A DNA stretch of 64,000 nt, taken from contig NC_083225.1 in assembly GCF_032191835.1 (NCBI RefSeq), positions 83,700,001 through 83,764,000 of the forward strand, read 5' to 3'. Every line of letters begins with the position of its first letter. Positions within the stretch are counted from its first letter, which is position 1. Positions 1 to 64,000 of this stretch are shown piece after piece. The notes beneath the pieces were generated by a model. It searched no databases. It saw only the letters and a program-made list of their open reading frames with translations, and was not told the origin of the DNA. Source of the stretch: Heteronotia binoei (lineage: Eukaryota). A program made the translations under genes and the position numbers.

Positions 1-2215
1 GTTGCTGTTTCCCATCAGCTGCTAAGGTTCCTTTTTCTTCTCCCCAATCCATCCTGGAAGGAGAGAGCACAAATAAGTCAGAAACAGCTTCTGTGTAATC
101 TATTGCTCTGACATTTGGGAGAAGTGTAGGGGGGTTGAAAAACAAGGTGACAACGTGCAACAGGTGCAGGATGGAACAACAGCTTGTAAAGGCTCAAAAG
201 GTCAGAATGTAACCCCAAAGCTTTTAAGGCATTGCGCAAACAATGCTATACCATTTAGGAAAGCAAATGTTTGGAAAGTTTTGGGGCATGTACATCTGGA
301 TGCAGCCTTAAAATTAGAGATTTGGAAGGGAAAGGGCATCTAGTGGAAGAAGTAGAGTTGCAGGCAGTTTGAAATGGGGATGAACAAGTAGTATCAGAAC
401 ATGTCAAGTATCCTTATATCAAGTGAGTCCATTGGTCTATCTAGTCTACTGACTGACAGTGACTCTCTGGGGTCTAAAACCAATACAGGTCTTTCTAGCA
501 CTTGCTACCTGAGATCCTTTAATGGAGACTGAGTAAGCAATCTTCTACTTGTAAAGCATGTGATCTTTCACTGAGACACAGACTTTTCAGCTGGAAAGTG
601 GACAAAATCAAATTTTACTAAGGAAGTAGGTCTTGAGAAAGTAGGTCTTAGGAAGAAAATACTAAAGTTGAAATCATTTAAAGCAGGCAGCCTGATGAAT
701 TTACTGATCACTCTTCTAGAGGAATAGTTTTCAGCAAAGCTTGATGTAAAAAAAAAATTCCCTAAAAGTGTCCTAGTGAGTCAACTCTGCAGAAAATAAG
801 TTCATTGGAAAAACTAATTTCAACAATGGAAGGCTATGATTTCTTCTCTCTCTCTCTCTCTCACTGTAGCTCCAAGGAGTTTTAGAGTGCTGAGACCATT
901 AGTTTCTTTGCTAGAAGTTTAAAAGTAAGATTAATATACTTAGACAGTATCTTAATAAGTGTGAAACCACAAGAGATTCTGTCTTTTCATATTCAGTCTG
1001 TTCAACATTTACACTCTACCTTGGGGTTTCATGTGAATTTAGAGAAGGTGAAGAAACCCTTTGAGTTTTAGCAGTAAACATGTATGAGAATAATTGGAAG
1101 ATGAATCGATTAATGTTTTAATCACAGATTAAAAATTGAAGTGTATGTACAGAACGTTAATTGGTGCCAACCTCGTGAAATGATGTTTAAGTGCCAGCCA
1201 AAGTTTATGTTGAATATATATATTTCAAATATTTTTTACTGAAATTTAAGTGCTACTTTTTAAATCACTGCACCAAATAATGCACATTTCATTAGGTATG
1301 CTACTGATGCTGCATTAATTTAATCAAAATTATTGGAACCCACATCTGCAGGGGGGCTGGCTTACAAAGTGAGGGAGCTCTGCAGCTCATGACACAGTGG
1401 TTGTATCAGAGCTCAGAGAAGTCATTTAAATTGCCACTGTTGGGAAAGTCTTAGCAAGTTTTTTTCCTGCTCTTCCAGGATCAGCTTGGAGCAGTGGTGA
1501 GGTGCCTAAGAGATTGCTTCCACTCTTTGCTCTGCTCCACTATGCTCTACTCAGCTTCCCTGTTCATCATGGCTTGGATCAGATTGGCTCATCTGTGACT
1601 CTGCTTCCATGTTGGCGGTGGGGGGGGGTGGCTTGGGGTCCTTTTCATAGGAACTAGATGCTGGCACTGGACTTCTGAGCAGGGCTCTACTAAAAGGCCA
1701 CCAGGTATTTCACTTTTCAATCAGGATCCATTAAAGGGGAAAATCTGCTGTGATTCCAGAGGCTGGTTAGGACCTGAAGCAGCTGTTTCCTTCAGCAGCT
1801 TGCATGTGGCTATACCTTGGGAGCTACATCTTGGTGCATGTGTCAGGGAACTATTGTGTTAAGGGTGCATGTATTCCAAGCTTACCTGCTTGGGCACAGA
1901 GATGCAGAGGGTAGAGATGCATAGGGGTTCTGAGCAGTTGGACACTATCAGGGCTTCCCTTTAGTGATTTGTAAGACTGCCTGGGTATTCACCTGCACCT
2001 CAAAATCCCCCAAAACATACTTGATGGCTATTATGCTGATATGTTTTTGTTTCTTATACCAGAAGGAGATGAAAGAAAGTGTGGGCCTTGATCAGATAGT
2101 CAGTGCAGCTCTAAAGTTTTAGTCATGTGTATCTTCATCAATTGGATGTCTGGTTACATGGTTTTCATGGTGGGCTTGCTGTCAGCCTATCTGAAGCATG
2201 GTTGACATTTAGTTA

Positions 2216-2486
2216 AGAAGATATTGGATTTATATCCTGCCCTCCACTCCGAAGAGTCTCAGAGCGGCTCACAATCTCCTTTACCTTCCTCCCCCACAAC
2301 AGACACCCTGTGAGGTGGGTGGGGCTGGAGAGGGCTCTCACAGCAGCTGCCCTTTCAAGAACAACCTCTGCCAGGGCTATGGCTGACCCAAGGCCATGCT
2401 AGCAGGTGCAAGTGGAGGAGTGGGGAATCAAACCCGGTTCTCCCAGATAAGAGTCCGCACACTTAACCACTACACCAAACTGGCTC
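2216..2486 (-). mobile_element. tRNA-derived SINE, Squam3/MIR(Ther1)-like
   Basis: Reverse complement starts AGCCAGTTTGGTGTAGTGGTTAAG (A box), has a B-box-like GGTTTGATTCCCC, a MIR-core-like CCTCACAGGGTGTCTGTTGTGGGG and a TTCTT-type tail. Confidence 0.85.
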
Positions 2487-3287
2487 TTAACCACATTTCA
2501 AACATTGTAAATGTCCCAACTATGGCCAGCAAAGCCACAGCTTTAGACTATTATGAGGCCTTTTGCAGAGAACGTCTCATAGTGAGATTTCCAGATGGGA
2601 TCTCATTAATGATAAGATATGGTTCGTTATACTGGTCCATAGACCTGATCCAGCCAAGGCTAGGACTGTTTTTATGTATGATACACCCCACAGGGTTTTC
2701 TGAAAGTACAATCAGGCTAAATGCAATTGCATAAAATCTAAATTTGAGCACAATAGTGATGCATGCTTTGGTCCCCATCCCAAGCCAGCTTGATCACACA
2801 ATGGCATACAGCCCTTTCAGCAGTCCTACTCCAATTCCAAAGGTAAAAACAAAGGAGAATCAGGTGTCATCTCTATCCCTGGTTTCTCAAAATAATGCTC
2901 CTGTTCTCCTAGTATGTACTCCTATCTGCCTTGAGGCCCTTGAACCATTGCTGTCATCATCATATCCTGATAGAGCCACTGCCATTTTCTTATGGAATTG
3001 TTTTGTCAAGGGTTTTCATATTCTTTTTGCCAGCCCCATATTCCTTTCACCAGATCATGAGCATTACAGATCTGCTAAGGTCCTTCTGGACATCAGAAAA
3101 AAAGTTGCTAAGTTGATAAGGTTGCTGGACCCTTTTCTTCTCCCTCCCTTGCCTAACCTTAGAGTTTCTTCCTTGGAAGTGGTTCCAAAACAAAAGCAGT
3201 GGGTGAATTTGGCTTGACACATCACCTTTCATACCCCAGAGGCTCATCAGGTAATGACGCAATCCCTCCTTTGTTCTGTTCCATCAG

Positions 3288-3293
<6 letters not shown>

Positions 3294-3350
<57 letters not shown>
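3294..3350. repeat. (TA)n microsatellite inside the Ngaro RT
   Basis: Direct reading. Confidence 0.98.
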
Positions 3351-3354
<4 letters not shown>

Positions 3355-4745
3355 ATCATGCGGTTTGCTTAGTTAAATTGTGTGGCCCAAGTGCTCTTAT
3401 GGCCAGGTGTGACATCAAGTCTGCCCAACATTTTTGCCTGTTGGGCTTTAGGCTTGATGGCCTATTGTATGTGGGTAAAAGGTAGGATGCTTGGTATTTG
3501 AGGCCTTTAGCATTTACTTGCAATTTGTGGTTAAGGGCCAAGCCAGTAGTCGTTAATTATCTAGATGATTTCTATTCATTGGTCCAGTGGAATGTGTATC
3601 ATGTCTGGCATCCAAATGATGGCATCCAAACTAGACATCCCCCTTGCCCAGGGAAAATGGAGAGCCCCCCTGTCCAGCTCACTTACCTGGACATTCTATG
3701 AGAAATTTAGGTTTCTCACACTTTCCATACAATAAATTATCAGCCCTTAAGTCTTTATTGCATCAGGTTAGTAATTATGAAAAATGCACCCTCAAAGAGA
3801 TGCAGACTTTCCTGGATAATCTCAGTTTTGTTTGTAAAGTAGTGCCCCTTGGGTAGGCTTTTTGCACACATCTAGCTCAATCCACAGGAGGGGTTTCTGC
3901 CCCTCATCACCACATTAGAATTACCCAGGCATCGAAGAGAACCTGAGGATTTGACTTCATGTTTTGGATAGGTTTAATGGGATAGCAGTTTGGCAATCCC
4001 ATTTGGAAATCTGCCATGTCATGTGATGATTCTTTACAGGTTAATTCCAATGCAGTGGGTAGCCTTGGCAGTGATTATTTGTGGTGGATATTTTCATAAT
4101 ACAGATTATGTTTTGGTGCAATAATCAGGCTGTTGTAAGCATTATTAATCAGCAGTCTTCTTGTGTTGAGTGGATGATATACCTTGTGCACAAATTTGTA
4201 CTTGGGTAATATTTCCTTCTCAGCAAAGTATGCTGCAGGTGTCAGTAACTATATATCAGACACCTCGTCTCAGTTTCAGGATGAGAGGTTTCAGAATTTG
4301 ACCCCCAGTGCATTGCAGCACCTGCATAAATTCCTGGAGGAACTGTGGAATCCTGGAAGCATATGATATTGAAGGGAGTATTCTAGTCCATTGCTCCTTC
4401 TACCTGCAGGTCTTACTCCCATACTTTCTTTGTATTTATGAATTTTATGGCTTCTTCTGGCCTTGGTTTATCTTCCCCAGTTTCAGAAATGGATATCCTT
4501 TGTTATTTGGCACCACATGGAGTGTCGCCTTTCACCTCAGACCATGGGTCTACATCTGGCAGTGATATCTTTTTATAGTAAAGTCTTGAGATTTCAAGAT
4601 CCTTGTATTTTTTTCATTGCCTTGTGAGGTATTGAGAAGTAAAAGTAGGCATTAGCTCCTGTCCCTGCAGACCTGTTATATTGGAATTGCTTTGCAGCAT
4701 CGCCAAGCAATTCTCAGGATTGTTGGTCCATATTTGAGGTCAACC

Positions 4746-5025
4746 CAAGGCTTTTTTGTAGAAAAAGCCCTGAAGGAAGTCATTTGCATATTAGGCCACA
4801 CCCCCTGAAATCAGCATTGTTTCACACAGGGCTTTTTGTTGAAAAAGCCCAGAAGAAATTCATTTGCATACTAGGCAATACCCCCTGACATCACCATTGT
4901 TTCACACAGGGGTTTTTTTGTTGGAAAAGCCCAGCAGGAGCTCATTTGCATATTAGGCCACACCCCCTGATGCAAAGCCAGCCAGAACTGTGTTCCTGTG
5001 CCTTCCTGTTCAAGAAAAAGCCCTG
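4746..5025. mobile_element. hAT-type MITE with three ~83-bp internal repeats
   Basis: TIRs CAAGGCTTTTTTGT / AAGAAAAAGCCCTG. 8-bp TSD GGTCAACC at 4738-4745 and 5026-5033. Each unit contains ATTTGCAT. Confidence 0.9.
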
Positions 5026-5533
5026 GGTCAACCTATTTAAGACAATCTTTACTTCGTCCTCTCTCTTTTTGGCTTTCTGCAGCAGCAAGCTATGTGAGCC
5101 TTCTTGTGGCATGAATGCTGGCTGGTCCCTTTCTTTCAATGATATCAGCTTCTATGAACTTCAAATATTGTTATGTCAATCTAAAACTGACCAACAGGGA
5201 AAAGGTTCCAAAATTTCATTACACTTTCCCCCTGGGGTGCCCTGCCCAGTTCACTGTATGGCTGATTACCTGGCCATTAGGCCACATGTAGTAGGTTTAT
5301 TTCTCATAAATCCCAATGGGCTCCTTCCTGTCCAGAAATTCCAGTTCACTAGTGTTCTTCACAAGTGTATTACAGCCCTAGGCCTCTCTCCCTCTGAATT
5401 TGGCACCCACTCATTCCACATAGGTGCTGTCACTGTGGCTACTAGCATTGGGCTTCTACATGATAAGATCTGGACCATTGGACACCGGCATTCTGCTGCA
5501 TACCAGTCATACATATGCTTTCAGACCAACTGA
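4946..5533 (+). pseudogene. Tyrosine recombinase remnant of Ngaro (N-terminal part of the ORF call runs through a MITE)
   Basis: CPVHCMADYLAIRP, GTHSFHIGA and terminal Y match DIRS/Ngaro YR motifs (HSFRIGAA). Confidence 0.8.
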
Positions 5534-6740
5534 AATGTTTTATCTGTTATAATCTTAGTTTGCATAGGTTGTCTTAAATCAGCTTGGATCGTTGGACATA
5601 GTATTGTCTTCTGGGTCAGGGAATTCTCAATTTCTTTGTGAATCACTTGGGCTAAATGAACAGCTTCATATCACCTTTCTAGGGCACAGAGAAATGCATT
5701 GGGTTTCCCCTTGGATACTGTCTTAAACTATGGTCTACTAAACTTGATGCAATAATTATACATTTTGGGGGAAATTACTTACCTGCTCAAAAAAGCAATT
5801 GAGCTACACCAAGCAATAATGTTGGACTAAAGTTCCTCACTGCACATCTGCCACACACAAAGCTGTTTTGGTCAGAGCTGCTTGAATGTCATGATTGGTG
5901 TGGTGCCATCAACCTGGAGAAAGCAGATTTGTCCAGAAGAAAGCTCTGCAAGTGTGTAGGTAGGATCATCAAGTCTGGTTTTCCCCGTTAAAGTTGGGAA
6001 CGCAGACATTTCTTTTTTTATGTTTGGCTTTATTCAGGGCAGATGAGGTTCATCTTTTGGAATGGGGGGGTGCATGCTTGGGATGGCTTGCTTTATTGGT
6101 TGCAGGCTTAAGTGCTTTTGTAGGAGCAAAGGGGGTTCTCTTGTGGTTGTTTGGGCATTAGTACTGATCATTTTGGGGGGAGACAGGCCTGCATATCCAC
6201 CTTCCCTTAAGGGGTCTTGGGGGTTGAGCCAGAATGTAGCATGCCCAGCTCAGGGGCTGTCTGCAGTCTCACCACAAGGGAAGGTGGCAAGGGAAGTCAC
6301 ACAGCTGTACCTACCCATGTGGTCTCCACTATTTTGTCACTCCATGATTACTATCCCCTGCAAGTGAGCTCTGGGGGATGGTTTTCCCTGTGGCAAGTGG
6401 GTTGTCTAATGCTGGGATTCATACCCATGCTGAGCCAGTGCTCCTTGGACTGTAATCAGTAAAGCTGTAACCATTTCCTTCCACAAATTATTGTTGTGTA
6501 CTTACTCTGCATGTTCTTTCCATATTTGGCCATGGGCATCCAAACACTGAGTTGTACAGGATATCCAGTGGTCTAACAGTTGATCAGTGATCTGTATCTA
6601 ATTCCTTGAAGCACAGAGGAACATCTAGTGGAGTGGCTTCTATCTCAGCCTTGCTACCTGATCTCCTTTAGCAGACTGTGCCATGGATTATTTATTTACT
6701 TCATATTTTTTTCATTCTTCTTTTCTCCTTATTAGGGTTC

Positions 6741-7005
6741 TGTTATGTATTGAACATAAGCTGTGTACCGCATGGCGATAGCTGCTAAAGGCGACCTACG
6801 GGTCCCCGGATGTGGCTCACCAGATGCCCCGCCCATCAAGATCTACGGCAGGAAGTTTGACTGGCCAGGATTGGTCTGGTCAGTCGAGGGGGCTGTTCCG
6901 GGTAATATATATAAGCGGGACCCAGCCCGCATGCTCTCTCTCTTGTAATGTACCACCGAATAAAGCATGTTGCCTTCAACTCGTCTCGCGACTCAGTACA
7001 TTACA
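6741..7005 (+). mobile_element. Solo LTR (Gypsy-like)
   Basis: TGTTATG...ATTACA ends, TATATAA and AATAAA inside, 5-bp TSD GGTTC (6736-6740, 7006-7010). CpG-rich, so probably young. Confidence 0.85.
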
Positions 7006-7347
7006 GGTTCAATTATAAAACTATATTTTTAACAAATTTACAAAAAAATAAAAAAGACAAAAAAGTAAACAAGACATCCTGGGTTAATGTCTACCAGATT
7101 AATCTATCTAGCCAAACACTCTTTCATCAAAGGGTTTACATTCCTATCCATACTCAGGCCTTAAACACTAGCAGAAGAGAAAGAAAAACACTCAGCCTAG
7201 ATGTTTCAAACTGGCAGACATCTTCACTTAATTCCTCCTCCTGCTAACAAAGACTGGCCATGCACAGGCTACAAATGCTGGCAGTAGGAAAGAGGAAAAC
7301 ACTTAGCTTCTGAGAAATTCTGTGGGGCTCTAATGATCAGTTGCGGG

Positions 7348-7466
7348 TAGGGTTGCCATATCTAGCTGGGACCTCGTCGGGACAAAATTGGGTCTTGTCG
7401 GGATGTTGGGACAAGAAGGTCCATAATGGTGATGGTTCCAATATATCGGGATGGATGGCAACCCTA
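7348..7466. mobile_element. hAT (Tip100-like) MITE, copy 1
   Basis: Perfect 11-bp TIRs TAGGGTTGCCA / TGGCAACCCTA. No TSD on its own two flanks. Confidence 0.9.
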
Positions 7467-7689
7467 TGTTCACCAAGGAATTCCCAGTATGAATCATCTA
7501 ATGGGTCTTGTCCAAGATCAACTTTTCCCAGGCATCCCACCTTCTTTATTCCAACAGCATCTTCAATCTATTAAATCTACAGACTATTCACTAATGCCAG
7601 GCATGCTAAACACTGAAACAGGCAATATGTTTGTTAACTTATTTCTTTATGTACTTTATTTATAGTCTGCCTTTCATAAATGGCAGTTC

Positions 7690-7925
7690 TCTGCTTAGTA
7701 CATTACTTAGTACATTTTTATCCCACCCTTCTTCCAAGGAACTAAGCCTAACTTTATCCCTGCTTCTGTTTTATCCTCACAACAACCCTGTAATGTAGGC
7801 TGGACAGAGAGAAAGAGAGAGAGAGAAAGAGTGTGTGACTGGCCATTTAGCAAGCGTCTATGGGAGAGTGAAGACCTGAATCTGTGTCTCCCTAGTTTGA
7901 GACACTAACTGCTGCACCGCACCAA
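7690..7925 (-). mobile_element. Degenerate MIR/Squam3-like SINE
   Basis: TTTTATCCTCACAACAACCCTGTAATGTAGG core and a decayed tRNA head (CTAACTGCTGCACCGCACC). Confidence 0.65.
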
Positions 7926-9199
7926 CTCTATCATATCAAACACCATAAGGAGGATATTTTGCCTTTATTCCCCAAGGACAAAGAGTCAACACACAGGCCC
8001 CTTTCAAAGAAGTCTGTTGGAAATTGGAAGGATGATGATGATCAATGAGAACAGGCAGCTGCTGGGAGTTAGGGGAGCTACAATTTCCTAGAAGCCAGAG
8101 AAATTGAATCACTCATTCCAGTGACAAATGAAGGACTTGGGGAGACTTCAGCCTGACAAACCAAGCTTTGCTCAGCCCTGGAGAATATTCTGCTAAGAGT
8201 GCCATTTCTGAGACTTTCACCTTTGCAAACCTTTCCCTCTTCATCCTCTCATACCACAATTGTTGTGGATAAGATGGGCGTTTTGACTAAGAACCAAGAA
8301 CTGATAAGGATCAGGGCCACGACACTGGGATTGTGGGAGGAGGGGAGCTGTTTCCCCAACTGATTATTCCCACATACTGTTTCCCCTCACTGCTTTAATG
8401 GGGGAGGGAGAGACCATCACTTATGGTCTGAGGTTTCTTTACCATCTTTCCCCCAGGGTTGCTCTTCAGCACTAAAAAACACCCCAAGTTGGATAACTGA
8501 ACCACAGAATTCTGCAAGACACACATTTGCCCCGACTCTTCCAGTGACATCCAGGATAGAAGAAGCCTTGGAATCCAGGTCTTTGGAGGAAGGGCTGCAA
8601 TGCTCCAGATGCTTTTAATGTCTTAACATTCCTTCCTGTGCATCTTCATAAACAACGGCTTAAAATCTTTATGCCAGGGTATATAAATCAGACCAGACTA
8701 GGTGGCCTCATCACTTACCAGGGACAGAAAAGATGTTAGGCCAGCTGTACTTTGACGATCTCAATCTCTCTGGTCTGATTTCTTTTTTCTTTGGAGTATT
8801 CTGGAAATTCTTTCTTTCTTTCTTTGGTCTCTCCCACAATAGAAAAAATGAAAGGCCTGCCAATGCCTCCCAATTCTAATCCAGACTGCATTTGTCACCA
8901 TGATTTTTGCCTCTCCCCTTTTCTCTTCAACAGCTGACTCTAAGACTGGAAGCTCTTGGGGGCAGAGACCTGACTGTTTTGCTTATGTTATATCCAGTGA
9001 TTTGACCCTTGAGAGCATCTTAAACATCATTCGCTCTCTCCACAGGGCAAACTGAGGCCCCTCGGCTTCTGACACTGAAGTGTCTCTATAGCACTTCCTT
9101 GAAGCTGAGCCCTTATAGTGGGGCTGGCCAGATCAGGCTTTAAGCCCCTTTTGAAGTAACCTGGGTAACCTGGACCAACCAGCTACTCTCTCCTAACCT

Positions 9200-9943
9200 T
9201 ACCTGCTGAGAATAAAACGCGGGGGAGTGGGCTAATATACACCACCCTGAGCTTCTGAGAAGGAGGAATAAAAGGGTAACAGGAAAAAGATTTTCTATCC
9301 CTAGTCCGGACACAAATTCCGGGGGGGGGGGGGTGGAGAGGAGAAATGCCTTGCGGGCAGCACCCCCTCCTTCCCTCCCAAGGTGTCTTGTGGTTGTGGC
9401 ACTTCACAGAGTGATGGCGGCAGGCGCTTTGGTGGCCGCATCCCTGGGCAGCACCTTCTCTGGTCTGGGGCCCTCTCGGCAGCAACCACATCAGGAAGGC
9501 GACCATTCCCTCTCCCCTTTTTACAACTGGAAAACAGAGCCCAAGAGAGCCACTGCCAGCTGAGACTGGGTCCCAAGCCCGCACTCGCTCCCTCCCAACC
9601 AGCTTAGGACTTAGCAGCGCCGCCGCCGCTCTCTCTGCAGCACTGAGCCGCTCCTCCCCAGTTGCTCTGCTCCAGCCCGGACCAGCCGCCCAACCCGCGC
9701 CTCAGTCGAGCACAGCAGGTGCTTCCCCTGCTGGCCATGGAAGCAGCGCCTTCCCAGCCTGGCCTCGACCGAAACCGCCCTTTCCCGCCAGGAAGTTTCC
9801 AGGCAACGGCTTGTGGCCCCCTAAGCTTTCTTGTGCCCAGGACCCAGACCAGCCTCTTCTAAAAACCCACGGCACTGACCCTCCTCAGAGTGGAGCCCTC
9901 CAATGGGAAAAGCGCCTCACGCACACCCTCCCCGCAGGAACAC
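9200..9943. promoter_or_regulatory. GC/CpG-rich island, candidate promoter and first exon (probably minus-strand transcript)
   Basis: CpG-dense against an AT-rich background. E2F-like TTTCCCGCC (9781-9789), ETS GGAAGT (9791-9796), RFX X-box-like GTTTCCAGGCAAC (9795-9807), CCAAT at ~9900, (GCC)n tract. Strong minus-strand donor CAG|GTAAGG at ~9201. Confidence 0.55.
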
Positions 9944-10056
9944 GTTGCCATATCTAGCTGGGACCGTCGGGACAAAATTGGGTCTTGTCGGGATGTCGGG
10001 ACAAGAAGGTCCATAACGGTGACGGTCCCGATATATCTGGACGGATGGCAACCCTA
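9944..10056. mobile_element. hAT (Tip100-like) MITE, copy 2, left TIR truncated
   Basis: Direct repeat of 7352-7466. Right TIR TGGCAACCCTA is intact; the left end lacks TAGG. Confidence 0.9.
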
Positions 10057-12850
10057 GTTGTGGGTCTGCTCCTTTAACTGAAATGGCCTAAAAACCAACT
10101 TTTCATACTTTATCTCATGTGTAAACATTTTCTCTGGGCAGCTGCATTTGTCATCTTTGGGGGAGGGGGACGTTATTTCAAAACAGATAAACTTAAGTTG
10201 CCTTCAGCCAAGAAGAAAAAGGAGGCATAAATAATTGCATGTATGAATGAATGAATAAATGAATCAATTAAACTTTCCAATTGTGTAGTATATTATTTTT
10301 ATGAGAAGGAAACTGAACAGCAAACAATTCCAATCAGCAATTTTAACTATATTTTTAACTATGTACACTATGTACATTACTCTACATATAAATGTAGCAT
10401 GCAGATAATTCATTATTTTGGATTTTTTATGATATCTCCATTAGCACTAGAATCCTATTAAAATCTTCATATCCACAGAACAGGTGAAAAAGTCAGCATG
10501 GATATTGTATATGTTTACAAAAAAGTAGAGGGAAGCTGTCAAAGCCATTTGTTAGCTCATTGGCTTTCTCCACTGTCTAGGAAAGCACATGGTTTTAGCA
10601 GATGCCATGTCAAATTAAAGGAACAACTTTCAGTAATAAGCATATTACACTTGGCAAAAAAATTGTTTATTAATCAATATGTCAGTTTTACTGTGTATTT
10701 ATACTTTCAGACATAATGATAAACTGCAAACAATGGTAAATCCCCCCCCCAATAAATAAAAATGTTTTAGGTACTTGGACAGAACCAGTGCAATTAAAAA
10801 AAAATTAGCATCCTCTCTCTGCACCAATCAGTTCACAAGCTATTTTTGAAAATCACCTCTGTTTCAAATGTGGTTTATCATATGTGGCATTGACATATTA
10901 GACTTCTGTTCAAGAACCACGAGCCTGAGGTGCAATTAGATACATGTAAGTATTTGTGCAGTTTTTAAAATCCTGACCAGTACATTATTTTCTTTTGAGG
11001 AACATTTGAATTTGAATGCTTCCTTGGTCTCCACCTATGAACAATATTTCTCTATGGATGATTTTTCATTATATTCTCATAGAGGAAATTTATTTTATAG
11101 AGCAATCTAAATCACATTTACTACTCAGAAGTAAATCCCACTAGTTTCATGGGATTTGCTTCTAAATAAGTATATCACAATTACAGCCTTTGTCTGAATT
11201 TTTATATTTGTACTATATATATTATAATATATTACACATTATTTTTCATTTTAATTATTGTATTACTATTACATTCTTTCATTTTTTATTTTATTTTGTA
11301 TTGTTTTTTAACAAATGGCTATAAGCTGTGAGCAGCCTTGAGCCTACTTGAGGAGTAGGACGGGGTATAAATGGAATATAATTGATTAATTAATCATGTG
11401 CTACTACCTAGAAGGCACAAACAGAATATTTTAGGGTTTTTTTTTAAACTATACTACAGAATGCTGTCTACTATTCAAGTGTGTTGAGATTGACAGTTCA
11501 TTTGTAGTTGTTCTTCTACCTCACACACAGACACTATGTGTAGAAGGGAATCCCAGAGCTGAGAAATGCTAGATGCAAAATGGGAAATCCTTATTTGAAT
11601 AACATTATAGAACATACTCAAAAGCAATGTTCCAGAAATCAGGGGAGATGTTCAAATAAATGAAGGATGTCCCAGTTCAGATGCTATATTGTACATGCAA
11701 CTATAGGGAAAATGTACACAGTACTGAGATCTTTCCCTAAATTTACCACACACAGAAGTACAGGGGGAAAGTATCTTAGTACCTTCGCCCCAAAGTAGTT
11801 TATTTATCTGTAACCACTGATTTATCTGATGTATCAGTGAGATTTTTTTCAAATACATATGGAACTCCTGTGTACATATAGTACTTATAATATTTATAAT
11901 ATTGTTTTTGCATTTGCTTTTCTGATATTAACCTCTGCTTCTGCTGATGGTGGCAGAACTAGATATGAATGGATTACCTTCATTTTATTCTTTTATCATC
12001 CCATAGTCTCATTTTGCCCAGCATTGCAGTCTCCCTTAATTACAATTTGAAAAGAGCTTTGACTCTTGAAAGTTTATAATCTGAAAATCTTGTTGGTCTC
12101 TAAGCTAATGGACTCAAAACTAGTTCTTCTTAAATTACTTTGTCTAAGGAAATTTCTAACATTTATTCCAAGGTTGGAATATGACATTTTCTGCAGTTTT
12201 CAGTTCCCTCATTTCATGTTTATTTCATGTTAAGTCCATTTCGCACTGTGTTACTGATGTGCATTAATTAAACATTGCAAAAAAAAAAAGCATTTTTGAT
12301 GTAAGCATAGATTAATGTAATGTTTTATTGATACATAAAGTCTTGTGTTTATGGATACATAAAGTCAAAGTCTACACAAAATAATACTGATACAATCACA
12401 CATTCTATTGTATCAGTATTGCTTTTTCACAGAATACAAAGTGCTAATGTGCAATGGTAAACCATTGTACAGTATATTGGGTTAAAATCATAGACAATTG
12501 CATCAAGTTTGTACTGTTTTTTCTACTAACACATGCATTTTTTATTATTCTAATACTAATAAATTAATATAATAGATTATGTCTCCCTTCCTCCTTCTTA
12601 CCTCTGGAATGTGTAAATTAAAGGAAATGACATTCTTTATTGCAATAGTGGTAGGGCGACATCTCTCCTCCCCACCCCCCAGATTAGTAGCTTTCTTTTT
12701 CTCCCTTTTGTCTCCCTCTCAGCCCCATTTCAATTGCAGTTGGCAGCAAATCCTCTTGCTACATCATAGGAAAGTAAGAGGGCATTTAGAAATGGCACTT
12801 GAATATTTGGTCTTTGTGTTTTTTTGTTGTGGTGGTTCTTGGCATATGTG

Positions 12851-13020
12851 CTCCTTTTGGTGTAGTGGTTAAGACTTTAATCAGATGAACCAGGTTTGAT
12901 TCCCCACTCCTCCACATGCAGCCAATTGGGTGACCTTGGGTCAGTCACAGTTCTCTCAGAGCTGTTCTCTCAGAGCTCTTTCAGCTCCAGCTACCTCTGA
13001 GATTCTAAGTGAAGGGTGAG
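12851..13020 (+). mobile_element. tRNA-derived SINE (Squam3-like), running into the gap
   Basis: TTTGGTGTAGTGGTTAAG A box, GGTTTGATTCCCC B box, GGGTGACCTTGGGTCAGTCAC. Confidence 0.85.
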
Positions 13021-13175
13021 NNNNNNNNNNNNNNNNNNNNNNNNNNNNNNNNNNNNNNNNNNNNNNNNNNNNNNNNNNNNNNNNNNNNNNNNNNNNNNNN
13101 NNNNNNNNNNNNNNNNNNNNNNNNNNNNNNNNNNNNNNNNNNNNNNNNNNNNNNNNNNNNNNNNNNNNNNNNNNN
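13021..13175. other. Assembly gap (N run)
   Basis: 155 N. Confidence 1.
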
Positions 13176-13244
13176 AAAGCTGAATTAGATTTTTATGTTG
13201 GTATCCCTGTCAAATTATATAGGTTATAGTAATTTTAATATATC

Positions 13245-14330
13245 AGTTACATTCTTGAATGTTAAAAGTTTAGCTGATACAATAAAAAAGGACTAGAATT
13301 GGAAACTATGTTCATGATCTACAATCAAGTATTTTATTTTTTGCAAGAAATACATAAGTATAAGCAAACAGATGTTTTACTCCTGGGTAATGGTTAAGTA
13401 AATAAATTTGTGGCACCTGGGCCACAAAAAGCCAGGGGGTAGTGATTTGAGTACATTCAAAGACTGATTTTAAATCTAAAAATATTCTGAGAGATGCAAA
13501 TGGTAGATTCATTTTTGTGGAAAGTATACTTGGAACTTCCCAACTAGTTATCCTGGTATCATTATATTTTCCAACTAGAATTTGCTCATAAGGCTCTTAG
13601 GAAATTGGAAATATTTTCCTTCTCTATAAAAATATTGGGGGGGGGGGGGACATGAAGGTTAATTTGCAAAACAAACAAACAAACAAACACCCTGAACTTT
13701 CTTCATGATTGTCAGGGGTCCAATAAAAATTGAATGGGAAATGCACAACAGCATTATGAAAAGCTCATAGTCTTCTTAAGATAATTGAACATTATGGTTT
13801 ATGTGAATTATGGGCAGAAACAGAATTACACCTATTCAATAATTCTCATACCTATTACTCCCCAAAATATGGTCCTTTCTTGGATGGTACTATGGAAGTG
13901 TAAAACTCTAGGAAGTTTTACACTGGATTAATAGAATGTCAATTGGATTGATAAAAATTACAATATGCCCCGGAAGAGCATTGTGCTCTAGCAGTAAGAA
14001 TCTTCTGATGGTTCCTGACCTGAGAGAGGTCCACATGTCCTCAACTAGGGCAAGGTGTTAGGGAAATTGCTGTGGATCTCCTCTTTGGATGGGGGGAATT
14101 AGCACAGGAGACCCTGGCAGAGCATAAGAGCGATCTTTTGCCAATTTACGGGGGTGTAGTTTTTCAGGAAGAAAACTCCAAGAGTAAAATATTTTTTAAA
14201 ATGAAATGTTTACTTAGAATATATATATATATATAAATACAATCACACAAACAATCAAACACATACAAACAAGAACTAGAAAAAATAGAGGTGAAACATA
14301 TAGAGATATTTAGGAACATTGCAGGGGGGG
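13245..14330 (+). mobile_element. Decayed L1-clade ORF2 endonuclease fragment
   Basis: Conceptual translation gives FLNVKSL, LQE.H, KARGVV, RDANGRFIFVESILG...LYFP and GGD motifs of the APE domain. Confidence 0.7.
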
Positions 14331-14369
14331 GGGGGGATGATATGAGCTGGTCCATGGATCCTTGAAGCA

Positions 14370-15390
14370 GAAGGCATGAAGGTTGAGAGTGGCCCAAACA
14401 GAGAGAGGCTAAATCCGGCGAAGACAGAGGTCCTTTGCTTGGGCCGTCGGGGTCCGGGAAGGGAAATACCCCTTCCGGTTTTTGACGGTGCGCTGCTGAA
14501 GGCAGCGCATAGAGTCAGGAGCCTGGGGGTACTTCTGGAGCCTTCCTTAACAATGGAGGCCCAGATAGCAGCCACTGCCAAGTCCGCATTTTTCTATCTT
14601 AGGCGGGCAAGGCAGCTGGCTCCCTTCCTGGAGCGCGACGATCTAGCAACGGTGATCCATGCTACGGTCACCTCGAGGTTGGACTACTGCAATGCCCTCT
14701 ACATGGGGCTGCCCTTGTGCCGAACCCAGAAATTGCAGCTGGTGCAGAACGCCGCCGCCCGGTTGTTATTAGGGCTCCCAAGGTGGGAGCACATTCAGCC
14801 GGGACTTCAGGCTCTGCACTGGCTGCCAATATCTTACCGAGTTCGATACAAGGTGCTGGTCATTACCTTTAAAGCCCTATATGGCCTAGGACCTGCCTAC
14901 CTGTGGGACCGTCTCTTCCCACACGTTCCCCAGCGAGCACTAAGATCAGGAACCCAAAACCTCCTGGTTGTCCCCGGGCCAAAGGAAGCCCGCTTGAAAG
15001 TTACAAGAGACCGGGCCTTCTCCGTAATGGCTCCATCTTGGTGGAACCAGCTGCCGGAAGAGGTAAGGGTCCTGCGGGATCTTACTCGATTCCGCAGGGC
15101 CTGTAAGACATCCCTCTTCCGGCTGGCCCACAATTAATCAGCACTGAGTACTGAATATCGAAGACTGAACATCAAATACTGAACTTGTAACCGATGAGTG
15201 TAGCTGTAGGACCGCCATCTGAGTTTAATGTATATGTATATAACAATTGTTTAGATTTTTAACTGTAAATTATGATATGTTAATTTTAATGTTTAATTTT
15301 AGATTCCATGTTAGTTTTATATGTTGTAAGCTGCCCTGAGCCACCTAGTGGGAAGGGCGGGATATAAATCTTAGATAAATAAATAAAACA
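14370..15390 (+). mobile_element. L2-clade LINE, 5'-truncated
   Basis: ORF 14376-15137 (LNPAKTE, LDYCNALY.GLP, LHWLP..YRVRYK) is the L2 RT C-terminus, followed by a 3'UTR and (TAAA)n tail. Confidence 0.92.
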
Positions 15391-17977
15391 GAGTTTGGGG
15401 GTGCAAATCTGTGGTAGGGTAAGACAAGACACACTGAACTTGCCATGTGCTGGCCTAGATATAACCTGATTTGTGCCCTTAGGTAATGAGGTCATGTGGT
15501 GTGTGACCAGTAGGTCAGGTGACCTGTGATGCTGCAGTGATGTCAGAACATGTGACACCTATGTCACCAAAAGGGGCAGATGGGGGAGGCTCCCAGGAGC
15601 TTGATAGGATCAGTGGGCCTTGATGGGTTTACCTACTGAAAAACTACCTTAAACAAAGAAAATAAATTGGTCAATTTAGAGCCACATTGTTAATCTACTG
15701 TAACACCAGAGCAAACACAATGGAGTTGTTCTGCATGAGGAATACACAGTTACAGCACTGGCAGGAACAAGCAGGGGGGCCTCTTAGCCAGCATGGGGTG
15801 CTTGCTGCTTGGCCCCAAAGAGTAAAATGTCTATTGAAGCTGGTACAGTTGCCAAATGCTTAGAATCACATAGGATAGACAGTAGGAAAGTGGGTATTTG
15901 TCATTAAAGTCCATTGAAGCAGTTTGCCTGTGTTCACACAATATAAGTTCATATCAATAAGAGTCCTGTATCTCTGACACTAGGCCAGAGTAAACATAGT
16001 CCATTAAAAGATGGAGGAGGCGGGCTTGGGCCTAACAAAGGGCCTTTTAAGCCCTGGCCCCTACCTGCTGGAAATCTCTGCCTGAGAACATCCACACCCT
16101 ATGGCATTTGCTACCTTTCCATAGCGCTTGCAAGGCAGAGATGTTCCACCAGGCATTTGGTTGAGGACAGCCATGGTCTGGCACTCTCATATCCCCACAC
16201 AGACCTCCCTCCTATGTTGCCAAAGAGTCATGATTCCCAGCAACCCCCACACTTGGCTTTGGACTCTAATGGACTGTACGTAGTTTGACACATATACCAG
16301 ACCAGCTTTTGGGCATTTGACCCTCTCAGACTATCATGGTGTTGAGCCAAGCCAGGCACAAGGCACCCCTCACTGGGACTATTATTCTGTGGGCTGCTTT
16401 GCCTACAGACACGACAAAGACTTCAGACCATGCGTCATCTCTTAGCTGCCCAGCCCTGCTGCAGACACTTGCAGCCCTGTCTTCATGGAGAAAAGACCAG
16501 CAGCAGACGTAGGGGAAGCTATGGTTGTTTGATTGGTGTGGTGAACTTTTGCAAGTCCCTCAGGTATGAAAATCAGATGGCTACATCTATGAAATAACTG
16601 TTGAAATATCCAACTGAAGAAGGCCATTGATGCTGAAAACGTTCCTGGCATTGCAACTAACTTCTGGCACTGCAATTGTTTGGCTCTTTAGATGTAATCC
16701 TGGATGGCGTACACTAAAACTATTTTGCTCATTTAAAAAGACTGTGGACTGTTGCTACTAGCTCTGGACAGATGCACCCATCTTGACTATGCTGAAATGA
16801 ACCATAGGAAAACTGGGACCTTGTCACTGTGGGGGACTCACTAATTTTAACCGTATGACAGGGTTGTTCATATGAATAAGAAACTTTAAGTAAGAGGACT
16901 TTAAATAAGAGTGTGTTGCAAGGAATGGTTGTAGTTTTTGTGGGCTGTTTGTGAGTGGTTGTGGCTTCTCTGATGTGTTCTTGTTTTTGTCATTATTTCT
17001 GGCCAAGCCCCCTTCCTTTTTTTGCTGTCCTTGGGAAGGGGCAGCCAATAAATTTGTGATGATGATGATTAAAATTACTATAATTTAAAGGATAATATAT
17101 CCACATATCCCTCACCCAGCTACAGAAGCCAAATAGTAAGCTTAACATAACTATCGTGGGTTATTTGAATGCAGAGTATTTTGTGGCGAGGGGAAGAGTA
17201 GCACTAGAAGGCATGACAATGAAGGGACAGCCTTCATAGGTTGCAAATGTCAATGTGCTTAAAAATCTTCAACTCGACTTAGAATAGGATTTTAAGATGG
17301 CATTTAGGAAGTGGATATCACACCCATAGAAAGCCAGGACTCTTGCAGAGATCTCCAGATCTCTTTGTCTGGACTCTGAAGAGATAGCAGAGAAATAGTC
17401 TAAATAAATAAATAATCAACAGCAGTGTAGCCTCCCCCATTCCCTTTTTTTCTTTCCCAAATTAGAATTCTACAGAGGCCAATCATCTATCATTCTTCAT
17501 CTTCCAATACAACATACCTTCCAGACAAGCCAGCTTGCTTAACAGCACGTCCACAGAAGCACAATCAGCCTTGTTTTCTTCTCCCATTCTTTTGTAGCCA
17601 TCTAGACAGGATGATTTCCTTTTGTCCCTTCTATTATTGTAAGGCTGGCTCACTCAATTCCTTGATCTTTCATCTTTTTTGTATTCTAAAAAGCAGCCAT
17701 TCAATAGAAGTCACAGGTTACTCTAGTTACCTCAAAGAATTCTTCCAATGGCAAATTTTAGCACAGTTTAGCTATCTGTGTTAGCGGTTTTTTTTTTAAA
17801 AGTTTAGGGCATTCTTTACCTGCAACAACATCCAAAAATGTTTTCAAAAATATTAGAATAGTATAGTGGGTAGATTACTGGACTAGGATCTGGAAGTCCC
17901 AAGTTCAAATCTTCCTCTATTATGGAGTTTGTGCAGTTTCCTTGGGTCAATATATCTCAGATGAACCTTCCTTATAT

Positions 17978-18150
17978 GCAGGCCTCAGATTCAGTGGGAG
18001 CTCACAGAAGCACAGCTCCTGGACCTTTCTGAGAGTTCCACTTCCTCCTCCTGAGAGTTCCACCTCCTTGTCCATTGAATAGTATTGCAGCTGCATAATA
18101 ATCCCTGGATTAGCTCCACCATCTATTTTTCTACAAACGACCCCTGCTTA
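17978..18150. mobile_element. hAT-type MITE fragment (inverted relative of 41410-41592)
   Basis: Reverse-complement similarity to 41410-41592, including the GAGAGTTCCAC duplication and TTTTCTACAAA subterminus. Confidence 0.7.
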
Positions 18151-18164
18151 CATGTAAAAGTAAG

Positions 18165-18600
18165 ATGGAAGTGAGGAGAGTGGTGTTGGTCTGGAGCTTT
18201 GGGCTGGATTGCCATCAATGTGCTGATGACACCCAGCTATATCTGTTGCTGGATGGAAGGATGGATGCACTCTGCCACAGACAATTTGGCCTGGGTTTTA
18301 GAGTCTGTGGCTGGGTGGCTAAAACAGAGTCATCTGGAACTAAATCCATCAAAGTACTGTGCCTGGGCTGAGGGGGGAAGCAGGGGTTTGACTCCCAGCT
18401 CTTGATGGGACGCTGTTGATACCAGTGCCAACAGTGAAGAGACCGGGTGTGGCATTGGATGTGTCCTTATCTATAGTGGACCAAGTCACAAAAGTTGCCA
18501 GATCAGTGGGTTTTTTTTCATATTTGCCAGATCAGGCAACTGGCATCCTATCTCTCTTTCTCTTAACTAGTCACATTGACCCATGCAGTTCCATATATAC
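18165..18600 (+). mobile_element. Old L2 RT fragment
   Basis: CHQCADDTQLY (YADD-like) and LELNPSK motifs, frameshifted. Confidence 0.75.
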
Positions 18601-19037
18601 TCACTGAGCAACTGCTGTATGCTGATAATGGCCAAATAACATGACAATTACAATTGTCAGAAATCTGAGAGCTGTAAAGGCTCCTCTAAGTTTGTGGAAG
18701 GTGGTGCTGGACAAATCAAAGCTCTGGTGTGATCCCATTTGAGCAGTTTAATCCATGAGGAAAATCTAGAGCTGATAATAGTTCCCCTATGCAAGGCAGC
18801 ATCTATACTGAATATCAGATCCTGTGTTTTGAATCCATTCACGGGGAAGCCCTGGGGAGGTATTGAGTAATAATAGAAAAGCCTGTGACAGTTGGCAACC
18901 CAAGAGGTATCTTTCTGGAGCAGGAGAAAACACTTATTAGAAAGGAAGCTAGAAAGAGAATTCTTTCATTTTATCCAGTAATTAATTAAGGCAACTCCAG
19001 ATCTTGACACCATAGAGCTGGATAATGACTTTTTTTT

Positions 19038-19905
19038 TTGGTTCAGTCACACAGTAGAGTCCGACTCTTTGTGACCCCATGGAACAAGTCATGCCAGGCC
19101 CTTCTGTCTTCCACCATCCTCCAAAGTCCACTCAAATTCATGTTAGTTACATCAGTAATGCTGTCCAGCCATCTCATCTTTTGCCGTCCCCTTCTTCTTT
19201 TGCCTTCTGTGTTTCCCAGAATCAGGGTCTTCTCCAGTGAGTGCTTCCTTATAATTTGGTGGCCAAAGTATTTCAGCTTCAGCTTCAGCATCTGACCTTC
19301 CAGGGAACAGTCAGGGCTGATTTCCCTTAGGACTGACTGATTTTTTTTTTACCAATGTAAACAAAATTTTATTAATAAATTATAATACAATTCAAAAAAC
19401 AGAGTAAGCATATAAGATAACCATCTTCAATAAAAAAAAAAAATAAACAATGACTGATTTGATCTTCTTGAAGTCCAAGGGACTCTCAAGAGTCTTCTCC
19501 AGCACCATAACTCCAAAGCATCTTTTCTTCTGTGCTCGGTCTTCCTTATGGTCCAACTCTCACAGTCATACATTACTTCCGGAAATACCATCACTTTGAG
19601 TATATGGACTTTTGTTGGCAGGGAGATGTCTCTACTTTTCATTACACTTCCTAGGTTTGCCATAGTTGTCCTTCCAAGGAGCAAACATCTTTTAATTTCA
19701 TGGATACAGTTACCATCCGCAGTGATCTTAGATCCCAGGAATGTGAAGTCTGTCACTACTTCCATGTCTTCACCTTCTATTTGGCAAGGTGTGATGGGGC
19801 CAGATGCCATGATCTTAGTTTTTTTATGTTGAATTTCAAGCCTACTTTTGGTGTCTCCTCTTTCATCCTCAACAAGAGGTTCTTTAGGTTCCCTTTACTT
19901 TCTGC
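19038..19905 (-). mobile_element. RTE-BovB LINE 3' fragment
   Basis: MASGPIT..IEGE.MEVVTDF.FLGSKITADG, ESWTIRK, LELWCWRRLLRVPWT and LKLKLKYFGH..RWLD are characteristic BovB peptides. Confidence 0.93.
19344..19450 (-). mobile_element. Short poly(A)-tailed retro-insertion inside BovB
   Basis: Poly-T at 19341-19350, with TGACTGAT(TT) duplicated at 19334 and 19451 as a TSD. Confidence 0.7.
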
Positions 19906-19909
19906 CATT

Positions 19910-21198
19910 ACTCTTTACTCTGGAACAATTGCAAAGTGGAGTCTATTACAAAGCCACTTTTTGAGTGAGACAACTTAAGAATAACCCCAGACAATCTTGC
20001 CACTGAGGCCTTCCAAGAGAGATTTTCAGAAAATGTTATCCCAAGGTATTTAAAACTGCAGCATTGATCTATTGGGATGTTGTCTGTGAACCACCAGAAC
20101 TTACAAGGCTTCTTTCCAGAAACCATCACTTTAGTCTTAGAGTGACTGATGCCTACAGATTCTTCTTTGCAGAAGTTGCTAAGCCTGTGCAGCATCCTCA
20201 TTAGCCAACTTGCATTTAGTCAGTTTGCATGAGAAACAGTAGAACCACATCATCAGCATACAGAATAACAGATACTTCCCAATGGCCAAGTGAAGGTGAA
20301 ATAAACTCTGGGGCAGTCAGTCTCATCAGTATGTCATTGAGCTGTTAAGAGCAAGAGAGCTGGAATACATCCTTGTTTTATCCCTCTGAGGATTGAGATC
20401 TCCATTAGTGATGCAGAGGTGCCCACTCTTATTTTAGCTATTAGATCAGCATGGAGCTCACATATCCAAAGCAGTAGCTGTCAATCGATGTTTGTAATGG
20501 CCCGCTTCAACCAAAGCCAGTCACTATTCACTGATTCAAAACAGATTTTAGGTCCATAAAAGTCACAAAAGATGATTGGTTGGGTCTGTTATGCATTTTT
20601 GGATGAGATGTAAGATGTGGATGATGTGGATGAGGTGTAAGATCAGGCAATGCAAAATTTTACTTTTCCCTTTTCTGAAGCCTACTTTCTCTAAGCAGAT
20701 TATTTGATTAGAGGCTTCCTAGTCCTCCAATTTACCCAAGAGATATTTGTTGTACATTTTGGAGATTATATTCAGCTGTCTAATTGGGCTATTTATCCAC
20801 ATTTTTATATATTGAGACCACAATACTGTGTTTGCACACTAAGGGGAGGACCCCTGTTGTGTTGATCTGGGTTAATAGCTTGGCCAAAATTGGAGCCCAA
20901 CAGTTAGGGAAGAATATGAATAGTTCCAGGGGGGACATGTCCTCCCCTAGGGCCTTGCCAGAAGAAAGATAGGAGATAAAACATTTAATCTTAGAAGCTG
21001 ATATGGGAGACCACTGGGACAAGATAAATCAATGTAGGGAACTTCCACAGAAATCCTGTTAGGAGGAATGGAAGGGATCCCCAAGATCTGACAGAAATGT
21101 GTATGCCAATCTTCAGCCAGAAGCTGAGCCTTCAACAGGGTGGAGTTCTACACAGGCCTGTAGACACCAGCTCCCAAAACTGGGATTCCCTCCAGTCT
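19910..21198 (-). mobile_element. RTEX-like LINE RT remnant (3' portion; split by the RTE insertion)
   Basis: ISHSKTKVMV, FKYLGITFSENLSW, SGKALGED..PLELF and IVVSIYK motifs. Confidence 0.7.
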
Positions 21199-21916
21199 AG
21201 GATGGCTGACTTGATGTTAGAGTTTTCCTTCTCTTGGCTGGCGAGGTTGGTGAGCCCAGCCTGCCCATCCGGTTATACTGCCGGACATTCGGCCGCACCA
21301 TAACGTGGCAAACTCTGTGAAAACAGGGGGGGGGGGGGACCAGTGAGAAGGTGTTGCCATGGATGCAGTAATGTAGGAGAGGCCATTACAATGACCATCT
21401 GCCAGGCATAGCCAGACAGTGATCATGCAGCGTTCACTACACAGAGAAAGGAGAGGCGATGTATTGCGCATGCACTTTCCCTGGGGAGGCAGGACACCTA
21501 GAGGGAGTCCCCCCCCCTACAGAGCTCGTTAATGTAACATCTACCACCTGGAGGACTCGCTGCCGGCCTCCCAGCTTACTGGGCCATGGCAGATGACCCC
21601 ATGGTGAAAGGATGGAGCCAGTACTGCTTACACTGCGCTTCACCTAAAAATTCCTCTGCGCAGGCCTGAAGGGTATCCATATCCACAACCCACAATATAC
21701 CAAGTCCTACAGCGATGGGCAAGGGGTGAAACAGCAGGTGGAAGATGCCACTGGAAGCCGCAGTCCCGATCCTGCATGTAGGCGGTTCAGGGTATTGGTC
21801 GCCTGATGCTGACCTGGAGACGAAAGCATTTTTCGGCAGCACCCTGAACGACCAAGCAGCCTTATTTAGGGACAGCACTGCTAAAGGCTGAGATCCACCT
21901 TTCTGGCGTTGGCTTC

Positions 21917-24685
21917 ATGGTCAGAAACTCCATTGCCTCTAAACTCGAAAACCTGCCAACAGGTCACTCAGATCGCATCACGTCTATGCATCTCCCACTT
22001 CAAAACAAGCAGCATGCAACACTCTTTAGTGTGTATGCTCCAACCCTTCAAGCAGATCCTGCAGAAAAGAACAAGTTCTATGCTGATCTACGCAACCTCG
22101 TACGGAAGACCCCTACAGAGGACAAGGTGATCATCCTTGGCGACTTTAATGTGAGAGTAGGTAAAGACTCGGAAGCCTGGAAAGGAGTACTTGGCAAACA
22201 TGGCATTGGCAACTGCAATGATAACGGGCACCTTCTGCTAGAATTCTGCAGGGAGCATCAGCTCACCATTACCAACACTATCTTCCAGCAGAAGAACAGT
22301 CAAGACAACCTGGATGCACCCACGGTCCAAGCATTGGCACCTTATCGACTACATTCTGGTGCGCCAGAGAGACCTTCGAGATGTCTTACACACCCGAGTA
22401 ATGCCCAGTGCAGAATGTCATACAGATCATTGTCTAGTACGCTGCAATCTCCGTCTTCACTTCAAATCTACACCCAGGAGAGGCGGTATCCCCCGGAGGA
22501 AGTTTCAGGTTGGCAGCCTGAAGTTAAAGCTGCCTTCCAGGCAAAACTCCAGACAAGAATTGAGGACCGCAGTTGCCTCACAGATCCTTCTCTAGAAGCA
22601 CTCTGGGAACTCCTAAAAACTACCATCCTGTTGACCTCTGAAGAAATCCTCAGGTTCTCCACAAGGAAGAACAAGGACTGGTTTGACGAGAACAATCAAG
22701 AGATCCAAGAATTACTGGCGAAAAAGAGATCTGCCTACCAAGCACATCTTGCTCAGCCCTCCTGTCCCGGGAAAAAAGCAACCTTTTGTGCTGTATGTAG
22801 CAACCTCCAGCGCAAGCTTCGAGACATTCAGAACGAGTGGTGGACCAAGCTTGCAGAGAGAACCCAGCTGTGTGCAGACACTGGTGATGTAAGAGGGTTC
22901 TACGAAGCCCTGAAGGCAGTATATGGTCCATCATATCAGGTTCAGAGTCCCTTGTGTAGTGCAGACGGCCAAGTGCTCCTCACAGACAAGGCATCCATAC
23001 TGAACCAGTGGTCAGAGTATTTTCAGGTCCTCTTCAGTGCCAATTGCGTAGTTCAAGATTCAGCAATCCACCTCACCCCACTTCAACCAGTAAAAACAGA
23101 GTTGGATGTGATCCCCACCCTAGAAGAGACTGTTAAAGCCATCAAGCAACTGAAAAGTGGCAAGGCAGCGGGAGTTGATGGAATTCCACCAGAGATCTGG
23201 AAGCATGGAGGCATAGTACTACATAGTACACTTCACAAAGTACTTGTCACCTGCTGGGAACAAGGCAAACTACCACGGGACTTTCGCGATGCAATCATCA
23301 TTACCCTACATAAGAACAAAGGGGAAAAGTCAGACTGTTCCAACTACCGGGGGATAACCCTGCTCTCCATCGCAGGCAAAATCCTTGCCAGAATACTCCT
23401 AAACAGACTGGTGCCCACCATTGCAGAAGAACTCCTCCCAGAGAGCCAGTGTGGCTTCAAAGCTAACAGGAGCACCACCGACATGGTATTTGTTCTCAGG
23501 TAGCTCAAAGAGAAATGCAGGGAACAGAACAAGGGTCTATATGTGACTTTTGTCGACCTTACCAAAGCTTTTGATACCGTTAGCAGGAACGGCCTGTGGC
23601 ATATCTTGAAACGTTTAGGATGTCCCCCAAGATTTCTCAGCATGATCATCCAGCTACATGAAGACCAGCGAGGCCAAGTCAGACACTGTAACGACCTCTC
23701 GGAGCCCTTCCCAATAGGCACAGGTGTAAAGCAAGGCTGTGTTCTCGCGCCAACTCTCTTTACGATCTTTTTTAGCATGATGCTTCAAAGAGCTGCAGCA
23801 GATTTAGATGATGATGGTGTCTACATCTGCTATCGCACCTATGGCAGCCTGTTCAACCTGAGGCGACTAAAGGCCCACTCCAAGACAATGGAAAAACTCA
23901 TCTGACAGCTACTGTTTGCTGATGATGCTGCACTTGTCTCCCACTCGATATCAGCTCTGCAGCATATGACGTCCTGCTTTGCAGAGGCTGCCAAGCTATT
24001 CGGCCTAGACGTTAGTCTGAAGAAGACAGAAGTTCTCCACCAGCCTGCACCCCAGGAAGATTATCACCCTCCTTGTATTACTGTGGGCGAATCAGTTTTG
24101 AAGACAGTCCAGCAGTTCAGCTACCTGGGGTGCATCATCTCCTCAGACGCCAAGATCGACAAGGAGATTGACAATAGGCTGGCAAAGGCAAACCGTGCAT
24201 TTGGCCAACTGCATAAAAGAGTGTGGAGCAACAAGCATCTGAAAAAAGGCACAAAGATCAATGTTTACAAAGCGGTTGTGATGACAACCCTCATCTACGG
24301 CTCCGAATCGTGGGTTTTATACCGTCATCACCTGCGACTCCTTGAGCGCTTTCATCAGCGCTGCCTTCGCACCATCCTCAACATCCACTGGAGTGACTTT
24401 GTGACCAACACTGAAGTCCTCAAGTGGGCGGAGGTTACAAGCATCGAGGCATTGCTGTTGAAGACGCAGCTGCGCTGGGCAGGGCATATCTCCAGGATGG
24501 AAAACCACCGCCTTCCCAAGAGTGCCCTGTATGGCGAACTTTCCACCGACCATCGAAATAGAGGAGCACCAAAGAAGAGGTACAAGGACTCCTTGAAGAA
24601 ATCCCTTGGTACCTGTTGCATTAACCATCAACAGTGGTCTGACCTAGCCTCAGATCGCAAAGCATGGAGGCATACCATCCACTAG
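21917..24685 (+). pseudogene. RTE EN-RT polyprotein, disrupted by frameshifts and stops
   Basis: ORFs 21917-23503, 22314-22595, 23543-23905 and 23966-24685 tile one RTE protein. The N-terminal endonuclease motifs appear deleted. Confidence 0.92.
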
Positions 24686-24867
24686 GCTGTCTCTTCCTTT
24701 GAGAACACACGCATAGCTGGTCTTGAGGACAAAAGGAGATTGAGGAAGAATCGTACTGCTACAGCACCAACCCGAAATCAGACTTTTTCCTGCAGCCACT
24801 GTGGCCGAACCTGCCTGTCCCGCATTGGTCTTGTCAGCCACCAGCGAGCCTGCAACAGACTGGACTA

Positions 24868-25706
24868 CGGGCAAGGCAGTTGGCTCCTTTCCTGGAGGAC
24901 GACGACGTGGCAACAGTGATCCATGCAACGGTCACCTCGAGGTTAGACTACTGCAATGCCCTCTACATGGGGCTGCCCCTGTGCCGAACCCGGAAGTTGC
25001 AGCTAGTGCAGAATGCTGCTGCCCGGCTGTTATTAGGGCTCCCTAGATGGGAGCACATTCAGCCGGGGCTTCGGGGACTGCACTGGCTGCCGATAACATA
25101 TCGAGTTCGGTACAAGGTGCTGGTTATGACCTTTAAAGCCCTTTATGGCCTGGGACCTGCCTACCTTAGGGACCGTCTCTCCCCACATGTTCCCCAGAGA
25201 GTGCTGAGATCGGGGTCCCAAAACCTCCTTACAATCCCTGGGCCAAAGGAGGCCTGTCTGAAAGTGACCAGAGATAGGGCCTTTTCGATTGCAGCTCCCT
25301 GTTGGTGGAATCAGCTCCCGGAAGAGGTGAGAGCCCTGCGGAGCCTTGAACAGTTCCGCAGGGCCTGCAAAACAGTCCTCTTCCGGCTGGCATATAATTA
25401 ATTGCTATCAGAATGCCTGAACACTCCAATCTATTAGACCAGATTATTTAATACTGGAATATTGAAGAATTGATTTAAGGAAGGTTAGCATAGTACATAT
25501 TGTAGTAAGTTTTATGTGTTTTTATGTACTTTATATGTATTTTATATATTTTATTGTATAATTATAATTATTAATCTATCATGAATGTATTTAAATGGAT
25601 TCTGTTGGTTTTTATGTTGTAAGCCGCCCTGAGCCCACCTCGGTGGGGTAGGGCGGGATATAAATCGAATAAAATAAAATAAATAAAATAAAATAAAATA
25701 AATAAA
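24868..25706 (+). mobile_element. L2 LINE 3' fragment inserted in the RTE 3'UTR
   Basis: ORF 24880-25401 is the same family as 14376-15137. (TAAAA)n tail. The RTE 3'UTR resumes at ~25707. Confidence 0.92.
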
Positions 25707-25764
25707 CCATTCTTAAATCTTCGTTTGCGAAGTTAAGCCGAGAGAGAGAGAGAGGATGGCTGAC

Positions 25765-26030
25765 CCAAATTCTGCCATTGTAATTTAGCAAAAGTATACT
25801 TATTTTGCTTTAGCGGCTTCTTATAAGCTGATCTAAAAGATATGAGTAGTAGCGGGACTCCATTTTCACGGTTGTGCACCTGTTCTGTGCAATGAACAAG
25901 CTTTTTCCTAACTGCTCTACACTCCTGGTCAAAACAGTCTGCAGAAGGATGGGTTTTAGATTTTAGTGACCTATCACTAGAGAGGAAGGGTCTTGTCAGG
26001 AACAAGGTCCTGACAAGGTTGTTTGTACTG
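25765..26030 (-). mobile_element. RTEX-like LINE, upstream part (EN-RT linker)
   Basis: CFDQECRAVRKKL...YKKPLK...W is a typical WFD.EC linker. It joins 21198 once the RTE and one TSD copy are removed. Confidence 0.7.
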
Positions 26031-26539
26031 GTTAAATGCTGTGTATTTATTCTGATTGATTTGGATTATCCTAATATTACTGTCATTACTTATCGTGCAC
26101 CAATTGTTTTTATATTTAGCCAAGTAACTCTCACCTGAGCTTATGTTCTGAATAAAACTTTGTTGGTCTTAAAGGTGCAACTTGACTCCTGCTTTGTTCT
26201 ACTGCTTCAGAGCACCATGGCTGCCCGCTTGGATCTATTTACATGTATTCATATATTCAGTTATCTATATGTAGTCACTTGGAAAAACAGGTTTCTTACC
26301 TGTAACTGATGATCTTCGAGTGGTCATCTGTGCAGTCACACTGATGGGATATAGGCACCCATGCCGATCATGATCAGTAAACTTAAAAGCTGCGGATTTC
26401 CACGCCCCAGGCCCAGTGCGCATGCGCAGAAGCCCCACTGCGCATGCCCACTGGGACCAGAGCAGACATCCCACCAGTTCCTTCTGACCGCTGCATGATC
26501 CATGGATGGATCGGCAGCAGAGGGGAAGGAGGGCGGGTA

Positions 26540-26633
26540 GTGTGACTGCACAGATGACCACTTGAAGATCATCAGTTACAGGTAAGAAACCTGTTTATCT
26601 TCTTCGTGGTCTCTGTGCATCACACTGATGGGA
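26540..26633. repeat. DIRS1 internal complementary region (ICR)
   Basis: First half is the reverse complement of 26285-26341; second half is the reverse complement of 32723-32760. They join at CCTGTTT|ATCTTCTTC. Confidence 0.93.
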
Positions 26634-26758
26634 GACCTGGAGGAGGGTGGAACCGTCCATCAGCAGGGAAGAGACTGAAGAACAGCACGGCCTACCAATG
26701 AACCCAGATGCCAACGAAGGTCCAGCGCATAGTGCCTGATGAAGGTATGCGGGGAGGA

Positions 26759-26962
26759 TCAAGTGGCAGCCGCACAAATGTCCCGCAATGGCACCCCTTT
26801 CATGAAAGCTGCGGAAGTGGCCATTGCTCTGGTAGAGTGAACTCTGATAGGCCCAGGAAGAGGTCTCTTGTTTAACAAGTAACAAAGCTTTATGGTCTCT
26901 GTAATCCACTTAGAGATTCTTTGAGATGAGATTTTATGGCCCAGTGAAGCTGAAGCGTACAA
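26759..26962 (-). pseudogene. DIRS1 YR C-terminal remnant
   Basis: ISSQRISKWI..IKLCY and IRVHSTRAMATSAAF..VPLRDICAAAT (HSTR motif). Confidence 0.88.
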
Positions 26963-27031
26963 AACAAAAAGTCTGGGGTCCTTTCGAAATGGCCACCAGG
27001 GGGTGATGAGAATCCCTCTCAGGTGCTTGCT

Positions 27032-28408
27032 TTAGATCTCGTGTACTACTCTGGTGATTAATGGAATGGGAGGAAACAAGTATACGTGTTGTTGGGTCCA
27101 AGGGAACAGCAAGCCGTCCCCTGCAGTGGATCCACTCCTCCCCTGCAGCAAAATCTCTTGCACTTCGTGTTGCTGCGTGTGGCAAACACATCCACCTCTG
27201 GTGTCCCCGACTTCTGGAAAATGGGTTGGAGAAATTCCCAGTTGAGTTCCCACTCGTGGAGTGTGGCTCCCCCACGACTGAAAAAGTCTGCACAAGCATT
27301 CTGGTTGCCTGGAAGATGAGTCGCTGCTAACGTCGTGCTTGTTTCCCTGCAAATATCCCATATGTGCAGAGCTAACAGGCATAGCTTCCTTGATACTGTG
27401 CCCCCTTGCCTGTTTATGTAGGCCAACGCGGTGGTATTGTCCATCAGGATCACCACCGTCTTGTTTGCAATCAATGGCAGAAAGGAAAGAATGGCATGAT
27501 GAATCGCCAATAACTCCAGAAAGTTTATGTGATATTGTAGGTGACATTTGGGCCACCTGTCTCCCATGCAAATGCCGTTCACGTGAGCTCCCCTCCAGGG
27601 ATGCATCTGAAGTTATAGATATTGTAGTGGTTTGTCTGTGGAATGGCGCTCCTTCTAGGAGGTGCCGTTTCTGTTGCCACCACCCAAGGGTAGATAAGAC
27701 CGACTGTGGAATGACCATCTTGCGCGATGGAGGGTCCACCTGGCATCGGAAGTGTCTGAGGAACCACAACTGTATTATTCTCATGTGGAATCTGACAAAT
27801 ACTAGAACTGATGTGGTTGAAGCCATTAGACCTAGAAGGCATTGAATTTGCAGTGCTGTAACTGCTGAATTGTGGAGAAAGATCTGCACAAGGGATATAA
27901 TGTCGTCTGCCCTCTTTGTTGGTAAGAATGCTTTGCAGGCCTGCGTGTCCAGGATTGCTCCTATAAATTGCACCCTCTGGGAAGGCTGAAGGCAGGATTT
28001 CTTCTTGTTGACCTGTAATCCCAACTCCCGTAGGAGGGCCAGATTGGTATCGATGTGTTGCACTAGACGAGATTCTAATTCGGCTACCAGAAGCCAGTCA
28101 TCTATGTATGGGAATACTGTGATCCCCTGTAGTCTTAGATGGGCTGCAACGACCATCATTGTCTTTGTAAAGACCCGAGGAGCCGTGGAGAGGCCGAAGG
28201 GTAGAGCTCGGTATTGATAATGAGCCTTCCCAATGGTGAATCTGAGAAACTTTCTGTGTGCTGTGTGTATGCTGATATGAAAGTAAGTGTCCTGCAGGTC
28301 TAGAGTGGCCATCCAATCCCCTTGATTGAGAAGAGGAAGGATGTTGGGTAAGGAGGTCATTCTGAATTTGTGGTGTGAAATGAAGAGATTTAGGGCTCGA
28401 AGGTCCAT
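27032..28408 (-). pseudogene. DIRS1 RT / RNase H / Dam-like methyltransferase region, frameshifted
   Basis: LDLQDTYFHI, YRALPFGLSTAPRVFTK, YIDDWL, SDAS and HINFLEL. Methylase motifs DVFATRSN.KC and YLFPP. Confidence 0.92.
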
Positions 28409-28958
28409 GATGGGTCGAAGACCTCCGTCTCATTTCGGAATTGTGAAATATCAAACATAGAACCCCTGTCCCTCCTGATTTGCTGGAACTGGTTCTATTG
28501 CATCTTTGTGAAGGAGTGATTGAACCTCCTCTCTTAGAGTCGGAAAAGGGGTGGTGTGGACGAAAGTCGGAACTGTGGGATTTTGATGGAATTCTATCTG
28601 GTAACCCAGCTGGATTATAGATAGGACCCACTGGTCTGTAGTTATTCTGGACCATGCCTGTAAAAAGGGGAAGAGTCGGGTATGGTCCGAGGCAGAAGGG
28701 AGGGACGTAAAGCAGGGGAGAAACCAGTCAAAGTCCCTGCTTGGGCTGCCTATTTCCCTTCTGGTGAGAGGACTGGGAAGAGGCAAAATAATACTTGGAC
28801 TTTGGATTGTACAGAGGCTTGGAAAAGGATGTCGTGCTTTTTGGCCTCCATTGCTGCTCCACAGGTGGTTTCGAAAACAGCTTTTTGTTCCATGGTTTGG
28901 TCCAAGGGTGTTTGCTCTGCCATCGGGATGAGATAGGAACTCCTAAATTCCTGGATGT

Positions 28959-29500
28959 TCAAATGCTTTTATCCATCTCCTGTAATACAGAGTCCATGTT
29001 GGCACTAAATGATCCGTTTTCATCAAAGGGGAAATCCTCGATGTATGCCTGCGTGTCTGGTTGCAGCGTGGTTGACCTTAGCCAGGAGTGTCGTCTTAGA
29101 GTGATGGCTGTAGTAATAGTCTTTGCCCCTATATCTCCTGAGTGCTTGGCCGAGTTTAACTGTTGTTTGGCCAGTGTCATACCTTCTCTCTGGATCTTCT
29201 TAATAGCATTCTTTGCTTGTTCAGGAAGGTTGGGCAGAATAGTTGAAAGCTGTTCCCACAGAGCGTACTGGTAGCGCCCCATGCAGGCTGAAAAGTTTGC
29301 GACTTTCACTCCTAGCGAACCTGCTGAGTAGAGGCGTCTTCCTAAGTCATCGAGCTTCTTCCCCTACTTATTGGGGGGAGCAGCATATGTCTTTCTTGCC
29401 TTTGACGATGAGGCTGCCACCACTGAGTTAGGTTTGGGGTGGTTGAATAAAAAATCGGCTGTGGATTCCTGAATTCTATACGTGTGATCAAGTCTGCGAG
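28959..29500 (-). pseudogene. DIRS1 ORF1 (gag-like), C-terminal part
   Basis: LRRHSWLRSTTL...IEDFPFD..GSFS. The reading continues across the L2 insertion (PASTPISSRRLDHTYR). Confidence 0.8.
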
Positions 29501-29502
29501 AA

Positions 29503-30925
29503 TAATAATAATAATAATAAATTTATTTTTATATCCCGCCCTCCCCCGCCAATGGCAGGCTCAGGGCGGCTAACAAGACATGGTATGCACCATGATTACG
29601 GTAAAATACAATCATTACTATAAAACAATTAAAATAGTTAAATTACATTCATAAATTAAGTTAAAATTAAAAAGACAGTTAAACCATTATAAGTTATAAA
29701 TTTCGGTGCTACAGTTCAGACTATGTATAGGATGGCTAGATGTCATTTCCCGGGTTTCATCTTAAAGCGAGCTGAAAGAGGGCCGTTTTGCAAGCCCTGC
29801 GAAACTGATTTAGGTCTTGCAGGGCTCGCACCTCCTCTGGTAGTTGATTCCACCATTGGGGAGCCATTGTTGAGAAGGCTTGCTCCCTCGTTGTTTTCAA
29901 TCTAACCTCCCTTGGTCCAGAGACTTTTAAAAGATTTTGAGAACTAGATCTCAGTGCTCTCTGAAGAACATATGGGGAGGGGGGTCCCTAAGGTAGGCAG
30001 GTCCTCGGCCATATAGGGCTTTAAAGGTAATAACCAGCACCTTATAGCGAACTCGGTACACAATCGGCAGCCAGTGCAGGTCCCACAGCCTAGGCTGCAC
30101 ATGTTCCCACTGAGGTAGTCCCACTAACAGCCTGGCCACCGCATTCTGCACTAGCTGCAGTTTCTGCGTTCGGTATAAGGGCAGCCCCATGTAGAGGGCA
30201 TTGCAATAGTCTAGCCTCAAGGTGACCGTTGCATGGATCACAGTTGCCAGGTCTCTACGTTCCAGGAAGGGGGCCAGCTGCCTCCCCCTCCTAAGATGGA
30301 AGAAGGCAGATTTAGCAGTGGCAGCTATCTGGGCCTCCATTGTCAAGGAAGGCTCCAGTAGCACTCCCAGACTCTTGACCCTGCACACTGGTATCAGTGA
30401 TGCACCGTCAAAGGTTGATAGGGAGATCTCCCCTCCTGGCCCGCCGTGACCTACGCTAAGGACCTCAGTCTTCGCTGGATTCAGCTTCAGCCCACTCAGC
30501 CTGAGCCAACCCGCCACGGCTTGCAGCGTTCGGTCCAGATTTATAGGGACATCGCCAGTCCGGCCGTCCATCAATAGATAGAGCTGGGTGTCATCAGCAT
30601 ACTGGTGGCAGCCCAGCCCATACCTCCGGGCAATCTGGGCAAGGGGGTGCATGTAGATGTTAAATAACATCGAGGAGAGAACTGCCCCCTGAGGCACCCC
30701 ACAGTTAAGTGGGTGTCTCTGGGACAGCTCTCCTCCAATCGCCACCCTTTGTCCCCGATCTTCAAGAAAGGAGGAGAGCCACTGTAAGGCTAGCCCCCGA
30801 ATTCCTGCATCAGTGAGGCAGCGGGTCAGCAGCCAGTGGTCAACCATATTGAACGCAGCCGACAGGTCTAACAACAGCAATACTGCCGAGCCGCCTCGAT
30901 CCAGATGTCGCCGGAGGTCATCCAT
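29503..30925 (-). mobile_element. L2 LINE, 5'-truncated, inserted in DIRS1 ORF1
   Basis: ORF 29951-30925 (LLDLSAAF, GVPQGAVLS, YADDTQLY), (TTA)n tail, 5-bp TSD GAGAA at 29498-29502 and 30926-30930. Confidence 0.93.
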
Positions 30926-30930
30926 GAGAA

Positions 30931-32480
30931 GATATAGGTGTGGACGCAGGCTTGTCCCATGAAGTTTTTGCTGTATGTAAAATCACCATGGTTAGTGGCA
31001 GAGCTATCGCCGTGGATGTGTCCATCTGGACGATGTCAAAAATGTTCGTGACTACAGGTTGAGGTTGGACTATGGGTAGAGATAAGGTCTGGGCCATTCG
31101 TTTTATGAGGTCCCCGTAAGATTTGAGGTCTTCAGATGGGGATATGGGTTGTTCTTCAACCACCTTGTGTGAGGGTGATGGTTGTTCCAGTGACGAAGAA
31201 ACCCCTTGCTCCTCCGGGATCGAACCCTCCTTCGATCTGGGGGAGCCTTTCGGCGATTCCATAGGCTCTGATGGAGGTCGCGGTGTGTCTGGAGCTGGGA
31301 CCAACTCTAGAATCATGACCTGCTCAGTGCCTCGGAGCACGGAGAGACTTTCTGCGATGAGGTGATTTGGCATCTGGTGGTTTTGACACCGAGGCTGATG
31401 GGGCACGTTTCGGAGGCTTATAAGATGTCCAAGATCTGCAGAATGCTTCCGAGTGCTGGTCCCATTCCGTCTGTCTCGGGGGGAACCAGGGAAAAACTGA
31501 AGGCATTGGATACGATCCATATAAATATTGCCATTGCTGCTGATCCCACGGCAGCGGAGGTGGCAGCCGTCTGGGTGGAGAGCCTTCTCTGGGCCGCAGT
31601 CTTGGCAAGTGGCTGTGTGGGGATCTATCCCCCTCTGAATCCCGAGATCGACGCTGACGTCGAGGGCTCCTGGACCGGTCTCGCTGAAGGCTTCTGGAGC
31701 AATCACGTCAAAGACTCCGGGATCGATGCCGAGGAGTGGAAGAGCTTCCTCTGTGAGGACTGTGGAATCAACCTTAATGAGGGCTGTCCAATCAATCTCG
31801 AAGCGGGCTGTGGGACCGGGGGGTCTCGGAAACTGTATGGATGAGTTCAGGAGGACTGTCTTCCGCACCTGAGTGCTGTGTTACCTCTAGGTCGCGGTCG
31901 GAGTCAGATGAGATGGCGATCTGGGTCGACATGGAAGCCAGCATTGGTGGGCTTAGCCGACGGCTTGGTGAAGCGAAAAGCTTCAGCGGTGGAACAATAG
32001 GGGCCGTTGGGTCCGATGGCGAAATTGGAGAGGAAAGAAGGCCAGCCTTGTTGTGTTTGAGCTTGTCCATCTTCTTCCTCTTTTTCGCTTCCGGCTGAGC
32101 TCCCTTCTCCTCCCTTGACCGTTTTGCAGGAGTGGAGGAGTCTGACTTAGATGCCAAGCCCGCTCTCTTTGTGGGGCGATCGGCCTCGGAAGGGGGTCTG
32201 TCGGTATTGACCGACTCGGATGTCAATTGTTTGTAGACGCGGTCCAATGAAGTTGACATCTTTTTTTGGAGACAATGCCTGCTCCATCAATGCAGCTGCT
32301 AGGTGGGCTGCCTGATTCTTTTTTTGTCTGCCTCGAAAACCTGGCACAATGTGTGCATGAGTCCGGTCTATGCGACTCTCCCAGGCAGAGTAGACAGAGT
32401 GTGTGGCCGTCGGGTGGGGCAATTTTGCTCCCGCACTTTGCACACCTCTTGAAAAATCCCCAATGCTTTTCCATGCGAAG
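30931..32480 (-). pseudogene. DIRS1 ORF1 N-terminal part
   Basis: FKRCAKCGSKIAPPDGHTLCLLCLGESH...CTHC is the Cys/His knuckle typical of vertebrate DIRS1 ORF1, followed by a low-complexity S/P-rich region. Confidence 0.8.
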
Positions 32481-33029
32481 GGGAGGGGGGGTGAAAGAAA
32501 AGGGGGGGAAGGGGAAAAAGGAGCTGATGAAAGTCTCTGGAAATCCAATGAATCCTAATAATTCAAGGAAAGTTCACCGACCGTAGCGATGATCGACTGA
32601 TCCAAGCGGCGGTCAGAAGAGAAGTGGCGGGATGTCGGCTCCGGTCCTAGTGGGCATGCGGAGTGGGGCGCGGAAATCCGCAACTTTTAAGTTTACTGAT
32701 CGTGATCGGCGTGGGCGCCTATATCCCATCAGTGTGATGCACAGAGACCACGAAGAAGATCTAATCACCATACTTTTTTGCAAGCTTATTTTTTAACCCT
32801 GAACATTTTAAAGCATTAATCTAACATTAGTAGAATAGCATGTATGAGTGTGACCTGCTCAAAACGAAAGCATCCGGGAGAACTTTTACCTCATCTCCAG
32901 TGAGATGGAGATGAGCAGCAACCAAGATGTGTCTACCTTGGAATGCATGGCTTTGGTTAGGGAAAACATCAAAGTCTGGGAACCCAGTTTGAATGACTTC
33001 TGGCGGGAGGTGTGAGTGGGAGAATGTGT

Positions 33030-33540
33030 GTCATAAGAACATAAGAGAAGCTTTGTTGGATCAGGCCAATGGCCCATCCAGTCCAACACTCTGTGTCACA
33101 CAGTGGCCAATATATGTGTGTGTGTATATATATATCAGTTTTCTGGTATCTGTGCAAGACTTTTAGGTTTGTTTTTTATTTACTCTTGGCAAGACTTCAG
33201 TCTTGCTAACATGCTTCAAGGCTGTAATAAGAGTTTGCTTTGCTGATTCACTTCAAATAAACTTTTTCTACTTCTGCATGAGAAATCTGCCTGAGTGATA
33301 CCTGAGCAAAACCTTACAGGTCTAAACTGGCAAACAGTTTCCTCAAAGAGTTCCAGGATATCCAGCCATTCCTCAGTGTTTCTTGGTGTAAAGATCGAAA
33401 AAACTTCCGGAATGTTTGGTATGTTAGAATGCAGGTGAACAGATCACCTGATTCTTCTTGCTCCCTGTTGAACCCCTTTAGAAAGTCCTGCAACCTGTTA
33501 AAAATACTGCTTATGAGAAGCCAAGTGACACCCTTACAGG
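33030..33540 (-). mobile_element. CR1 fragments (3' tail at 33030-33110 plus an upstream piece)
   Basis: CATAAGAACATAAGAGAAGC...CCAACACTCTGTGTCACACAGTGG is the reverse complement of a CR1 tail. The upstream piece is weakly CR1-like. Confidence 0.6.
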
Positions 33541-33547
33541 GCAAAGC

Positions 33548-34920
33548 ATGGGGGGAATCAGCATGACTTCTGCAAATGAAAGTCTTGATTCATCAACCTT
33601 TTGGAGTTCTTTGACAAAGTATGTAGACATCAGTGACCTGGTAGACATTATACATTTTGACTTTCAAAAGGCTTTTGATAATGTACCTCACCAAAGACTC
33701 CTGAGTAAACTTAGGAGTCATGGGATAAGAAGACAGGTTTTCTTATGGTTTAAAACTGATTCAATGATAGGAAACAAATAATAGGAATCAATGGACAATT
33801 CTCACAATGGAGAGAAGTAAGCAGGATGGTTCCTCAAGGATTGGTATTTGAGCTGGTACTATTTAATGTATTCCTAAATGATCTGGAACTAGGGCTGAGT
33901 AGTATAGTAGCCAAGTTTGCAAATGGCACATGTAACATCCCTTTTTTGGCTGCAAGTTCCCATGTTGAGAGTACTCACTCAGGCCCCCATTCACAGGTCC
34001 ATTCTGCAAAGGCAAGCTGGCTCAAAGCATCAGCCATGTTTTTGCAAGGAGACTACAACAACCAACAACTTCAGCTGACATACAAAACTGGGAACCGAAA
34101 CAAAAGTTCCACCCAACAGGACCAAACTAAATCACACATATACTAGGGGAGAAGCAGACTGTTCCATTTCATACATACATATATACAATTTATTCAGGAT
34201 GGTGAAAACCAAGGCTAACTTTAAAGAGCTCCAAGAGGACTTCAACTAACTGTGTGACTGGACCATAATGTGGCATATGAAGTTCAGTGTTGGTAAGTGT
34301 AAAGTGATGCAAAGTTGGACAAAAAATTCTAACATCAAGTATAAACTAGTGGGGTCTAAACTTGTGGAGACCAAGAGTGAAAAAGATTTTGAGGTCATAG
34401 TAGATAGCTAAGTAAAAGTGTCAACCCAGTGTGCTGCAGTGGTGAAAAAAGACAAACTATGTTAGGGACTATTAGGAAAGGGATTGAAAATAAAACGGCC
34501 AATATTGTAATGCTCCTGTATAGATCTATAGTGCAACCTCATTTGGAATAATGTGTACAGTTCTGGTCACCACATCTCCAAATGGACATTGCAGAGCTGG
34601 AAAAAGTACAGAGGAGGGCAACCAAGATGATTAGGGGGTTGGAACACCTTCCCTATGAAAAAGGCCAAAGAGTTTTAATCTTTTCAGTTTAGAAAAGAGA
34701 GAACTAAAGGAGGACATGATAGAGATTTATAATTTAATGCATGGGGTAGAGAGAGTTGACAAAGAGAAAATTTTCCTCTTCCAAAATACCAGAACTTGAG
34801 AGCATCCAATGAAGCTGATGAGCAGTAAGTTCCAGTCAGACAAAAGAAGATATTACTTTACACAGAAAGTGATTAAAATGTGGAATTCTCTGTCAGAGGA
34901 TGTAGTGATGTCCACAGGGA
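33548..34920 (+). mobile_element. CR1 LINE RT fragment (3' end continues at ~35450-35640)
   Basis: DIIHFDFQKAFDNVPHQRLL and VPQGLV motifs; CR1 3' region (WNSL..DVV). Interrupted by a ~260-bp LTR-like insert at ~33930-34187. Confidence 0.85.
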
Positions 34921-35445
34921 CAAACCACTTTGCTCTCCAGCTTCCTTAGGTCTCTATGCTTTCTGTGGCAAAATGCCCAATTATCTATCAGACCTAACCA
35001 CCCCAAGTCATCGCAGGGCATTTATGTTGGCTAGACTAAATGCGTTTCCCTCCAAAGTTTTACAAGGGAGATATCAGCGAGTCCCTTTAGCCGACAGACT
35101 TTGCTCCTGTGGAGCGAATACTCCTGACTCAATCCAGCATATATTGCTTGATTGTTCTTTTTATCATAACCTCCGTAAAGATTTATTTGGCAAGCTTTCT
35201 TTTTCTCCAGATTTGTCTATTCTGCCACCCTGTTATTATTTATTGAGTGATACTGAGGGGGTGGTTAGTGAGGCTGTGGCAAAATTTCTGGCTGACATCC
35301 TTAAATTTAATTCTGACCATGTTTGAATGCATCTGTAAGCTTGGTTTTATTTTGATTTTATCCCCAATGTTTAAATTTTTATATTCTGTGTATTTTTACC
35401 TGAATCTATTATGCCATTAAAGGTTTGGTATGGTATGGTATGGTC
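34921..35445 (+). mobile_element. RTEX-like LINE 3' fragment with (TGGTA)n tail, inserted in CR1
   Basis: RRAFMLARLN...GRYQRVPLADRLCSCG....IQHILLDC.FY..LR is a non-LTR C-terminal Cys motif. Confidence 0.75.
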
Positions 35446-36909
35446 TATCAATGGATACTAGCCTTAGTGACTGAGGGGAACCTCCACATTCAGAGGCACT
35501 AAGCCTCAGAATCCCAGAGCCAGGAGGCAATTTTAGAAGGCCTTGATCTCTATGCTGTGTTGTTGACCATGTAGAGGAACTGGTTGGCCACTGTGTGAGG
35601 CAGGATGCTGGATCCAGCAGGGTTTTTCTTGTATTCTTAAATCATGGTCTGTGGGCAGAAATCCTTGCATCTGCAGAAACTTTAGCCTGTATGGACTAGA
35701 GATTGTATGAACTTCATGTCAGTGGATTCTTATTTATCTCACTGGACTGTGATTATCATATATGAAACAGTCTCTTGGTCTGTTTAGGTTTGTATCAGTT
35801 TGTTTTTTTTTTCCTTTCAGAATTACACATACACAAGTATGCTGCAATCCAAATATATCAGCATCAATCTAATATTACCAACGACTATCGAGACCAGGTC
35901 CATCAGGAACATTGGTGGGGTGGAGGGATGTTCTGATAGCCAAAAGCATTGTTGCATAATGTGCCAAGTGATTAAAGTGATATAGGCATGCCAGTGATGT
36001 TGGGGGCGACACTCTGGTTTTTGGGCCAACTCTATGGCAAAATCAGCCTCAACTCATAGAGTCTGGCCCAAAAACCAGAGTGTCCCCGTGATCCCCTGCC
36101 AAAAAACTAGTGGGGAATGGCACCACCACTAGACAAATACCAAACAGTAGGGTCCTTTTTAAACACAGCGTGTGTTTATGGCTGGTTTATATGGTTTGTG
36201 ACTTATTTAACTGTCCATTTAAATAACTACCTGCTGAGTAAAACAATCAAGGATGTGGACAGTAGGAATCAATCAGGCTGTGTGAGAACACATATGAACA
36301 AAAAATTCAGTTGCACCATGCTGTTCTATTAGGGAGGAATAAGATGAAACAACCAGACCAAAAGCTACAAATGGTTTGACAACCCATCTATTGAAAAATT
36401 GGCTTCCTGTTTGCATGTAGTGAAAAAAAAATCAGCTGAAATGGTGTTGGTGTGTGCTTAACAGGGTCCCATTCAACTTTATAATTGCAAATAAATATCA
36501 GCTCTGCCTTCTTGTTCCTTATTTTCGGTTCCACAAAGCCAGTTCTCTGAAGGTATAATCCTAGATACCTTTATTGCATGTGTACATACATTCCACAACT
36601 TTCAGTCACAATCACCTGGGGAACAGGGATGGGCATAAACCAGGGAAATGGTAGTCCATGTTGGCACATGTTCCATTTGACTGCCTAAACCAGTGATCAT
36701 GACTCCTGTTGGTTCATGGTTTGTTTAATTTCCTGAACAGTCCCTTCATAAGTTAGAGATGTCAAACTTACAGGAAGCTTTTAGCAGGCTCTCCTTCACC
36801 AGCCTTCCAGGTTTTGGGAAGACTGGATTTGGGATGTCTGAGTTATAGCCCCCCAAAGCAGGTGTCCCCAGGTACAGCTCAGGTACAGCTTTAGGTTTGG
36901 TTCCTGAAA

Positions 36910-37630
36910 CCCAGGCCCGGGGCTAGGGGTGCCTGTGCCCCTAGGCCAAACCCACTTCTCTGCCCCCCCCCTGAGTGTTATTTTCATGCATGCACCAATG
37001 ATGTTACTATGACATCACTATCAACCCCACCCCTGACTTTGCCGTAGTCTCCTGAGCCTCGGGAGACCCCGGCAAAGTCTGGCAGAGCAGCAGGTGCACT
37101 TGCAGTGTGCTCACTGCTCTGCCCCCTACTTTGTCACAGCCTCCCGGGCCTCAGGAGACCCTGGCAAAGGATAGCAGTGGCTCGGATGCACTCGCAGAGT
37201 GCTCACTGCCCCACTCCCTACTTTGCTGTGGCCTCCTAAACCTCAGAAGACCCCGGGAAAGGATAGCAGTGGCGCGGGTGTGCTTGAAGAGTGCTTGTTG
37301 CCCCGCCCCCCCATTTTGCCATGGCCTCATGAACCTCAGGAGATCCTGGCAAAGGATAGCAGCTGCACAGGAATGCTTGCAGAGTGCTCGCTGCCCCACC
37401 CCCCACTTTGCCATGGCCTCCTGAGCCTTGGGCGACCCCAGCAAAGTCTGGCAGGGCAGCAGGGGTGCTTGCAGCAAGCTTGCTGCCCCGCCCCCCACTT
37501 TGCTGTGGCCTCCTGAGCCTTGGCAGACCTTGGCAAAGGACAGCAGCGGCATGGGGCATGGAAAGAGGGGGCACCTCTTGGCACCCCTAGGCGGCCGCCT
37601 ACTTGGCCTACTCCCAGGCACTGGCCCTGG
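36910..37630. mobile_element. hAT-like non-autonomous element with about six ~90-bp diverged tandem units (37030-37545)
   Basis: Repeated CCCACTTTGC..GGCCTCCTGAGCC..GAGACCC.GGCAAAG units. Terminal CCAGGCCC / GGCCCTGG. Confidence 0.6.
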
Positions 37631-39033
37631 CAAGGCACTGGCAAGGAACACCTTCCCAGCAAGGAGAGGTGTTTTAAAAATTGTTCCACTGTGTGTGGGG
37701 GGAAAGGAGTCCCTCAAAACTGCCTCTAAATCAGTATGCAGCTAACAACAAATGAACTAACTCTCCTCTCTCCATGCTGCATGTGAAAGCAGTTGGGTCA
37801 GAGTATAGTATTATACTGGTATATAATCTGCTCCCATAGAGCAGAATTGGAGCCCTATGGTTGGCTCCCAGAGCTGCCAATCAAGCTATGGGTAACTGCT
37901 TTGGGTGTTTCTAGGGCTCTCCACAAGTCCACCCCCATTGAATTGGTGCCAGGCTGTCTGGAGAAAGAACCACAAAAATAAACCAAAACAAACCATCATG
38001 GAAAAAATTTGGTTTGTTTTTTCATTCAGAAATGATGCAACCAAATGAATTGGTTTCAAACAAACCATGGACTGGTCTGATTCAAAACACACCATGGCTT
38101 GTTTCTCAGTTTGTGCCCATCGCTACTGAGGAACTGTTACACAGGCCACTGCTGAGTGGGACAGTCCTAGGAATTCTCTGGGACATAGTACTGCTGAATC
38201 CAACTCTAAATAAATTTGACCATAAATTAGAAATATCTCTAAGGTTGGATACAGATGGGCAACTTTGGGCACATGGGAAGCATCCCAAATTGGGCCAGTT
38301 CAAAATGGAGTGGATTATTCCTGGTCAGACACTCCTGCACGAGCCACCCATATCCTGTGGGGAGGGGTGCCTTGGTGCAGTCAGATGGCCGTTGTTCACC
38401 ATCTCCTTAGCAAAGTTTGGGGTTCTTTTTCCCCGATTCATTTTAGTGGTCATGCACATATGTGCTCATGTGGTGAGCACCTAGAATGGATTGGCGGGTT
38501 CACACCACCAATCTGCCTCGCTTTAACGCTCCCACATTCAGATGCCTGGCATGCCGCAAATGAATTCATTACCACTTTCAAAGTGGTAGCTTTTTGATCC
38601 ATCTCAAAAGTGCCAGAGGATGGGATGAGTACAGGAGCCGGACAGGTGGCAGATGTGCACATTTGGAGTAGATTTTTAAATCTGTCTGCCAGATGTCCCT
38701 GTGTCAGCTTAAACTGCAGGTCTGGACCCAGCCTAAGGGTATTTTTTCCCTCTCTAGAGGAGGCATTTTACATATAAAAATAAACAAAGTGGCAGTGTTT
38801 CCTTAGATAAACAACTACAATGCAAGATTATTTATATGCCTTTAAGAAAAACACATTGTCCTCACTTTACTGAAATGTGTGGACAATCTTAGCTCCAGAT
38901 TTCTGTTCCCAAGCTATCATGAAGCCTTTGGAAAATCATTTATTTGGCTGGTCCCTTGATTTAGTCATTTGTAAAATATGTAAATTTTAAACTGATGACT
39001 CCAGGTGCTGAAAAGCTTGTTTAATTAATCTAG

Positions 39034-39093
39034 GACTTTATGGGAATCGATGATGAAAAGTTCTTTAGAAAGCACAGTGAAACTTTAGTTGAG
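39034..39093 (+). CDS. Candidate internal coding exon A of an unidentified host gene (DFMGIDDEKFFRKHSETLVE)
   Basis: CTAG acceptor, consensus donor GAG|GTAAGT, 60 nt, only frame 0 is open. Confidence 0.5.
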
Positions 39094-41409
39094 GTAAGTA
39101 ATAAAATAGTGAAATTTTTTTTGAAGACAACAGATTATTTTCTCAGTGGGTGGAATGGGGTATGCTGCTTTCTATAACATGCCATATGTTCACCTTGGAC
39201 CATTATCAGTAGAAACATCAAACTCCAGAATTTGAGATTACTCATACTACTTTACATTAATAAAGCAACACAGGGCATCTTCTGGCAGGCATTTGCATAA
39301 TGCATGACATCTTTCCATATTGAAAGGCTTCTTCTAAGGAAAACAATGTCAAAACCTTAACAACTGTGGCTGTGTAATTATTTTCTGATTCGATATTTTG
39401 CTTATGAATCCAGAACATGTACTTTCCATAACAGGAGTTGAAAGCAAAAGTGGTTTTGAATATGTACATCTTTTTTTACAGTGTACTCAATTTCCTCCTT
39501 AGCAGACTATTGAGGCTGTGAAATAAACTGCATTCTGATTAGAATATCTGATCTATAAAACTGCTACTCATTTTAGCTACCAAGCTATTTTTAGAAGTGA
39601 CTGGAATTTGGATTTGGGTTGTTATTCTGCATTTTTCTCAAAAGGAAGCCTAGAATTTCACAGGCAATGAAGCTATGCAGCTTCTTGGTCAACTTGCCAT
39701 TTTAAGAAAAGAAGAAATTAAATTTGCACTTTATAATTGCAAATAAATATCAGCTCTTCCTTCTTGTTCCTTATTTTCTGTTCCACAAAGCCAGTTATCT
39801 GAAGGCATAATCCTAGCTGCCTTTATTGCATGTGTACATACATTACACAACTGTACACAGTAAAGGCACAGATTGTCAAGAATCCAAGCCTGAGTCCCCC
39901 CTGAGGATCATCTGTCCTTCTTCAAGTGTGCAGCATCCAGGCTCATGGGCCCTCAAGGTTATATGCACATAAACAAACAAACAGACCTTTGTAAAAATGT
40001 ATGAAAGTTTATTGAATAGATTTTTTAAAAACAAATATCACTATGCAATACAGTCTCTACAGTTTATTAGCAAGAAGATAGCAATAAAATAAGAAAGCTA
40101 ACCTTCTACCTAATACATTTAATATCTGGTATTAGATGGCACTCATTTTTGGAATACTATAATCTAAGATAGAAGCTTAAGTGTTCTCTACACTGTTGTC
40201 CATCATAATGTAGCACAACATAGGGCAACATCTTGGGCAAATCTTAAAGTTAGCAAGGATTCCTTTGGCTTAATTATAGTTTTTGGCCATCTGGCAGCAG
40301 GTAGTCTCCTAAACTCAATCTGGGAGCAAAATTATTGGAACCTTTCAGAAGATGATGACACTCCTGCTTCCCCCTTCCCTCAGTTTACACAATCGAACAG
40401 AGGTTCTCATGATTAGCCAGTTTCCATATTCTTGAGTCCAGACTTGAGAAAGGTAAGGATAGTATCAGCAAAAAAAGCACAATTGTAGACACCTGCAGAT
40501 CAGAACAGGCCTGCTAATATTCATGTTAACCCTTGGGTCAAATCAGGGTGCTTTGCCTCACACAGATATACAATGTTCCACCAAATAGATTGCCAGCACA
40601 GGCATTATGGTAGAAAGAAACTATAATATATACAAAGTTTATATAGTACATCTAGCAGTCGAGTCTTTCAACAAGACCTCTATGCAAGGATTTCCTTTTA
40701 ATCTTCCAATTTGTTCCTTTTCATTATCATTTTCCCCATTATCATACAAACAGTTCAGTCCAAGTATTTATAAATCATGGAGTTACACCTTTCCAGTGCA
40801 GGATAAAATGTTTAGTAATGATAGCAGTCCTTAAAATCCTGTTTAGAGTTCCCACTTTTCCTGGACTGATAACAGTTTCCACTTTTAATAATAAATACAT
40901 GATATGAAGAAGCCCCGCCCCCCCATGTCCATGTCCCCAAATCAGTGGCTTCCCTATTGCATCTCATAATGTCTTTTGTGTTTGGCTGAGAAACTGATGA
41001 CCATTTTTATTTGCAAAAAGCATTCCCCAGAGAAGGCTGACTTCACTGACCATGCTTGCACTCATAAGTCTTTTGTAAACTCTTCAATAAAGTTTTATAT
41101 GGGGGCTTTGAAGTCTCATAATTTTATCAATACATAATAGGTTTCATGAAACCCATTCAGAAGAACTCTAGATTGTTATGTTAATTTTTGACTTGGTATA
41201 AACCATAAAAAATAGAAAGAGATGAAGATACTATCTGTGTTTAGAAAGATTGCTCATTACAAACCTTTACTGTCATGGAACATTCTTAAGACTAGAATTC
41301 AACCTTTTAATGTTGAATAATTCAACTCTTCTATCCAGACTACCTTGACTTAGCTCAGCAGAACAAATATTGTTTCTAGTTATTTCTCAAAAATGTTATG
41401 ATAGATAGA

Positions 41410-41592
41410 TAGAGAGGGGGGGGAGAGAGGTAATTTTGTAGAAAAATAGGTGTTGGAGCTCATACAGGGATTGTTATGCAGCTGCACATACTATTCAATG
41501 GACAAGGAGGTGGAACTCTCAGAAGGAGGAGGTGGAACTCTCAGAAAGGTTCAGGAGCTGGGCTTCTTCGAGCTCCCACTGATGTCAGGCTC
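41410..41592. mobile_element. hAT-type MITE fragment
   Basis: Inverted relative of 17978-18150. Confidence 0.65.
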
Positions 41593-41696
41593 TGTAACTC
41601 TATCATGCTGAAATTATAAAATACTAACCAAATGGACTCTCCATACTAACCCACAGCCTTTGTAGCTAGCATGCATATCAAAGAGGGGACATTTGA

Positions 41697-42002
41697 AATG
41701 TTAACTTTGTTTAGGTTGTAAAAAGAGCAAAGGAATGCGACCGTTAGCAGATACAGCGGTCGGCCAGCATCTTCCAAGAGGCAAAGAGATAAGCGGAAGC
41801 TCTCGTGTGAAAGTTTGCACCTTCACTCCCTGTTGTTTTGAGAATAGTCGTTTTGTTTAGATATCGCTTTGATGTAGAATTCCATAAGACTAAGAGACAC
41901 CCATTCCCAGGTATTAGTCTCAACTTTTGTATCCAGCTATGAGTTTCCAATAAAGTATACATTGTTTCAATGAATACTGCCTTGAGTCTCCATCGCCTGA
42001 CA
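41697..42002 (+). mobile_element. Probable LTR next to the gap
   Basis: TG...ACA bounds, AATAAA at ~41948, CpG-richer than its flanks. Confidence 0.5.
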
Positions 42003-42020
42003 ACTGAATCTGAGGCCCGG

Positions 42021-42168
42021 NNNNNNNNNNNNNNNNNNNNNNNNNNNNNNNNNNNNNNNNNNNNNNNNNNNNNNNNNNNNNNNNNNNNNNNNNNNNNNNN
42101 NNNNNNNNNNNNNNNNNNNNNNNNNNNNNNNNNNNNNNNNNNNNNNNNNNNNNNNNNNNNNNNNNNNN
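42021..42168. other. Assembly gap (N run)
   Basis: 148 N. Confidence 1.
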
Positions 42169-42351
42169 GGAAGAAAATTTCTTACGTTCAGTTTGTATGT
42201 ATATTTGAATGAAACAAGTCCTAGTTCTATTTCAGTTATGGTTTCCCTCTTGCAATCCTACTGAAGTAGTGGATTTTCATAATCTTTCCAGATGTACTTT
42301 TTATTAGCCACTATGGTTATGGGATTGATGAATTTTTACTATACTGCACAG

Positions 42352-42424
42352 GGAAAATCCAGTGATCTTTACCACAAATTTACTGAGATTGTTTTTGGAC
42401 TTGTTATTTCCCTCAAGTACTAAG
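42352..42424 (+). CDS. Candidate exon B (ENPVIFTTNLLRLFLDLLFPSSTK in frame 1)
   Basis: TTTTTACTATACTGCACAG acceptor, AAG|GTCAGT donor, ends in phase 0. Confidence 0.55.
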
Positions 42425-43491
42425 GTCAGTATCAACCGCTGCTTCTTTGAAAAAATGAAAGAGAAAATTTGGGACAAGGACTGTCAATCAGATTCTGAGA
42501 TTACAAAATCTGTGTTTCATGAAGTATATCTTTTTATGACCTGTTTTAAATTATTACTATATTTCCTTTTATTGTATTCAATGCTTAACCATACAGTTAA
42601 ATATAAATGTGATATATTTCATTCTTTCATAGATACTGGAATTTACAAGGGCTATGAATATTTCAGTTTTGTAACCTACCCTGTTGCTCATTCTTGCATC
42701 ATATTTAGGGCTTTGAAATTAGAAAAGATTGTTCCCCTTCTCCCAGATGGTAATTAATTCTGCAGCGGGAAATATGCCAGTTCAGAGCTGCTAAACTGTC
42801 AATGTTGAGATTAGGAAAAATAGATAGCCAAGCATAGAAAACAACAAAAACGATGCTTTAATAAAACCAAATTGAATTTAAAGTATAAAATTCACAGGAA
42901 GACTGAATACTAAATGGAAAAAATGTCCTGATGTTGACTTAAATCCCTGCTTCCCCAGAAATTTACCCAGAATATGGACTAATTTCTGGGGGGGGGGGGA
43001 GACTGATCACTCAGAAGGATAACTAGAGCTGAATCCAGATACAGTTTTCTGCTAAGAGAAGCCATTTCCAAGAGCCAATGAGAACTTTACTGCCATCCCA
43101 CTGAAACCTTGAGATACTCCTCATTTGGGGACAAGATCCCCCAAAGATCTTTGTTATTGTAAAGGAATAATCAAGAAAGGGCTTCATCATCCATTTGTAA
43201 GATGCTTGTCATAGGACTTCAATCATCTATTTATAAGGTGATTGTCATAGATATGAGCTGTGGTGGCCTTTGGGATGAAGAGACAAGGTGACTGTGTACT
43301 GGAAGCATCTCCTATTTGTCCAGATACTCTGTTGGGAGGGGAATATTGATCTTTATACACATATCTGTTGCTCAAGTAGGGATTTCTAAGATTGACCACA
43401 ATGTGAACCTCAAGCCCGAAGTGATGTATTGAACTTTCTTGAACAATGATCACAGCTCAGATCCTCAGAGTATGTGAATTCTGTGCTAGAC

Positions 43492-43985
43492 TAGGGATGG
43501 GTACAAATCAAAACATGAATCGTGATTCGTGCCTAAAATAGTTGATTCATGGATTGTTCTGAATTGGTTTGAGTACTCGTGCTATGCATGACTTGCAAAA
43601 TGGCTTGGGTTTTGGGTGGTTCATCTGGTTGTTATCAGCAGGGGATCCTCCTCATGTGCCATGATGTGCCTTGTGTGATAACATCTCCCGGAAGTGACAT
43701 TATTGCACCGGGCACATTGCTGGGGGGGATGCTCTATCATATGATATAGTGTCCCCCAGCTATGTGCCCGGCACAATAACATCATTTCTGGTAGACATCA
43801 TCATGCTGGCCACATTGTGGCATGCCAGCACTTCCTAGCACTCCCGAAACAAATGAACCAACAAACTATGAATTGTTCAGGAAATTTTTAAAAACCCACA
43901 AAACAAACTGAACCACTGAATTTGGCAAACCAAAGAACCACAAAACGAAATGAACCACCATTTTTGTGTTCCATGCCCATCCCTA
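43492..43985. mobile_element. hAT-type MITE with TAGGGATGGG TIRs
   Basis: TAGGGATGGG / CCCATCCCTA. Flanks TGCTAGAC / ATCTAGAC are a decayed 8-bp TSD. Related ends at ~36626 and ~38124. Confidence 0.8.
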
Positions 43986-44754
43986 ATCTAGACTGCTCTG
44001 TGTCAAGAAAAGACAATTCTCCACCCATGTACACAGAGAGTAATTACTTATTAGCAGTACGGCCCTCAGAAAGTTACACTCTTCAAAACCCATTTACTTC
44101 AGTGGATTTAGGATCACAATAACAGTATCTGATATGCACAATTTGAAATTTGGTTATTTCTGGGTTCTCTGACCTTGGCAAACAGTTCTATGAACAAATG
44201 CTAGCAGCATGTATTCATTTGTTTGTTTTTAAAATGCATTGACCACTTTGTAAACATATGGTAGAGAAAACAAATCAGAGGGCCAAATATACAAAAAGAG
44301 AAAAAAGGTGTAGTACTTGGTATTATTGTATAATCAGCTCACTTGATCTTGTTCTTCAGTTTGTCATAAAATTTATAGATCAAAGTGGGATGAAAAATTA
44401 TGTTGTAGGGAAAGAAGAGGGAGCTCAGAATCAGAATGCTTTTTTTAAAAGGCTTATATAGACTCCTCTCATTTTCTTGCAGTGTATTTATAACTGTTTC
44501 ATGTTTTCAGTGACATTTTACATACTCTTTCTTATTGCTTGGATTTGTGCATGGTTATTCCCCTTAGTTCCTTGCAATAGGCAGCATTAGAAATGGAAAT
44601 AAATGCATATAGTAATGTCTTCATCATAAATGTTTTATGGAAAAAGAAAAGCCTTGCTAGTAAAATCACATGAATGTGTGGGTTTATACAAACCATAATC
44701 ATCAAACTGAAAAAGAATCCTGGTACAAACTCTTGCTCTCTGTGGTCTTGGCAG

Positions 44755-44807
44755 GAATCAGCTTCTGAAATGGCAAATAGTGAACAAACAATCAAATGCT
44801 GCCGGAG
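44755..44807 (+). CDS. Candidate exon C (ESASEMANSEQTIKCCR)
   Basis: TCTTGCTCTCTGTGGTCTTGGCAG acceptor, GAG|GTAACT donor. Frame-compatible with exons B and D. Confidence 0.55.
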
Positions 44808-45754
44808 GTAACTAAAGATATGCAACAAGGAAGAGAAGCACATGAGAGAACAGCTATTATTGGGGATGCTGTGCGGTTTGATTCTGAGAATTCTCACTAT
44901 ACCTGTGCCAGAAAAACTCACTTATTTTCTATTGACTCTGTCAAATCTATTTCATTTTGACATCAGCTATTTGTAATCATGGAAGGATATACCACAGTAG
45001 AATAGACTCTAACTGATACCATCCAGATTTTAATCTATTTCTTTTGTTGTTTCTGATGACAAAGCTGTATTTATGAAGATAGTATTTGATAAAATCCAGC
45101 TGATATTTGCTGTTGCAAGCTTCTTCTCTAACAAGCCACAATACTTAGTTTTTAATATTCTACATGCTCCTGCTTTCCAAGTTCTCCTTCATATGGACTC
45201 TTAATAACCCACTTTGACTTGTGACAGAAAATGGATTTTTAAAGATCACATGCCTTTAGGATAAATCACATACAAACATAGATGACAATCAAAACAGGCT
45301 TTTAAAAACCTGGGTTAAGTCTTCATTAACTTGAAAGGTCTGCATTAAAACCATTAAAAATCTGTTTGTCTTCAGAAGCTAAAGTGGGATAAAGAGCCCA
45401 TATAAAAGACGTCTATATTAGCCTAAATTTATGATACCTAAATGCAGTACATTGTATTTTATTGAATATAACATGGCTGTTTTACTAGAGATGGTTGCTA
45501 GGATCACATTTCTTCACTTGGAGGCAGAATTTCCAGTAATCCTATTCTGAGGCTTTTAAAGGAGGATTTAAAAAAAATAATTGGCCAGCTTCCACACACT
45601 CAAGAGTCTTGATCCAATACCCATTAAAGTTCCATTACATTTGAGATGTTTTGGAAAAAGGTTACATGGGTGTTGTCATCATAAAATCATTTATATGTGA
45701 TAAGATGCTGATGTGAATTCTACACGGCACTAGAGAAGGGAATTGCATTGATTT

Positions 45755-48650
45755 TAGGAGGCTAAAGTTGGTTCCTTATTCGCAGATCCTTATTCATTCC
45801 TTATTCTTGAATTCAAACAAAAACACTGAAGGAAGGAAGGGGGTACAGGAGGGGTAGGAGTTTCTTAAAAGTGAAATATTGAAAGCGCAATCACAGACGA
45901 TTCCTATGAGGAGAAAAAATGGAAAAAGCCTAAAGAAGTCTAAGTGGCTCCATAAACAGCTCTTTAAAGACTTGAGAAATAAAAAAGACTCCTTTAGGAA
46001 TTGGAAGGAGGGCCTTATAACCAAGGATGAATCTAAACAAATCACAAGTGCTTGTAGAGAAAAGTTAGGAAAGCTAAAGCTCAGTATGAGCTTAGGCTGG
46101 CCAAAGATGCTAAAAACAACAAAAAAGAGTTCTTTTTTTATGATCAGAGTAAGAAAAAGAGCAAGGACAAGGTAGGCCCATTGCAAGGGCAGGAATGTGA
46201 AATTGTAACAGGTAATGAAGAGAGGGCAGAATTACTCAATTCCTACTTTTCCTCAGTATTCTCTTCTGAGGGAAATGGTGCTCACCATGGCAAAAACAGA
46301 ACATATAAGGAGGGTATGAAGTTCCAACCTAGGATCAGCATAGGGATAGTACATAAACACCTAGTTTCTTTAAATGAATCTAAGTCCTCAGGGCCAGATG
46401 AATTGCATCCAAAGGTTCTAAAAGAGCTTGCAGATGTAATTTCTGAGCCTCTAGCTATTGTTTTTGAGAATTATTGGAGAACAGGAGAGGTGCCGGAAGA
46501 TTGGAAGTGGGCGAATGTTGTCCCCATCTTCAAGAAGGGGAAAAAAGATGATCTGGGTAACTACCGACCTGTCAGCTTGACATCTATACCTGGAAATGTT
46601 TAAGAACAAATCATCAAACAGTCGGTCCTGGAACATTTAGAAAGAATTGAGTGATTACTAAGAGCCAGCATGGTTTTCTCAAGAACAAGTCATGTCAGAC
46701 TAACCCGATCTCTTTTTTTTGAGAAAGTGACTACCTTGCTGGATCAGGGGAATGCTGTAGACGTGGTTTATCTTGATTTCAGTAAGGCTTTTGATAAGGT
46801 TCCACATACTATCCTTGTTGACAAGTTGGTAAAATGTGGTTTAGATCCTGTTACCATTAGGTGGATCTGTAACTGGTTGACAGATCACACCCGAAGACTG
46901 CTTGTGAATCCTCTTGGAGAGGAGTGACAAGTGGAGTGCCTCAAGGATCTGTTCTGGGACCTGTTTTGTTCAACATCTTTATCAATGATTTGGATGAAAA
47001 ATAGAGGGAATGCTTATTGAATTTGCCTATGATACTAAATTGGAAGGGGTTGCAAATACAGAAGAAGACAGAAACAGGATACAGGATGACCTTGACAGGC
47101 TGGAAAACTGGGCTAAAATTAATAAAATGACTTTTAACAGGGATAAATGTAAAGTTCTACATTTAGGTAGGAAAAATCCAATGCATGGTTATAGGATGGG
47201 GGAGACTTGTCTTAGCAGTAGTATGTGCGAAAAGGATCTAGGGGTCTTAGTGGATCATACGCTGAACATGAGTCAACAGTGTGATGCAGTGGCTAAAAAG
47301 GCAAATGCAGTTTTGGGCTGTATCAACAGAAGTATAGTGTCCAGATCACGTGATGTGATGGTATCGCTTTACTCTGCTCTGGTAAGACCTCACCTGGAGA
47401 ATTGTCTTCAGTTTTGGGAACCACATTTTAAGAAGGATATAGACAAGCTGGAATGGGTCCAGAAGAGGGAGATGAGGGTGGTGAGGGGTCTGGAGACCAA
47501 GTCCTATGAGGAAAGGTTGAAGGAGCTGGGGATGTTTAGCCTGGAGAGGAGGCGGCTAAGAGGTGATATGATCACCCTCTTCAAGTATTTGGAGGGCTGT
47601 CATCTAGAGGATGGTGTGGAATTGTTTTCTGTGGCCCTGGAGGGTAGGACCAGAAGCAATGGGTTGAAATTAAATCAAAAGAGTTTCCGGTTCAACGTTA
47701 GAAAGAACGTCCTGACAGTTAGAGCGATTCCTCAGTGGAACAGGCTTCCTTGGGAGGTGGTGGGCTCTCCTTCCTTGGAGGTTTTTATACAGAGGCTAGA
47801 TGGCCATATGACAGCAATGAAGATCCTGTGATTTTGGGGGGAGGTGTTTGTGAGTTTCCTGCATTGTGCAGGGGGTTGGACTAAATGACCCTAGAAGTCC
47901 CTTCCAGCTCTATGATTCTATGAAATGGGCCAGAAAGCTAGCAAGCTCTGTTAGGTGGTTTTCAAGATCTCCATATTTGCACTTGGAAAAAATTATGGAC
48001 TATACTTATACTTTTGGCACAAGCACTTTATGATACTAAAAATCTTCAAATCCATCATTGTATTGAAATTTGATAAACTTTATTGAATTTTCTATGAAGA
48101 TCTCCCAGAATTACATTTTATCTTCTGTTTCCCTAGAGACCAGTTTCCCTAGAGAAAGTGACTGCTTTGCAGGGTGAACTTCCCTTGCCCAGTTCTCTGG
48201 ATCCCATGGGAGAAATACAAAGAAAGAACCTTTAAGACCAACAAGTGTTAATGTTGTAAGGATATTTTAAGGTTTGTTTTTTAAAAAAATAATAATAATA
48301 ATTGTGTTTGTATATGTCCTTTATAAAGTTTATATCTCTGCTATGTAATCTTAAATAGGTACATACATGGCCCAGCTCGACAAGGTTTCATTTATGTCAG
48401 ATCCAGCCCTCATAAAATGTATCTGACACTCCTGCCCTAGCAGAATAATTATTCTCAGTTGAATGCTCCATGTTACAACTGGTTAATTCCTCCAGATTAT
48501 TATAAAATCAACTAATACAGATCAAGGTGTTTTCTTGTTGGTTCCTTATTCATGAATGCAAACAAAAAAACTGAAGAGAGTTTGAAAGCTCTGAACCCCA
48601 AAATAAGGTCTGGACCCCCATTCACGAATAAGGAACCAACTTCAGCCTCT
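45755..48650. mobile_element. ~150-bp MITE split by a 2.7-kb insertion
   Basis: TIRs GAGGCT(A/G)AAGTTGGTTCCTTATTCG match at 24/25. ATTGATTTT flanks both ends (8-9 bp TSD). Confidence 0.7.
45832..47922 (+). mobile_element. CR1 LINE, 5'-truncated ORF2 with (ATTCTATG)n tail
   Basis: [64 protein letters not shown] and WNRLPWEVV. Frameshifted. Confidence 0.95.
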
Positions 48651-49339
48651 ATTGATTTTGCAGAAACAAGGTTCGGCCCCTTCCCAGCCGAGCCTGCTCG
48701 CAGGCCATAGGCTGGGGGCCGTCTTTGCTCCTCCGGAAGGAAGGAGGGGCAGAAGGATCACCCGACATACGGGTGTTTTAGCTGGGCGCGGAGGCGGGGC
48801 TATTTAAGCCCCGGCTCCCGCCTCAGCACGCAGTTCGTTTTGGCTCTCTGGTTGGAGAGCCACGTGCGGCATCGTGGAGCGGAAGACGAGGCCTGAGTCG
48901 TCAGGGCCTGTACCTTGGCCAGCGAGGTCGGAGCGCGAGCGGCGGCTACAGCGCTGGCTGGGTGAAACGCGGAGCGCGAGCGGCGGCTGCAGAGCTGGCT
49001 GGATGAGACGCGTGCGGCTGCTGGGACGCTTGAGGCGGCGGTTTGCGCAAGTGGGAGTCGGGCGGCCCTTTCGTTGGGTAAAGGGGCGGCCCGGGGGGGT
49101 TGCTGGCGGCTGGTGACGGCGGCGGCATTCTATAGGTTGGGAGGCCACAGAAGGCAAGCGCTAGCGGCGGCCATTTCGTCGGCGCTGGGGCCCTTTGCTC
49201 ATTCAGGGGCTAATTTAGTGAGCATTAGCTGTGGGAGACGAGCGCTGGCCTCCTGTTTCTTCGCCCCTCGGTACCGGGCTTAGAGCGCAGCGGCCCTTCT
49301 AAGGGGCGGTGCGCACGCGGCGGCCGTTTTAGGGCATCC

Positions 49340-50157
49340 AAAAGGGTGATCAACATATGGAATTTACTGCGCAGGATGTGGTGGCGGCCGCGGGTATGGC
49401 CACTGTTCAGAGGGGTTTAGATAGAGCACAGGCCCATTGGTGGCTATTGGCCACAGTGTAGGTGTGTGTATGAAATCTTTTGCCACTGGGTGACACAGAG
49501 TGTTGGACTTGGTGGGCGGTTGGCCTGAACCAACAGGGCTTCTCTTCTGTTCTTCTGTGACACAGAGTGTTGGACTGGATGGGCCATTGGCCTGATCTAA
49601 CATGGCTTCTCTTATGTTCTTCTGTGACACAGCATGTTGGACTGGAGGGGCCATTGGCCTGATCTAACATGGATTCTCTTATGTTCTTCTGTGACACAGA
49701 GTGTTGGACTGGATGGGCCATTGGCCTGATCTAACATGGCTTCTCTTATGTTCTTATGTGATGCAGAGTGTTGGACTGGATGGGCCACTGGCCTGATCCA
49801 ACATTGCTTTTCTTATGTTCTTCTGTGACACAGGGTGCTGGACTTGATGGGCCGTTGGCCTGAACCAACAGGGTTTCTCTTATGGCCTTCTGTGACACAG
49901 AGTGTTGGACTGGATGGGCCATTGGCCTGATCTAACATGGCTTCTCTTATGTTCTTCAGTGACACAGTGTGTTGGACTTGACGGGCCGTTGGCCTGAACC
50001 AACAGGGCTTCTCTTGTGTTCTTCTGTGACACAGAGTGTTGGACTGGATGGGCCATTGGCCTGATCTAACTTGGCTTCTCTTATGTTCTTCTGTACACAG
50101 AGTGTTGGACCTGATGGGCCGTTTGCCTGATCCAACACGGCTTCCCTTATGTTCTTA
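49340..50157 (+). repeat. CR1 3' end followed by a tandem array of ten ~67-bp CR1 tail units (49490-50157)
   Basis: Unit GTGACACAGAGTGTTGGACTGGATGGGCCATTGGCCTGATCTAACATGGCTTCTCTTATGTTCTTCT matches the CR1 tail at 33030-33110 (reverse complement). No spacers. Confidence 0.92.
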
Positions 50158-50594
50158 CCCTGCCTTTGGGCGGCATTGGGAGCTCTCACCAGAATCATAC
50201 CCTGGGGCCGAGGCTTGTGCGCGTGAGCTGCTAGTCGGTGCGGCGCGGGCCTCCCTTCTCAGAGCTGCCTGGTCGGGGCTGCAAGGAGCAGTTCGGGATG
50301 GCTCTGGCAGCGCTGGACAGCTTTAAATAGCTTTTAAGTAGCACATGAATGGCAAAGCAGTTCTTTAAGGAATGAGGGAGCTTGGGCGGGGGTGCACGAG
50401 GTGAGACCGGGTGGCCCCCCCCTCCCCTCTTTTTTCCTTCCCCCTCCCGGCGGGTCCAGATGGATAGGCTTTAAACTTCAGCTTGAGTCCATGGGAGTTG
50501 TTGCAGTCAGTGCGGTCAGCGCTGACCCTGGTGTAACCGGGGGTCTGATTCAGTATAAGGTAGCTTCATATTTTGTATGTTCAAGGTCTCCTTT

Positions 50595-50743
50595 GGAGCC
50601 AGTTTGGTGTAGTGGTCAAGGCGGACTATTATCATTTCACCTGAATTGCCCAGGTTAGGTGATCTTGTTAGATCATGGAAGTTAAACAGGGTCTGCTCAG
50701 GTCAATACCCGGATGGGAGACCACCGAGGAATACCGGAGCTGT
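50595..50743 (+). pseudogene. tRNA-SINE head fused to a 5S rRNA-derived sequence
   Basis: GGAGCCAGTTTGGTGTAGTGG (A box), then GATCTTGTTAGATCATGGAAGTTAAACAGGGTC...GGATGGGAGACCACCGAGGAATACCGGAGCTGT, which aligns by eye to vertebrate 5S rRNA positions ~30-115. Confidence 0.8.
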
Positions 50744-53700
50744 TATGCAGAGGCTTGCAGTTAGGGTTGCTGGCCTCCAGGTATGTCCTGGAGACTTCCC
50801 ACTTTGGGAGAGCCAGGTTTCATTCACTACTCCACTACTTGCACCTTTTGCATAGCTCTGGCAGGAGCTGGCCTGGATAAGGCGGCTGCCATGGGAGCCC
50901 TCTTTAGCCCCACCCACCTCGCGGGGTGCCTGTTGGGGGAGAGGGAGGTACTGGAGATGGTGAGCCGCTCTGGGACTCTCCGGAGTGGAGGGCGGATATG
51001 GGTCCTGTATCTTCCTCCTTTTGAAAGGGTAGCTTCTTTGTGAGCTCTCCCAGCCTACCCACGTTGCAGGGCGTCTGTTGTGGGAGGAGAGGATGGAGAC
51101 GCCTCCTCCACCTGTATTAGGTCAAAGCCGTGGCCTTGGCGGCGGGCGCCCCATTGGGGAGGTGGTGGCAATCAGCAGCCCCTTGAAAAGGGGGCCCTGC
51201 CCCATTTGACTGAGGGTACTCGGTTGATTGATGAGCAAGTGCCCATGTGCAGCTGATGGCCAGTATCTGCCCAGGGTGTTTCTCTTTGGGGTGTCTGAGC
51301 CCTGATCAAGGGTCTAGGGCCAATCTTCAGTGGTTAAAGACGGGTCTTGACCACGTAGTTAGGGTAAGAGCGCCAGGAAGGCAGGGTCTTAGGACCCCCC
51401 TTTGGTACGCCGCCTGTACCCACATTGTGCGTATTTCCCCCGGGGGTGGTGCCTAATAAAGCGCCAGGGGAATATCGCCTCATTCTTCTACGGTCCTACC
51501 CCAGTGGGGTGTCGGTGACTTATGGAATTATGTTTGTTTGAAGTACACTTCCATTGACCAGCCGGTTTAGGGCTGTGTGGATGGTGGTGTTGGGGCAGCA
51601 TTGGCAGTATGCCATTAGGCGGCATTTCGCCTCTTGCCGTGCATTCCTAGGATTATGAGTTCCCCAGGTTCTTTGTTTTGAGAACAAATCTACATGGATC
51701 GGGCCCTCCTGATGGGGTGCTCAGTCTCCTGAGCTGTATTCAAGCGCTTTGGCTTCTTGGTGGAGTGGCCGTTATAGGATAGGACTGGGTTTAATGACAC
51801 GGCGCACCATCGGGGCGCCTGCCTCTTACGGTCCAGCAAGTACATGGTGATGTGCCTGGCTCTGATACATTTTCATGAGTTGGCCATCAAGCTGGGGGTA
51901 TCTTTGGTATATGGGAATACTGAGGGGCCCAGTACGGTGCTTTTGTTTCTTAGGTATTGAGCTTGATACCCACCAGCGGCCATTTCCGCGGTCGGTGAAA
52001 GTGCTTGCTGACTTTAGGGGCCGGTTGGCTGCGTTTAGGGGGCAACGCAAGGTGTCGCTGCTTTAATTACGGTAGGTGGTTGGTCACCTTAACTTTGCAT
52101 GAAGGTGGGGGCACCTGGCGGGGCCTCTTTTAGGTGTATTTGGGATGACAGGGGCACCTGCGTTAGACAGTGGGTTCAGTGCGGTCCCGCCAATTTGGAA
52201 CTTTTTCCAATTCTAGTGGCAGTTTGGCTTTGGGGTGAGCTACTCGCCGACCGGTTTGGGGCTTGACTGCGGCTTTAACATGGCGGTAGTACATGTTAGC
52301 AACCCCTTGACCTCTAAGTCGTGTAGGTGACGAACACGGTTAGGTTATTTATACTTTACCTCCGGGGGAACACTTGGTTCATGGTAGGGCATGTACCCGG
52401 AGGCTGCAATGGGGCGGTGAACGCTCTACATTGCCAATAGCTGTGGTGCTTTCGGCAGCCCGCCCCGGAAGTTGACTCGCGGCCAACGTGATTCCTCCCG
52501 GATTTCTGGCAATTTGGGAAGCCGAAGCTGGTAGGCACTCCAGCTGGCGTTGGCACCTAGTACCAGAGGGGATCATAGTAGAGCGGCTTTCCTATTTAGG
52601 AGCCGCATGGGGCCGTGGTGTTGCGGGATTACTGGCCATTTTCGACGGCTCATATTAGGCAATCCTGCGTGTTGCAGAGAGAGAGGTTGGAGTCGAGGAC
52701 TATTGGGGGCCAACTGGTGGTGTTGCCTTTATTGGTAAGGCCCATGGGTTGGCTGAGAAGACCTAATAGTAGAAGGGCATATGACAAAGCAGCGTCCCAA
52801 TTCTGGGCATTTGGGAGCACAGCTGGTCCACATGTTAGTTGGGTGGTCCTGTGGCACGGGTTATGTTGTTCCCCTTCGGGACCGCGCTGCTTCATGCGGC
52901 CTTGTTGATGGCCCGTTGGGCGCTATGTATTGGCTAGTTAGTTGTGCAGTCTAATTATTGACACTGATAGGCGAGCGCCCCAGGATGGGATGTCAACATT
53001 GGTTGGCCTGCGGAGGGCGGCAACCATTTGAGCCAGGGGCGTCCGTTGGTTGCCTAGTGGGCATTTTGGAGGGCGAAGGTTGTCATTCCCTCCTGGCCAT
53101 GACTCGTTCTGACAATATTTTCTGTTTTCCAGGTGCTGTGGCTCGCAGTCAGAGGCAGCGTGTTCTCATCTGTGCGCACAGCGGGGCGTTCCAGGCGGCC
53201 CCTCAAGCCATGCGGTCTCCAACAGGCACCCAGCTGGGTTTCAGCGACGGGGCAGTTGGGGAAGGGCTGGGTCGCTGGGGGCCGGGGTTGGCCGTAGTGC
53301 GGAGAGAGGCGGGGCACCTTCTCCGCACACCTGTGTCTTTCGTTGGGGCGGTTTCAGGGGAACACCTATGGCCTAGCACCAAGTGTGCAGGTGGTCTGTA
53401 TGAACAGCAGATGGGCTACACGGCTCAGTGCGGGGACTACAGATCACTGAACAGCCTCACCTGAGCGTATCTTTCCATGGGGGATTGACGCTAGCACAGG
53501 TGGTGAATGGCACGGGGCCTGGCCGCTCAGCAACAACCCGACCTGGGCGGGCTTGTGCTGGGGGCAGGGTGTTCGCCCTTTGGACAAGGCGGGGTCAGGG
53601 TGTGACCCCAGGGCTTGTCCTTCTTGGCTGGTCCTGGTATGGTCAGCTAGATCGCCATGAAAGACTTGTTGGTGTTCCCTTTCACCTGGGGGGATAGAGC

Positions 53701-55689
53701 GCACTAAGCGCAAGGACAATACGGCCGCGTAGAGATTGGGAGGGAACGACTTGGGGCGGCTGCGTGGGAAAGCTCCCTCCCAGCAGGTGTTGGCTGACCT
53801 CCGCGAGTTTCAGCAGAGGTGGCCCGGGATCATTTTGGTCTGGTCGGCAATCTTGCCGCCATTTCGCCAGTCGACCTGTACCGGCCGGATGGTGTTCACT
53901 TATCTAATTTGGGTAACCGGGACTTTGTGGACGAGATCCGGCAGGGGGTGCGGTTGGCTCTAGGCCACCCGGTGGGGCGCTAATGCCTAAGCAGAGGCTT
54001 GGCATTGGCGGTGGCTGGATTAGGTTTGGCCACAGGGTTTTCCAGGGGAGCACCTATGGCCTAGCACCTTCGGTGCGGTGGTCTGCAGGAACCGTAGATG
54101 GGCTAAACGGCTCAGTACGGTGATGCAGAACACAGGGAGCCTCACCTGGGTGGATCTTTCCATGGGGATTGTTCCAGCCCGGTTGGTGATGGCTAGAGGC
54201 CTGGCCGCTCAGTTACAACCCGATTACGGCGGGTTTGTGCTGGGGGCAGGGTGGCTCGCCCTTTGGACAAGGCGGGGTCCAGGTGTTGACCCCAGGGCTT
54301 GTCTGGTCTGTTTTCTCTCCCCCTGCCAGTTATATTTGTTAATTTCAATAAAGCGGCCCGGTTTTAAACCCAACAATTGTGTCTGCCTCTTCTTTCCGAC
54401 TGGGGGGGCAAGGTTCGGCCCCTTCCCAGCCGAGCCTGCTCGCAGGCCATAGGCTGGGGGCCGTCTTTGCTCCTCCGGAAGGAAGGAGGGGCAGAAGGAT
54501 CACCCGACATACGGGTGTTTTAGCTGGGCGCGGAGGCGGGGCTATTTAAGCCCCGGCTCCCGCCTCAGCACGCAGTTCGTTTTGGCTCTCTGCCCACCCA
54601 CCCTTCCCATTGGCAGTACAGGTGTATACCGGTCGCCTTTTGGGGCCAGGTAGGAATTTTTTCACCCCCGCACAATTGGCCTATGCGGGGGTGTTTTTCG
54701 CCTACCTTGTACTGCCTAGTAGGTTAGGTTTTGTTGTGTTCTAGTTTGGTCGCAGGCTGGATTAGGTTTGGCCACAGGGTTTTCCAGGGGAGCACCTATG
54801 GCCTAGCACCTTCGGTGCGGTGGTCTGCAGGAACCGTAGATGGGCTAAACGGCTCAGTACGGTGATGCAGAACACAGGGAGCCTCACCTGGGTGGATCTT
54901 TCCATGGGGATTGTTCCAGCCCGGTTGGTGATGGCTAGAGGCCTGGCCGCTCAGTTACAACCCGATTACGGCGGGTTTGTGCTGGGGGCAGGGTGGCTCG
55001 CCCTTTGGACAAGGCGGGGTCCAGGTGTTGACCCCAGGGCTTGTCTGGTCTGTTTTCTCTCCCCCTGCCAGTTATATTTGTTAATTTCAATAAAGCGGCC
55101 CGGTTTTAAACCCAACAATTGTGTCTGCCTCTTCTTTCCGACTGGGGGGGCAAACAATGCCATTTTCACAAGATCTTCCCATAACAATTCAGAGACCAGA
55201 GAAATATACTAATTTAGGATTTTCCTTTCCTTTGTCCAATAAAAGCTCTAAAGCTTAGTGCCTGGAGCAGTGTAACAATCTGAATTTCATTTACACTTCC
55301 TATGTATTTCCCAAAAGACAAAAGGAATAAAAAACAAAACAAAAACATAACTGCAACATCCAAAGTTATATTAGGGTTTTGATCTGAGAGTAGGAAAGCA
55401 ATTTAGAACTTTCAAAATCAAGATGTTTTCCACATTAGAGGTTTTTGTGCAAAACGTAGCTGTAACCAAGGACAAAATAAACCACTGTCTACAAAGAAGT
55501 AAAATTCACATCTTTGTTTTTTCTGCCATCTTGTGGCGAATGCTTCAGTAATTAAAATTAAATTTAAACACATACATCCAGTACAACAAGAAAACACCTT
55601 GAACTGTATTAGTTGATTGTATAATAAACTGGAGGAATTAACCAGTTGTAACATGGAGCGTTCAACTGAGAAGAATTATTCTGCTAGGG

Positions 55690-56294
55690 CAGGAGTGTCA
55701 GATACATTTGTTATGAGGGCTGAATCTGACATAAATGAAACCTTGTCGAGCTGGACCATGTATGTACCTATTTAAGATTACGTAGCAGAGATATAAACTT
55801 TATAAAGGACACATACAAACACAATTAAATATTTTTTTAAAAAAAAAACCAACCCTAAAATATCCTTACAACATTAACACTTGTTGGTCTTAAAGGTTCT
55901 TTCTTTGTATTTCTCCCATGGGATCCAGAGAACTGGGCAAGGGAAGTTCTAGCTATTTCCTTCCTTCCCCAGGGGACCAAGAGGGGAAGGAGCCTCAGCT
56001 AATAGAAGGAAAAGAGGCAAAGCTCGGTAGCTCTCTCTAAAATTGAGAGAACCTGGCAAAGCAAGTTCTGCCTCCCTCTCTTCCTCCCAAGAGATGAGCC
56101 TCAGCCAATGGAGAAAACAGAGGATTTCCTCTGTAGTTCCTGTGCAATTCAGCAAGCCTGGCAAAGCAAGCTGTTGTGTAGAAGGAAGCTAGAGAGAGGA
56201 AGAAGGAAACGGTTGACAGCCAGTTGCTCGAGGGCCTGATAGGAGCCCTCTGGGGGCTTGATTTGGCTCTTAGACAGCATGTTTGACACCTCTG
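55690..56294. mobile_element. hAT-type MITE
   Basis: TIRs CAGGAGTGTCAGA / TTTGACACCTCTG. Flanks TGCTAGGG / TGCTAGTA. Confidence 0.8.
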
Positions 56295-56585
56295 TGCTAG
56301 TATTCTTCATTGTTTACATACTTCTTTGCATGCAATAGACCACTCTAGATTAATCAAATTTGTTTTTTAAATTTATTTATTCAGCTTATATCCCACTCCC
56401 ACCTCCCACCTTCTGAGTGTTTGATTATTACAATCTGAAAAAGCAAGCTAGAGTCAGGAGAGCAGAGTCAGAACTGTTGATAATCTACAATGTCAGATGA
56501 GTCATATTTCTCAATTAAGTGGCAAATACTTGACAATAGTGTTTGTGTGTACTAGAACCCCTTCTTGCTGTCATCTAATTTTCAG

Positions 56586-56645
56586 ATTTCTCAGCATGCA
56601 CTCTGAAGGGCAGAGTCCAGACCTAGGACGTACACAGACAAAGAA
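56586..56645 (+). CDS. Candidate exon D (FLSMHSEGQSPDLGRTQTK)
   Basis: TTCTTGCTGTCATCTAATTTTCAG acceptor, GAA|GTAATG donor. Only frame 1 is open, which matches the 2-nt overhang of exon C (AG+A = Arg). Confidence 0.55.
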
Positions 56646-56799
56646 GTAATGTATCACTGAAGACTAACCTTTACTCAGGGCTAAGGAAAAATAAATAATT
56701 AAAATAAAATCAGGTTAAAATACATATGCCAACAAAAAAAAGGAAAAAGGGATCACCAAGGAATGTCAGAGAAAACAACAAAGTCTCCCCCCGCACCTC

Positions 56800-57030
56800 A
56801 GTGGATGGTATCAGCAGTAGAGTACAGGCAAGTCTCCCTGGGGGAAGAGTTCCAGAACGTTGGTGCCATTCTCTCCGAGACTGCCATTCACCTGACCTCA
56901 AGAGTCAGGGGGACCTGAAACAGGGCTTCTAAAATAACTGTAGCAATTGAGTTGGTTCATAAGGGAATCAGCAGTCCTTCAGGTATGCTAGTCTCAAGCC
57001 ATGTAGAGCTTTAAGGGTCAATACTAAAAT
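56800..57030 (-). mobile_element. Old L2 3' fragment
   Basis: GGGAAGAGTTCCAGAACGTTGGTGCC and GCTTTAAGGGTCAATAC resemble the reverse complement of the L2 RT C-terminus. Confidence 0.5.
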
Positions 57031-57443
57031 GCGGAGATTTGCTAGAAAAAAAAATAGAGCCAGTGTAGATAGATGAAGACTAAAATGATAGTGTTGTCAC
57101 ATCCAGGCTAGGGAATTGCTAGAGATTTGGGATTGAATCCATGTGGGCAGGTTTGGGGGAGGATTATGAAGTACAATTCAATTGTAATTCACCCTGCAAA
57201 GCAGTCACTTTCTCTAGGGAAACTGGTCTCTAGGGAAACAGAAGATAAAATGTAATTCTGGGAGATCTTCATAGAAAATTCAATAAAGTTTATCAAATTT
57301 CAATACAATGATGGATTTGAAGATTTTTAGTATCATAAAGTGCTTGTGCCAAAAGTATAAGTATAGTCCATAATTTTTTCCAAGTGCAAATATGGAGATC
57401 TTGAAAACCACCTAACAGAGCTTGCTAGCTTTCTGGCCCATTT

Positions 57444-58270
57444 CATAGAATCATAGAGCTGGAAGGGACTTCTAGGGTCATCTAGTCCAACCTCCTGCAC
57501 AATGCAGAAAACTCACAAACACCTCCCCCCAAAATCACAGGATCTTCATTGCTGTCATTAGGCCATCTAGCCTCTGTATAAAAACCTCCAAGGAAGGAGA
57601 GCCCACCACCTCCCAAGGAAGCCTGTTCCACTGAGGAATCGCTCTAACTGTCAGGAAGTTCTTTCTAACGTTGAGCCGAAAACTCGTTTGATTTAATTTC
57701 AACCCATTGCTTCTGGTCCTACCCTCCAGGGCCACAGAAAACAATTCCACACCATCCTCTAGATGACAGCCCTCCAAATACTTGAAGAGGGTGATCATAT
57801 CACCTCTTAGCCGCCTCCTCTCCAGGCTAAACATCCCCAGCTCCTTCAACCTTTCGTCATAGGACTTGGTCTCCAGACCCCTTATCCCAGTTTCTGGCAT
57901 TATATGAGGCTTTGAATTATTGTCTCGGTCCCCCATATAATTTAGTTTAAAGCCCTTTTTATTAGGTTTGCAAGACTGTTACCAAACACCCTTTTCCCTA
58001 CCACCTTAAGGTGCAAACCATCTCCCGATAGAAGACCACCATCTCGAAAGCATAAGCCATGGTCCAGAAATCTGAATTGATCCTGACGACACCATGGATG
58101 TAGCCAGTCGTTTATTTGAAGCGTTTTTCTTTCTCTTCCTAAGCCACGGCCTTCAACAGGAAGCACTGATGAGAACACAACCAGTATGCCCAGCTCCTTC
58201 ACCTGTTTCAAATAACTTCTTCCTGGAGAGGTTAATCATTGTCCCAAAAATCCATATTTTTCCAAGCCTA
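57444..58270 (-). mobile_element. CR1 with large internal deletion: ORF1 esterase C-terminus fused to the ORF2 3' end and tail
   Basis: 57940-58270 encodes VVFSSVLPVEGRG..R...INDWLHPWCR..F.FLDHG...DGLHL (CR1 ORF1 SGNH). At ~57883 it joins directly to GLETKSY..RLKELGMFSL...WNRLP. Confidence 0.88.
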
Positions 58271-58529
58271 AGGGCAATAAATATAATAATAACAATTGTG
58301 CAATTATAAATGATATAATATTATAAAATGCATATTATATATTACACTGACCACTAAGAAACAGTCAATATACATCAAAAGAACAGATTCTTCAGAGAGA
58401 AAAATTCTCAGGGTGAGTTCATTGAAGGCTAGCTTAAATACAAGACGCTCTGGCAACATACACCTGTTAGGACATATAAAGATATATTGCAAGAACAAGA
58501 ACCTTGGAAGAACAGCCACACACTTATTT

Positions 58530-58900
58530 ACAAAAAGCATGAATAATCTATGCAATTGTTAAGTCCCATAGGAGCTATGGTATTTAATCTATGAACCCAG
58601 AATATTTCGTGCCGTAACATAATTTTGCAGAAATCAAAGGCAGCACCCAAATTTCCTGTGTACTTAAAAATGTAACACAAAGGTTCTCGTTCTTATTATA
58701 GAACTTTAAATGTTCAAACAGGTATTTATTATCAGCCAGAGCATCTTGTATTTAAGCTAGCCTTGAATCTACATATTCCTCTACTTTTGTTTTAGCCCTC
58801 TCCCTTGCAGATAAATGTATGCAACCTCCTTGGAGACAAAGTGAAATAAAAATATTGTGGATATTGTTAGTCCACATGCTAGCAATGTTAGGCTGCTGGA
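58530..58900 (-). mobile_element. Penelope-like element GIY-YIG endonuclease remnant
   Basis: Minus-strand LRHEIFWVHRLNTIAPMGLN matches the PLE C-terminal RE.FWI..L.T..P.GLN motif. Confidence 0.6.
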
Positions 58901-61900
58901 TTTTTTCTTTTTACAAAGTATTAATGGATTAATGCAGGCTAATAAGAGGGGATATCCCCCCCCACATCTGTCTCTTGCAGAATGACCGTTGCTGATGTCA
59001 TTCAAGAGGGAAAAAGCTAGAGAGAAAATATCTACAAAGAATCTGAGAATTTCCATAAAGGCTACCATTTTTTAAAAAAAAAAAATCTCTAGCAGCATTC
59101 TACGTGCCCTTCAAGTTGACATCAGAGGAAGACAGAAGATTCTATTGTCCAATGTGCAAAGGGGGAAGGAGTCTGTCAAACACCAGGCCTGAAAGTTGCA
59201 GCTGACCTCCCTGAGATGCTCCTCTATCTGCCCTCCATGTTGCATACAGATTGGCATAGGGGGAGGGGGAAAAGATGTTATGATCCAATGTGCAAAAGTG
59301 GAAGGAGTCTGTCAAATGCCACACCTGCATCACCCCCCCCACACACACACACACCCTGTGAAGAAAAACCCCTTACAGAACATCGTAATCACCAACTTGG
59401 TTGCCAGACCACCTGGAGAAGTGACTCACACACGTCTGGCCAGAGAGTGTGAGCCAACCTATCCAGGGGCAAAAGGGACTTATGCAGTACTAACAGCCAC
59501 AACGCTACAAAGGCACTCAAGACCGGTACAAGAGTGCCCACCAGGAGAACGGATGGCTTCCTGTCGTTCTGTATGACATCCATCCCGGCCATGAAGCGGA
59601 AGAGACTGCGCCGCCAGGAGCTATCCAGGCAAACAGTTTTGAAGCGCTGACCATAGAAACCACTGTGGAGGGCTAACACCACACGCAGCCATCTTCCTAC
59701 CAGGCCTGACTTCATTCCAGTGAAGCGGATGGCTCATGTACTCGCCGGATGTCACCTGTGCCTGCAAGCAATCTACCCACCCCAGGAGTGGCTAATCGTC
59801 CAACCGCCACTTTCTTTGTTTAACGGAACTCAAGACAAAGACTAGTGCCAAGGAGAAGACAGAAGAAGAGGAAGACCATTTTCAGCCAGAGCCAAGTTCC
59901 TTTGTGTAAACCGGGTGTTACCTAGGCAATGATTTGACTCTATTGTCACCCTTTTAGATAAATTTAATAGTCTTAAGTATCTCCCCACCCAGTAATCTCT
60001 CCTATTCTTCTCCCCAACTGTCATTTTGGAGCCTCACCCTGGTCCGTTTCATCCTGAAAGTTCGCTCAGGGATCCAGGATCCAAGCAAGTCCATTGGTCA
60101 GGAATGGGCACCCAATTAGGTGACACCAATGAACTTCCTATTGGCTATCGTAGTAGTCCAGCCCTTATGGTCACTGCGAAGCCTACCCTTTTTGGGAGGT
60201 CATGCATCAGCTGACCACCTTCCTCCACCCTCGTACCTCCCATCTCCTAAGGGCTCAAGGTAGTCCTTATAACCTGTGGACTAGCTACCCACAGGTGTGC
60301 TTCTAGCAGTATCCCAATTTCGCTGCATAGATCCATCCTCAATTCTAAGGCCAAGTTTTGAGTCCCCTCTCCCATTTCCTCGCTCGTTGCCATTGGAGCC
60401 TTCCTTGAAGACTACGATCGGTAAATATCACCCTGTTCGTCTACCCATGTGTTCCCCTATCTCTCTATCTATTTTTCTTAGGACTGTGTGTATGATTTTA
60501 TGCGTATTTTATCTTGTATGAAAGCCTATATTTTTCTGAATAAATTTTAATTTTTTTACTTAATTAGAGGCCCTAATATTTTAAGCATTATTTCTGGACA
60601 TGGAATCCTGAATACACAGGTCAAAGATCCTAATTAATCCAGGTGCCCACCTGGCAATTCCCCAACCTCGTTTTGAGGGCATTTTGGCTTACAACCCGGT
60701 TGCCTGACAATTAATTCCTTGGCACCAGTTGTCTGGTCTACAGACTGCTCTCACAGACCAAAAGGACTGCCTGGAAAAAATTGTAGTCCATGGGCAGTCT
60801 GTTGAAAAATGTGATCCCATGGACTAGGAAAACAGTCCATTATCCTCCCCTCAGTCCATCATAGATTTTGGTCTGTATTTCGGACCATGTCCACCCATAT
60901 ATATGATCCTCCCCTACCTGTTGTCTTGCCTGATTTTTCTAACCATTCCTGAGGCTTCTAAAATTTCCTGCTAATTATACACCCATAGACAGCATATTGC
61001 TGTACTCCAAATTGGAAACTACAATAGGTTTAGTGATTTTTATTAGCTTTCAGAGCAGTTTTAAAAAAAAAAACCAACATGAACAGAGAGAAAGTACATC
61101 TGACTACCAGCACTACCAGCTTCAACACCCTGTCATTCACTTTACAGAAGAGAAGCAAGACTAGCTTGCCAACTAGCTTTATATGACTTTTTATTCACAA
61201 CTGGCTGCACTATTCAGTGGATACATTTTATTTATTTTCACATTCCAATTTGCCTGTTATGTCACATGCACACAAACAAAAGAAAGCTCATGCTGGGAGA
61301 GTGCAGGTTCACTGCCAAAAAAAGATTAGGCTATGGGCTTGTAGAACATGGTGACAAACAGTAGAGTATTTGTCATAGCTGAGTACAACAAACAGAGTAT
61401 CTCAAGGTTCAGGGTTTAAACGCAGCCGACGAATACAAGTTAACAGCCCCAGGAACAAAGACACTTCCTTTACCCCAAAGGTGTGTGCAGCTTTTGGAAA
61501 GTAAATTTCCTTCTCTACAGGAATGGTGGTAATGTTGATCTTATTTACATTTTTCATAGAAACGACATAATTCCTCCATGCACACAGTTTGAACTCTTCA
61601 CTAGAGATACACTCTCAAAGCATGCTTCCTTGTTTCCCTTCTGCTTAATTGTTCTGTATTGAATTTTTAAGGAACTTTTTCAGTGCTGTAGAAGAATACA
61701 TTTTTCAATATACAGAACATAAATTTGGCTGCAAAATATAATGCTAAAAATAACTGTCTTTTTCATCTAATTCAGCAGATTCAAAGGATGCATGTTTTTC
61801 CAGGTGTTTTTGAAAAATCTTGTCTTTAATCAGATGCAGTAGAACTATTGCTGAAAGTGAAATATCTGGCTCCTCTCCTCTGGGCATAAACCTTTCTCTG

Positions 61901-62699
61901 AATTAAAGCACTGTGGCATGTGGGGTTATGGAAAAGAGTGTGAAAAAACCCTTGTGAATATTGATGCCTGTGGTTGTGATGTCATGGCAAAGATGAGAAG
62001 AATTTAAAAGATGAACTCTCTTGTGGAATATGGTTTTTTACATCTTTTATTGAATTTTGAATTCTTGCTAAGAATAGGGACACTGTAAATTTCATCACGA
62101 ACATATTCAGTGGTTGAACCATGTTTGAAGGTTGTCAAAAGATGTGAATCAATAACTTGATCTCTTCAGTTCATACCCAACTGCATGTATGCAAAGATGC
62201 TGCCAATTCAAACTGGCAATAAGGACTACTTAAACAAATATTTAAAGGTTGGATTTTATTGAAACATTGCATTTATTTATATAATTAGTGAGTGACCATA
62301 TAATTTGTATTCATATAATTTGTGACTGTTTTAATTATTTAAACAATTGCCTGCTGAGCAGCGTAGTTAAGCAGCAAGGAGAAGGGAGTAATAGAAGAGT
62401 GGGCTGTCTGAGAACACATATGCAATAAAGCTGATGGCATTGTGTTGCATAGATATGAAGGAATAGAGTGAATCAACCTGTGAAATACCAGCAAATATTA
62501 ACAAATTATCAAGCTGATCATAGAAAATTGGGTCCCAACTAATGACAGGCAAACAGCATGCAAGCTGAACCAGCAAAAGTTTGAGCACCCCTTGTTAAGG
62601 GCAAATATTAAACTGATAAAAACCAAACAAAAATATTCTCCATGACTATCAGGTATATTCTGAGACTGATCAAGTTGTCCAGATTTGAACATAGAATTA

Positions 62700-62997
62700 T
62701 GTCAAATATCTGGTATTCCTATTTAACTCATTGGAGCCGAAAGAACGAAGCTTGGGGAACTAGGAACAATGGGCAGCAAGATCCTGATACCTGCTGCCTT
62801 GTACCAATCATAGGGCCTCGGCCAGTTTGAATGGACCAATAACCTGCTAGCGCGGGAACCCAGAGTTGTATATAGCTATGGTCCCATCAGCCGGTTAGTC
62901 AGTCTTATTAGTGCAACCATCTACCATGCTGCTTCTAATAAAGAGCTGTTATCACTGTTATCTCGTTTCCTCAATGCTTTGAACCCACTATATTATA
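62700..62997 (+). mobile_element. Probable solo LTR
   Basis: Starts TGTCAAA; two CCAAT boxes, TATATA, AATAAA; decayed TATTA(C/T)A end. TSD not clear. Confidence 0.6.
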
Positions 62998-63159
62998 GTA
63001 ATGTTGTGGATGAACCCTCTTTGTAAAGTTGCATTTCTTTATAATATAATACATACAACAGATTTATATGACACCTAAGGTTACTAAACATTGTAGCTTG
63101 TATATCACAGTGTTTGTTCTTTGTATTGTCTTCAATAACGAACTGTGATCCCATGTTGT

Positions 63160-63245
63160 TGTTATGGAAATTCACAGGGCAATGTTGGGCAAATCACACT
63201 CAGTCTCACCTACCTCACAGGGTTGTTGTGAGGATAAAGGCGGGG
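63160..63245 (+). mobile_element. MIR-core SINE fragment
   Basis: TTGGGCAAATCAC...CCTACCTCACAGGGTTGTTGTGAGGATAAA. Confidence 0.65.
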
Positions 63246-64000
63246 GGGGGACAGAAGAACTTAAATTGCTTTCAGGTCAAACTGGGGAGAAAAACAGGGC
63301 AAAAGGAGCTAAATCAATGTCAGACTATGTGGGCAGCATCATTTCTATATTACCTAACAGTATGAAAACAAGGTTGATGTTCCCTCCTCCCCACTTACTT
63401 TCCAATGCATGCCAGATATTGTGAATTCTGTTCTGTGTTAGTCATTACATTGCAACTATTCTTCTTCAATATGAAATGTAAGTATATTCTCATACATGTG
63501 GCATATAGCAAATTTTTAAATAACCTTCCCAGTCCTTCCCATTTCGTTTATGAAATGGTAGAATCTTAAATAATGACTACATCCATTGTTCGTATGTCCA
63601 GGGACAGCTTCTCATATTGAGCCTGGAACATTTTTTTAAATGGTTGGAGGGGGGCACAAGTAGGTAGCCTTGCCTAGGGCACCAAACAGCCTGGCCCTGG
63701 TAGAAGATAATTTAGGTTACTGACAATAAATATCTCTTTTAACCTCCTGCCCAACCATATTATTTTGTCTGTCTAGGATGTTATGACAAAACACTACAGT
63801 GATGTATGGGGGATAGGGAGAACTAACGTTTTCATTATGCAACAACAGAAAGAGCCAGTAACTAAGTAGAATCACAGCAATCATGGGGCATTACAAAACC
63901 AGCCATTGTCTGTATTGCAGCACTTCAGTACACATTTCCAAAACAAACATGCTCCCCAACATTGCCACATTGTAAATTGGTTGTCTGCATTCACCGACAG

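What the first reader, a model, noticed from the sequence alone, without database searches (positions are those of the whole stretch)
7340..10064. Composite-transposon-like unit: two direct hAT MITEs bracket a promoter-containing 2.5-kb segment and share one outer TSD
Seen: MITE copy 1 (7348-7466) and copy 2 (9944-10056) are direct repeats. Neither has a TSD on its own flanks. However, the 8 bp left of copy 1 (GTTGCGGG, 7340-7347) match the 8 bp right of copy 2 (GTTGTGGG, 10057-10064) at 7/8, and the mismatch is a CpG transition. The inner left TIR of copy 2 is truncated. Known: hAT transposases make 8-bp TSDs. Inference: the whole 2.7 kb may have inserted as one unit, either by composite or alternative transposition using the outer TIRs, or by integration of a MITE-bearing circle into a resident MITE. 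It would carry ordinary genomic DNA with old SINE/L2 relics and a CpG-island promoter, which would make it a promoter-mobilising, Tn-like or Pack-type event in a vertebrate.
Basis: partly seen in the sequence, partly recalled or inferred. Interest (0 to 1): 0.75.

Follow-up and report, generated by a model that had tools for sequence, protein, structure and literature searches.

The report
Two-MITE composite hAT insertion in gecko
Two copies of a tiny cut-and-paste transposon and the 2.5 kb of unrelated, partly CpG-rich DNA between them sit inside a single 8-bp target duplication, so the 2.7 kb most likely entered this gecko site as one block, as composite Ac/Ds elements do in maize; no other genome could be consulted to prove it.

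Summary
Copy 1 (7348-7466, 119 bp, perfect 12-bp TIR TAGGGTTGCCAT) and copy 2 (9944-10056, lacking the first 4 bp) are direct repeats. Neither has its own TSD. The outer 8-mers GTTGCGGG and GTTGTGGG match 7/8, and the mismatch is a CpG transition.

- **Chance:** about 6e-4 in this window. In a blind scan of 3,798 TIR pairs this was the only one with a perfect TIR and a 7/8 TSD.
- **Right edge:** GC falls from 0.65 to 0.32 exactly at copy 2, the second sharpest step in the 64 kb. This suggests the inner DNA and the right flank were not originally neighbours.

I put about 0.8 on everything between the 8-mers having entered one target site.

- **Favoured mechanism (0.45):** transposition from the two outer ends, as a maize-type macrotransposon or composite insertion. 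The broken inner TIR of copy 2 would force that pairing.
- **Main rival (0.3):** a single resident MITE later rebuilt by break repair. Copy 2 begins with GTTGC, the same 5-mer that opens the TSD, and earlier notes report several repair captures in this genome.
- **Unproven:** promoter function.

An unchecked note, s1-340747, describes a similar unit elsewhere in this genome.

The parts
7340..7347 (.). Left copy of the outer 8-bp target-site duplication, GTTGCGGG
   Evidence: Matches 10057-10064 at 7/8; chance about 6e-4.
7348..7466 (+). MITE copy 1, complete: 119 bp, hAT-type ends (TAGGG fits YARNG). It has three direct GTYGGGAY subterminal motifs and folds as a hairpin.
   Evidence: DNA fold -20.2 kcal/mol, z -3.6.
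7348..7359 (+). Outer left TIR, TAGGGTTGCCAT, intact
   Evidence: 12/12 complementary to 10045-10056.
7455..7466 (+). Inner right TIR of copy 1, intact. It is followed by TGTTCACC, which does not match the left flank.
7467..9943 (.). Carried or inserted segment X, 2,477 bp. It is unique within the window. The left 1.8 kb is CpG-depleted (GC 0.44, o/e 0.12) and GC rises gradually from about 9000.
   Evidence: ORFs have no Pfam match.
7770..7809 (.). Short SINE-core-like relic inside X
   Evidence: 40-bp, 85% match to 63199-63238 on the opposite strand.
9300..9943 (.). GC- and CpG-rich right end of X: GC 0.64, 30 CpG, C-rich on the + strand. It is cut off abruptly at copy 2. It holds TTTCCCGCC (9781-9789), CAGGAAGT (9789-9796) and CCAAT (9900-9904), which look like E2F, ETS and NF-Y sites.
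   Evidence: The motifs were read and are named from general knowledge; they were not tested.
9944..10056 (+). MITE copy 2, 113 bp. Its left TIR lacks the first 4 bp (a 'fractured' end). It keeps 8 CpG against 4 in copy 1.
10045..10056 (+). Outer right TIR, ATGGCAACCCTA, intact
10057..10064 (.). Right copy of the outer 8-bp target-site duplication, GTTGTGGG

Best explanation
The stretch 7348-10056 is one composite hAT insertion.

At a donor locus, two MITEs of one family lay about 2.5 kb apart in direct orientation. The right-hand MITE had landed in a CpG-rich region and had lost the tip of its left TIR. A hAT transposase paired the only usable combination for that element's right end: the left end of the complete copy with the right end of the fractured copy. 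It then moved the 2.7 kb into a GTTGCGGG target and duplicated those 8 bp. The move was either plain macrotransposition or a re-replication 'composite insertion'.

Later change was almost entirely CpG decay. It is heavy in copy 1 and in one TSD copy, and light in copy 2, which lies in the CpG-rich zone.

Shown: the anatomy and its statistics. Inferred: the donor, the transposase step, and any promoter activity of the carried DNA. The broader claim, that everything between the two 8-mers entered a single target site by some route, I hold at about 0.8.
For: 1. One TSD of hAT length flanks the pair, matching 7/8 with a CpG-transition mismatch. Chance is about 6e-4, and it is the best TIR-plus-TSD unit among 3,798 TIR pairs in the window.
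2. Neither copy has its own TSD, although the copies differ at 0 of about 95 non-CpG sites. Decay of own TSDs is therefore not a credible cause.
3. The outer TIRs are intact and 12/12 complementary. The only damaged TIR is an inner one, which transposition from the outer ends does not need.
4. TAGGG fits the hAT terminal motif YARNG, and 8 bp is the hAT TSD length (PMC3014272).
5. GC drops from 0.65 to 0.32 exactly at copy 2, within the top 0.3% of positions. The only sharper step lies at the edge of another noted insertion near 48.6 kb. On its left side the CpG-rich zone fades gradually, so it looks cut.
6. The layout 'complete element, intervening DNA, fractured element, 8-bp TSD' is exactly that of maize Ac/fAc composite insertions and macrotransposons (PMC4270019 section 8; PMC9910405; PMC3260210).
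Against:
- Copy 2 starts with GTTGC, the 5-mer that also opens the TSD. That fits a microhomology or slippage origin of copy 2 at a resident single MITE and is unexplained by macrotransposition. It is a post hoc coincidence of about 1e-3.
- Earlier notes on this genome (s1-323869, s1-322569, s1-325733; not checked by me) report repair-type captures in hAT MITEs, which raises the prior of the repair rival.
- The left boundary, A against X, shows no composition break.
- No natural case in a vertebrate is known to me, and none turned up in the held literature.
Confidence: 0.45

Rival explanations
1. Two-step repair at a resident single MITE.

One MITE inserted at GTTGCGGG. Later a break at or in it, probably a transposase cut at its right end, was mended in a way that both duplicated positions 5-119 of the element and copied in 2.5 kb of ectopic DNA. 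The duplication could have come from slippage between the GTTGC at element position 5 and the GTTGC of the right TSD, or from copying the sister chromatid. X would then be filler DNA. The unit never moved as a whole.
For: - It explains the outer TSD and the foreign look of X equally well.
- It gives a reason for copy 2 to start exactly at GTTGC, and for copy 1 to end exactly at its terminal base, which is a transposase cut site.
- Earlier notes report three repair-type captures of 1 kb or more in hAT MITEs of this genome.
- Both copies are identical at all non-CpG sites, as expected if one was copied from the other.
Against: - Gap repair normally leaves one element with filler between partial ends. 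It does not normally leave two almost complete copies. Two complementary full copies on the two broken ends should anneal and restore a single MITE.
- It needs two or three rare events at one nucleotide position.
- The GTTGC match is post hoc.
Confidence: 0.3
2. Two independent MITE insertions into native, collinear DNA. Their own TSDs were lost through small flanking deletions, and the outer 8-mers match by chance.
For: - Two hits near one CpG-rich patch are therefore plausible.
- The scan reads very many windows, so rare coincidences will surface.
- The left boundary shows no composition break.
Against: - It needs three coincidences together: copy 1 without a TSD, copy 2 without a TSD, and outer flanks matching at about 6e-4.
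- The copies are too little diverged at non-CpG sites for TSD decay.
- A native CpG-rich zone would have to end within a few bases of the insertion point.
Confidence: 0.12
3. Homologous integration. A circle or ectopic template carrying MITE-X-MITE, or X plus one MITE, recombined with a resident MITE at this site.
For: It gives the same outer TSD and two direct copies.
Against: - Only about 115 bp of homology is available.
- It predicts two complete copies, and the missing 4 bp of the inner TIR need a further event.
- No circle junction or donor is visible in the window.
Confidence: 0.05
4. Assembly artefact: a false path through two copies of a 119-bp repeat.
Against: - The two copies differ at 7 sites and an indel, and one has a locus-specific truncated end.
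- A false path would have to leave and re-enter the same locus and still give matching 8-mers.
Confidence: 0.05

Closest known systems
Maize Ac/Ds macrotransposons (Huang and Dooner 2008, as cited in PMC3260210 and PMC9910405; Wang et al. 2022, cited there)
   Same: Same superfamily (hAT). Two linked elements in direct orientation supply the outer ends, the intervening host DNA moves with them, and one 8-bp TSD or footprint marks the site.
   Different: - Here the ends are 119-bp MITEs rather than Ac/Ds of 0.4-4.6 kb.
- The host is a vertebrate.
- The event is inferred from one fixed copy. It was not observed genetically, and no excision or donor is documented.
Ac/fAc composite insertions from reversed-ends transposition with re-replication (Zhang et al. 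2014, PMC4270019)
   Same: The layout is identical: a complete element at one end, a terminally fractured element at the other, donor-flank DNA between them, and an 8-bp TSD.
   Different: - That route predicts X to be two donor flanks joined at an internal junction, which I could not test.
- The maize examples are 19-23 kb or larger.
Abortive gap repair and filler-DNA capture in cut-and-paste elements (captured intergenic DNA in Ds, PMC3260210; scan notes s1-323869, s1-322569, s1-325733)
   Same: Foreign host DNA, often from gene 5' ends, lies between sequences of a hAT MITE within one TSD.
   Different: Those products carry one element's worth of ends. Here both flanking copies are essentially complete.
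Bacterial composite transposons (Tn5/Tn10 type) and plant Pack-MULE / Pack-TYPE elements
   Same: Unrelated DNA is bracketed by two transposon ends or copies and mobilised by the outer ends.
   Different: - These are different transposase superfamilies and different TSD lengths.
- Pack elements are defined by captured gene fragments and multiple copies. Neither is shown here.

Membership tests
hAT-superfamily non-autonomous element (MITE) | Terminal motif YARNG and short terminal inverted repeats | tested here: met
   TAGGG at both outer ends; 12-bp perfect TIR. Criterion from PMC3014272.
hAT-superfamily non-autonomous element (MITE) | 8-bp target-site duplication | tested here: inconclusive
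   Met (7/8) only for the pair as a whole; absent around each copy. No other family member was available to show the family's usual TSD.
hAT-superfamily non-autonomous element (MITE) | Small, non-coding, hairpin-forming, multi-copy | tested here: met
   113-119 bp, no ORF of note, fold z -3.6, two copies in the window. Genome-wide copy number is not testable.
hAT-superfamily non-autonomous element (MITE) | Ends shared with an autonomous element that encodes a hAT transposase | not testable with these tools
   No vertebrate genome collection was open. There is no transposase ORF with these ends in the window.
Macrotransposon / composite insertion (Ac/Ds type) | Two same-family elements in direct orientation with intact outward-facing ends | tested here: met
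Macrotransposon / composite insertion (Ac/Ds type) | One family-length TSD around the whole unit and none around the members | tested here: met
   7/8 outer match, 2/8 for copy 1's own flanks.
Macrotransposon / composite insertion (Ac/Ds type) | Intervening DNA foreign to the insertion site | tested here: inconclusive
   Sharp GC and CpG break at the right edge (top 0.3%), none at the left edge. No orthologue available.
Macrotransposon / composite insertion (Ac/Ds type) | Donor locus, excision footprint, or empty orthologous site | not testable with these tools
Pack-type (gene-fragment-carrying) transposon | Captured host gene fragment identifiable by homology | tested here: not met
   ORFs of X have no Pfam match. 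There was no protein word match for the junction ORF. Non-coding 5' sequence cannot be excluded.
Pack-type (gene-fragment-carrying) transposon | Several mobilised copies of the same chimeric unit | not testable with these tools
   No second copy of X in the 64 kb. The genome was not searchable.
CpG-island promoter | GC above 0.5-0.55 and CpG o/e above 0.6 over more than 200 bp | tested here: inconclusive
   9600-9799 has GC 0.675 and o/e 0.71. 9800-9999 has 0.595 and 0.58. 9300-9943 overall has 0.64 and 0.48.
CpG-island promoter | A transcription start, or germline hypomethylation | not testable with these tools
   The only hint is indirect. Copy 2 kept 8 of 9 inferred CpGs against 4 of 9 in copy 1; Fisher p = 0.13.

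The most novel reading that the evidence does not exclude
Pairs of hAT MITEs in this gecko act as working macrotransposons that repeatedly pick up and move pieces of CpG-island promoters. The unchecked note s1-340747 describes a second unit with a perfect 8-bp TSD, two MITEs and a CpG-rich segment. That would be a vertebrate counterpart of maize Ac macrotransposons that shuffles regulatory DNA.
Probability: 0.15. Interest if true: 0.8.

Novelty: new member of a known kind. Interest (0 to 1): 0.5.

Why it matters
Movement of host DNA between two linked hAT elements is well documented by genetics in maize. All 14 papers in the held library that use the term 'macrotransposon' concern plants or merely cite that work.

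A fixed natural example in a vertebrate, built from MITEs and carrying part of a CpG-rich and possibly regulatory region, would show that abundant small transposons can relocate kilobase pieces of regulatory DNA in animals. It would also give a simple search rule for more cases: a direct MITE pair, one outer TSD, and no inner TSDs.

The copies differ at no non-CpG site, so the event is probably young. Related geckos or the other haplotype may still carry the empty site or the donor, which makes the question directly testable.

Tried and rejected
- **Exact look-up of ten ATG-started window ORFs** around the unit: none is in the protein collection.
- **Word search** with the ORF that reads through TSD, copy 1 and X: no candidate. 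The protein route to orthologous or paralogous loci is therefore blank, and says nothing either way.
- **Metagenome scan, 21-mer of the MITE:** 0 hits.
- **Metagenome scan, 19-mer of the TIR:** 4 loci (L001-L004). All are the same bacterial gene, matching only the 19-mer, so they are chance hits and not the MITE.
- **Rfam at gathering scores:** nothing in the window.
- **Self-BLAST of 6000-11500 and of X against the window:** no paralogue of X, and no repeat spanning A|X, X|B or A|B that could serve as an internal empty-site test.
- **Pfam on ten nearby ORFs, including those of the CpG-rich part:** no family.
- **Readings considered and dropped:**
  - LTR or TRIM-type terminal direct repeats. 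The ends are TAGGG...CCCTA rather than TG...CA, and the TSD is 8 bp.
  - Tandem duplication of MITE plus X. X occurs only once.
  - A target-specific MITE hitting two copies of one repeat. The flanks share nothing beyond the 8-mer.
  - Copy 2 as an ordinary insertion with a 12-bp slippage deletion. This leaves the identical 8-mer left of copy 1 unexplained.
- One literature search was badly framed and gave nothing useful. Huang and Dooner 2008 and Wang et al. 2022 are not held and are cited only through papers that cite them.


Full report
**What is there**

- Copy 1 (7348-7466) is a complete 119-bp element. It has perfect 12-bp terminal inverted repeats, TAGGGTTGCCAT...ATGGCAACCCTA.
- It also has three direct GTYGGGAY subterminal motifs and a hairpin fold (-20.2 kcal/mol, z = -3.6).
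- Copy 2 (9944-10056) lies in the same orientation. It starts at element position 5, with ACAC where TAGG should be, and has a 2-bp indel.
- The copies are 92% identical. All seven substitutions fall in CpG sites and none in roughly 95 non-CpG sites. Copy 2 keeps 8 CpG and copy 1 keeps 4.
- These are the only two members of the family in the 64 kb.
- TAGGG fits the hAT terminal motif YARNG, and 8 bp is the hAT TSD length (PMC3014272).

**Is the shared TSD more than chance?**

- The flanks of copy 1 (GTTGCGGG and TGTTCACC) match at 2/8. Copy 2 has nothing on its left that matches its right flank.
- The outer flanks, GTTGCGGG (7340-7347) and GTTGTGGG (10057-10064), match at 7/8, and the mismatch is CG against TG.
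- Measured on this window, a match of 7/8 or better has probability 5.8e-4 for random pairs, 6.1e-4 for pairs at this spacing, and 2.7e-4 for this particular 8-mer.
- A blind scan took every pair of inverted 12-mers (6 exact bases, at most 2 mismatches) lying 50-3500 bp apart. It found 3,798 pairs, of which two have flanks matching at 7/8. This is the only one of the two with a perfect TIR.
- The independent-insertion reading needs this coincidence and, on top of it, the loss of both elements' own TSDs. Yet the elements show no non-CpG change. I give that reading about 0.12.

**Is the inner DNA foreign to the site?**

- X (7467-9943) has no other copy in the window. No repeat spans any of the three possible old junctions, so an internal empty-site test is not possible.
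- Composition does help. GC and CpG rise gradually from about 9000 to a peak at 9600-9799 (GC 0.675, CpG o/e 0.71). They then fall to GC 0.32, with 1 CpG in 644 bp, exactly at copy 2.
- With 400-bp arms this step (0.65 to 0.32) is in the top 0.3% of positions. It is exceeded only by a step at about 48.6 kb, at the edge of another insertion noted by the scan (s1-335923).
- A MITE dropping into a native CpG-rich zone would split it rather than end it. This supports a junction of unrelated DNA at X|B.
- The left boundary shows no such contrast (0.385 against 0.39), so it is uninformative.

**Mechanism**

The layout is: a complete element, intervening DNA, an element with a fractured inner end, intact outward-facing ends, and one 8-bp TSD. 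This is the published layout of two maize structures in the same superfamily:

- Ac/Ds macrotransposons (PMC9910405; PMC3260210);
- Ac/fAc composite insertions (PMC4270019).

A 2.7-kb unit is no larger than an ordinary autonomous hAT element. Copy 2's left TIR is broken, so its right end can be used only together with copy 1's left end. I therefore favour transposition from the outer ends, at 0.45.

The main rival, at 0.3, is a single resident MITE at GTTGCGGG that was later rebuilt by break repair. Two things keep it alive.

- **The GTTGC repeat.** Copy 2 begins with GTTGC, the 5-mer that also opens the TSD. In a single insertion that 5-mer would stand at element positions 5-9 and again 115 bp further on. 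Slippage between the two would give exactly 'full copy plus copy from position 5'. A transposase cut at the inner right end would then be the place where 2.5 kb of filler entered. This is a post hoc coincidence of about 1e-3 that macrotransposition leaves unexplained.
- **Earlier notes.** Follow-up notes on this genome describe three repair-type captures of host DNA in hAT MITEs (s1-323869, s1-322569, s1-325733). I did not check them.

Against the rival: gap repair normally yields one element's worth of ends around the filler, not two nearly complete copies, and the route needs several rare events at one nucleotide.

Homologous integration of a circle (0.05) and an assembly artefact (0.05) are less likely, for the reasons given under the rival explanations.

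**The promoter claim**

- The right 650 bp of X is a modest CpG island. It is C-rich on the + strand (GC skew -0.24).
- It carries E2F-like, ETS-like and CCAAT motifs at 9781-9904. I read these and name them from general knowledge.
- Copy 2's better CpG retention hints at germline hypomethylation at this site, but it is not significant (Fisher p = 0.13).
- No ORF there matches a protein family, and no expression data could be reached.
- The island looks truncated, so at most part of a promoter was carried.
- 'Promoter-mobilising' and 'Pack-type' are therefore open. A young transposon fragment of another kind is not excluded as the source of the CpG-rich DNA.

I did not resend it, so no reads could be laid.
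Two short MITE patterns went to the metagenome collection. The four loci returned are a bacterial gene and are irrelevant.
- Protein look-ups were blank, which says nothing about presence or absence in gecko genomes.
- The species name, Heteronotia binoei, comes only from another agent's note (s1-322593).

**Verdict**

The unit almost certainly marks one target site (about 0.8). One-step composite transposition is the best mechanism, but it is not separated from repair at a resident MITE. The mechanism is known from plants, so in a vertebrate this would be a new member of a known kind. A similar unit was noted elsewhere in this genome (s1-340747, unchecked), so a genome-wide census is the obvious next move.

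Noticed in passing
window 6736-7010: Solo LTR, 6741-7005: 265 bp, TG...CA ends, TATATATAAG box and an AATAAA signal, with a perfect 5-bp TSD GGTTC on both sides. It is CpG-rich (11 CpG in 6800-6999), so probably young. It lies 335 bp left of the composite unit.
   Followed up: partly
window 43484-43993: A second hAT-like element of another family, 494 bp. Its TIRs are TAGGGATGGGTA / TAGGGATGGGCA and its flanks are TGCTAGAC / ATCTAGAC (6/8, last six bases identical). This shows 8-bp-TSD insertions elsewhere in the window.
   Followed up: partly
window 9944-9948 with 7340-7344 and 10057-10061: The truncated copy 2 begins with GTTGC, the same 5-mer that begins both TSD copies. This may be microhomology left by a slippage or repair step. 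It remains unexplained.
   Followed up: partly
window about 48560-48670: The sharpest GC step in the window (0.32 to 0.68 between 400-bp arms).
   Followed up: no
window 4946-5533 and 14376-15137, 21917-24685, 27032-28408: Long ORFs that look like tyrosine-recombinase and LINE or DIRS reverse-transcriptase remnants. The two tested (4946-5530, 14376-15134) gave no Pfam match at E <= 0.01. The surroundings are transposon-rich, and no host exon was recognised.
   Followed up: partly
window 13021-13175 and 42021-42168: Two runs of N, 155 and 148 bases long.
   Followed up: no
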